Positions 1-64,000 of a DNA stretch of 64,000 nt are shown here, one piece after another; positions within the stretch are counted from its first letter, which is position 1; each line of letters begins with the position of its first letter. This DNA comes from Octopus sinensis. Taxonomy: Eukaryota. The position numbers and the translations under genes are program-made. The DNA lies in assembly GCF_006345805.1 (NCBI RefSeq), contig NC_042998.1, forward strand, positions 200,012,001-200,076,000. The letters are read 5' to 3'. The notes under the pieces are model-generated. The model was not told where the DNA came from. It saw nothing but the letters and a program-made list of their open reading frames with translations, and ran no database searches.

Positions 1-120
1 CTAAGCGATGGGTAATGTGTATTATTACTTAATGTGGCCAACCGTCTCCTGGAATATACTTGAGAGCTACTACGGTACACGATCGGGTAATTTATTCATG
101 TTTTCTCACCACATTTGTAT

Positions 121-394
121 ATAACTTATATAACTTAGATAACTTAGATATGTTTCGACCAAAGATTGGTCCAGGCCATGTCTAACTTAATAGCACCACA
201 TGATAGGATTATTCGAATCCTGTTTAAGTCAAGTTTTGTTTAAGTCAAGTTTTGTTCAAGTAGTGAGTTCTTGTTGGGTGAGTTGTATCCAATTATGGGT
301 GGCTTATCTGGTATTCTTTGAAGGAATCTATCCAGACTCCGTTTAAAGTTGATGGGATCCTTTTCCTCTTTGATCTCCCTCGGGACAATGTTAA

Positions 395-397
<3 letters not shown>
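121..397 (-). mobile_element. CR1-group LINE 3' fragment (ORF2 C-terminus + 3' UTR)
   Basis: Minus strand encodes FNIVPREIKEEKDPINFKRSLDRFLQRIPDKP, typical of a CR1-group ORF2 end. Ends in a short (CTAAGTTAT)n tail. Near-identical copy on + at 39051-39465. Confidence 0.75.
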
Positions 398-431
<34 letters not shown>

Positions 432-2257
432 CACATATATTCACACATAGAAATACAAATATACACACAATTTTTAGTATTTTATTCGTTTAACCCAATG
501 CAGTATCTTTCTGTATTTCATATTTCCTAAACGAGAAAATGCGATATCATTCTCACAGATTTGAGATGTTTCCCTTGCTGCATTGCAGGTTCATCTCGCT
601 TCTTACATAATCGAATGCTGAGGTGCTGTTTAAAGGTGCTGCTTTATTCAGCATTAGGATATTATATTTCATAGCACGCGAAATTCGAGATCTGTAAAAG
701 ATCTGCTAAGGTACGTTCTACTCGTAACTTCAAGCTGAGAAATCGGTAATACGACACTAATTGTCGTTGCAAAGATTCTTGCGATATCCTTTGTCGACAA
801 TTACTGCAAGTTCCTTCAGGATATTTACCATTTCTTAAAGTAATGTGTTGTTGATTTTTTTCTTAGTTGCGTCCTAGCCAATAGCAGTACGATGTTATGA
901 CATTTGATCTTTGCATCTGCGCAAACACAAACACCCAGGCGCGCGCACACACACACTCAAATACACACACATATGCCAGTACGTATGCATATGCACACGT
1001 ACACCCGGTTACACACAAATATATGTATATGTATATTTATATGCGCATGTATATATGTATATATATATATATATATATACATACATATATGTATACATAT
1101 ACATATACACACACAGACGCACACACACATATATGTATATATATATATACATATATATATATGTATGCATGTATGTATAAAGGTGTATATATATACATGT
1201 ACATATAAGCACCTTTATGTGCAAACATACATATACACATGCGAGCGTGTGTTTATATAAATGTATATATTCGCACGCACACACACACACACATATATAT
1301 GTATGACACTATGTAGTGCAGAAAGTTTCTTGTTGTGAAACACAAAAATATCATAGAGATGTAATAATACATCAGTTTTATTTAGTAAACCATCACAATC
1401 AATATTAAGATTCCTTTCATTTTATCTCCCAGTCTTTGTTTGTGTATATTTATTCTTAATAAAATTTTATCTGCAAGATGGCCGCTTTCATTTTTCTCCT
1501 TTTCCTTGTAGAAGTATTAGAAGTATCTAAACATATCCAGTGACGGCGATAAATTCAGCTTGAAAGTGAAAGCTGCTCAAGTGTGGATTACTTGTAGGAA
1601 ATATGTCAATATAAGTTATATCTGGCTGACACTGAAGTATCTAGCAATGTGTTACATTAAGAGTATTTCGACACAACTCAAAAAAAAAAGAAAAAAAAAG
1701 GAAAAAGATTTTCAGAAAAATATACAAGTATAAGAGAAAATATAGGTGAAAATCAGATTTACCTATTTTCTTAGTGGGAACTTGGAATTTAGCTGATGTT
1801 GTTTCTATAATATCATTCTGTCTGTCAATACTTTCTATTTCCACCTCAAGATTTTTCTTTCACGGAGTCTCACACATTCTTACACATTCGCTTTTTGTAT
1901 TTGTCCCTTTCTTCATATCTTAATCATACACACACACATACACACACACACACTCGTAGACACAGACCATATCTTCTTGCATTGTATAAGTTATGGAGTT
2001 AATATTTATGTTTAGCTATACACTACATCAGAAAGACGATAACGAAATAAGTTTGACACTTCAACTGAAGATGTTTCTCTGACGTGCATAAGAGTTTAAA
2101 ATCTTAACGGAATCTAATATGTTTCTTTATACAAAATCAGAAATACTTATAAACACGAATATATACACATACAAACAAACATACACAAATACAATAACCA
2201 TGAAAATAAACAAACTCACGCACAAACAACACGTGCACTTCACGTATGCATGTATGC

Positions 2258-2322
<65 letters not shown>

Positions 2323-2600
2323 ATATATTTATATGCATATACATATACATACACACATACAAACATATCCTACATACACAGATACACGGAAACACACACT
2401 CTCTCACAAGCACACATAAACACACGAACGAGGACGGACACACACACACTCACATATACACACACACATATATGTATATATGTGTGTGTCTGTGTCTGTG
2501 TGTGCGTGCGCGCATTTGAATTTTAACGGGGTGAATAGGCGCTCACAACTGGTCCACTATATACTCTTCCTGTGAATTGATGTTAAATTCATGAAATCTT

Positions 2601-2976
2601 GTAAGAAGCTTGCTTACCAACCACATGGTTCCGGGTTCAGTTCCACCGCGCAGCACCTTGGGCAAGTGTCTTCTACTATAGCCTCGGGCCGACCAAAGCC
2701 GTGTAAGTGGATTTGGTAGGCGGAAACTGAAAGAAGCCCGTCGTATATATGTATATATATATATCTGTGTGTGTGTCTGTGTTTGTCCCCTCCCCCAACA
2801 TCGCTTGACAACCGATGGTGGTGTGTTTACATCCTTGTAACTTAGCGGTTCAGCAAAAGAAACCGATAGAATAAGTACTACGCTTCCAAAGAATAAGTCC
2901 TGGGGTCGAATTGCTCGACTAAAGGCGGTGCTCCAGCATGGCCGCAGTCAAATGACTGAAACAAGTAAAAGAGTAA
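2601..2976 (+). mobile_element. tRNA-derived SINE family A (5'-truncated)
   Basis: Matches copies at 7911, 14778, 57125 and 59048. Has CORE-like CCTTGGGCAAGTG, an internal (TA)n(TG)n and a (GTAAAAGA)n tail. Confidence 0.85.
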
Positions 2977-3034
2977 TACTAAAAATCGTTTCGAATTATG
3001 AGAATAGAACACCAAATTTAGGGTTGGGTTATTT

Positions 3035-3170
3035 TTTTACATCGGCCCCAGACTTCACAGTTACGTTATTTCGTTGACTTCGAAAGGATGAAATCAAAGT
3101 TAATCTCGGGGCAAATTTGAACTCAGAAGGCAAAGAGCCGAAAGGAACATTCGACGCGTTAACGATTACA
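3035..3170 (-). mobile_element. Degenerate SINE family B
   Basis: aaaggatgaaatcaaagt...aatttgaactcagaa resembles the reverse complement of family B (9335-9557). Confidence 0.55.
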
Positions 3171-3543
3171 CTAAAGTATAATAACAATAAAAATCTAGTA
3201 TAATTGCATCTTTTTGAATAAAGTGTAATTGATTTTATGATATATAATTTATTTCGAAACTAGCGTGAACTTTGCCCGTGAGATTCAAATTTTACTCCAG
3301 ACAGAAAATAGAGAATAAACGTTAAGTGACTGTAATGAACAGGGAAACAGCTACACCCTGGTCGAGATACCTGGATGGTCATTGTAAGTGCAGTGCTAGT
3401 GAGGAAGTTTTTTGACGTTCAATGATTTTTGTCCCTTACTCGATATAAATACCTGTAAACATACATATATACAATCATACATACATACATACATGCATAT
3501 ATGCATACATATATAATACATACATACACACATACATACATGC

Positions 3544-3579
<36 letters not shown>

Positions 3580-3580
<1 letters not shown>

Positions 3581-3752
3581 ACAAATTAATAAATAAAACG
3601 TATGCATATATACATACATAAATGTACTTACCTACATCTATATGTATATATATACATGCATATATGGGTACAGGACACCACAAAAAAAAACGTCGAACAC
3701 AATGAGAAACTAAAACATAAATACAAAACCAAAGAAATGGACATTTTTCTTT
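3580..3752 (-). mobile_element. Short interspersed element abutting (TA)n; same family as 30325-30540
   Basis: Reverse complement matches 30395-30540 (gtcctgtacccatata..gcatgtatatat..gtagatgtaggta..gttttatttattaatt). Confidence 0.65.
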
Positions 3753-3792
3753 ATATATAATTTATATATTTACATAAATGTATTCTTTTATT

Positions 3793-3885
3793 TCTTTATT
3801 TGTTTCAGTCATTTGATTACAGCTGGAGCATCGCGTTAAGGGATTTTTAGTTGAAGTAATCGACCCCAGGACATATTCTTTGTAA
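3793..3885 (-). mobile_element. SINE family A 3' fragment
   Basis: ttgtttcagtcatttga..gctggagca..tcgaccccaggac is the reverse complement of the family A tail. Confidence 0.65.
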
Positions 3886-3886
3886 T

Positions 3887-4015
3887 ACAGTTCCATATTT
3901 GAGAGATGAGGAACTATGTGCCTTATTTACATTATTTACAATTGGCGGATACTTGTCCTCATCTTGTTTGTTGTTAACACAACGTTTCGGCTGATATACC
4001 CTTCAGCCTTCCAGT
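3887..4015 (-). mobile_element. Hammerhead-bearing short element (same family as 49508-49882), damaged core
   Basis: Near-identical to 49508-49635. Minus strand reads CTG--GAA GGCTG..CAGCC GAAAC GTT GTGT, so the CUGAUGA core is broken. Confidence 0.7.
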
Positions 4016-4261
4016 CATTCCTATAATAATTGTTGCGTTGGTAACAGTAAGCCAACATATAGATAAATAGTTAAGGAAAATTGAAATAGAACACCCGGTA
4101 GAGCTTCTACAGAAAGTTTGTCTCTAAGTGTCGGGCAGGTTTCAGGCGTCTCCTAAGCACTTGAAAGTCTGTTGCAAGCTTGTGGGTGCCTTTGCCTAAA
4201 GATAGTGACCCGTCATCCACATAAACCCTACCAGGAACAAGACCGAACCTAAGCCAAATCA

Positions 4262-4339
4262 AGATAACAGCAACAACAGCAACAATAGCAACAACAACAA
4301 CATCAACAACAACAACAATAGTAGTAGTAGTAGTAGTAG

Positions 4340-4438
<99 letters not shown>

Positions 4439-4452
4439 TAATAATAATAAAG
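4262..4452. repeat. Compound microsatellite (AAC)n(AGT)n(AAT)n
   Basis: Directly visible. Confidence 0.95.
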
Positions 4453-4454
4453 AA

Positions 4455-5140
4455 CAGGCAGAAATAAATCGATAGCGGTGGAGCCAGAAGTCTCTGGATG
4501 GATAGTATATAATTCGAAATCGAAATGCTGATGTAGATCAAGCAACAACTCATCAGTGGTTGAGAATTTCGGGATTGAAAACAGTGACTGAATGTTTCAT
4601 ATTGGCGGCACCAAATCAAAACTTGCTCACAAAAACTACCAGGCTGACGTCCTTCAAAACAGTTCCGTCTCCAAATGCGGGATTCTGCGACACATTTGAC
4701 GAAACAATAGACCATCTTTTCTCGCGAAGTTCTCTGCTGATACCAAACGAATGCAAAATCGCCATGATGTGTTGAGTCAGTATTTACATGGGAAAATATG
4801 TAAACACTAGAAAATCAGCAATCCTGCTTAGTTGTATGAACATCATCCTGAGCCAGACGTTGAAGGTAAAAATGTCACTAACAGAACGATCCAGGCTAAT
4901 CGGCCAGACATAATTATTAAAAACGGAGAAGAAAATACTTGTAGACTAACGGGTGGAAGTGTTGCCGCGGATAAACGTATATCTGCAAAGGTATTTGACA
5001 ATTTGAGTAAATATAATGACCTGGAAATTGAAATACAAAAGTTGTGTCATCTTAAAGCGAGAACTATTCCTGTTATTGTAGTTGCCCTAGGTATGATGAG
5101 AAAGAGATGTCAGAAATATATGAATATTCGCTAATATTAT
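4455..5140 (+). pseudogene. Degenerate R4/Dong-like LINE fragment (zinc knuckle + RLE)
   Basis: SGLKTVTECFILAA..CDTFDETIDH..IQANRPDII..KYNDLEIEI..TIPVIVVALG is homologous to the C-terminus of the 53-55 kb element. Starts next to (AAT)n. Confidence 0.85.
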
Positions 5141-5145
5141 ATTCA

Positions 5146-5201
<56 letters not shown>

Positions 5202-5212
5202 TATATATATAT

Positions 5213-5768
5213 TGATAAAAACGGTAAGATAACAAAAGAAAGAAAAAAACCTCGATATTATGTAAATAGAGGAATTTATCTGTAAATGTAATATGTGACA
5301 ATTATTCGTTAGCCAAGATAAAATTCCGAGTTTCGGATGCCGAGGTGGAAATCCACGCCACCATCTCTTCAGTTATCCGGCGTTCGGAAAAACGCGATGA
5401 AAATTGACCGTTATACAAAGGTAAATTACTGTGTTATTGACCGCTATTTAGATAAAAGAGCTATTCGAATGACCGCTAAGTAAGGTAAGAGGGTAAAAGG
5501 TTCATAGTATTCGCGTAAGCGCACCTGTTCATACCTACACATGTGCGACCGCACACCTACGTGGGTACGCATACATTCATCCACTCACACTTGAAAAACG
5601 TACTCATCTTCACTCGCAACCATTGCTAAATATGTATGTAAATACATACAAACACACATAACTGGCCGGATAACTGAAGGGATGAGGTGTGGATTTCCAC
5701 CTCGGCATCCGAAACACGTTCTTTTATCTTGGCTACCGAATAATTGTCACATATTACATTTACAAATA
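5213..5768. mobile_element. Fold-back element in (TA)n: about 105-bp inverted arms (5277-5381 / 5665-5768), each with a hammerhead-like motif
   Basis: Arms are reverse complements with a few mismatches. Motif GGATAA-CTGAAGA-GATG..CATC-CGAAAC..TTATCT. Confidence 0.75.
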
Positions 5769-5884
5769 TATATATATATATATATATAAATTCTGTTGTG
5801 TCTGTGGAGAGTCATTCTCTTTTAGTGCCTTATTATTTAACACACTCACAGGTGAAATTTCCACTTATTTCTTATTTTTATTTT

Positions 5885-5921
5885 CTAAAATTTTCGTTGC
5901 GTCTTGCAACCTTTTCAATAG
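5885..5921 (-). ncRNA. Candidate minimal hammerhead ribozyme, U3-A8 core variant
   Basis: Minus strand CUA-UUGAAAA-G-GUUGC(AAGAC)GCAAC-GAAAA-UUU|UAG inside a roughly 150-bp element between (TA)n tracts. Stem I is only 3 bp. Confidence 0.45.
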
Positions 5922-5957
5922 TCTTGACTCTCAAAAACAATATATATATATATATAT

Positions 5958-6244
5958 GGAGGCGCAATGGCCCAGTGGTTAGGGCAGTGGACACGCGGTT
6001 TCGATTCCCAGACCGGGCGTTGTGCGTGTTTATTGTGCGGAAACACCTAAAAGCTCCACGAAGCTCTGGCAGGGGGGGTGATCCCTGGTGTACTCTTTCA
6101 CCACTCTTTCGCCCACTCTTTCTTCTGATGGCCTGCTCGCTTAGCCAGCGGGGTGGCGTTATTCGAAGGCGAACGCATTGTGACCAGCGATGTGTAACAA
6201 CATCTGATGGTCTGGTCGGTCACGTGATCACGTGGTCACGTGAT
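5958..6244 (+). mobile_element. tRNA-derived SINE family C
   Basis: A box TGGCCCAGTGG, B-box-like GTTTCGATTCC, 3' tail of CACGTG(A/G)T repeats, flanked by (TA)n. Confidence 0.8.
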
Positions 6245-6911
6245 ATATATATATATATATATAACAAATATAAGTTACTGGTAATTTAATATTATAGCTT
6301 CTAGTGGTGATATATTAATGAGTATGTAGTGTTGTGTTAACATTTGAATAATGATATAATGTATGTCACTCACGAAAAATATTAGTTACATTAATTTCAA
6401 TCGTGTTATTGCAGTTTACTATTAATACCGATACAATGTACATTGGTTTATATGTTTATTTCTTTTAGCTTTATTAAGGTTAGTGTTTAATCCTGCCAAT
6501 AAATTGATTATTTGATACAATGAGCTTATACTTTTATATCATACTACGGAAGACGGAAGATTTTATAAGTTTGTATGACTTAATAGATTTATCTCTGTTT
6601 AGTTACGTATTTAGTAGTTGATTGTAATTTACTTAATGAATTTATTTATCGGTACGGTTATACTTAGGGTAAATGTGCTTGAAAGCTGTAGTGTTTTTTT
6701 TGGTTTGTTTGTTCCCAAGCAACACTTAGTTTATTGCTGTTGACACCGCCGGATTGAATGGTACTGCCCACGTATGGAAACAATAATGGTATATGTGGGG
6801 CAGCTGATGATGGAGGTATGTTGGATAGTTGGTATTGGTGTTTTCGTATATGTGGAATAGTATTATTGGATTCTTGGTATGGCTGTGGAATAGTATCATA
6901 ATACATCCCTT

Positions 6912-6947
<36 letters not shown>

Positions 6948-6949
<2 letters not shown>

Positions 6950-7058
6950 AGAGGCTTCCAAATAGTAAAGCGTTCTGCTAGAACACAAAAAGGGATAAAT
7001 TCATGAAAGGAATGAAAATTAAAAACATTTACTATCTCAACTATATCCCACACCAGAT
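6948..7058. mobile_element. Linear copy of the family that forms the perfect hairpin at 34541-34658
   Basis: aggcttccaaata..gctaga.acacaaaaagggataaattcat is shared with 34550-34603. Confidence 0.65.
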
Positions 7059-7097
7059 TTATATATATATAAATATATATATATAAATATATATATA

Positions 7098-7494
7098 TAC
7101 GAAGAAAGGCCGAGGACGCTCGACCTTTATTCTCTTGAAAAACGCCGCCGCCGCGGTGATCTCATTCTCGCCCACAACATCATAAGCGGGAAGTGTAACC
7201 TCTCGAAAGAGCTGTTCTTCACTCCTGCTCCGGAGCGTCGGCTGCGGGGTCATTCCGAAAAGCTCTACCTGCGACGATTTCATCTCATCGAAAGAGAGGA
7301 GCTTTCTCCGTCCGGGTTGCGGATCCGTGGAACAAGCTGCCAGACGAGATGGTGAAGATGCCGACGACCGCTTTGTTCAAAGCCTCCCTGGACCTCAAGT
7401 GGCCTGAACTCTTTACATGAACACCACCCTGTATTTAACTCCATGTCCCCCTACATGGCCTTGCTATTTGCTTTTGAGCCAAATTAACTAACTA

Positions 7495-7496
<2 letters not shown>
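7098..7496 (+). mobile_element. CR1 LINE 3' fragment
   Basis: Translates to YEERPRTLDLYSLEKRRRRGDLI..RGHSEKL..AFSVRVADPWNKLP..FKASLD (one frameshift), the classic CR1 ORF2 end. (AACT)n tail. Confidence 0.9.
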
Positions 7497-7571
<75 letters not shown>

Positions 7572-7788
7572 AAATGTGACCGCGTGTGTACCGGTGGCGA
7601 TTTTTTTCCTCTGTCTTCCCTTCTCTGGACCTTTCCTTCTCCTATGTTTCCGACGAAGAGCTCCGCTCGAAACGTTAAACCCTCCTACTTCCCTTCCTTC
7701 CTGAGCGTCCAATAATAATATATTTGTTCCACGTCCTCGCGTTGTTGTGTTTTCTCTATGTGTTTTCATGTTTGGATTAACTTTATAT
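7572..7788 (+). mobile_element. Short hammerhead-bearing element (motif 7646-7680); second copy 58173-58380
   Basis: GUUU-CCGACGA-A-GAGC(UCC)GCUC-GAAAC-GUU|AAAC. Two copies in the window, both bounded by microsatellite. Confidence 0.75.
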
Positions 7789-7791
7789 AAG

Positions 7792-8345
<554 letters not shown>

Positions 8346-8400
8346 ACTAAAAAAAAAAATATATATATAATACATATATATATATATATACATACATATA

Positions 8401-8700
8401 GCAAATGAGAATACAGAGTCGATATAAAATCGACAGACATCAGCCGGTAAACATTCCGGTATGTCTATTTAGTTAAATTTATATTTTATTAGAGATACTG
8501 GAAATTTTACCGGCTGGTATCTGTCGATTTTATATACTCTCCGTTTCCTTATTTGCCGTATAAATCAAGCGTAAACCATTTGTTACACCCGCCCACATAT
8601 AATATCAAGTGCGAGATCGCCATGCAATAACTAGCAGTTGGATATGAATAATTGGTTACACTACTACCAGCGGTATATTGGATAGGTACTATCTCTTAGT
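8401..8700. mobile_element. Fold-back element: imperfect inverted arms 8401-8466 / 8490-8557 plus unique extension
   Basis: tataaaatcgacagacatcagccggtaaa pairs with tttaccggctggtatctgtcgattttata. Bounded by microsatellites. Confidence 0.65.
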
Positions 8701-8875
8701 TGTATATACATACATACATACATATATACATAATGCATAGATACATGCTTACATACATACATAGATACATACATACACACACACACACACACGCGCACAC
8801 ACACACAGACACACACACAGACACACACACACACACACACACATACACACACACACACACACACAACACACACAC

Positions 8876-8907
<32 letters not shown>

Positions 8908-9125
8908 GGTAAATGTTTTTTAAATTTTCTCCTGTTTACGGAATTGACTTTTATTTGCGGTTGAAGCTTTGGCTGTTATTTCTAGTGGGTGAATGGCCTA
9001 TTATGGCCGTTCCTTGATTGTTGATGTTGAACTTAAAAATGGTCTATGACTATTTAATCTTTTCCCACTAGGCCGCTGGTGGCAAAAAAAATTCTACAAA
9101 ATTTTTTTTTGCCATCCTATTATGG

Positions 9126-9333
<208 letters not shown>

Positions 9334-9334
9334 C

Positions 9335-9557
9335 AAGGCGGTGAGCTGGCAGAACCGTTAGCACGCCGGGCGGAATGCGTAGCCGTATTTCGTCTGCCGT
9401 TACGTTCTGTGTTCAAATTCCGCCGAGGTCGACTTTGCCTTTCATCCTTTCAGGGTCGATAAATTAAGTACCAGTTACGCACTGGGGTCGATGTAATCGA
9501 CTTAATCCCTTTGTTTGTCCTCTATGTTTAGCCCCTTGTGGGTAATAAAGAAACATA
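9335..9557 (+). mobile_element. tRNA-derived SINE family B, full length
   Basis: Head AAGGCGGTGAGCTGGCAGAA, B box GTTCAAATTCC, tail ..agccccttgtgggtaataaagaaa. Many copies in the window. Confidence 0.9.
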
Positions 9558-10386
9558 TACATATATATATATATATATATCAGCAAAATTTACAATGCAA
9601 AGTTCGATGAGAATTTGCTTACAACAGCTTTCTTTGATTTTTCTAAATTTTTTCTGTCATTAAATTTTCTTAGGTTATATTTTTATGTTGGTAAACATAT
9701 TTTACTAAGTGACAATGTGTTGTATCGGAGTAACATCGGAACATATATCGGGAAATGATGTTCACTTTTAGGCAAATAAAAATGTCATTAGTGAGTTAAA
9801 ACACTCAAAGTGTAAGCCCTAAATGGAAGTTTCAAGCATTTTGTTAGTGAAAGATGGCAAATACTTAGATTAAATTTTGTGTGTATAACAATGCGCAAGA
9901 TTGTTATATACGCATTCACTATTATCTAAATTATATGATGATAATAGTAACTATATATATTTTAGGACGCCAATCACCACAGAACAGCTGCTGATTTCTT
10001 ATGGCAAAATAGTATACACGCCCAAACCTGTATCAAGACTACTCATTTTCAATTTTAGAGCATGAATCATTTCAACTCTAGGTCGTTATCAAATAATTGA
10101 ACATGCAACTATCATTCAGATACATGAGACGTTGCTGCTGTTATGAATGTAACGATGATTATGTGGGGGCTGCTATACAAAAGGTTTCAGTAACATAAAG
10201 GGAGACGTTCAACCCACATGTTTAAATGCAAAGGTCATTCTTTGATTCCAACAAACATATCATTTTTAATACCAATGAACTAATAAGAACGAAATGGGTT
10301 TCTTTTTAGTTATAATGAGTGTGATCGCAGGTTAAACGACAGATAAATATATAGATATATACATATATACATATATAAATACATCC

Positions 10387-10427
<41 letters not shown>

Positions 10428-10450
10428 AATAAATATATATACATATATGC

Positions 10451-10482
<32 letters not shown>

Positions 10483-10496
10483 TATACATATATATA

Positions 10497-10539
<43 letters not shown>

Positions 10540-10607
10540 TGTATATGTATATATATACATATATGTATATGTATAAATACATATATGTATATATATATAA
10601 TATTTAT

Positions 10608-10647
<40 letters not shown>

Positions 10648-10649
10648 AT

Positions 10650-10700
<51 letters not shown>

Positions 10701-11933
10701 GGATGCACACACATTTCATACGTTCTGAGCGCACTAGCTAAGTATATATGCCTCTCAAAACTTTTAATCAGCGACCTACATCATTGAACCTAACACTCAT
10801 TTTGCAATAATTGCACTTACTTCCCTAAAACCACACCAACCAGTAACTTTCTATTGACTTCTCTACCCTGCTTCTTAATTTAATTTGTTTTGCTCCTTAT
10901 TTGGTTTGGCTTGTAATTTACCCGGTATATATACACGCATATTTGCGTATAGGCGTGTGTATTTGTTCTTCTCCATACAGATACATACATACATACCTAC
11001 ACACACACATATATATATATATATTCATATGCAAACATCCACATATATAGAGATATTTAAGCAAATATACATGCACACGCTCAGAAATATGTATGTATGT
11101 ATGTGTGTAATATGTACATATTCTCTATTATTCGTCAAGTAATTTTCTGAAGTGAATCATAATCAAAATTAGTTCCCATGTATGAACATATATTTCAACT
11201 CATCTATCATGCGCGTATACTTATTCATAGTGACATAGTTTCATTTGAATCTACATTTACACAGACATGGACGTGCATTGCCACGCATTTAAACACACAC
11301 TCACAGTCACAAAAAGTCGTGCAAGCATAAACGAATATATACATTAATTCATGAATGTGTAAATATTTCCTGTGAATTATTTCTGAACACAAAAGAATAA
11401 TTGTATATATATTTTTTCAGTATCTTGTGGACAGCTTTGTTGTAGAAGACCCTCATTTCTGCTAATTTAAATTCACAACATTGCCTTGGAAAAAATTAAT
11501 GCATTCCACTATATTGGTGGAATTTGTCATATCGATGACGCGTTGATACGCCAATGATGGCAGAAAAGGGCTTGAAATGTGAAGATAATCGATTCTAAAC
11601 AGATGCGAAATTTAATCATTTTCCTTTATATTCCTTTGCTTTGAAAAGATGCCCGTATGTGTGCAGCCCGTCTTTTTCGTGTGTTTCCTTCTATCTTTTT
11701 TTTTTCTTTCAGTTGGGCGTTATTTCAATTATATAAATCTTAACATTTCGCGACTCTATGGAACCTGAGTTCACAGATTCAATGTTGTTATTATGCACTG
11801 ATTTTTGAATTGTTATGTTTAGCATACATATATATATATATAAATATATATATACATATATATAAATATATAAATATATATAAATATATATACATATGTA
11901 TACATACATATATACACATATAAATACATATAT

Positions 11934-11980
<47 letters not shown>

Positions 11981-12879
11981 ATACGTGTGTGCATAGAAAT
12001 ATGCATGTACATCTAAATACACACGCACGTACACATACGTATACATCTACGCAAACTCATATGCATACACATAGGAACATAAGCATGATGCCCCAGTGTG
12101 TGTTGTGTGTTGTATAGGTACATGTTCCTATAAGGAAACTTCGAGATAAAAGAATGTTTTCTGCGTTTTGACTTCCTTCTCTCTAAAATACGTTTGCTTC
12201 GATAGAGTATTCAAATAAATGCGCATTTTCTCTTTAAGAAAGATTAACCTTAAATTAATTCAAATTCTGGATATATTTAAATTTATCATCTTCTGTGCAA
12301 ATTGAATTAGTCCCATGAAAAGAGGCCTGCAATGAAGATCCTCATACAGTCTATCTATATCTACATAACACCCTGCACCATCGGTTCAGATCAAACGACA
12401 AGACATCGTAACAGCAAGTAAGTAAATAGAAATATGTAGGGCATGCACCCCTCACAACATGTAATAACGGTACACAGGCGAAACATTACGTAGAATCACG
12501 TTCGTCCATACACAACACACACGCACATATATAAACACAAATACACATATATATTAGGCATCATTTGAATATTCACTATATTGCTACACAGAGTTTCCCA
12601 AGTGTATCACTCCATCAGGCCTTTCTGCCTTTAATTTATGAACATTAGCTCTCCATCATGTGGTGTGAACACTTGTGTTTATTTATATAATCCTCTCTAT
12701 CTCTTATACTATATGTCTGTGTTTATGTATGTGCGTGCGCGTATTTATGTGTCCGTGCGTGCGAGTACGTGTGTGTGTGTGTGTGCGTACGTGCATATGT
12801 GTGCGTGCATGTGTGTGTGTATCACTGTATCATTCTGTATCATTGAGTCACTTATATCGACAAGAATAGCGGATGCTGC

Positions 12880-13210
12880 TGCACATCGCTGGTAACAATG
12901 CGCTTCCAATTTGCTCTTTTTTAGGTTCTACCATCTTTTCCCATCTTAACTAAATCATTGCTTAACTAAATCATTTTCCCATCGATGTGGAGGAGGCCTT
13001 CTAATTTCTTGGATACCAATCGGTAACTGCATAGGTCTAGCTTTTTTTGCCTATGAGACTTGTGACATATGTAGCTGAAATTGCTTCCAGCATTCTGCGA
13101 TCACATTGTTCACTCCGCCTAAGTCTCGAATTGCACCTTTCCAATATAATCCTGAAATGACATCCATTGCAGGTATCATTTCGTGGCCTTCTACGTCGTA
13201 GCCAATCGAT
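12880..13210 (-). pseudogene. Degenerate RTE-like LINE 3' fragment
   Basis: Minus frames give DRRMLEAIS..TYAVTDWYPRN and RRPPPHRWENDL, resembling the RTE ORF end (W.PR..KR..GRP..RW.DD). Confidence 0.5.
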
Positions 13211-13266
13211 ACGTATATGTATGTGTGTGTATGTGTGTGTGTCTGTGTGTGCGTGTGTGCATGTAT

Positions 13267-13319
<53 letters not shown>

Positions 13320-13802
13320 ATATATATATACATACACAATATAGACTTTTTTTATTCCAAAGAAAAACAATTTCAAGTGGCTTTATCTATCGCTTTCTCA
13401 CCTGCAATCGATTTTTGTAATTTTTTTTGAAGACTTATACATGCCATGAAACCGTCGGTATCTACATATCAAATTTGAGCGCAATCGGATGGAGGATGCC
13501 CGAGATCTTAGAAGCCACACACACACGCAGACAGAACAGATTTTATATAAGAAATATATATAATTCACGCTGCTCTCTAATGCCATAGAACTCAGATAAA
13601 AAATCTGCATAACGTATAATTAAATGTCTTGAAAATATAACTAGACTCCTTCTCTATACAATGCCGGAAGCAACAGCCCGACATGAGGTATAGATGAGGG
13701 CACTGGAATCAAATTCCCTTATATGCGAAATAGGCCAACAACTTGGATAAATGCATATACATGAATGATGATAACACACCAGCCTGAGGGAATCAGAAAG
13801 AC

Positions 13803-13803
<1 letters not shown>

Positions 13804-13854
<51 letters not shown>

Positions 13855-13863
13855 ATATCTATG

Positions 13864-13900
<37 letters not shown>

Positions 13901-13909
13901 GTCTATCTG

Positions 13910-13947
<38 letters not shown>

Positions 13948-13982
13948 CATCTATCTATCTATCTATCTATCTGTCTATCTAT
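13804..13982. repeat. (ATCT)n microsatellite
   Basis: Directly visible. Resumes at 14281-14328. Confidence 0.95.
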
Positions 13983-14281
13983 GTGACTTCATTGACTGAG
14001 GTTACCGTGGTCTTTTTCGTAGGCTTTTCTTTCCACGGGTAAACCTCACCTGTCCTCCCCTTTACACTTCATATTGACATTTCTGTGATTCCTTTCCCTT
14101 TTTTTTTCGCCCCCCCCTTTTTTTTACAAAATTTTATTCCCCGCTTTTTTGTCCTCTTTCTTTTCCTTTACGATCCCTTTTGATCGAAAACCAAACCCCC
14201 TTTTTTTTACCCCCAAAAGAAAAGCTCTACCTTGTAATTTGTCCTGTATGTGTGCAGCCCTGTGTGGCTAATAAAGAAACA

Positions 14282-14282
<1 letters not shown>
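13983..14282 (+). mobile_element. Probable LINE 3' UTR fragment inserted in (ATCT)n
   Basis: Pyrimidine-rich 300 bp ending AATAAAGAAA, flanked on both sides by (ATCT)n. No ORF, so the clade is not assignable. Confidence 0.55.
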
Positions 14283-14328
<46 letters not shown>

Positions 14329-14330
14329 AT

Positions 14331-14375
<45 letters not shown>

Positions 14376-14683
14376 TCTCTCTCGCTCTCTCCTTCTCTCA
14401 ATATTTACAGCAGAACACATACAGGCGAAAGAAAATCAGACGTGAGAGATAGTTAAATATTTGTCATTTAAAAGATAACATTGACTTCTTCTATGTTGAG
14501 ATCTAAGACTGCACGGAGATGATTCATTTATAGATGATAGCTGATTGGAAATGGGGCATGTCAATTGAAACGTAGTTTAAAGTAAAATACAGCAAAGATC
14601 AATGCCGTACAGCAAATGTTGTCGCTGACAAATAATAAGAGATAATGTACAATGAGTTTGTAATGTATATATATATATATAAG

Positions 14684-14721
<38 letters not shown>

Positions 14722-14728
14722 ATATATA

Positions 14729-14767
<39 letters not shown>

Positions 14768-14777
14768 TGTGTGTGGC

Positions 14778-15132
14778 AGGCGCAGGAGTGGCTGTGTGGT
14801 AGATAGCTTGCTTACCAGCCACATGGTCCGGGTTCAGTCCCACTGCGTGGCAATTTGGGCAAGTGTCTTCTACTAATAGATTTGATAGAGGGGAGCTAAA
14901 AGAAGCCCGTCGTATATATGTTTATATATATATGTGTATGTGTGTATTTGTGACCCCCCCCCCACCACCAACATAGCTTGACAACCGATTCTGGTGTGAT
15001 TACGTCCCCGTAAATTAGCGCTTCGGCAAAACAGACCGATACAGTAAGTATTAGGCTTGCTCGACTAAAGACGGTGCTCCAGCATGGCCGCAGTCAAATG
15101 ACTGAAACAGTAGAAGAGTAAAAAGGGTAAAA
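14778..15132 (+). mobile_element. SINE family A with internal deletions
   Basis: Alignment by eye to 7911-8345. Confidence 0.85.
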
Positions 15133-15657
15133 TAATATATATTCGAAAACAAAGCCTGGAAAATTTGGTATACACTACACACACATACACACTCACAGAC
15201 ACACACACGCACACACACACACACACACACACACTTATATATGCACATAGATATATACAAATACATAATATAGGCAGAGAAGTCAGAGAGATCTAAAGGA
15301 AAGACGCTAACCTCACTTAGGGTGGGTTTTTAAATTGAAATTTAAATAAATAATAAATTGTTAAATAAATGTTCAATCAATATATAATTAGTTGCAAGTT
15401 AATATTGAACTATAACACAATTCAAGCAACAACCTTATCTTCAAAGCATGAAACATCGTCGAAGCTTGCTAGAAATAAAAATTTGTAAATATTAACCTCA
15501 TGTATAATATGATAGCCGACTTTGATCTTTAATTAAGGTATAAGCTTTTGTCATTATATACACATAACTACAGCACACGTTACACACGAGTGTATGTGTA
15601 TAGAAAATATAGATACATATATTATAGAAATATGTATTTGTTTACATACATACATAT

Positions 15658-15725
<68 letters not shown>

Positions 15726-16648
15726 GCATATATGTATGTTTCTATGTATTATACGTATATGTAATGAGATTTACAAATATCTAACTATGTATGTATATGT
15801 GTGAATGTACGAGCGTGTGTTTTCTTTGTTTCATAATTTATGACTGCGTGTGAGTACTTTTATGAACGGAACGTTCGGCTCTAACACATAAGCCTGAGAA
15901 TTTTATGCCGTGTTTTTGCTCGAATAATCAATTTTATTTGAGATCAAAAAGTTTACGAGCCTGTTGGAAATTCATATTCATTTTCCAGTAATGGAGAGAT
16001 AATAGACATATCCCCTCCAAGATCTGTCCCTAAACTCCCACACTATTGCTGCTACTCATAGTGTTGAGTGATACTACTTATAAAAGGTCCACAATATATT
16101 CACTGGATATGAAGGAAATAGGAGACGTATCTCTTGAAAGCATCTGAAATAGTTTTAAAAGTTAAGAGACCTTACAGAGATTTTTTCCCGCTTTCCTTCT
16201 AATCTCTTAATTGCTTTAGATTTTGTACGGCAGCTATGCTGGGTCTACGAGTACGAGCGAATCGACATCAACACTTATTTTGTTTTAAAACCTGGGACTT
16301 CTTCCTATCCACCTTTTTGCCTAGCTCCTGTGTTACAGTGTCAACAAACTGGCTCCGGTTGTCAGGCAGTACTGGGAGACAAGTGCAAAAAACGAAAACT
16401 TACATAGACAAACACACACATACATACACACACACACACACACACGTAAATTATTAACAAGTGAAACTAATTAGTACATAGGTAATCATATTTTATTTCG
16501 TATATCTTCATTTGCCTTGCTTATTTTTACGCTTTGGTATTTTGCTGAATTTTTTCTTGAGAACACATTCTCCGTGGAAAATGGCGATTTTGACGTCTAT
16601 ATCTAGCATACAGGCTGTCCACTTTTAGTGGTCAGTCCTTAAATTCTG

Positions 16649-16683
<35 letters not shown>

Positions 16684-16721
16684 TATATATTATATATATA
16701 TATATATTATATATATATGTT

Positions 16722-16802
16722 ATGAGCTTCTTTCACTTTCTGTCTACCAAATCCACGCACGATGATTGGTCGACTCAGGGCTATAGCAGAAGACTTTTGT
16801 CC
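16722..16802 (-). mobile_element. SINE family A fragment, degenerate
   Basis: gcttctttcactttctgtctaccaaatccac..ctatagcagaagac. Confidence 0.65.
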
Positions 16803-18877
16803 ATGTTAAGACGCATATTAAATAATATACCATCAGTTTATAACAGAAATATCATTGGACTGCTCGACCAGTTTGAAAATGGACTAAAGCAATACTACCT
16901 ATATATCGTCACTAGTTTCACTTCCATGATGTCAACCCATGAGAATGAAGTGTCATCATGACTTACGTTTGTTACGGGATGTAGCTAGTAAGTTCAGAGA
17001 ATTAAAACAGTCAATGTCACGTTAGAAGAGGCAAGAAGAAGAAATAGTATCATTCATATATCTATCGTTCATTGTACTTTCTTGGTCAGAGTATATTTGC
17101 TTACCAATTGGTCTAATATTTTAATTCTGATTTCTATCTATGTTGCCTGTGAGTAGGAGAAGCATTGTTCCTGTGATGTGAGCAGTTTCTACTCGTTGAT
17201 CACCATTAAATTTCTAAATCTATTAGCAGAGTAATATCTGATATATATTGTTTTGTTCTAACATGGAATAAGTGGAGTGGTGAAACCATCTTTATCAGTT
17301 TGAGATGTACTGATCAGTATAACAACGCAATAGAGTGCTTTCAGTTTTCGAATACCATTGACTTAGGATATTTTAAATCATGATATACATGTGTAGTAAG
17401 AAAGAGGTACGATGCTATTTCCAGGCCATGTTCAATTATTTTGCAAACAAAGATCAAAGCTCTAACATACTCTTTTCCGGACTTGTGCAGATCGAATGTA
17501 AAGATTCTAGTTTATACATTCACGTCACCGTACTACTGAACACGAACTAAAACAAATGGGGACGTTTTTAAAAGTCGGAGAAAGGAAGTAATTGATATAT
17601 AAAAAGAAGAATAGAAGAGACATTATAGAAATTTGGGTGATAGCGGAGTTAATAAAAATTATGTTAGAAAGAGCCCCATTATCACTCTTTGGAACGGTAA
17701 CGAAAATATATTCGACGATTATACATAAACCTACTTTAATAACAAAGTTGCTATCTAACTTGCAGCTTTTGAAAGCAGAGATATTTGAATGATTGAATAG
17801 TATCTCAGAGAGGAAAAAATATTTGCTGTGTATTTATCTGTGATTGAGTCTTCAGGCTGGAGTGAAATCTCTGAAGTGTTTATACGAAAAAAGTAAAACC
17901 TATCGAGCAATATAAATATGTTTGTATTTTTTTTCATTTCTTTTCTATTTAAAAGTATTTCAATGTTTAAAGAGAGTACGCACATCTTATAAGTTACCGT
18001 GAAACATTATTTCGATCATTGTTATCATCTCAGGTGTAAATCAGAGGTCGTATATAGATTTGCTGACATTCTGTACGCTTTTGCGGCACCGTTTCTAAAT
18101 TTCTTGAGGAAGTAAGATACAAGATTGTGTGACTGTTAATAAGCTATCGACATTCCATGCCCTTATGAATAAACCGTTCCAATTCTAATTTAACAAAAGC
18201 ACGCACCATCATAGTTCTAATAGCATTCTCTCTCAAAAAGTGACACAGCATTAATGAAACAGCTTACGAAATTATTGTATTTTCCTTAAACCGAAAATCT
18301 GGTTCTGAGATTGGTAAAAAGGCGCTCACTGCCTTCTGTCGAGCCCCACACATTAATTTAGTACAAAGAGTGCACGAGAGTAATGCAACCGAATCAGGTT
18401 TTGCCAAAAGAGTCTTTATCGTCACATATATGTGTTTAACATGATGCTAATGAAGATATTAGTAAAATGAATGATAAATATTTCTAATATAGACACAAAG
18501 GTACGAAAGATTGGGAATAAACAATTAACAATACCGACACCAGAAGACTGGTCCTATATTTTATCAATCACGCATCAATAGAAGAATAACCGGAATATGA
18601 ATGCGTAGTAGCGGCATTAGAATTATTAGTTGTTGATGAAGAAAAGAAAGAAAAGAGAAGAAAAGGAGAGAGATGCGTGTATATGGACACGGTTTCTGTG
18701 ACTGTTTATATGTTTAAACAACTTGAGCAAAAGATGAGACACACCCACTGCTACCTATGTAAAACCGAATCTCTCTCATGAACAAATAAGGAAGCACACA
18801 CGTACGCACATAGACACTCATATGCTTACACATATACATAATACTATCGCATATGTATCTCTATAGGCATATATATG

Positions 18878-18909
<32 letters not shown>

Positions 18910-19093
18910 TGTATATATATATGTGTGTGTGTAAGTGTGTGTATGTGTGTATGCATATATATATATATATATATACATCTGTATATATGTTTATGTACAT
19001 ATGCACATATATATATGCATATACATATACATATATACATACCTATACATACATATATATACATATTTTTATATATATATATTATATATATAT

Positions 19094-19141
<48 letters not shown>

Positions 19142-19161
19142 AATATATATATATAAATATA

Positions 19162-19194
<33 letters not shown>

Positions 19195-19263
19195 CATACA
19201 CGCATTCAAACTGAATCCAGCTGCTTATTCATTGCATGCACATAAATACGCACAATCTCATAC

Positions 19264-19310
<47 letters not shown>

Positions 19311-20742
19311 CACACACACATATATATATTCATATATGTATAGACACGCATACATAAGTTTCTGTGAGTGAGCGTGCGTGCGACCGTTTGTGCAATAAAA
19401 TAACTAACTAGATTCAATGATACCCTTCACAATACTATTCTAATAAAATACTAATGTTTTGGCAGAGATATCAAGGGTGTTTTGAATAACCTCATGAAAA
19501 AATAACGATGGACAGAGAAATTCTACAATATCATAGAATACATTTCCGTTTTGGCATCAGCATCCACCAGCAATATAACCATTCTTGTATAGAAATTCCA
19601 CTTTGAAACTTTGAAACCCGTTCAAATCATTGAAATAATAATATTGTCCTTTGTTTCTTCTCTTGTTTACGAAGCAATATAATAATTATGTTAAAGGATT
19701 AAACTTGAATATAGAGGAAACAAATATATTACAATGTGTGCCAATTTGCTAATTTATATTTGTGTGAATGTGTGTGTATCTGGTGTGTATCATGTGTTTA
19801 TCTGTGGTGTATCTGTGAATGCGTAAGTGTGTGTGCATATATGTGTGTGTAAACTGAAATTATGTGTCGGCGAAGGAAATTGAGCGAGTAGCCTGGTATC
19901 ATAAGACTCCTTCATCCGTAATTGATTTTTATGATTGGCATATGTTCATATTTTTTGATGTTTTTTTGTCACTGAAAAGTACCCCTATTTTTACCTGGTA
20001 CTACATTGTTTCATCCCGAGATATACCTCACTACTACCTCCCATTAAATTGAGATATGCTAAAAACTTGTAGCCCTAAGTTTACTCTAGAAATAATAAAA
20101 TTACTGGTAGCTATGAAATGCATTTTTTTAAGACATGATTTCCTTTTATTTAAGTACTTTAAAGCGGGACTTAAAACATTCCTGAAATCGCAGCCTCTGC
20201 TTGAACAAAGGAATACTTTACATAAAAACGTACCAGGTGGCGTCAGTTTCAAGAACCTTTGATCATGCCTTTGTTCAAGCTGCCTTGTTTGACGAAATCG
20301 CTTCTACTCTACCGCAGCCTTAATGATCGCCATAGCTGATTCCGTATTATGCGAGAAAAAAATCGGCATAACAAAATGCGTTATGAAAGCATGCAAGAAA
20401 GTCTCTATGGTGCTTGTAAAGGACCTATGTCACACATGAGTAACAAAGGCAAGTCATTATACCGGAACAGTGGGAACTTTCTTAATTCTCCTGAATTCCT
20501 ATTAGAGTAAAAACAAAATCTCGTGGGAATTGAAGGAAGTCTTGACTTTCCGCGAGATATATCGATATGAAAGAAGAATGAAGTAGTGAGTGGCTTGTCC
20601 ACGTAGATAAATTTGTCTACAATTCCAAACCTCAATATAACAATACTCTTGACGAGATTAACACTAATATCAAAAACCTTGAAACATACAGAAACACGAA
20701 ACGTTTAATATTACAAATAACACCACAAAAAGAAATTGTTAA

Positions 20743-21132
20743 TCTATATATATAAAGCTGAAGTTGTCTGTGTGTGGCAGGTTTGGTAGCCTTCAACTAG
20801 CACTATCTCTTCCGAGACCCTGCGGCGCAAGTTGACAAAAATTGAGAGTATGATAGAAGAAGGCTTGCTCTTCCTTCCGTAGAAGAAAAAATTCAAATCG
20901 GACCATGTTAACACCAAAAATTATTTACATCAAAAAAGTGTTTTTGTTTCTATGAAAATCCCTACTTGCTGCGATTTTTGGACTGCTGTGTCGCCATTTT
21001 TCGGTGTATTTCAACCGCAAAATGCTCACTTAAAGAGAATAACAAGCTCCATAATGCAAAACTTTTACTTTTCAAAAATTCCAATCCTAAAGAGTCGAAA
21101 CAAACCAGAGCAACGCCGGCCGATACTGCTAG
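20743..21132 (+). mobile_element. Complete non-autonomous Helitron
   Basis: A|TCTATATATATAAAG 5' end; 3' subterminal GC-rich imperfect hairpin (ccagagcaacgccgg) then CTAG|T. Inserted between A and T. Confidence 0.85.
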
Positions 21133-22424
21133 TAATAGATTAAAAGTGCTTCACATTGGTATTAAAGTACGGCAAATTGAAGACATGACGAAAAGGTTGC
21201 TGCCGTTATCAATCAAACGGTAAATCATACACTAGATCAATATCAAAATACGTGCAAACGAGTATTTGGAGAGAACTCCATCCAGTTTGAACCATGATCT
21301 TCAGGAATAGTTCTAATATCTTTCCATTCAATCGTCCATTGAAAACGTTTCATCGTTAAACGGTTTAATTATTAGCACCGAGTGGCCTTGTCAACCTACT
21401 TTACATTCAATTTTCGAGAGAAATGAAGGTATCTGCTGACTGCAAGAGTACATGGATAATGTGCATGTTCTACTGATAGGAATATCTCCTACACTTGTAT
21501 TTTTTAAAATCATATCGATTGTTCTTCAGCCAGAAGAAAAACTCAAGTAGAAAACATACTTCAAAACGTTACCAACAACTGACATCCTATTGTACTGAAC
21601 ATAGCGCAAACATCGTACTGCTTTCAACAATTTTGCAGTTCCTTTATTTCATTCTATTCCTAACAGATTTGTGAGCATTTTACAAGAAATCATCTGTCGG
21701 CTGTGACATCTCGCACTTTATGGTGTACATATTTCCCATCAGCGAGGAAAGGAATAAATGTGTACGACGTTAAGAAAAATCCCCGTTCGCATAAAACAAT
21801 GTGTAATAGGCAGGAAAGAAACTAGAAATATACTGTTTTGCTATCGAAAAATACACGCACACACACACAAACACCATACACGCACATATACACATATAAT
21901 CATAGATGTATTTACACATAAGCATATTTACTTGTATGTACATTCAAACATAAAAATAATATAAATCCAGCTAAACGATTACCAAACTAGCAGTTACTCC
22001 GCTGTAGAAGGGACATTAGAAACTGTCACCTTAAATGAAATGCGCCCCACAAATCCTGTGGAATGATTACTGATTGATCGCTTCAGATCGTCGGACTGTT
22101 GGATCAAACCTGACTTGCCGCTACACAAGTACAGTTACAACAATATCAAGAATTGAAATTGATATACACTCACCTGATCTCTGCTTATGTATACAGGTTT
22201 GTTAAATACAATCCACGTCACCGTTTCAAAGCAACCTGGTTGAGTAAATGAACCTTCGTAGGTAATATAATGATCTGTCTGTGGTATTAATTTACCAAGG
22301 TAAAAGTTACGTAGTTTGGATTCGTGTCCTGCGGGAAAGAAGGAAAAACAAAGAGTTAATTAATTTTCATAATTATCATCATTGTCATCATTTTAACGTC
22401 TTCATCATTATTACTATAGACGCT

Positions 22425-22800
22425 AAGGCGGCGAGCTTGCAGAATCGTTAGCAAGCCGGGCGAAATGCTTAGCAGTATTTCGTCTGCCGTTACGTTCTGA
22501 GTTCAAATTCTGCCGAGGTCGACTTTGCCTTTCATCTTTTCGGGGTCGATTAAATATGTACCAGTTACGCACTGGGGTCGATATAATCGACTTAATCCGT
22601 TTGTCTGCCCTTGTTTGTCCTCTCTGTGTTTAGCCGCTTGTGGGTAGTAAAGAAATAGGTATTTCGTCTGCCGCTGTTCTAAATTCAAATTCCGCCGAGG
22701 TCAACTTTGCCTTTCATCCCTTCGGTGGCGATTAAATAAGTACCAGTTACGCACTGGGGTCGATGTAATCGACTGAATCCCCTCCCATAAGTTGCCCTTC
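22425..22800 (+). mobile_element. SINE family B plus head-to-tail partial second unit
   Basis: Full unit 22425-22658. The second unit restarts internally at gtatttcgtctgccg. Confidence 0.85.
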
Positions 22801-25284
22801 TGGCAAAATTTGACATTATTATTCACATAAACACTACTACTATCAGCATTGGTGTTCCTGCTTCAACAACATCGTCACCACCGTCAGTGTTATCGTCATC
22901 TGTATTGTCATCATTGTCACCAACACAGGCAAGCGCTTCTCAGCCATTCTCAAATGTTATTGTATCGTCAAAATAACAACGTTCGTAGAATCATCGACAA
23001 GCACGTCTTTAGAAATCTTAGTCACATCATAAACATGATTATTATGATCATGATCATCACGATTAATATGATCATGATCATCATCAACATTATCACCACC
23101 GCCATCACCACCAACAACACAACTACCACCACCATTACCACCATCATCACTACTACCACCACCATTACCACAACCGACTACGACAACAACCCCGGCGAAA
23201 CCACCAACACCACCTCGTCCAGCTATACCATTATCTTCCGATTTTTCATTTCGTGTTATGCTGATTGATATATAACTTTAAAGTCTGTGTGGTTTCCGTT
23301 TGGATTGGTATTGCAATAACATACAAGTACTCTCCTGATATTTTGCCAGTCCACTGGGTATTTTATAATGATGACATCTATCAAACTGTTGGTGAATATA
23401 TGCCAGTTATTTCATAAATCTATTGGGATATCACTCAATGTTGATATTTAATACTGTTATGTCTCAATCATATTCCACTCCATAGATAAAGCTTATACAA
23501 TAATCTGCAGATACACTTTTGTGTCTCGAATTCTATCTACAAAACGATTGGCAGAAGCATGCGGGGGTCGAACAAAATGTTTTGCTTTAATTAGTAACTC
23601 TTTTCTTTCAAATGCTAACGAAAATGATTTCCAATTTTATTATCTTAGTGCCGAAGACATTTTTACCATTCGGTTAGTGTTATCGACTAAAAGCTCCCTT
23701 GAACCTCTGGTAGTATTTCTCACCAAATCCTCTTGAAATTTTCGGCTGTTTATCACCATTACTTAACAGCAATCGACATCTACTATTCCCATGTGCCGTC
23801 TGTAATGTCACGTTTACGGACGGGCTTAAATCATCTATTTTATAACCAGATCCATAGGGTTGATATATGTGCTCAGGCACCTTTTCTTTTATTTGATATC
23901 AATCTGCAGGCATCGAATGTATTGATCACCCCAGACTGGCAAATCTTATCACGACAGTCTAAGAGCAACACATTCAAGGAAACTGTATTTATAAAAGTAG
24001 AACACTGTCTTATAAGAATTTATTTAATGTACGAAAGAATTGTTTTGGAGGAAAGAGGAAACTGGGAGGTTGTTGCTCTCATTCAACTCCTAAGGATGCA
24101 TTAGCTGCGGAAGTGAAACATAATGGCTTCGCCTGACAATTAAAACTGTTTCAGACAGCGAATTCGATAGTTTATTCTTTGCTTCTTAGCACTGGCTTTT
24201 GTATTTATTTAATTGGACTATTTCCTTGTCTCTATATAGGAAATTAGTCAAATGCAAAACGAATGCAAATATAAGATACGCATGCTCAAGATGGATCGAG
24301 ATAATATTGTATTCGAAGATTGCATGCAACGAAATTATTTCTAAAAAGGTGACGCAATACTGGGATGTTTGTCCTGGCTTTTTACTTTCCTTGTTCAAAT
24401 CCCTTTGATGGCAACTTACTCTTTCATAGTTTCGGTGTTGATAAAATAAAGTAGCAGCCTAGTGTAGTACATTGGATGACTACGTATGGTTAGAAAAAGG
24501 ATTTGTTTCAGCTTTTAAGTTTATTACTTTCCCATACGATAACCTTGTCTATTTCCAATCGCCAAAATCGTGCCTTGTAAACTCTACGAAACTAGCGGGC
24601 GACTTGCTTAGCATACTCACACAGAAATGTTTGCAAAGCACATACATCTTCATAAGGACTTCAACAAAATTTATTTAGTTATTATCAATTTAGTAGTCCC
24701 CATGTAAAGGATTTTTTATGTGGTAGCTTTATGTGCTAGAAATTAACTGATAATTTTTCAAGGGTTAACTGGAGGTACAAATGAACAACATACTTATGAC
24801 AAGATTGAAACACTGTATTTACTAACTCAGACACGCTAAAAACAAAAAAAATGAAAGCGAAACAGGAAAAAGTATATCTAGGCGAGTATTATCTATAAGC
24901 TAAATTGGTTCGAATCCCAATTTTGATTGGATTTTGACTATTGTGTGGAATAACGGTAACGAATTATCCATTATAAATGACGAATACTTGTATTAGGATT
25001 TATGTTATAACGATATATTATTATGATTTCATATGTGATTTCACATTTGTTCATTCAGATACGCGAGTGGATAGCAACTGTGTATGTTGTATTCGTTACG
25101 CCTTAGAATAGTCCTTAGAATAGTTATGGACAACTGTCATTACGTTGTTTTCCCAGGGACAATATCTTGAGAACAATATTCAGTAACATAGTCTAATTTT
25201 ACGGTGATAGTGTGCTAGTAGAGGGAGAGACACCTGCTATTTCTCGAAGATCTAACATCACCGTTCAGATTTTCTCACATACAC

Positions 25285-25467
25285 TAGTAGTAATAGTAGT
25301 AGTAGTTTTAGTAGTAGTAGTAGTAGTACTAGTAGTAGTAGTAATAGTCGTAGTAGTAGTAGTAGTAGTAATAGTCGTAGTAGTTGTAGTAGTAGTAATA
25401 ATAGTCGTAGTAGTAGTAGTAATAATAGTCGCCGTCGTCGTCGTCGTCGTAGTAGTAGTAGTAGTTT
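25285..25467. repeat. (AGT)n/(CGT)n microsatellite
   Basis: Directly visible. Confidence 0.95.
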
Positions 25468-27099
25468 ATGAAATGGTGAAGGGATGTGTGGAGATGTTAG
25501 ATCTGTGTAGAGGTAATGCCTGTAGTTGATCAAGTGTCAGTCGTAGCAAAAGCGTGTTCACAATTAAAGAATATCCAATAGACTGTACAATATTGTCCAT
25601 TTATATTAGTTAATATCTAAAATCCTAATGTGCAATGTTCCCCTTCTTCACACGAAGAAGCATCTGTGTTTTTTCTGACCGAAAAGAAATAACAGCAATT
25701 CGAATCCAGATTTGATCACACTGACAACGACATAGGGATGTGTATATTTTTCATCGTTTAGGTATGTGCCATTAAACAAAGCTTATTTTTTACTTCTACT
25801 TCTCTGTATTTCGTTCTCTATTGTCAAACTCTTATTCCGCGTGTTCATACATTTGGCCTATATCAATTTTTAAGAATAGTATTTGACTCATTATACGAAG
25901 CCGTGGTATTTTTCTGTAGGCAATGGCAGAATAGATGTTCTGAAGAAAATTAGCTGATAATACAAGACAGCAGATGAATGCTTTGCTCTTATTGCTTACA
26001 AGATGACAGGCATAAAAGTTTATATTCAATAGTATGAGCTTGTATTAATCTCGTATGGCTATGAAACCTTGTTTAGCATTAAACCGAGGAATTCATATAA
26101 ATTGTACGAAACCTTTGATGGAAATCCTATGTGCTAAAAGTAGAACTAAAATTGTTCCTAATTAAAGTTTGTGGTATCACAACATTATTATGACACTTGC
26201 GTTAAATAAGGAAAAACAAATAGTTTATAGCATATTTTCTGAGAGTGAACAAAAGATATGCTTTCGTGATATTTCATAATAAAAAACACTTCTTAATTTT
26301 AAGAACTTCCATTCTAAGATGTGAAACTGACGTATAAGGATACTTTCCGTAAGGAAACATGCCATATTCACAGTCATTTCAATCAATTACACGAGTTAAA
26401 CTATTCACATTCTGATTCTGGCTTTCAGGACTCTATTTTACTTACATTTGAACAAATATATAGCCACGAATGTGCATACATATGTATAGAATATTCGTAC
26501 TCAATTTAACAGTTTGAATACACGCTACCAAAAAATAAAATAAAATAAAAAGTCCATCCCCAACATAAACGCATTTTTAAAAATCCAAAACGTATCGACT
26601 ATATTATGCCTGGGGCATAAAAATTTACTCTAAGTAACCGCCATCAGCATCCATCACTACTTCAATACTCCATGTTTGGAATGTAGAAATCAAAACGAAT
26701 TCAAATTTTTAACTTAGGCAGGTCTTGCATATTTTTACCGTTACGCTTACAGACTGCATTTGTCGTAATTGCAATATGTTTCTTTTCTCAAAACTCCATC
26801 TATTCCCCATTTCACGTCCTCATGGATTTTCTAACAAAATCATCTGCACCAGTTATTATCGGCATAATGCTGAATTTGTAGTCTGCGAATAGAACTTGGT
26901 GGTTGCGAAGCTGTTGTTTTTAGTTACTCACTTTCTCTTAGTTACAAACTCTCTGAGTGCGTCTCTATGATGGTGCATATATTTACTTGTCTGTCCCTAA
27001 CAACGATATCCAGTCTGTTATGTATGTATGTATGATGTATGTATGTATGTATGTATGTATGTATGTATGTGTGTATGTACGTATGTATGTATATCTCTT

Positions 27100-28420
27100 A
27101 TGTATTTAATCATTTAAACTCCTCTGAAGAAGGAGCTGGTTTCTAACAAAGATACAAAGCTCCATTTTTGGAATGTAGATAACGGAAACAATGTCATATT
27201 CTTAACCTGAGAAAAGTCTTTCATAGTATTACTGTTCCGCTTACAGATTGTATTTTGTAATATGCGAATCAGCTGGTTGATTTCATTTTCTGAAAATCGA
27301 ATCTTATCCAGACTGGCAGTTAGGCATTTAATTACAAAACCAAGTGCTCCAATTATTATTGGTTTAAATGTAAATTTGTAATCCGGATATAGAAGCTGGA
27401 GTTTTCGAAGCAGTTGTCCATGGTTATCTTCTTTCTCTCTGATTTTCAAAGCAATATTCACATCACAGGACAGCTGACATCTGTGATGTTACATACTTTT
27501 TCTTGACTATCCCAAAACAACAATATCCAGCCCGCTACGTTTAAGCTTGACAGATGTTTTGATGAGAATGTTCCAGCAGTATTCTCTTTGCTGGTACTTG
27601 AGTACATATTCAATAACATGGGGATACATTTTATTTATTCCAGGACAATATTTTTTTCCGACTGGTATTGTATATTGTTTCTGCGACTACGTCAAGTCGT
27701 ATTGGGAGATAGTAACTTGATGACATTTTTGGGAAGCTGCTAATCACATGTGTGATGTCTTCCACAGAAATATGACATAATCTACATTTACAGTTGCATC
27801 TCGGAACACCAGGGGCTTTACTGCCTCTTTTGATGATTAGGTACTTAGCAGCAATCTCCTGTTCTTGGACAGCAAATGCACAGCCTACGAAGTGTGATGT
27901 GATGTAGTAGTCACTAGTCTAAGAGAGGCTTCGCTTCACGTCAATGTTGCTATCTTCTTCCAGGTCTTCTATGAGGTATGCTTATCCAGCTGATCTGGAG
28001 TTGTATGGGAGGTCATCAAGAAACGAATACTTCTTGAAGAGCTCATTTTCAGCACGTAGGATATTGCTTACTTCACTTTTCTTCACTAAGTTAATCTATT
28101 TAATTTTGCTGCTGTTGTTTAGCAAGTGCAATCTGAGAGAGACTATACGACATTCGAAGGTTGTCTGTACTAGCCCGGACAGCGTTCAACGTTTCTTAGG
28201 TAGAGCTTGTCGATATCATTATTTTTGTGGAGATTTCCAGTAACTGTTAGAATCATGTGGGTTTTCATGTCTATGGAGTGGATTTCTTCTACAGACCAAT
28301 CTAGTATCCCAAATGTTGGAATCAGTGCTGGTACTGCAAATGCACAATAAAGCATTGTCTTGCAAGCAGAGAGTTCGGACTGCCATATCTTTCTTAGACT
28401 AGTCTAACATTCAAGAGCCA
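27100..28420 (-). pseudogene. Degenerate RLE-type LINE (R4/NeSL-like), distinct subfamily
   Basis: Minus frames give AFAVPALIPTFGILDW, CRLCHISVEDITHVIS and KEDNHGQLLRKLQLLYPDYKFTFKPIIIGALG. 3' end abuts (TATG)n. Confidence 0.85.
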
Positions 28421-29614
28421 CTCAGGGTACGTCAGCATGATATACTTTCATGAATGCCACAATGCTTGTGGCATTCATTGTGTCGGACACGAGAGATAGT
28501 GAGACCATTGATGCGCAGGTTTTGTGTCTGGGAGACTGATTTCCCCCGTTGAAGAACTACATAAGAACCTTTGTTCTGTACAAATTCAATTCATAACTAA
28601 ACTGAAAATGTTATTAATTTCAGTTGATTTTGGTATTGTTAATATTTTAAGCCGAAATCTGAAAGATATCCACAAGGTAATTCTGAGTGAAATATGTATG
28701 TATGTACGTATTATGTATATATGTATGCATATATCTGTACGTGCATGTACGAGTGTGTAGAAGCATGCATTCTATGTATACATGTATATGTGTTTATGAC
28801 TGATGTTATGTATTTATCAATCGTCTGTCGTTAAATCTATCTATCTATCTATTTATCTATATACGTACCTATCTATATGTATATCTATCTACCTGCCTAC
28901 CTACCTACCTACCTACCAACCTATCTATCTATCTAGTTATATATTTACACTTATAAATACAGGTATGTATTTACGTTGATATGTATACACGTACACGTAT
29001 ACACACCCACTTTTATATACATATTTTAACATACTTACGTATATGCCTGTGAGTGTATTTGTGTGAAGATAGATATAGATGTCTCCGCACATATACATTT
29101 AATCGAAACTACTCATGTATTTAAATAAAGTGATTCATAAAAATTGTATTGAATTAACTATTTTTCGAGTGAAAATAGCATGACGCCTTTCGTATTACTA
29201 ATTATATATATGTTCTGATCTTTTTCATTTGATCTGTATTAGAAACCATTGAAGTGGCAATAAAAAGCTGAGATATTTTCTATTCAAACTATTACTTTAA
29301 TATGAATAAGTTACAAGAACAAAAAGACAAAATCTAAAATGGTGGAAAAGCAGTTCCGTTGTAGAAGTCATAGCATGTTATGTAAATTATATTTAATAAT
29401 TTCTGAGTATAACTTAACTGAAACGCTTATGGAATCTAACTTCCAATCATCCAGAGAACAATATCAGTTTTGGAAGGTGTATGTTGTTGTAGTTGTAATT
29501 GTTATTAGCATTGTTGTTGTAGTTTTATTATCATTATTATTATTATTCATGATTTCAGAAATGCATCGAGAGTTTCCTTTCTTAAAAGAATTTGCGACAT
29601 TTTTGAAAACATGC

Positions 29615-29668
<54 letters not shown>

Positions 29669-29717
29669 GGTGTTTTTGCTGCTTTTATGATTGTTATGGT
29701 TATTATTATTATTATTA

Positions 29718-29751
<34 letters not shown>

Positions 29752-29780
29752 AAAAACAACAGCTGCAGTAGCAGCAGCAC

Positions 29781-29816
<36 letters not shown>

Positions 29817-29824
29817 CAGTGGTA

Positions 29825-29878
<54 letters not shown>
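29615..29878. repeat. Compound (ATT)n/(AGT)n microsatellite
   Basis: Directly visible. Confidence 0.95.
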
Positions 29879-30324
29879 TGTGATTGTTCTGGTAGCTGGC
29901 TGAGAGCAAGTTATATAACTGCTTTGGAGTTTTGGAAGTTCTTTCATCTGACACAAAATAACGAGCAAACTAAATGTGTCTTCGCCTTATGGGAAGGAAG
30001 CGTTAAGTTTTAGCCAAGATTTTCGATCTGAAAAACTTAATATAGCAAATAATACCAGCGACATCGTGGATGTCGCCGACGTATTGAAATTACGTACATG
30101 TGGCAAACGCTTGCATGGATTCACAGATAAGCATATATATGCATACATAGACACATGTACTCAATCATACAGATACACACAGATAAAATCTCTCAAATTT
30201 GCAGCGATACTTATGCGTGGATATAAACAGAAATATGCATAAACCGATTTGGATATATACCTCGACGATATTACATACACACATATACGGGCACACATAA
30301 TCACACACATACAAAGAGTAGATG

Positions 30325-30540
30325 AAACCATGGCGACTGAAGAAGGGGAATTTTCCTTGTGTTATTTGTCCTGTACTCTATTTTTCGTTGTTTAAGAAAA
30401 ATGTCCAGTTCCTTGGTTGTGTTCGTGGGTTTTTTTGGTGGGTGTCCTGTACCCATATAAGCATGTATATATTCATGTAGAGATAGGTATGTACATATAT
30501 GTATGTATATATGCGTATGTTTTATTTATTAATTTATATA
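30325..30540 (+). mobile_element. Short element ending in (TA)n with a partial hammerhead-like core
   Basis: CTGAAGA-A-GGGGAA..TTCCTT but no following GAAA. Same family as 3580-3752. Confidence 0.55.
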
Positions 30541-30604
30541 TATATATATATAAAGTATATGTATTTGTGAAGGAGTCTGACTTCTCGTCGACAACCATGA
30601 TTGT

Positions 30605-30649
30605 CACACGCTGATGAAAGGTAAACACCTTGAAACTCGGGTACGTGTG
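30605..30649 (+). ncRNA. Minimal type-I hammerhead ribozyme motif with canonical core
   Basis: CACACG-CUGAUGA-AAGG(UAAACA)CCUU-GAAAC-UCGG-GUA|CGUGUG. Stem I can extend (CAUGAU/AUCAUG). Lies in element 30553-30858 between (TA)n tracts. Confidence 0.8.
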
Positions 30650-30877
30650 TATCATGTGTTGAAGACGGGGAGGATGACTCCACTTCACAAATACTGACAG
30701 GACACAGATAGTGTGTCTATAGCCAGCGGGAGGAGGTGTCTTCCTGGGGCTACAAACAACAGTAGCATCCACCCTTTTGGGTTAGCCATATTCAAATGGC
30801 ATATATGCATCACGTTGTGTTACCGCTACTGTTTATAACTCGCTCTGAGATTTATCATTATATATATATATATATAT

Positions 30878-31080
30878 AACGGGAAAATAAACAAAAGACG
30901 AAGGCAAGTGGAATATAAACAAACAGTTGTATTAGTATGGCGCTCAGGAATATAAATAAAACAAGTCTTTTACGTTTCGAGCCTACGCTCTTCAACAGAA
31001 AGATACACAGAAAAGAAACACAGAAAGAAACAAGGAGAGAAAAGAAATGCGTGCAGAAGCTAGCGAATCAACATGGCGAT
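30878..31080 (-). mobile_element. Short hammerhead-bearing element (motif 30966-31003)
   Basis: Minus strand UCUUU-CUGUUGA-A-GAGC(GUAG)GCUC-GAAAC-GUA|AAAGA. Perfect stems, A6U change in the core. Confidence 0.7.
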
Positions 31081-31519
31081 GTATATATACATCAGGTATG
31101 GATATTTATAATTAACTCGAAGATGAGCGTGAAAACGACGAAAAATATAGATAAGGGAATGCAGGGCAAAAATATAAGGAAAACGATGGAAAACAAGGAA
31201 GAAAGGAGGGGAGAGGGAGAATGGGAATGAAGAAGAAAATGGAAGATGATACAGAAAAAATGAAATATTACGTATAAAGGAAAAAAGGAAAAAGAAGAAA
31301 AAGAAGAGAAAGAGGGAGAAGGAGAAAAAGAAGAGAATGAGCAAGAAGAAAAAGAAAGAGGTAAATAGTGAAATGAGGGTTATAATAGTTTGCTCAAAAC
31401 TAGTTACTCAATTTCTCTAGTCGAGAGCGATACTACGACAAATGTACATGTGTGTGTGTTTGTTTGTGTGAACGTGTGTGTATGTATGTGTGTATGTGTG
31501 CGTGTGTGTGCGCGTGTGT

Positions 31520-31625
31520 GTACTTATTCTATCGGTCTGTCTTGTCGAACCGCTAAGTGACGGGACGTAAACACACCAGCATCGGTTGTCAAGCGATGTT
31601 GGGGACGAACACAGACACACAAACA
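31520..31625 (-). mobile_element. SINE family A fragment
   Basis: tacttattctatcggtc..gaaccgctaag..gcatcggttgtcaagcgatg. Confidence 0.8.
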
Positions 31626-31664
31626 TATACATACACATACATATATTTACATGCACATATATAT

Positions 31665-32020
31665 TGTTGATTGTTGTTGTTGTTGGCATCCTTTGTCTCT
31701 GGAGAGAATGAAGTTGCGCATGAACCAATCCAGTGTGGATTTTATATTTCATGTCTTCTCGTGTTTTGCGATGTCCTGGGCTAGATGTAAGAAAAGCCTG
31801 AGTAGCCCAATCGTCAGGATTCCTCTCCCGACCTTGGTGATGTAGTCCAAAGGAGTGCAGAGCACTACGTTTGGAACCAGCTAGGTTACTGGGGTGTCGA
31901 GTCGAACACTAAATAACCTACAGGGCTCCAGTTCAGATTTCTTTTAAGGTTGTCTCCTTTCCGTAATCCTAGATAGGGGCCCATACTAAGTACTATCAGT
32001 AGTGAAGAAAATCGCTACCC
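31665..32020 (-). mobile_element. Non-autonomous RTE-derived element (probable 5' UTR + 3' end fusion)
   Basis: Minus strand ends ..gagacaaaggatgcc(AAC)n, resembling RTE 3' ends. No ORF. Confidence 0.5.
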
Positions 32021-32024
32021 ACAT

Positions 32025-32057
<33 letters not shown>

Positions 32058-32122
32058 CATATAGACATACAAACACACACACACATATATACATATATAC
32101 ATACAGACACACACACATACCC

Positions 32123-32159
<37 letters not shown>

Positions 32160-32162
<3 letters not shown>

Positions 32163-32259
32163 ACCAAATCCACTCACAAGGTGCCACGCAGTGGGACAGA
32201 ACCCGGAACCATGTGTTTTGTAAGCAAACTACTTACCACACAGCCACCACTGCGCCTAT
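32160..32259 (-). mobile_element. SINE family A 5' fragment with internal deletion
   Basis: Reverse complement of the head (taggcgcag.ggtggctgtgtggtaagtag) joined to gagtggatttggta. Confidence 0.8.
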
Positions 32260-32276
32260 ACATATGTATGTACAGC

Positions 32277-32374
<98 letters not shown>

Positions 32375-34379
32375 TATGACACGTTTTAAAATGACACGGC
32401 ATAGGTATTATTCAGTTGAGAAAGGAAAAAAGCGATGTCTGATGTACTCTAGTAGCCAACTCTCCGTAGGTATTACCGTCAAGATGAAAAATGACGAAAT
32501 ACATACTGCGCAATACCCCCCCCTCCAATATTCTCGTCAATCACCGGTCCGCATAGTGATATTTTTCCTCGGGCGGATTTGAATTCAATGCCTGAAATGC
32601 ATGGCGTTCTATATAGCAGCCTATCAACTCTCCGAATACAATTCAATTCAAGTGCAATGTGCCATTAATCTTCTCGACAGTCAAATCTAAATGAAATATA
32701 ACTTGTAGAATAAACAAGGAAAATTTCGTTCCAGGATTTAAAAGTATGTGTGTGGTCGAAAACATTTACCCCACTATTTAGGTGGATAGTGAAGAAAGTA
32801 TAATACTCCACCGCAATAGGACACTGGGTGATTACATGTAATGCCTGCCAAAATGATACATAACCTTCTCAATATTTGCCATTATATCCATAATGAAATG
32901 AAAAGAAAAGAATTAAAACGGTTAGAATCAGTGTGAACTGATATTTGTGCCAGACGTTCTATACAATATCCACTTAGTCATTTTGTCATTCGAAAGTTCG
33001 AAAGAAAATAAAAAGATTGTGTCCGTTCATGAATAGAAAGCGGGTCAGAAACTTGATTTTCGCCAAATTAAGAAATCAGAAAAAGAAAAAAAAAGATATT
33101 TGAAGTCAGAATGGCAGAAAACGGACGTGTAGTCATGCATTGTTGATAAATGTGTTATTCGGACCATTTATTCAATTGAATGAAGTAATTAAATAGATGA
33201 GTCTGATGTTCAATATTGCCATCTATCATGTCAATGTCTCAGTATGGGCTTTATTGTCTATTATTTACCTCACTTTCAATCAGTCAAATATTTATCAAAC
33301 AGTCACTTGATTAATCAATCAATCAGACAATCTATTATATATATGAAAGACAAATTGCCGTCAGTATATCTGTCTCTCCTGCTTTTACAATAAAATATTT
33401 TTGTCGACAGGATAATTGAATGGTGGTGTAGTATTTCATGTATAATAACAAGATTTTATGTTTTCTATATATCTTTTAATTTTCTATCTGTTCACTTAAT
33501 TTTTATGAATTATGATACATGTAGATCTCTTTGACAATCAATAAGATTCATAATCTTGACTGCACTGACTGTAATCGCATTACAATTTCAAACTCCGGCC
33601 ACGTTATGTAGAGAAGGTCGCATACGTGAAACAAGAACGGCATGGTTGTATTCAAATAACTTCATGTGAGTCAGTTGGAAACGGCTGCCCTAGTACTTTG
33701 TGCCTGAATGCACAAGGGCTGACATTCGTAATAGTTAACATATTTTTCTTGGCAGATTCTCATGTATGTGCATTGATTATATGCGATGTGATCATTAAAC
33801 CTTCCTGAAATTTGATTGACACATATTAAAATATGTAGATATATTTTCTGTACAAATAGCATGATGTAAGGTGTCATTGATGCGTTTGTCTACTGTAATT
33901 GTACTTTGCAATATGTCGTCATATTAATATGCTCGTAAAAATATATGATAGTTGTTTTCAAAACCTCGTAATGCTAATTCTAGTTAAGAAAGAGTTGGTA
34001 AGCTTGGCATCTAACTACTGATGCATATAGCGAGTAGAGAGGTGAAAGGTCATTACACATCTCCATGCTGAGGCACATAAGAGGCTATAAAAAGGAGCGT
34101 GTATTCAGCTAGTTAGTCTATGTTCTATTATGCTAGAGGTATTGGAGATTTTAATGCAACGAACACTGTGCTGACTGATTTCCCTGTTGTTTACTGTGCG
34201 TTATACTCAAGTTTCTTTTAATAGCTCGTTTGGAACCCGCGTATGACTCATAACTGTCTTACGCTCGAAGGTTTTTCTCTGCTATATATTTCTAGAAGGG
34301 TGCACGCTTGGTGCAGGTTACATTTTTCACATTAGTTCATGCATGCACTTCCACACACCAAACACATACACGCATATAT

Positions 34380-34439
<60 letters not shown>

Positions 34440-34540
34440 ATTAAACATAGTAAATAGGGTAATAAAAATAAATTATTATGACCAGTGACCTAGTACAAAA
34501 GACGAATTAGTCATTAGACTATACGTTATTCATATATAAG

Positions 34541-34658
34541 TACATTAAAAGGCTTCCAAATAAAGAAGCGAGTGCTAGATACACAAAAAGGGGATAAATT
34601 CATATCCCCTTTTTGTGTATCTAGCACTCGCTTCTTTATTTGGAAGCCTTTTAATGTA
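34541..34658. repeat. Perfect hairpin, 56-bp arms, 6-nt loop (AATTCA)
   Basis: 34541-34596 is the exact reverse complement of 34603-34658. Confidence 0.95.
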
Positions 34659-34831
34659 TTTATATACATATATATATATATTTTAAGTAGACAAATGAAT
34701 TATCTTATTACGGATAATTCGAAAGATAACCGATACCTGGGTAGCAAACTCACAACAGAAAAAGCACGGTTGAAGTTACGACCATAGGGCATAAAATCCG
34801 TGCCTTAGTGCGGAAATTTGAAGTTTAATTT

Positions 34832-35234
<403 letters not shown>

Positions 35235-36216
35235 ACAGATAATTAGAAAATGGAGTTAACCACAGATTAACCAAGCCATCGGTTGGACCACATTTATAGC
35301 TTATTTTTAATGCAAAGCATGACATAACAAGACAGGTGATTTAACATATATTACGGCTGTTGCTGATCAGATTGTCAAAATTCAGTCTATACATAAATGT
35401 GAGAATAAAATTCTTCATCTTCGTAGGGCATTCAAATTAAGGCCACGGATTTTCATCAGAGCATATAATGAAACAAAAGGAAAGAAAACATGGCTTAGAC
35501 AAATAGTCTAGAAGCCCAATATGTTAAGAACAAATAATTTGCCATCAGAAGCTACAGGGGTCGTAGGTAAAAGAGTGAGATAGTAATGGTCTAGGGAATA
35601 CTACGGATTGGTGCAATTTGAAGTGGGGGTCAGGATGTTTAAAAAATATGTTATCAAGAAGCTTGATACTAACGTGATTGTCAAAGGGCAGAACCTAGGC
35701 TAACGGAGTAAACCCAAGTTAAAGTAAACACTCGTAGGGTGCTTAAGGAAAATTTACTCGCAGAAATTAATACCGCGAGTTCCACCTACTGCCCACAATG
35801 GGGCAAGTCCAGCGGTCTCTACAATTGGTCAGTTACAATCTAAGCCGAGATCACAAGTTAAAACCATAAAAAACGATTTGTTTATAAAATAAACAAGAAA
35901 AGAAAAAGGAAAAAAAAAAGATATAGAGTAGATGTCAATGAATAGATAGCGTGGGGCCGTTTCTGTCATCCAACATATATTAACGTTATAACATGCGTGA
36001 GGGAAGAGTTAGGGAATCTACAGGAGTGTGGTTAAGGAGAGGCAACTAGTACTGCTAATTTAGCACTTCAATAGAATCTACAAGAGAATGAAATTGAGCT
36101 AAAACTGCTGTTAGCTGCACTCTACGTGTATGGTGTGCTAGCACACCAATGCCAGGGGACAATACAGTTAACGGATAGCGATAGTATATAAGGACACTTT
36201 ATCCCTTAGTCGGTTA

Positions 36217-36279
<63 letters not shown>

Positions 36280-36299
36280 ACTAAACAAGTTTAAACACC

Positions 36300-36715
36300 A
36301 AGTCACTCGGATACTGGAATGCTTGAACTTCTCTTTGGTGAGAACATCTTCGATCAGGAGCAAATTATAGACCGAAAGTAAGACAGATTACTATGCAGAG
36401 AACCGAATACGGTTCCATCGGTCATGCATGCTAAATTCCCAGTAACTATGCTAGATCTGCGAGTCGTCAGGGACGAGGGAGATATCATGACTCCTGTATA
36501 CACAGAGGTATGCAGAAAGTTGTGTAAACCTGGATAGACAGAGTACACAACAGAAACACCTACGTCTTCCAGGAAAAATTTCGCCGTCGCGTAATCCTAG
36601 AACAATCCAAGCGTGGATGCATGATCATGTTTTCCCAGACACAAGACCTCCTTGCTCATCAGACTGAAATCAAGTGGACTATTACGTTTTGGCACGCACA
36701 CGGGAGAACCGTGAA
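36300..36715 (+). pseudogene. Tc1/mariner superfamily (maT/DD37D-like) transposase relic
   Basis: Fragments FFGENIFDQEQ, KFPVTMLDLRVVRDEGDIM, TYVFQE and PPCSSD*NQVDYYVW match the SDEK..F / KFP.SVMV..EG / YVFQQD / PP.SPDLNP.DY.VW motifs. Confidence 0.7.
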
Positions 36716-37137
36716 TTAGCAACCCCTAACACCATACAATCTCTAAAGCCGACAAGAAAAAAAATGTATATCCTAAATTCATAGCGATCATCACATTCGA
36801 GCATATCAAGGTTTTTGATTCCATACTGAAGCAACAATTGGTGCTAAATGTGGATTCCTTGAATAAACGTGATGGAATTATTCTGAAGATTATTTATACC
36901 GATACGTTTTCAAAAACAGCTTCTCTTTGATGAGTATGCAACTGTTTCTAAATTCAGACAACAAGATAACAAAAGAGAAAGAGGGGGGGAGAAAGAGATA
37001 GAGAGAATTCTATATCCAAACGTAATAATATATATTTCCTGAGGGGTTCATTATAATCCTGGGTGTATATATATATATATATATATATGATATGTTAGAA
37101 ACTATACAGAGATAGAGAAATATTTTATATATTCACA

Positions 37138-37170
<33 letters not shown>

Positions 37171-37179
37171 GATAGATAT

Positions 37180-37234
<55 letters not shown>

Positions 37235-38348
37235 CACATATATGCATACATGTACACACGTGCCATAACTACGTTTTATGCATACTCAACATACATACAC
37301 AAAAATTCTGCAAGGACATAATTATAATTATACAACAATTGGTTATGAGTTTTAAAAACGCAAACTATTGTATGCGTAAATGAAATTCTTAATTTTCTTA
37401 TATGCAGCATCATTTCAAAACTGAACACTCAGTTTCTCTTCACATGGAATTTTCTTGCCGATTTCCCATTAAATTTCAAGCGTCATTGTTCATTCCTCTG
37501 TTACGTTGTTATAATCTAAGACTGTTGGAAGCTCTGCATGCTTTTATTTAAGCGTAGATGGCTGAAAATGTGGTGTTCTGGGTGGGTATTTATGCATGTA
37601 TGTATCTATGTATGCATGCATATATGTATTTATGTATGTATATATGTATGTATGTATGCATGTATGCATGCATGTGTGTATGTATGTAAGTATGTATTTA
37701 TGTATGCATGTATGCATGTGTGTATGTACATATGTATGCATGTATGCATGCATGTGTGTATGTATGTATGTAGGTATGCATGTATGCATGCATGTGTGTA
37801 TGTATGTATGTCTGGGTAGGCGAGGTTGTGTGAGGATTTGTGCATTTATGTATGATGAAGTTTTGAATGCATGTACGCATGTGCCGACGACTCAAATGTA
37901 GGTATGAATGTGCGTGTATGCGTGTATGTACAACTTGTGTATACATACGATGATATACTCAAAAGTCATTTTACATACACGCCCATACACGGCAAACACG
38001 AAGTATAATTGTAAAACTTTGCTTTAATGAAAATACCTAGACACCTAAACGCATCAACAGATACACTCACACACACACAGGTGTCTGTATGTGTTGGTGC
38101 GGTTATAGTGTTTCTTTTTTTAATATATATCTCACAGACGGTTTACTGAAGTAATCACATATACAAATATGTATATGCATAAGGTACGTATCGAAATGTA
38201 TACGCTTATATACATATCGACTACCGATGCGCATCACACTTTCCAACGTATGAGCTCTCTCGAATTACAAAGACATACATACATACACACTGATAAATAT
38301 GCAAAAGACGAAGGGAAGACAGTAATGAGTGTATGTGTGTGTGTATGT

Positions 38349-38386
<38 letters not shown>

Positions 38387-39050
38387 AAACAGAAAAACGA
38401 AAAATCCAATACAAACATATGCAGATGTATTTTTTGATTTATTAAAGATGTACACACTGTCACAGTAGCGAGGCGAATATTCTCCTTTGATGTTCCGAAA
38501 TGGAAATCATCATTCCTGTATGAATGCGAAATGAAACAATGTACATCAATTTCATTATGTAACATATCAATCAATTTCTTATTAAGAAATCGCTTCATAT
38601 TTCAGTATGATTAGCGATGTATATATATTAGTGTACATATACATGCGTGTGAGGTAGAAAATGTGATAGAGATATATTGTGTGTGTTCGCGCATGTTTGA
38701 ACACGATGCATCAAAATATATACTCATTTACAGGCGTACATGGATGCTGAAAGGCGCCACATATGTATGTATTTTTATATTCTGAGGATTATATAACTGA
38801 AAGAAAAATAAATTTACGAGTTGTGGTGACAGTTTCAATCACCAGCTGGACATTGGCATTTAGGAGCTAACCCACATAATACCCATTATATAGTTGTCTA
38901 TATTCATACAATCTGCAACCACACGCAAACCATACATAGGTACATACATACATACACAATCACACCCGCTTGCACACATGCATGTACAAATAAAAACACT
39001 CACTCACATTATATACTTACTCATATATACATATATATACATATATATAC

Positions 39051-39465
39051 ATTAGCTTCAAGGTTCATCCAAGACTGGGACCACGGGCCATACGTCCCCT
39101 GCCCAATTCAAGATCACAACATACATGTACACTGCAACATAATTTCTTTTCCTCAACAGGCCCTGCCCTATTTAACATTGTCCCGAGGGAGATCAAAGAG
39201 GAAAAGGATCCCATCAACTTTAAACAGAGTCTGGATAGATTCCTTCAAAGAATACCAGATAAGCCACCCATTATTGGATACAACTCATCCAACAAGAACT
39301 CACTACTTGAACAAAACTTGATACAACTCACCCAACAAGAACTCACTACTTGAACAAAACTTGACTTAAACAGGATTCGAATAATCCTATCAGGTGGTGC
39401 TATTAAGTTAGACATGACCTGGACCAATCTTTGGTCGAAACATATCTAAGTTATCTAAGTTATAC
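39051..39465 (+). mobile_element. CR1-group LINE 3' fragment
   Basis: ISFKVHPRLGPRAI..FSSTGPALFNIVPREIKEEKDPINFKQSLDRFLQRIPDKP with a (TATCTAAGT)n tail. Same family as 121-397. Confidence 0.8.
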
Positions 39466-39599
39466 ATATATACATAATTGATGCTTCTTGATGGGGTGGC
39501 ATTAAATGTAGACCTGCATTATCAATGTCAGCATGAACCACAAATCAACCAACAATGTTAATATATATTGCTATACTTGTTCTTCCTCCTTATTTTCTT

Positions 39600-40715
39600 C
39601 GTGGACAAAATAATGGAAACTCCTAGCATCATAGTATCATAATTTTGAAATAACTATATATCCACAAAAGCTTTGTTTTTTTGTATTTATCATTAGTGTG
39701 GCTTAATATATATTTTGCTAAAATTGCTGTTTCTTTTCAGATATCTTCGAAAAAGGGTAATTCAAATTCATTAAAATGACAGATCTATCCGACTTTCAAA
39801 GATGATAGGCGCTAGCATGACGAAAACAGCCGAAATGTTTGGTGTATCAAGAAGTACTGTCTCGAAAATATTGACAGCCTTTGAGAAGAGGGGAAAACCT
39901 CCTCATCGAAGCAAAACTCCGGAAGGAAACCAAAACTTTCAGATGGGGACTGTCAGACACTTACGCGAATTGTTAGAAAGGATCACAAAAGTACAGCTCC
40001 CAAAATTACTGCAGAGCGTAATGACTACATCGAGAACCCAGTTTCCGCAAAACTGTTTGCCGGGAGCTGCAAAAAGCCGGATTTCACTGAAGGGCTGCAA
40101 TAATAAAACCGCTACTTTCAATAACAAATGTTGCAAACCATTTAGAGTGGAGTAAAAATCTACAGAATTGGTCCCTAGATCAGTGGAACAATGTTATTTT
40201 CTCGGACGAGTCACCTTTACCTTATTTCTGACACACGGGCGACTACACGTGTGGAGCCAGCTAAAAGAAATATCTTACCCAGACTGCCTACTTCCAAATT
40301 TTATATGATCAAATTCATCCTATAGTTGCAAAACTGTTTCCGGAGGGAAACACAATCTTTCAGGATGAAAATGCACCAATTCACAAAGCTAAATTTCTTA
40401 CTAAATGGCATAAGGAACATTCTGGTGAAGTTGAACATCTTATCTGGCTACCACAGTCACCAGATATTAATATTATTGAACATTTATGGTGCGTGTTAGA
40501 AAAACAAGTAAGGAGTCAATATCCTCCACCATGTTCACATCAAGAACTGGAGACTGCTTTAGCTGAAGAATGGGCAAAAATTCCTTTGGAAACTATTCGA
40601 ACTCCGTACGGGCCCATACGTCGTAGAATTCAAGCTGTAAAGGCGGTCCTATCTCATATTAAAATAATTTTCTTTGAAATTTTAAGGTGATTCCATCACT
40701 TTGTCCGACTCCCGT
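39600..40715 (+). mobile_element. Decayed Tc1 (DD34E) DNA transposon
   Basis: MTDLSDFQR..AEMFGVSRSTVSK (HTH), WNNVIFSDES, IFQDENAPIH, WLPQSPDINIIEHLW. Imperfect TIRs gtggacaaaataatggaaac / gattccatcactttgtccgac. Frameshifted. Confidence 0.9.
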
Positions 40716-40774
40716 ATGTATACATATACATGCATACATGCATACATACATACATACATACATACATACATACA

Positions 40775-40821
<47 letters not shown>

Positions 40822-40822
<1 letters not shown>

Positions 40823-41140
40823 CAATTCATAAATAAGGGCAAACGAAAAAATTTCTAATGCCAAATATGCCGAAAAATTGGACATATTGTCCATTAACCA
40901 TATAATTTTAGAAATTTCTGTCCACCTTTTTTCGAGTAGCGTGCGTATTGTGAAAAAATTATATGGTTAATGGACAATATGTCCAATTTTTCGGCATATT
41001 TGGCATTAGAAATTTTTTCGTTTGCCCTTATTTATGAATTGTTTATAATTGTAACCTTTAAACGTATTTTTTTGATATGCTGCACAATGATAAAATTTTT
41101 TGGGGAAAGAAATTTTTTCGAAAAATATTTTATCCTACAT

Positions 41141-41145
<5 letters not shown>
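40822..41145. mobile_element. Fold-back element: perfect 88-bp inverted arms (40822-40909 / 40955-41042)
   Basis: Exact reverse complements; the ORF track gives the same peptide on both strands. The right arm continues to (TA)n and is homologous to 60130-60345. Confidence 0.9.
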
Positions 41146-41186
<41 letters not shown>

Positions 41187-41255
41187 ATATATATTTATAA
41201 CGGCGAATGGACACCGAAAAAATTCCACTTTCCTGTTTGATTAGTTTTGTGTACG

Positions 41256-41290
<35 letters not shown>

Positions 41291-42568
41291 ATATATATAT
41301 ATATATATATATACGCATATATTTGAGTGTCTTTGTGTGTGTAATGAACAAAGAACACCAAAGAATTTTACAGAAAAACACAGAACCTGTTACATGGAAT
41401 TTTTACACAGGTTTTCTCCAGAGATATAAGGATTTCAGCTTTTAGGGGACAGGTTGGTCGATTCAACTGTACCCATTATGTGAGATTCAATTTGTTTTAT
41501 TCTGTCACAATATAAAACATAAATATATATATATTACAAAACACGCTCTTCCATTTTTTGGCATTTGTCGATTTGAGCTCTACAATTTCGACATGCAACA
41601 AATTTATTATGCTACCCGTTTTACATCTGCATACAACAATCAATGGATATAAAGCTGAGTTGTGACATAGATATTGTACACAATAGATATTGTGGCTAGT
41701 GCTAGTATTTCGTTAGACATTTTATATGAGAAAAATAACGGTGTAACTAATATATCTGAACTCCCAAGTTGTAATGTAGATATTACTTTTATTTTTCTCA
41801 ATATACGTGATACATCGTGGAAACATTGAAAGAGTAACACACACCAACACACACAGAGACACACGTGTGTGTGTGTGGAGGGGGGTCCGCGTATGCGTGT
41901 GCTCATGTGCGTGTGTCCCCACGTATGCGTGTGCATATGTGTGCGTGTATCTGTGTATTATGTGTCGCTGTGTGTTAGAATTATATCATATAAAATGGAA
42001 TAGGAAAGAATTCAGATTTACACGAAGCGTCTCAATATTTTTCAATAGATAAATAAAGAATAAATAGAATAGAGAATGAAAGGAAGCGAATTTGGGTGAA
42101 AAAACGAAAAATCAAAGTATAGCAGAAGGTGAAAAAAATTGGGAAATATTTCTTTTATTGCTTTTTATCCAGTCTCTGTGACAAATTTAAAATGAGTAAT
42201 GATGAAAGCACACGCACACGTTCCTTTGTCACGCTGGGTTCAATTTGTTCCTGTAATACTGTTGACATTATTTTTTTTTTTTTCACGAAAGCTAGCGTTG
42301 CTGCGTTTTTTTTTTCTCCCAGTCTTTCCTAGAGAAGCAATAAAGTAATGACAAAAGTTTTGTTAATTTGTAAGCGGAGTAAAAATAAATGTTTGGGTAA
42401 ATGATACCTCGATATTTTGCACGTGATCTTGGCCCGTATCAAACATTGCACTCAACGGTTCATTAACAGATGTTCCCTTATTGTACAAGCAAAGAAATCT
42501 AACCCCAAACAGAATACAAGTAATTTCCACATTAACATTAGGTACTCGGTTACCTATCATCGCTCTAA

Positions 42569-42894
42569 AAAAAAAGACTCCGCCGGTTACGACGACGAGG
42601 GTCCCAGCTGATACGATCAACGGAACAGCTTGCTCGTGAAATTAACGTGCAAATGGCTGAGCATTCCACAGACACGTGTACTCTTAACGTAGTTCTCGGG
42701 GTTAATCAGCGTGACACAGAGAGTGACAAGGCTGACCCTTTGAAATACAAGTACAACTCATTTTTGCCAGCTGAGTGGACTGGAGCAACGTGAAATAAAG
42801 TGTCTTGCTCAAGGACACAACGCGTCGCCGCGAATCGAACTCACAACCTTACGATCATGAGCCGAATGCCCTAACCACTAAGCCACGCGCCCTC
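42569..42894 (-). mobile_element. tRNA-derived CORE-like SINE family D with 17-bp TSD
   Basis: A box TGGCTTAGTGG, B box GTTCGATTC, gtgtccttgagcaagacactt. TSD ACCTATCATCGCTCTAA at 42552-42568 and 42895-42911. Confidence 0.9.
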
Positions 42895-43934
42895 ACCTAT
42901 CATCGCTCTAATTGCATAGTGACAATCAGCGAATTCAAAATACACTCTTGTATAGTGCAACTTGGTAGCTATATTTCCATTTAATTTAGTGGAATACGTC
43001 AGCTCTCTTGGAAAATCGTGGATACTCCCTCCTCCAAACACATGACACTCTAAATCGGACCCTAGTTGAGAAACCCATTTCGTATGATGCCTTTTTGCGT
43101 TTAAATGCCCAAACAATACAATCAATTTCCTCACACTACAAAAGATGCGAAATATTCCTGAAATCGCTTTCTACCATCTTTAAATAAGAGCATTTAATGA
43201 CCATATGAAGGTTGTGCATATATACTATGAAAATACTTTACAACTATGAAGAAAACTGAGGAGCTTGCATTGACCGGCTAGTGTGTTTCTTTACCAATAA
43301 CTGTTCATTTTCTTCTCAGCAACCATCACTATCAATCGAATGTGATACGTGACGATACTTTCTTTAGTAAATAATATACAAACCACTTTATATGCGAATA
43401 GTTTGAGGCAAACTAGGTGGGGGGACATAACATTCCTCACCCATCAAAGCTAACTACAGAGAGAAGGCTCTAGAAATGATAAAATTGCATAATTGGTAAC
43501 CTAGCATGCCTCTGATCCTCAGACAGTCAATTATAAAAGAGTAAAAAGAATATATTATATTTCGAATCAAAATTAAAATATTTATATTATTAATCTCTAC
43601 TATGGTATGTAGTACAATTTCTTCTGACAGCCAACGTTAAACGCACACACGCACATATTCACGTACACACATGCACACACACACATATGCATATGTGTGT
43701 TTATTTTTATGTAGATGTGCGCGTGTGAGAGTTTCTATACATACATCTTAGAATTCATATCTACACGCGTATGCAAGTATTTCGATGTGTGCGTGAGTTG
43801 ATGTTTACCAAAATGTGTGCGCAAAAGAAAACTGTACACTTTACACATGGGTGACAACGATGCAGCTCATCATGCTTGTCACGGTTGGATTGATCATTCT
43901 CTTTGATCATTAAATACGTCACATTGTCTTTGAA

Positions 43935-44370
43935 ATATGAAAGTAAATTTGATTGTTTTTCTTAATTAAAGTGATTTATGTACTTCCAAGTGGTCAGACA
44001 AGCATAAAAGAGATTTACTTAGACGAGCTGAGGCGTATGAGAGACATTATAAAGTGAGCGATCTGACGTATAGGCATGCAATGTCTTGTTGCTTCGCCAC
44101 TACAACGTATAGCTCACGCGTCACCTGTTATCTGTGACTTTTCGTTGAAGCACGAAACAAATCTCGCCCCGCAGTCGCCGAGTAAACCCCTTTGGATATT
44201 TCACGATATTGAAATATTAAATCTAACTCAGTAGGCCACCGATTTCTCACAATACAAGATATCGAAGAAGAATCGACTCGACAAATGTGTATGAATTCAA
44301 AGAAAATTTTCCAGAAGGCATTTCGGATCAAGAAAGTAATTTGGGAATTATCTATCGAAAGTATACAGTT
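43935..44370 (+). pseudogene. mariner (DD34D-like) transposase relic
   Basis: KVNLIVF, LPSGQT, YLDELRRMRD, LRHYN..AHAS and GHRFLTIQDIEEES..FQKAF match the mariner catalytic domain and C-terminus. Confidence 0.7.
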
Positions 44371-45152
44371 CTCAATTGGAGGAGTTAGTCATAGTTACAA
44401 TATAAAACGTAGCAATAGGATTATGATTATTATTTTGTTATGAATTTTAACCTTTGGAGAAACCTTATATCCTTTGAAATATACACATTCAAACAAGTAT
44501 AGGAATATAATTATATGTTCGTATGCGCATACATGTACATTATAAGGTACACTAGAGAAACGAATATGTGTGACTGTGTATCTAAATATAGACCTCATAT
44601 ATAAATCTATCTATCTGTCTATCTCTCTATCTACCCATCTGTCTGTTTCTCTCCACCTTTCTCTCTCCACATATCTGTCTGTCTGCCTCTATCTATCTAT
44701 CGATCTATCTAAATTCTATCTGCATGGATGCATGTTTATATGTACTTCAAATATGTGTGTTTTATAAATAAGATCTATTAATTGAATATAAACATATTTG
44801 TGTATATCTATAGCACAGTCTCTTTCGCTTCATATCTTTCAGTATATAAATATATATATATATCTCATTGTCTGTATAAGAACACTCACCTGCATACTCA
44901 CAGAAAAAAAAATCATATCTACAAGGAATGAAATAGAAATATGTTTTGTAATCCCACATTGAGAAGAAATAATCAAAATTGAGGAATTGATTTTAGTGAT
45001 AAGAGTGGAAAATAGGGCTAACTGAAACACATAGCTAACGAAAATAAGAATCGGCTTCTTTAGGCTTTTATTTTAATAGAAAATGAAATGTTTCAGAATT
45101 TTATTTTTCCCGCAACTTACTTTAAATGAAGTCGATAAAGAAAAAGTAGAAA

Positions 45153-45730
45153 TCTATATCTATAAAAGACAGGATGTGTTGTTTATATGTGTGTATGTGA
45201 ATGTAATTTATGCACGTCCATAAATTAGCGCGCATGCCCAATTTTAGGAGGACATTGGTCACAACGATGGCTGTGTTATTGTCAACTTATTTTCCCTGGG
45301 GCGCCCACGGATAGCGGTAAAAATCGATTTTCAACCATAACTTTTACCAATTTCCACGTCGGTGAAATCTGTAAGTTTGCTAACTATAGTTATGTCCCCT
45401 GTTTAGCAATGGTGAAAAGGGAAAACAAAGTGTAAATTTTTAGATTGTCACCCACACAATCTTCACTAAGAAAAAAAATCGGAATCAATTATCCTGACCT
45501 CCTAATATGCTGCAAATCCCTTATTTTGGTTCGGGAAAAAGGAGGGGAAGCGACCCCCACCCCGGAATCAGTGGAAATTATAATTTTGTTCTCGTTGGAT
45601 GAATTCCTGTGACCTAATATGCTACAAATAATATAATGTGAAGTCCGAAAAACGGGGTAGGGTGAGGTGGAAACCTTGGAAATTTCACCCCCACCCCCAT
45701 CAACCTTTTCACCAGCACGAATAGCAACAA
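45153..45730 (+). mobile_element. Possible Helitron-like non-autonomous element (5' end only clear)
   Basis: A|TCTATATCTATAAAAG followed by a TG-rich tract, as in the other Helitrons. No clear 3' CTAG. Confidence 0.4.
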
Positions 45731-47720
45731 TAGAAATTCGAAAGTAATTATACTCAATGCTTCCAAATCTTTGAAATTTAATTCTCAACAAACACAAATT
45801 TTAACACGTGATCTCTTTGTTCAAATAAAGCTTGGTAAATGGTAACTCAAAGTCGAAAGAACTCCTTTCTTTTACTCTTCCCCGCCAACTTATATTTGAG
45901 TGCATGTGTGTCTATGTGCCTCTGAGTGTGTGTATGTGTGTATGTGTGTGTGCGTGTGTGTGTGTGTGCGAAAGCGTAAATCATGTGGGTGTGTGCGCGC
46001 ACACACACATGATTTACGCTTTCGTAATTTTTAGTTATATTCTATAACAATTCCTGCTAATACTACCGATGTTAACACCACTACTATAGGAACACAATAA
46101 ATATTATTATTCTGATAACATATCATAGAAGTTTACACGTTCATGAATCTATGACTTATTTGCTGAGGCAGAAGTAATTTACCATTGTGTATTTAAAACC
46201 ATTTTTTTGCTTCTGTGGTGCGTGAGAGAATGGTCTTAATCGTTCCCAAGAAAGATAACTCCACGGAATTACTAGCTCTGTATGAGTTTAAAAAAATACA
46301 TATATAATAGTTATTTATGTTTTTCCTAACTTTAAGCATTTATTATTGCTTTTACAGCTCAGTACTCCGAGTTACCTACGTTAAACAGAACTGTAAATGG
46401 AATATTTCAGGATGTGATCACCACTAAATATTTAACTAAAATATTTCAAGACTTGTGTATGCAAGCCAAATGCTCAATGTGCTTATTTCATAAGAAGACC
46501 GTCAATTTGTGACTTTTTTAGCTGGCGTTTCTAACTTATTATATGGGTACAAAAGCATTACTTCTGTCGATTGCTTGCCGTGGTTTCGAGTTTATACAAG
46601 CACATTTCCCTCTGTAGATAAGTTATTCATGCACGTATGCGTGGATGATAGTATGCGAGTATGCAAGTATAAATGGAAACTGTATCACAAAGAAATATTC
46701 CATATTATAGCAGCTTTCTTTATTGATATTTCGGCATTTTTTCGAAAATGAAATTGCGAAAATATACATCACGTTTGAGACATATATTCTAAAGACATTT
46801 GTAACTTTCCTATTCTTATTATTTTACGCAGATTAATAATGTATTGAAGAAACCTTAAAAAGAAAGCAGAGAAAGTATTTTTCTCCTCGAGCTAAACGAA
46901 AGTAGAGACGGCAATATTGGGAGTGTATATATGTGAGTGTGTACACGAGTAAAAATGTATATCTCCTTTCCTTTGCATTGGATGTAGCATATGTTTAGGT
47001 GGACTGAATGATTGTTGATTCTCCATATAATACTATGTGCCACGTCAAAGTGAAGTGGCAGATGCAGGAAGAGGATTGCATACACGCTCTAATGTCTACA
47101 TTGAAAACAAATATCCAAAGCCAAAGCAATAAGGAAAAATCAAATAAGTATTTTATCCTTGATCAAGAAAGTTGTCAGATGCCTTGACAATTCGCTGCTG
47201 TGATACTAGCAACTTTTATCTCATTGCGTGCAAAAAATAATTGGTGTTTTTCTTCAGAAAATAAATGAAACATTGAATTACTGTTTTATATACACATTAA
47301 TTTATACACCTATACTCAGATGCACTCATACACACACACACACACACATGCACTAAAGAAATGTTACTCCATTGTTCTCTTTGGCTCTTTACAAGGATAA
47401 GAATTTCAATATTTATGTCAATCGTGTTTGGATTAATTGCCCTTTTAAATCTACAACCGAAGCAAATTAGGACCAAAATACCAAGTAGAAATATCTAAAA
47501 ATATTTTGAAGTATCAAATTATTTTCAGATAAACGAAGAACTTAAATAACAAAAAAATGATTATGTTACAACGTATGTATCTGTTATAACATTTTTTACA
47601 TTTACTCATATATTCAGATAAATGTTGATACAATTTTGTTAACGTACCATTAATGAGCAGGAAATTAATATAATAATTTATAAACGTATATTTGATCCAA
47701 GTCTTCAGATTTAACGTAAC

Positions 47721-48600
47721 CTAGCAGAATTGCCCGGCGATGCTCGGGGCTGAATTGCTTGAAAGTACTGTTAATGATTGCACTGAATGATGATGATTAT
47801 TCAGGCAAATATTGATATAAGTTTACGGTGGGAGATAAGGACTTAACGATCAAACGTGTGCCATTTCATTGTTTTGGGGGAACTACATTTCTAATGAGCA
47901 TTATAGGGGCACCAACTTTAAGTTTGAGAATGTGTGGTGGTAGTCCGGGGGTGGGGGCTCAAAGGAATTGAGTACCTCTATTGGATAGTTGATGACGTCC
48001 TCTGGGTCAGGAGTTGTATCGATAGACTTATATACATAGACATCCCCAGGAATGATTTTTAGCATTTCATCATTAATATGGTGAACAGTTTTATTCCTCG
48101 GGGCCAGAATAGCCCTTTGGCCAATCCAATCCATATTCTGATAATTAGCTTGTAGATCTGCGAACATTGCATCTCTGAGATCAGAAGGCGTTTTAACAAT
48201 GGTACAAATGGAATCGATGGCAATATTACCATTTTCATCCCCTGGTATTTTGCCTTCGCCAAGTTGAGAGTTAAAAAGGTCGAGTTGCGTCCCCTAGACA
48301 GTCTGTACCAGGAATAGCTAGATATTGATAGAGTTGAAAGTTAAAAAGGTCGAGTTGCGTCCCCTAGACAGTCTGTGGTTTGTGTTTCTGATTCTCGACC
48401 CCATGTCAAATTTATCGATTTTTTTCAGAACTGGGGGAACTTTTCAAAATTTTCGCTGCGTTAGTTTTGAATTATGACATTGGGCTATGTGTGTGTCAAG
48501 TTTCATCAGAATCGGTTGAAAGTCGTGGTCAGGGTGAGGGCACAACCTAACAGACACACAGACACGCACACAGACAAACTGCCGTTTATATAGAGAGAGA
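47721..48600 (-). mobile_element. Non-autonomous Helitron carrying a PIF1-like helicase fragment
   Basis: 5' A|TCTCTCTCTATATAAAC; 3' hairpin cccgagcatcgccggg then CTAG. Internal WIGQRAILAPRN..YKSIDT..YPIEVLNS / GLPPHILKLKVGAPIMLIRN..NGTRL. Confidence 0.9.
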
Positions 48601-49365
48601 TGATATCTACGGTTTTAAGACTAACGCATTGTAGTCACTCTTAAAAATCAAATAGTTTATCTCAAATATAGTAGAGGCAGATTACTTCAACCACCCACCT
48701 CAGATTAATAGATATTGAGAGGTAAGGCGAAGCATAGGTACCATCAAAACAATGAGAACCGTAGGTGTTGGACTTTCGAGTAGTGAAATATGAGAACTAT
48801 CAACATCATCGAAAATATGATTTTCTTTCATAACTTGCAAGAACAATATTCAATCAATAGTATTTTTGATGTATGACTCATAAAACGACGACTGCCAATA
48901 AACAGACACAATTGGAGCTGTACAATGTTCTTGCCTATAGCTATTAGCTGTATAAAGAAAATCTGACTTGTACTATATTGAGAAACTGGGTTATGAAGCT
49001 TTCTGAATGGAGGGGAACTACTTGAAGACTCTTCCCCCCATTTTGTGCATGATTTCATACCATTGAAAACGATCCAGGTATGTTACCTCTAAGCAGTTAC
49101 TTTCCACATTAAACTGCAGCCAAATTTCGCCCAGTTATATCCGACACATTTAAATAAGGTTTATGTTCGACCATTTATTCGTAGTATTACAAAAATGCAA
49201 TATTGCCTCGACTGGAATTTCTTTGATTATAGTTTTAATCGATTGAAGCAGACTTAGGACCAAACAGGAACATGAGCGAGCACACCTGCAAGGGTTTTAC
49301 AAAGGCTGCGAAATGAAGTTTGAACTTTTCATGGATGTATGTATGTATTCATACACCCATATCTA

Positions 49366-49414
<49 letters not shown>

Positions 49415-49507
49415 GATAACTGAAAATCCCTCGAACTTATTTGTTGCTGCCATTGAGCTACAATTAAACTTTTTCCGCATGAAATAAAAAATAGAATATA
49501 TTCGATC

Positions 49508-49718
49508 ATACAGTTCTATGCTTAATAGATGAGGAATTATGTTTATCATTTACATTAATTACAATTGACGGATATTTGTCCTCATCTTGTTTGTTGGTAA
49601 CACAACTTTTCGGCTGATAAATCCTCCAGCCTTCATCAGGTGTCTTGGGGGAAATTTAAAACCGGGGTTCCTGAGGTATTTTTCGACGTTGTTGTTGTTA
49701 TTATTATTATTATTATTA

Positions 49719-49752
<34 letters not shown>

Positions 49753-49882
49753 GTTATTATTTTTTTTTCAGGTCACTCGAAATTTCCCCAAGACACCTGA
49801 TGAAGTTGGAGGGCATATCATCCGAAACGTTGTGTTAACAACAAACAAGATGTGGACAAATATCCATCAATTGTAAATAATA
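49508..49882. mobile_element. Fold-back element: inverted arms (about 49551-49657 / 49780-49882) around (ATT)n, each arm with a hammerhead motif
   Basis: Consensus ACAC-CUGAUGA-A-GGCUG..CAGCC-GAAAC-GUU|GUGU on minus (49600-49643) and plus (49793-49835). Confidence 0.85.
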
Positions 49883-50139
49883 TGGATAATGAAAATTCGA
49901 TTAGTCCCCCAAGAAATAGTAGGACTTTTAGCAAAAAAGGAACTCACTAGTAGAAGAAGGATCCCTTATATCTCCCCCTAGTTGAAAATGACAGGAAAGC
50001 ACTGATATATTCCGGAGGAGATTAAAGATTTTCGAAAACAAAATACGGAGCCCAGGTCAAGCGTGGATTCCCTGGCTGTCGGCTGTAATAAAAACAATAA
50101 GGATGGTTCCAAATTTTGCCAGAAATGCAGCAATTTTTT

Positions 50140-50512
50140 GGGGGAAAGGATGAGTCGATTACATCGACTCCAGTGTTCAATTGGTACTTATTTCATGGAC
50201 CCCAAAAGATAAAAGGGAAAGTAATTTTTGGAGTAATTTGAACTCAGAACGTAGCAACAATTGAAATACCCCTAAGTATTTTGCTTGGCGTGCTAACGAT
50301 TCTGCCAGCTCGCCGCCTTAATCCTTGACATTTTGGAGGAGGAGACCAGTCAATTAAATCGACACCAGTGTTTCACTGGTGACTAATTTATCCCTCCAGA
50401 AAGGATGAAAGGCAAAGTCGACCTCGCCGGAATATGAAATCAGAACCTAGCGACGGGCAAAATACCACTAAACATTTCACCCGGCATGATAACGATTCTG
50501 TCAGTTCACCGC
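50140..50512 (-). mobile_element. Two tandem SINE family B copies
   Basis: 50140-50320 and 50335-50512 each match the reverse complement of the family B head and body. Confidence 0.8.
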
Positions 50513-50560
<48 letters not shown>

Positions 50561-50600
50561 TATAATAATAATAATATAATAATAATAATAATAATAATAA
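50513..50600. repeat. (AAT)n microsatellite
   Basis: Directly visible. Confidence 0.95.
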
Positions 50601-53118
50601 GGAAGGCGGCTGGACGTGACAGAGGATGGACGTTTTTTACGATGCTCTGAACTGGCAACAGCGAACCCAGCAGGTCAACTGTAGAAAACTGGAAGATCTA
50701 CTGTTTTCTGTAAGTAATTGAATTACCCTCAAAATAAGAAAAAAAAAAATCTTACATATCTACAGCTCATACAAACGTACACCTAACAAGAAAAATTAGA
50801 AACATACATATCTCCAATTCTGTGTGAACATTTACATTTAGTCGTCTCTCATGACTATAAGAATGTGTAAAATTGCCTTTTAAATTACCTTTTTTGTAAC
50901 AAACAATTAAATGCACGATAAAAAGTTATGGAATTAGCACCTACTACTACATACATACAACGAATTCAGAAATTTAAAAATATATACATAACATTGAACT
51001 CAGAAAGTTATTTAAAAAAAAGAAAAAAAAAATCTTCGACGAAAACATCAGATAATATGTGTGAGTGAATATACATACATAACATATACATATGCAGTGG
51101 AGAAGAAGAGAACGAAAAAAAAAAATAAATAAACGTAAACAGGTTTGACCTTTTACTGACCATTAACGTCCTTTGTCTCCACCATCTACCGTGGCTATTT
51201 ATAGACCCAAAGAACATGAATTCTTTAACACCCATTCTCCAACACAATGGAGGTTGATGGTGGCTGTGGCTACACATTGAAGATGATGATGGTGATGGTG
51301 ATGTTGCTGATGATGGTGATGGTGGTGAAGATGATAGTAATAACAATAATAACTGACAGATCCCGTCTTTTTCCCTTTCTTTTCGTTTCCTTTCCGTATT
51401 TTATTCTCATTATTTCGAACTAATACAGACACAGTAAGCCTTGAAGAAAGGAAGAGGAGAAAGGAGAAAAAAAAAAAATGTCCGGAGATAAAACTATCAA
51501 CAAAAAAATACAGACGAATATAGATCTGCTAGTCTTAAGAAGCGGCGCTATGAGCAATGCTTACATGTAGTGAACCCGAAACTGACAGATCCATCTCCTA
51601 ATATAAGAATGGATGCTCGTCATGCTTCAAGGTCAACAAATCAAACAATAAACCGCATTGGTCATTGCGCGGATTACAAAAGACCACGTACCCGAAAATT
51701 GAACCAAATTCTGATTGAAAAATCAGTTACTGGATCAAATCTTCCCAACACACAGGAGCTGGACGAACCCCACAACCGGAATATTCCAACAGATGGCCAT
51801 CCATGCTCATCACCAAATAATCAAAAGAAAAAGAAGGAAAAATGGTCTAGGGAAGATAATAAAGAAGTTCTTGAGGCCTTCTACCATGCCATATATTTCC
51901 CCACAGATAAGTCTAGCACTGTACAAGCATACTTAAACTGGAGACAGAAACACCCTGAAGTAAGACCCTACATAGACAGTAACAAGCTTGCCAATGTTAG
52001 AAGAAACATTATAAAAAAGAAATTACTGACTGAAGTAGAGATTGATCAGGTTAGACAAGCATATCGGATAAAATGAACGAAGCTGCAGCTAGAGAAGATA
52101 ATACAGAGGAAATGATTATAGACCAGCCCAGGGCGGATAAAAACGAAGAGAGGATTGAAAGAGTTAGTATAAGTGATAGGCAAAGTGAAATACGCCCTGA
52201 ACCAATCATAAACACTAAGACAGATGAGCATCAAATAGATAAAGAAAGTCACACAAATATTGACCAACAGAACTACATGAGCTAAAAAATCAAATCATGA
52301 TTGAATGGCTGAAAATTAAAGAAACCAGCATGGATGAGCGTGATACACTTCCTAAAATCCGCAACTCTAACCAAAACATGAAAATAATTGGTAAATCCGG
52401 CTTGCACTTAAGGATATAATTTCAGTTAATGATGTTGATATCACAAACCTCAATCACCTATACTATGCATCCGCGAAAATCTCAACGATCCTATGTGGTG
52501 TAAAGATTAGAAAACGGCAACAGTCCCACAAAAAGCCTTCTTGGCAAGAGCGTCTGCAACAACAAATTAAAGTATTTAGATCTGACATTGAATATTTGAA
52601 AAACCTTAAGGCTCACAAGACTACCAAACCTACAAAAACCCAAAATTACTGAAAAAATACAATATGAAAACTATACTTGATATTGATGCCACCATAGAAA
52701 CCATCAAACAAAAGGTATCTGCCAAAGCTGCCCGCATAGCGAGGTATGAAAAGCGTGTTAGATTTTTCAAGGACAACAACATGTTCAAAAATAACACCAA
52801 GAATTTTTACAGGAAGATAGGAAAAACAGCGTTTACTGCAGGGTCTGTACCATCAAAAGAAGAAGTGCAGAGATTTTGGAATAAAATCTGGGCAGAAGAA
52901 AAAACACACAACGAAAAGGCCCCCTGGATTGACAGAATATCTACAGAACTGGACCCCTTAGAAGAGCAAAAGTGGGAGGGTGTCAAGGTAGAAGATATAA
53001 GATCTGCTCTCAGGAGGTCAAGCAAATGGAAGTCTCCAGGAAAGGATAAAATTCCTAACTTCTGGCTGAATGCCTTCCAGAGAGCCATGAACTGCTAACA
53101 GAACTGTACAATGATGTT

Positions 53119-54912
53119 TTGCAACACCCTAGTAGGATGCCTCCTTGGCTAGTTAATGGGTTAACATTCCTGCTTCCAAAAAGTGAAGAAACAAATGAAC
53201 CAAAAAACTATAGACCCATAACCTGCTTAACAACTATGTACAAAACACTAACATCTGTCCTGACGGAATATACCTATAGTTTTTTAACAGACAGCAGCAT
53301 ATTCCCTAATGAACAGAAAGGATGTAAACGTGGATCCTACGGCTGTAAAGACCAACTACTCATCAATAAGATGATCTTAGAAGATTGTCACAAACGACAC
53401 AAAAACTTATCAATAGCCTGGATAGACTATAAAAAGGCTTTTGATAGCCTACCACATAGCTGGATTAGGAAATGCCTTGAAATGTATAAGATAGCACCAA
53501 CTCTGCGAAACTTCTTGACTGTAAGTATGAGATCATGGAGAACCACACTAACTCTGAACAGTGACAGTGAATCCCTAAATGCTGGTGATGTAAAAATTTC
53601 GTGTGGCATTTTCCAGGGTGACTCACTGTCACCACTCCTCTTTTGTTTATCCTTAATACCTCTCTCAAAGCTGCTCAATGACGCGCAGTACGGGTATAAA
53701 ATGTTTGATAAAAATATAAATCATCTCGTTTACATGGATGATTTAAAGCTTTTTGCAAAAAATGATCAACAACTCAAGGGCTTACTAGCGATAGTCAAAC
53801 AATTCAGTGACGACATCAGAATGCAATTCGGCCTCGATAAATGTGCAAAGGCTACCTTTATCAAAGGAAAAATGACAGAAACATCTAACGTTAACCTTGA
53901 CCAACAGAATGTCATAAAAGAACTAGACCCAGCGGAGAGCTACAAGTACCTAGGGGTAATTGAAGGGAACGGAATAAGGCATTCAGAGATGAAGGAAAGG
54001 ATCAGGAGAGAATGCTATCGAAGAGTGAGAGCAATACTCAAGACAGAGCTGAATGCAAGAAACAGGATCGAAGCAATCAATGCATTAGCTATACCAGTCG
54101 TGACTTACAGTTTCAATATTGTTAACTGGTCAATTACTGAAATATGTCAGCTCGACAGAAAAATAAGGAAACTGTTGACAATGCATAGAATGCACCACCC
54201 TAAGGCAGATACAGAACGACTCTATCTGCCAAGAAAAGAGGGAGGCCGTGGTCTTTTGCAACTGGCAATAACAATGAAGATTGCTACAATTGGCCTAGAC
54301 ACCTACCTGAAAAACTCTGAGGACTGGATGTTAAAACTTGTCTCAAAACATGAAAACAAGAAAGCATCATACTCAGTCACAAAACAGGCAAAGGAATATC
54401 TAAGTGAATTCCGAATACAACCAATTTCGGAATTAGAGATAGACATACAAGAAACAAGCACAGAAAAAGCTAGGCGCATGAAAACCCGTGCCAAAACTGC
54501 GGCCTTAGATATTCTGAATAATAAATGGCAAGAAAAACCTCTCTATGGCAAATACCCAAAGAGAGCGAATAATGCAGATATCGACAAAGCCCTGACCCAT
54601 CAATGGCTAATGGCCTCTGGCTTAAAATCTGAAACAGAGGGGTTTATCATAGCAGCTCAAGATCAATGCCTACCAACAAGAAACTACCAGGCCAACATAT
54701 TAAAGATCAGAAGCAGTCCAACGTGTCGTGTATGCAAGCAACAAAATGAAACCATTGACCATGTGGTCTCCAAGTGCAGTCTTCTAGCGCCTACAGAGTA
54801 TCTCAACAGGCACGATAGAGCTGCACAATATATTCACTGGGTAATCTGTAAAAACCTGGATTTGCCCCATGAAAAAAACTGGTGGGAACACAAACCACCC
54901 CAGTGTGCTTGA
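53119..54912 (+). CDS. Reverse transcriptase domain and zinc knuckle of the R4/Dong-like element
   Basis: NYRPITCL, WIDYKKAFDS, GIFQGDSLSPLLF, YMDDLKL, YKYLG, CRVC..ETIDHVVSKC, RHD. Confidence 0.95.
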   Translation: MQHPSRMPPWLVNGLTFLLPKSEETNEPKNYRPITCLTTMYKTLTSVLTEYTYSFLTDSSIFPNEQKGCKRGSYGCKDQLLINKMILEDCHKRHKNLSIAWIDYKKAFDSLPHSWIRKCLEMYKIAPTLRNFLTVSMRSWRTTLTLNSDSESLNAGDVKISCGIFQGDSLSPLLFCLSLIPLSKLLNDAQYGYKMFDKNINHLVYMDDLKLFAKNDQQLKGLLAIVKQFSDDIRMQFGLDKCAKATFIKGKMTETSNVNLDQQNVIKELDPAESYKYLGVIEGNGIRHSEMKERIRRECYRRVRAILKTELNARNRIEAINALAIPVVTYSFNIVNWSITEICQLDRKIRKLLTMHRMHHPKADTERLYLPRKEGGRGLLQLAITMKIATIGLDTYLKNSEDWMLKLVSKHENKKASYSVTKQAKEYLSEFRIQPISELEIDIQETSTEKARRMKTRAKTAALDILNNKWQEKPLYGKYPKRANNADIDKALTHQWLMASGLKSETEGFIIAAQDQCLPTRNYQANILKIRSSPTCRVCKQQNETIDHVVSKCSLLAPTEYLNRHDRAAQYIHWVICKNLDLPHEKNWWEHKPPQCA

Positions 54913-55290
54913 AAATGACCACATCTCACTCCTCTGGAACTTCACCATTCAAACTGACAGGAAGATAGATGCAAATAGGCCAGACATCATATTGAAAGAC
55001 TTCAAACAAAGAACATGCCTCCTCATTGATATGACTGTCCCAATCGATATAAACGTATCTGACAGGACCTACCAAAAACTGAGCAAATATAAAGATCTTG
55101 AAATAGAAATCAGCAAAATGTGGAAGCTGAAGACTAAAACAATACCTGTTGTCATAGGTGCCCTGGAATGATAGCAAAAGGGGCTGATAGCTACCTAACT
55201 CAGATACCAGGAAACCCAAAAATGGCAGAAGTTCAAAAGATAGTGCTCATGGGAACTGCTCATATCCTACGCAAAATACTCTCTATGTAA
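54869..55290 (+). pseudogene. Restriction-like endonuclease domain (frameshifted continuation)
   Basis: NRPDIIL..LLIDMTVP..KLSKYKDL..PVVIGALG..QKIVLMGTAHILRKILSM*. Confidence 0.9.
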
Positions 55291-55505
55291 CCTCAAGGTT
55301 TAAAACAACCATAATTTTCGGTTTAAAAAAAAAAAAAAACTTTTTTTTTTTTTAGACATTCATTAGTACAACACATCCCCACCCCCCAAATATATGGCAC
55401 ACTAGGCATAACAACAACATGAACTTCCAACCCTGTTGTCTCTTGAGGTCTCTGGGTGAGACTTGGAGCCAACTTGTACAAATATAAAGCAAAAGTCAAA
55501 CATAG

Positions 55506-55548
<43 letters not shown>

Positions 55549-55570
55549 TGATGATAATAATAATAATAAT

Positions 55571-56415
55571 GCTAAGAAGGATTATATTCACAGATACGAC
55601 AGAGTCGGGACATATATAGACTGGAAGCTCTGCCAACAATATTGAATAACAACAGAAAGGTCACAGAGAATGGGATATGCCAATACATACAGATCGAGAA
55701 ATCAAGGCTAATAGGCCGGATATAGTTGTCAAAGTTCACAAAGAAAAAAGTGCTTTTTAATCAATACCAACAGATGTCAACGCTTCTCTAAAAGAAACGG
55801 AGAAAAGTTCCAAAATACAAAGATCTGGAAATATAGGTAACTCGAATATGGAGCCTAAAAAGAGAAATAATTGCTATTATAGTAGCCCCTTGGTTCCATA
55901 AGTGGGCGGTACGGCCCCCTGAGGGCGGTGGAAAGGTCTAGTGTGGATGGGGCGTTGAAAGAAAATGGGTCAGTAACGGGATGACCAACGCAGTGTAATG
56001 GATTTCAAAACAACAAAATAACGGGTTAGGTTTAGTTTTATATGTGGAATACTGTTGTTTTGAATTTGCTACAGAAAATAGTCTATGCCTGTGATGGTGA
56101 ATGGAGGCGTTTACTAGGAATGTGGTACCACAAACCAGCGGGCGACAGCCTGAAAATGTTTTGAAACCACAGTGGTTCGCGCATTAGATGTGGTATAAAA
56201 AACACATTTAAGCAATTACATAACGAAACCACCAGGACTAACAAGTATTTATAACATGCAGAAAATAGAACTACTAGGCACCGCACACATCCTACGTAAA
56301 ATACTTTCAGCACAGGGAAAATAAGAGCTCCACAGCAAAGCACAGCACATACCCAAGGCACAAAGAGCTGCGCTCGGTAGTACAGTGAAAGCACGTGATA
56401 AAATATGACAACTGA
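55571..56415 (+). pseudogene. Older R4/Dong-like 3' fragment interrupted by a MITE
   Basis: KKDYIHRYDRVGTYIDWKLC..WDMPIHTDREIKANRPDIVV..KYKDLEI, resuming after 56172 with LLGTAHPT/ILRKILS-like residues. (AAT)n at both ends. Confidence 0.8.
55888..56172. mobile_element. hAT (Charlie-like) MITE, degenerate
   Basis: Ends ccttggttcc / gaaaccacag resemble CAGTGGTTCCC TIRs, with GC-rich gggcggt subterminal motifs. Splits the IIVGALG coding motif. Confidence 0.55.
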
Positions 56416-57124
56416 ATAATAATAATAATAACTCGTAGAAAATAAAAACATATTACTTATCCATGAAACACAGTTTCTAATCTCTTTTTTAAATATTATT
56501 CTCCTCATCAGAAATTTGTTAGGTCGTCAACAATAACGATATATTAATCAGAAATAATATTCAAAAATATATTTGGGAAATAAAACAATTCAAACCATAT
56601 CTTCGCTCTGGTATTAGATATATTAATAGTTTTATCTTAATGACTAGAGGCATTTATGTTGTTTTATAGACATAGCGTATTTATATGAGTCAATGATAAA
56701 TCACAAAACAACTGTTAAATTCCAACAATAAAATCTGTATGAAAATACTATAAAATTATTTAAAATATTCTCGATATATTTTGATATTTAAAATTGTAAT
56801 AATGAAAGCTCACAAAATACCGCCTGTGTGTGCATCTGTTCTTGAGATGCTTAAGGTAGAAAGCTTTGCGCTGTGAAATAATAAACGAAAAATATTATTT
56901 GTACACAACAACTAAAAATCATTTTATTACAGATTTTACGAGCGAGTAATATAACTTGATTCATTAGTATGAAATAGGAAAATGAAATAGGAAGATCAAG
57001 TTCTCTCGTCGTCAGATATTTATCCAATGCATTTTCCATTTTTGTCCGTAAATTGATAGGTGTGTATTTTTTTTATTAGCTACAAACTCTAACATAGCAA
57101 ATGATCAAATTGAAATATATATAT

Positions 57125-57290
57125 AGGCGCAGGAGTGGCTGTGTGGTAAGTAGCTTGTCTACCAACCACATGGTTCCGGGTTCAGTCCCACTGCGTGGCA
57201 TCTTGGGTCTTCTGCTATAGTCCCGGGCCGACCAATGCCTTGAGATTGGATTTGGTAGACGGAAACTGAAAGAAGCCCGTCGTATATATG

Positions 57291-57325
<35 letters not shown>

Positions 57326-57510
57326 TTGTCCCCTAGGATTGCATGACAACCGATGCTGGTGTGTTTATGTCCCCGTTACTTAGCGGTTCGGCAAAAGAGA
57401 CCGATACAAAAAAATAAGCCCCGGGGTCCAGTTGCTCGATTAAAGGAGGTGCTCCAGCATGGCCGCATTCAACTGACTGAAACAAGTAAAAGAGTAAAAG
57501 AGTAAAAGAG
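57125..57510 (+). mobile_element. SINE family A, full length
   Basis: As 7911-8345. Confidence 0.9.
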
Positions 57511-58172
57511 ATATATTCTGGCAAAGACTTCGTGTATATTTCCTCGTACCATGGAATATCAATGGGTATTATATATTTAAATTTACAGCATGCCTCATGC
57601 ATAATATGCTGTAAATTTTACAAATTATGATTAATAATTATACACACACGCGCACACACGCACACAACAAGAGAGAGAGAGAGAGAAAGAGAGAGAGAGT
57701 GAAAATAGCTTATTATATTATAAATATTAATAAAAAAATGAAAAAAATGAACATGATTAAACATAGATACGTAAAGAAACAGAGAGAGACACACAAATGT
57801 TGTTTAAATATGGAAATAAAAATTGTTTGGTGTTGGATATTCATCGTGCACAGTGTTCCGAGTCAATTTAATAAACGTCGCAGGTGGACACTCGAAATAA
57901 ATAAATAGACAAAATTCTTTCACTATTATAAAAAAGTTAAAAAGTATTGGAGACCTTAGATATAAAAAACAATGTGCGATTACGTCTATTTATGTGGGAG
58001 CTCTGGCTTACAGTGCATGAGCATCATTAGGAAATACATAATGTAAGTGTAAAGTTTGGTAAAAATTGGTTCAGAAAGAATTGCGGAAATGAATAGACAT
58101 TATACCGGCATATCACAACTTATTTATACTATATATAATATATATACTATATATATAAACATATATATATAT

Positions 58173-58380
58173 ATGACCTCGTGAGTACTGCTGGCGATTT
58201 GTTTCCTCTGTCTTCCCTTCTCGGGATCTTTCCTTCTCCTATGTTTCCGACGAAGAGCTTCGCTCGAAACGTTAAACCCTTCTTCTTCCCTTCTTTCCTG
58301 CGCGTCCAATAATACTTTATTTGTTCCACGTCCTCGCGTTGTTGTGTTTTTTTTGTGTTTTCTTGTTTGGATTAACTTCA
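58173..58380 (+). mobile_element. Short hammerhead-bearing element (motif 58243-58277)
   Basis: GUUU-CCGACGA-A-GAGC(UUC)GCUC-GAAAC-GUU|AAAC. Copy of 7572-7788, between (TA)n tracts. Confidence 0.75.
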
Positions 58381-58996
58381 TATATATATATATATGTGTG
58401 TGTGTCTGTGTGTGTATGTGTGTGTGTTTGTGTGTGTTGTATTTATGAGTGTGCACATGTGTGCACGTGGGTGTACACTAAATTTAACACAAAACACTGG
58501 TCGCTTCGAAGATATAACATACTTATCAGTGTAAGTACAAATATTTTGCATTGCTGGAAGGTCACACTAGATCACAGAACTTCTTGGCCACCCAGCAATA
58601 TCTGCACCATATTCCACCTATATATACATAAGGAACTGATAAACTAACTGTAGTTTGCCAGTAGCCTTTATTGTGTCACTAAGTTACTAAATGACGAAAG
58701 CAACTGTTCGTAATAATTTGCAATTACTTATGTCCTGTCTGGTGAAAGACAGGAAAAAAAAGAAGAAAATTGAGGTAATTAATATTGACTACGATTAATT
58801 TGAAGAAAATATAACATTTGAGGCTTAAAGGTAAAACTGATCTTTAAACGAAGCAAGTGATAGCTAAGGTTGTACATCACATCAGGTTTATTGTTCTGTG
58901 CCTGTCTAGTCCCTCATTTCCTGTAAGTCACAGTAGCAAACCACGTATAGAATGTATGTATGTATGTATGTATGTATGTATGTGTATACATATATG

Positions 58997-59028
<32 letters not shown>

Positions 59029-59047
59029 ATATATATTTAATATACCT

Positions 59048-59438
59048 AGGCTCAAGAGTGGCTATGTGGTAAGTAGCTTGCTAACTAACCACATGGTTCC
59101 GGGTTCAGTCCCACTGCGTGGCTTCTTGGGCAAGTGTCTTCTGCTATAGTCTCGGGCCGACCAATGCCTTGTGAGTGGATTTGGTAGACGGAAACTGAAA
59201 GAAGCCTGTCGTATATATGTATGTATATATGTATGTGTGTGTGTTTGTCCCCCTAACATTGCTTGACAACCGATGCTGGTGTGTTTACGTCCCCGTCACT
59301 TAGCGGTTCGGCAAAAGAGACCGATAGAATAAGTACTGGGCTTACAAAGAATAAGCCCCGGGGTTGAGTTGCTCGACTAAAGGCGGTGCTTCAGCATGGC
59401 CGCAGTCAACTGACTGAAACAAGTAAAAGAGTAAAGAG
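59048..59438 (+). mobile_element. SINE family A, full length
   Basis: As 7911-8345. Confidence 0.9.
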
Positions 59439-59465
59439 CAAAATATATATATATATATTTATCTT

Positions 59466-59505
<40 letters not shown>

Positions 59506-59744
59506 AAAACCACTGAACCATGACAGACTAGCCCAGAAACGAAAAAAGTCCTTTTAATTCCATATTGCTTTCTTAATTCCACGTTTCTCTTCCTCACCCC
59601 AACCAACCTCCCACACTGACCCTTAAAATAGCAAACAATCGTTAGCTACACTCAAAATAAAAAATTCTAGGAAGGCAGGTTGATTCGTCTCAAATTCATT
59701 GTACACTCTTAAATATATCTCCTTCTGTATATATATATATACTA

Positions 59745-60340
59745 CCAAACAATAGAAATTCTCTTCCACACCTAGAGACACGTGCGATCGGACTGAAAAC
59801 TCTCATAGAGTGAGAAAGTTCGGAAGTGAACACTATAAAAATTTACATCTAAAATTCTAACAATGGCCAGAATATTAAAAAAATACCTTTAAAGATTAAA
59901 TATATAAACCAATTATAAACGAGTCCGATCGCACGTGTCTCAAGGAGTGCTGGAGAAATTCTATTTTGGATATATCTGGGGTACTTCAGTGTTCTCATAA
60001 CTCAGTGTTTGCTTCTTCCATTGGTGTAAGTAAGTATTTCATTTATTTCTTACCGTATTTATCGCTGACGAGGAGAAAATTCTTATGAATTAACTCTGAA
60101 ATTGGGACCGATACGATAATAACGGAATCTTTTAGAAATTTCTGTCGGCTTCCTTCCAGACGCCTGCTTATAGAGATAAATTATATGGTTATAGACAATT
60201 TGTCTATTTTCTGCATATTTGCCATTATAATTTTTTTTTCTTTTGCCTTTGTTTATAAGGAGTTTATAAATTTAACCTTTAAAGGTAATTTTTAATATGC
60301 TGGCCATTGATAGAAATTCTTTCGAAAAAATTTATCCTAT

Positions 60341-60345
<5 letters not shown>
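59745..60345 (+). mobile_element. Element between (TA)n with 5' inverted arms (59751-59794 / 59922-59966) and a degenerate hammerhead (60060-60113)
   Basis: gagacacgtgcgatcggact is inverted. UAUCG-CUGACGA-GGAG..CUCU-GAAA..|CGAUA. The 3' part is homologous to 40905-41145. Confidence 0.65.
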
Positions 60346-60425
<80 letters not shown>

Positions 60426-61249
60426 GGGTGGTTTGAGTGCTATATATATATACATATCACTTTTTGATTATATGTAAGATTATATATACTTACAAACGCA
60501 TTCACACACACAGGCACATATACGAACACACGCACACACACATATATTTAGGTATACAATCCTGTCTTTTATAAATATGTTGTTCTCAGTTTGCAGGCCC
60601 ACTTGTTTGTATGTTTGTATTTGATCTTAACAATATGAATGTGAATATATATATATAGTTTTAAAATAAATTAACTCCGATAACTATTATACAATGAAAA
60701 TACGTTATCTTCAACGCTTAATTTTCTTCAATTACCTTGCCGAGTTAACATCTTGGCTATTATCGTACATATTTCACTGAAGGCGTTTGTTTCTACTTGA
60801 AGTATTTTCTTTACTGATTAGTATTACAAGGTAGTCAATACGCCTTAAGGGTAGATTTCTGATTATGAAGGAATAATTGTTTCACATAATCGACCGACTA
60901 CGTGCGAGTTAAGGATCATCTAGATCGGAATCCGACTCGTTATGCATACATATAAACAATATTACGGGAGAGAAATGCGGAGAGATTGTAGAAGAGAGTG
61001 AGAGGATGGTAAAAAGAGAGAGTGAGAGAGAAAAAGGATGAGTGAGGGACAGTGACAAATAGTCAGAATGAATATTACTCTCCCCACCTCCCGAAATTTT
61101 TCCTTACACACATGAAAATCCATGCAAGCATACCTCCCTGAATCCAGCTTCGGAGGTGGAGGGACAGCTAAGCAAATGTGCGCAGAAATAGGACGGGCTT
61201 AGATTTTAATGATGAGATCACTGTTTGTGTGTTTGTGTATGTGGTTTTT

Positions 61250-61627
61250 ATTTACATCGGCTGAACCAATCTCTCAGTTTATTCAGCATAAGAAGATGAA
61301 AGGTAAAGTCGACGCTGACATGGCAGAAACGTTAGCACACCGGGCGCGAAATGCTTAGCAGTATTTCGTTAGCCGCTACGTTCTGAGTTCAAATTCCGCC
61401 GAGGTCGACTTTGCCTTTCATCCTTTCGGGGTCGATTAAATAAGTACCAGTTACGCACTGGGGTTGATATAATCGACTTAAACCGTTTGTCTGCCCTTGT
61501 TCGTCCCCTCTGTGTTTAGCCCCTTGTGGGTAGTAAAGAAATAGGAATTTGGAGAGAACATAATGTCAGAAGAAATTACCTTAAATTTTTTTCCGGTGCA
61601 GTAACAATTTTAACAGCTTGGCATCTT
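61250..61627. mobile_element. Young SINE B (+, 61321-61543) nested in an old SINE B (-)
   Basis: The old copy reads ..gatgaaaggtaaagtcgac | ggaatttg..cttaataat across the insert. Confidence 0.75.
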
Positions 61628-61674
61628 AATAATAATAATAATCCCCTCTACTAAAAGCACAAAGCCTGGAATTG

Positions 61675-62040
61675 TGGGGGAGGGAACTAGTCGATTACAT
61701 AGACTCCAATGTTTCACAGGTACTTAATTTATCGAAAACGAAAAGATGTAAGGCAAAGTCGATCTTGGTGGAATTTGAACTCAGAACGTAAAGAGATGAA
61801 ATGTTGTTAACCATTTCGCCCGGCGTGCTAATGATTCTGCCAGCTCACTGTATTTTTAATTATGATAATGATGGTTTCAAACTTTGCCACAAGGGTCGCT
61901 ATTTTTTTTTGGGGGGGGGGATACGTCGATTAGGCTCATACCAGTGTTCAAATGGTACTGTATTTATCGAACACGAAAGGATGAAAGGCAATGTCGACCT
62001 CGGCGGAATTTGAAATCAGAACGTAGCGACGGGCGAAATA
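61675..62040 (-). mobile_element. Two further SINE family B copies
   Basis: 61675-61850 and 61915-62040. Confidence 0.8.
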
Positions 62041-62099
62041 CAGACTACAAAGCTAATAGGAACGATAAGGGACAAATGAGGTGTTGATCAATGCTGTAT

Positions 62100-63080
62100 A
62101 TACAAACAGTAAAACAAAAACAATAAGCAAGGCAATTAAACAATAGAAATTTTCCGAAAGGGGAGTTCTTTACAGAGACAGCCGAGTAACCCCACGCATT
62201 CTGGTTATCCCGACCGCCAGATGCACCTCAGCAGGCGCATCTCTCCTCAAATCCCCCGTTTTATAGACGAATGTTCAGAGTTGGTTCATTCACCACACGC
62301 ACCGAAATTTCAAGAAATTTACTGGGGTTGGAAGGAAGTACTTGCCGTTCTACTCTCAATTTCCTTCTCAAGTGGAACTTGAAGAAGTCGATAAGGGCTT
62401 GGCATAAGACTAAAGTATCTGTCTTCATTCCTTTCAATCTCGTCCACCACATTACCACCTTCCCATAGCCACGTGACAGGGAAAAATTGTCTTTCCTTCC
62501 CGACCAAAGGAAGGTTACGTGGTGATCTTCACGATGGACCCATCTGATAACCCGATCCGTCCTACACGTGATAACAAACAGCTGTTCGACAGAGCTCCAG
62601 AAGTCAGTAATACATGGAAACTGGACGAGTAATTGCAGCATGGTTTCCTCGCCCTGCGCACACCCCGGACAGGTCCGTGTGACAACACTTCCGTGTCTGT
62701 AAAGCTTGTCTTGAACTGGCAGATTTCCCCCGGTAGCACTGCCAGGCAAAGGATTTCTCGAAGTTATCCATAGGCCCCGGCCAGAAAGTCCTCCCGAAAA
62801 GACCGGTTAATTGATCCCTCCTGGCGCTCAGAGTTTCTCCGAAGACATCATCGATCTTTCCCTCCACTAATCCCCGATAGAACTCCATAGTGGAACTTCC
62901 ACAGTCCACGTTGACCGAGTGGCAGAAAGCTGCGAGCGCTTGATGAAACTCCTAGTGCCAGTATCCCTTTCTTGCTGTACACTTGATCCCTGACTGTAGC
63001 TCCCTCAATGAGATGAGATGCGGAAAATATTGTGTGACAAACGGTGAACACGCTTGCTCAACTCCAAGAAAGCGCTGGAG
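62100..63080 (-). pseudogene. L1/Tx1-clade LINE 3' fragment (zf-RVT region + 3' UTR)
   Basis: SFAWQCYRG/NLPVQDKLYRHG..CPGCAQGEETM..KVVMWWTR matches Tx1-type ORF2 C-termini. Confidence 0.8.
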
Positions 63081-63110
63081 ATGATGATTATGATGATGAT
63101 GATGAAGATG

Positions 63111-63152
<42 letters not shown>

Positions 63153-63597
63153 TAAAGGGCGTACTGAGACAAAGATAAGCAAGTTCGCCGCCTGAAATAA
63201 AAAATACTAATGGTGATAATGATGATGATGGGGAAGAGAAGGAAGATGAGAAGGAGGAGGATGAGATGATGTGATGATGAGGATTCTTTCCAGTATATGA
63301 AAAAGGATTGAAATTTTGTGGATGGTGTGGGTCGATTACGACACCCCCCAATGTTCAGCTGGTACTTATTTCATTCGTAATAGTACTAATACTAGGAAGA
63401 AGATGTAGGAGGAGAAGAAGAACATCAAAAGAGGAGATAAAGAAAAACGGTGAAGGAAAAAATGCCAAGGAGAAAAGAGAAGAAAACCGGTAAAAAAATG
63501 AATTAAGGCGAACGACCTGCAATCAAAAATGAAATAGTGAATTAGTCGGAAGAGAAAAAAGAAGAAGAAGAGTTAGCGGCAGAAGAGAAACAACAGC

Positions 63598-63673
63598 AGG
63601 AAGAAGAAGAAGAAGAAGAAGAAGAAGAAGAAGAAGAAGAAGAAGAAGAAGAAGAAGAAGAAGAAGAAGAAGA
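63598..63673. repeat. (GAA)n microsatellite
   Basis: Directly visible. Confidence 0.95.
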
Positions 63674-64000
63674 TATAAGCTAATCAAAAGTAATGTGAGA
63701 AAGGAGAGTACAAAAGATAAATAGAAGACGTAGGAAAAAAGAGGATTAATAAAATACGGAAAATATATAACGTAGCCATAATTAGAAAGACAATGAAACA
63801 ACAAGAATACAAAATAAAACTGGTAATGCTAGCTTTAGGTATTGTCTGACATATTGACTACACCACACAGACACTCACGCACACATGGTTTTAACTGTAT
63901 CTGTTCGATGAGTCTGTAATAGACAGACATACAGAAACAAACACAGACAAACAGAAAAATAGGTACATAGGCGGTTAGGTAGACAGCTAGTAAAATATAG

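What the first reader, a model, noticed from the sequence alone, without database searches (positions are those of the whole stretch)
30596..30656. Best-preserved hammerhead: all core nucleotides intact
Seen: 6-bp stem I with an extension after an internal loop, CUGAUGA, 4-bp stem II, GAAAC, stem III AC(UCGG)GU and a GUA cleavage triplet at 30641-30643. Inference: the extended stem I bulge could contact loop II as in tertiary-stabilised HHRs. This is the most likely active copy and would cut any + strand transcript here.
Basis: partly seen in the sequence, partly recalled or inferred. Interest (0 to 1): 0.7.

Follow-up and report, generated by a model that had tools for sequence, protein, structure and literature searches.

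The report
Solo hammerhead retrozyme, antisense in intron
This predicted self-cutting RNA motif is one of over a thousand similar copies carried by a small protein-free repeat that was likely pasted around the genome by a Penelope-type enzyme; this copy is a lone, clipped one facing backwards in what is likely a gene's intron, so it is probably a harmless passenger, though its family is the landing site of a second jumping gene.

Summary
The motif is real: a canonical type I hammerhead at 30605-30649 with an intact core and a predicted cut after 30643 (chance about 0.005 per window). The tertiary-contact idea holds up: U1.7 (30650) and the last A of a 6-nt loop II are invariant in 35 of 35 variants. 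It is not a special copy. It lies in a 308-bp, 5'-clipped single copy (30552-30859) of a ~352-bp head-to-tail repeat, a non-LTR retrozyme; 87 identical and 1,168 similar hammerheads exist genome-wide, mostly GUC-type, some in multimers. Insertions show the Penelope footprint: (TA)n targets, two fixed 3' ends about 45 nt apart, and one of each in 31 of 31 classifiable back-to-back insertions. This copy has one ribozyme, cannot excise a circle, and lies antisense within a likely minus-strand carbonic-anhydrase-like intron, so host pre-mRNA would not be cut. A LINE lands exactly on the stem I extension in 21 of 30 copies examined. Cleavage and expression are untested. The scan found this kind of system before on other DNA of this genome.

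The parts
30552..30859 (+). 5'-clipped single copy of a ~352-bp non-LTR retrozyme unit (308 bp; lacks 44 nt of the unit; one hammerhead)
   Evidence: nearest near-full-length copy differs at 4 of 308 places
30561..30694 (+). predicted long hairpin capped by the hammerhead
   Evidence: -65.2 kcal/mol on + versus -53.5 on the reverse strand for 30560-30698
30585..30604 (+). empty landing site of an L1/Tx1-like LINE (the 20-21 bp duplicated on insertion in sister copies); overlaps the stem I extension and bulge
30596..30604 (+). outer helix of stem I (5' side) and 3-nt bulge UGU
30605..30610 (+). stem I, 5' strand (6 bp, G2.1-C1.1)
   Evidence: 98% of cells paired
30611..30617 (+). core CUGAUGA
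30618..30631 (+). stem II (4 bp, A10.1-U11.1) and 6-nt loop ending in an invariant A (30627)
   Evidence: 3 of 4 pairs show two-sided changes
30632..30642 (+). GAAA core and 2-bp stem III with loop UCGG; 30635-30642 is self-complementary (predicted intermolecular duplex -8.9 kcal/mol)
30641..30643 (+). GUA triplet; predicted cleavage after 30643
   Evidence: GUA is a natural, active triplet (PMC1636495, passages)
30644..30656 (+). stem I 3' strand, unpaired U1.7 at 30650, outer helix 3' side
   Evidence: U1.7 in 35 of 35
30808..30818 (+). position of the family's short (S) 3' end; not used in this copy
   Evidence: 51 of 111 arms
30816..30859 (+). ~45-nt 'tail' between the two fixed ends; this copy ends at the long (L) end, 30859
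   Evidence: 54 of 111 arms end at L
30535..30552 (.). (TA)n left flank
30860..30878 (.). (TA)n right flank
22174..22328 (-). internal exon of a carbonic-anhydrase-family gene; its upstream exons lie about 250 and 420 kb further on, placing the hammerhead antisense in a likely intron

Best explanation
The motif is a canonical type I hammerhead sequence inside a lone, 5'-clipped copy of a ~352-bp non-coding head-to-tail repeat, a non-LTR retrozyme, that was likely inserted into a (TA)n tract by a Penelope-like reverse transcriptase/endonuclease and is likely inert at this site. Shown by sequence: the fold's parts, the family, tandem and circularly permuted copies, (TA)n flanks, two fixed 3' ends, back-to-back arms. 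Inferred life cycle: multimeric source loci are transcribed; hammerheads, helped by a stem I bulge/loop II contact and by pairing of two palindromic stems III, cut out unit-length RNA that a host ligase closes into a circle; a PLE protein nicks (TA)n DNA and starts reverse transcription internally at two sites about 170 and 215 nt past the cut site, one on each target strand, running round the circle (or along an uncut multimer) until it falls off. This copy kept only the long-end arm, 308 nt. It runs through an intact cut site, so its template was uncut or re-ligated. With one ribozyme it cannot release a circle, and host pre-mRNA from the minus strand carries the inactive complement. If some + strand RNA crosses it, it would probably be cut after 30643, at a modest rate.
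For: Family: 51 matches among 40 scored of 2,796 candidates at 95-98%; 87 exact 45-mers, control 0; 1,168 pattern matches, control 0. Unit 352-353 bp in direct tandem, one arm of 2,506 nt; GC 42.6%, circular fold z -8.3 against 60 shuffles. Structure: 93% of cells paired, 34 two-sided changes against 13.7 in shuffles, slid controls 17-55%. PLE footprint in 72 loci / 111 arms: 105 end at S or L; 35 loci are back-to-back, 31 L+S, 4 S+other, none S+S or L+L (p 5e-10 against 50%); 5' ends scattered, 2 of 111 within 3 nt of the cut site, 2.2 expected; 31 arms exceed one unit. Same signatures are described for PLEs (PMC8557442, passages; PMC11167929, main text). The genome holds young RT + GIY-YIG elements, 98-99% alike, that also end in (TA)n. 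Host gene: three Pfam PF00194 exons in order on the minus strand with clean splice sites flank the site.
Against: No cleavage, RNA or circle was shown. Rfam is negative. The active fold is not the predicted minimum. No PLE whose terminal repeat resembles this retrozyme was found among 40 GIY-YIG loci, so the partner is inferred from footprint only. Long arms fit an uncut multimer as well as a circle. Loci were chosen for holding the hammerhead, which biases arm lengths; two stray segments (L012 first arm, L026 distant fragment) were dropped before loci were classed, and L138/L139 are one duplicated region. The exon for Pfam positions ~110-160 was not located, and exons 250 kb apart could belong to two genes. 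In vitro, the lizard PLE showed no difference in start site between strands (PMC11167929).
Confidence: 0.85

Rival explanations
1. It is a solo terminal repeat (pLTR) fragment of an autonomous Penelope-like element, not an independent retrozyme.
For: Same insertion footprint; PLE terminal repeats carry type I hammerheads (PMC4209133); many Xenopus retrozymes resemble pLTRs (bioRxiv 10.64898/2026.07.22.740005). One copy lies 0.9 kb upstream of a 775-aa PLE frame (L083).
Against: The L083 copy is inverted, bounded by (TA)n at both ends and absent from that element's 3' end. Two PLE proteins hit only 2 of the retrozyme loci, L083 and a short piece in L022. Copies are pure head-to-tail units up to 7-mers with no ORF, and the hammerhead is canonical, unlike the minimal ones at PLE ends.
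Confidence: 0.07
2. This copy is an active regulator that cuts a + strand (antisense or non-coding) transcript at this locus.
For: Core and predicted tertiary bases are intact; all 4 differences from the nearest near-full-length copy lie outside the hammerhead; invertebrate retrozyme hammerheads with a 2-bp stem III cut as monomers at 0.1-0.8 per min (PMC7229834).
Against: Intactness is expected of a young copy (about 1% from its relatives). No + strand host gene was found near it; the gene found is on the minus strand.
Confidence: 0.05
3. The repeat is an ordinary satellite or SINE spread by DNA-level duplication, and the hammerhead is a dead relic.
For: No Rfam hit; active fold not the predicted minimum; most predicted Xenopus dimers did not cut (bioRxiv 10.64898/2026.07.22.740005).
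Against: Dispersed copies with unrelated flanks, fixed 3' and ragged 5' ends mean retrotransposition; two-sided changes in stem II and the outer helix across subfamilies 72-100% alike mean selection on the fold; no tRNA-type head or poly(A) is evident in the unit.
Confidence: 0.03

Closest known systems
Metazoan non-LTR retrozymes (coral, Mytilus, axolotl; PMC7229834: passages, section 14 and Discussion read; vertebrate survey bioRxiv 10.64898/2026.07.22.740005: parts 1-3 of 5 read, supplements not seen)
   Same: Type I hammerhead in a short non-coding unit (352 bp; mussel 350-390, axolotl 330/350), GC under 45%, monomers, dimers and multimers, strongly self-paired predicted circle, co-occurrence with PLEs, 2-bp stem III with tetraloop.
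   Different: Keeps the predicted tertiary bases that the mussel motif mostly lacks; the window's subfamily has GUA and A10.1-U11.1; insertions show a strict one-short-end/one-long-end rule and a LINE targets the unit, neither described in the parts read. RNA and circles not shown here.
EN+ Penelope-like elements (PMC8557442 passages; PMC11167929 main text; PMC4209133 passages)
   Same: Partial tandems, inverted 5'-truncated arm, a short 'tail' often at one end only, (TA)n or AT-rich targets, two internal start sites of reverse transcription, hammerhead nearby and not marking the insertion end.
   Different: No ORF; tail about 45 nt instead of 30-40; canonical rather than minimal hammerhead; no sequence-related PLE found.
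Schistosoma mansoni tertiary-stabilised hammerhead (via PMC11875169 and PMC4209133 passages; loop sequence recalled)
   Same: 6-bp stem I, unpaired U1.7, internal loop and outer helix, 4-bp stem II whose loop ends in A.
   Different: Bulge is 3+1 nt; stem III only 2 bp and palindromic; GUA; no structure or kinetics here.
Target-specific Tx1-clade LINEs (PMC4640811 passages; Tx1L in Tx1D recalled)
   Same: Apurinic-type endonuclease + RT LINE that inserts at one site of a multicopy repeat with a fixed duplication.
   Different: The target is a ribozyme's stem I extension; clade was not tested by a tree; absent from the window copy.

Membership tests
Type I hammerhead ribozyme | Core C3-A9, G12-A14, A15.1-U16.1, H17 with three helices, open helix I | tested here: met
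Type I hammerhead ribozyme | Match to an Rfam hammerhead model | tested here: not met
Type I hammerhead ribozyme | Self-cleavage after H17 | not testable with these tools
   needs in vitro transcription
Tertiary-stabilised (canonical metazoan) hammerhead | 6-bp helix I, 4-bp helix II, conserved loop bases (U1.7, last A of loop II) | tested here: met
   invariant in 35 of 35 related variants; conservation only, the contact itself is inferred
Non-LTR retrozyme | Type I hammerhead in every unit of a 150-450 bp tandem, low GC, no ORF, no LTR | tested here: met
   for the family
Non-LTR retrozyme | Active locus has two or more consecutive hammerheads | tested here: not met
   window copy has one; met by 5 of 72 loci examined and by L061-L063. 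The copy is a solo derivative of the family, not an active locus
Non-LTR retrozyme | Expressed as linear and circular unit-length RNA | not tested
   no reads were laid; see Tried and rejected
PLE-mobilised sequence | Fixed 3' ends with optional tail, 5' truncation, inverted arm, AT-rich target | tested here: met
PLE-mobilised sequence | Sequence-related autonomous PLE in the genome | tested here: inconclusive
   PLEs present, none related among 40 loci from 147 matches
Autonomous Penelope-like element | RT + GIY-YIG frame attached to the repeat | tested here: not met
Tx1-clade target-specific LINE (the family's parasite) | APE + RT + zinc finger ORF2, CCHC ORF1, fixed site with duplication | tested here: met
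Tx1-clade target-specific LINE (the family's parasite) | RT groups with Tx1 clade | not tested
   no tree built

The most novel reading that the evidence does not exclude
A three-tier parasite system readable from DNA alone: a PLE dimer primes both target strands on one circular retrozyme RNA, always using the short start on one strand and the long start on the other; and an L1/Tx1-like LINE targets the one stretch the ribozyme cannot change (the stem I extension), re-creates that stretch by its 20-bp duplication so the hammerhead stays whole 59 nt behind it, and uses the hammerhead to trim its own read-through RNA, leaving a tail that pairs with the next target site.
Probability: 0.25. Interest if true: 0.7.

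Novelty: new member of a known kind. Interest (0 to 1): 0.38.

Why it matters
The single copy matters little. The family gives a young, well-sampled test of the unproven claim that PLE proteins move animal retrozymes, and the 31-of-31 short/long pairing is a sharp prediction for the existing in vitro PLE assay, which so far saw no strand difference in start sites. A LINE that homes on a ribozyme's conserved helix would add a new kind of target to site-specific retrotransposons. I found no paper on an octopus-type retrozyme (searches) or on a LINE targeting a retrozyme (listings only); Repbase and the supplements of PMC7229834 and of the 2026 preprint were not seen and may hold such entries. 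The scan has reported the same architecture for several other families in this genome.

Tried and rejected
Rfam at gathering score and at E 10: no hammerhead; the miRNA-like hits beside it fall on AT-rich repeat, far below their gathering scores. Sequencing runs: no RNA holder listed; no reads were laid, so expression, in vivo cut ends and circles remain open. Second descriptor hit at 60065: long weak stem II, not in the strict set, taken as chance. Search for a partner PLE: 30 GIY-YIG loci plus 10 longer stretches, no related terminal repeat; L083 and L057 neighbours read as separate insertions. Insertion ends at the ribozyme cut site: rejected, 2 of 111. Missing carbonic anhydrase exon inside the window: not found by paralog exons nor by Pfam on 51 short minus-strand frames in 22360-30600. 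The window's own LINE (51492-54909) did not match the retrozyme-targeting LINE by blastn. Earlier-findings look-up by sequence: nothing. A 5-bp stem II reading was set aside because the family conserves a 6-nt loop.

Full report
OBSERVATION. A strict descriptor gives 1 hit in the window and 1 in 200 Markov replicates. Rfam gives no hammerhead match. Five other hammerhead-like cores in the window are damaged and belong to other repeats, so this is the best one within 64 kb.

THE ELEMENT. A search of the own genome with 30555-30780 returned 51 matches among 40 scored of 2,796 candidates, the full-length ones 95-98% identical, with unrelated flanks. Sister loci show a head-to-tail unit of 352-353 bp. 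The window holds 308 bp of it (30552-30859) between two (TA)n tracts, 4 differences from the nearest near-full-length copy, none in the hammerhead. The 45-nt hammerhead occurs 87 times exactly; a looser pattern matches 1,168 times, control 0. Only the first 100 were listed: by my count 54 are one form with GUC, G10.1-C11.1 and a perfect stem III palindrome, 9 are the window's GUA form. That commonest form builds arrays, one arm of 2,506 nt. A natural unit has 42.6% GC and folds as a circle at z -8.3 against 60 shuffles. These are the features of metazoan non-LTR retrozymes (PMC7229834; bioRxiv 10.64898/2026.07.22.740005).

THE RIBOZYME. Among 35 distinct 61-nt variants, 93% of cells pair and 34 cells show two-sided changes against 13.7 in shuffles; slid controls pair 17-55% (related sequences inflate such counts, and core and inner stem I were fixed by the pattern for the older loci). 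Bases not in the pattern are invariant: bulge U 30602, U1.7 30650, loop II A 30624 and A 30627 (35 of 35), against about 80% identity in the rest of the unit among the 21 more distant loci. An unpaired U1.7 contacting the last A of loop II is the contact seen in solved full-length hammerheads (PMC11875169, passages), and 6-bp helix I, 4-bp helix II and a short palindromic helix III define the canonical metazoan type, which often needs a second copy (PMC4209133, passages). GUA is natural and active (PMC1636495, passages). Against easy activity: ViennaRNA puts the active fold 5.6 kcal/mol above a fold pairing CUGA with UCGG; the commonest subfamily fares alike (5.9), and the model does not score the core. 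Coral and mussel monomers cut at 0.8 and 0.1 per min, axolotl ones weakly (PMC7229834); 1 of 9 Xenopus dimers cut (preprint above). I put monomer cleavage at roughly even odds and dimer cleavage as likely; both are inference.

HOW IT MOVES. I mapped 72 loci (29, 40 further exact matches, 3 close relatives; about 14 exact-match loci were not fetched) onto the unit. Of 111 arms, 51 end at a short site (window 30808-30818) and 54 at a long site (30851-30864, mostly 30859 or 30862); 82 are followed directly by TA-rich sequence under a strict test. Of 35 back-to-back insertions 31 pair one short with one long end, 4 have one unclassifiable end, none pairs like with like. The 36 single-arm loci split 22 long, 14 short; the window copy is a long-end single arm. 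5' ends are scattered and not enriched at the cut site (2 of 111; 2.2 expected); 31 arms exceed one unit. I had seen the two ends; the pairing test was prompted by earlier scan notes. Older subfamilies show the same two ends. Partial tandems, an inverted truncated arm, a tail often at one end only and (TA)n targets are PLE marks (PMC8557442, passages); a lizard PLE starts reverse transcription at two internal sites, extends both target strands, is predicted to be a dimer and does not need ribozyme cleavage (PMC11167929, main text). The genome has young RT + GIY-YIG elements ending in (TA)n, none sequence-related to the retrozyme among 40 loci. PLE mobilisation is therefore inferred from footprint; circle versus uncut multimer is not resolved.

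THIS COPY'S CONTEXT. A carbonic-anhydrase-family exon lies at 22174-22328 on the minus strand with clean splice sites. Two more exons covering Pfam positions 50-109 and 2-58 lie about 250 and 420 kb further on, same strand, right order. The first zinc histidine of carbonic anhydrase II aligns with K, so the protein is likely a non-catalytic relative (CA10/11-like by recall). No further exon was found between the exon and the hammerhead. The ribozyme thus likely sits antisense in an intron and would not cut that pre-mRNA. No + strand host gene was found nearby. With a single ribozyme the copy cannot release a unit-length RNA.

A PARASITE OF THE FAMILY. Six of the 72 loci (two of them one duplicated region) join the same foreign 3' end at unit position 32-35. 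It is a ~5-kb LINE with zinc-knuckle ORF1 and endonuclease, RT and zf-RVT domains, flanked in two full-length cases by a 20-21 bp duplication equal to window 30585-30604. Of the 30 best copies of its 3' end (40 scored of 299 candidates), 21 are followed by the hammerhead 23-27 nt on; 6 of these were loci already in hand and two pairs are duplicates; 3 more look like decayed units, 1 is followed by the duplicated site and another LINE start, 5 lie elsewhere. The duplication leaves the hammerhead whole, in sense, 59 nt behind the LINE. That the LINE uses it is a hypothesis.

VERDICT. Real hammerhead; plausible tertiary contact; not a privileged or likely functional copy. New member of a known kind (non-LTR retrozyme, solo derivative). 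The scan's notes describe the same architecture for other families of this genome, which they call octopus-like (unchecked AI notes; none matched this sequence). Interest 0.38, carried by the family-level pairing rule and the LINE target rather than by this copy.

Noticed in passing
window 7650+, 58247+, 30998-, 49639-, 49797+: Five damaged minimal-type hammerhead cores of other repeats; 49540-49881 is a back-to-back pair of such ends around a (TTA)n tract; the 30998 type recurs in L049, L085 and L086.
   Followed up: partly
L140, L143, L146-L175; empty site at window 30585-30604: An L1/Tx1-like LINE inserts at one site of this retrozyme with a 20-21 bp duplication ending at the stem I bulge; 21 of 30 best copies examined.
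   Followed up: yes
window 22174-22328 (-); G000:C2 200281585 and 200456437: Carbonic-anhydrase-family gene spread over more than 420 kb, first zinc histidine replaced by lysine, likely a non-catalytic relative.
   Followed up: partly
L084-L089: Young Penelope-like family, 98-99% alike, 781-aa RT + GIY-YIG frame, all examined 3' ends in (TA)n, with only a degenerate hammerhead-like stretch near the end.
   Followed up: partly
L083:4952-5272: A retrozyme copy sits inverted in a (TA)n tract in the 5' region of a PLE; its hammerhead has GUC and a G10.1-U11.1 pair, between the two subfamilies.
   Followed up: partly
window 51492-54909 (+): LINE with RT and zf-RVT domains (617-aa frame), unrelated by blastn to the retrozyme-targeting LINE.
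   Followed up: partly
window 39169-40690: HTH_23 and DDE_3 frames, with a 300-bp repeat at 39169-39474 also found at 116-397: likely a Tc1/mariner-type DNA transposon remnant.
   Followed up: no
window 9335-9553, 22425-22830, 50097-50532, 61313-62041: Abundant short repeat, often nested or back-to-back; looks like a tRNA-derived SINE (from recall, not tested).
   Followed up: no
listing; L065, L070, L079: Several subfamilies carry U-U or C-A mismatches at the base of stem II, as described for one axolotl retrozyme; loop III stays mostly palindromic (UCGA, UCGG, CCGG).
   Followed up: partly
window 8401-8556, 34533-34666, 40817-41047: Long perfect or near-perfect inverted repeats, possibly MITEs.
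   Followed up: no
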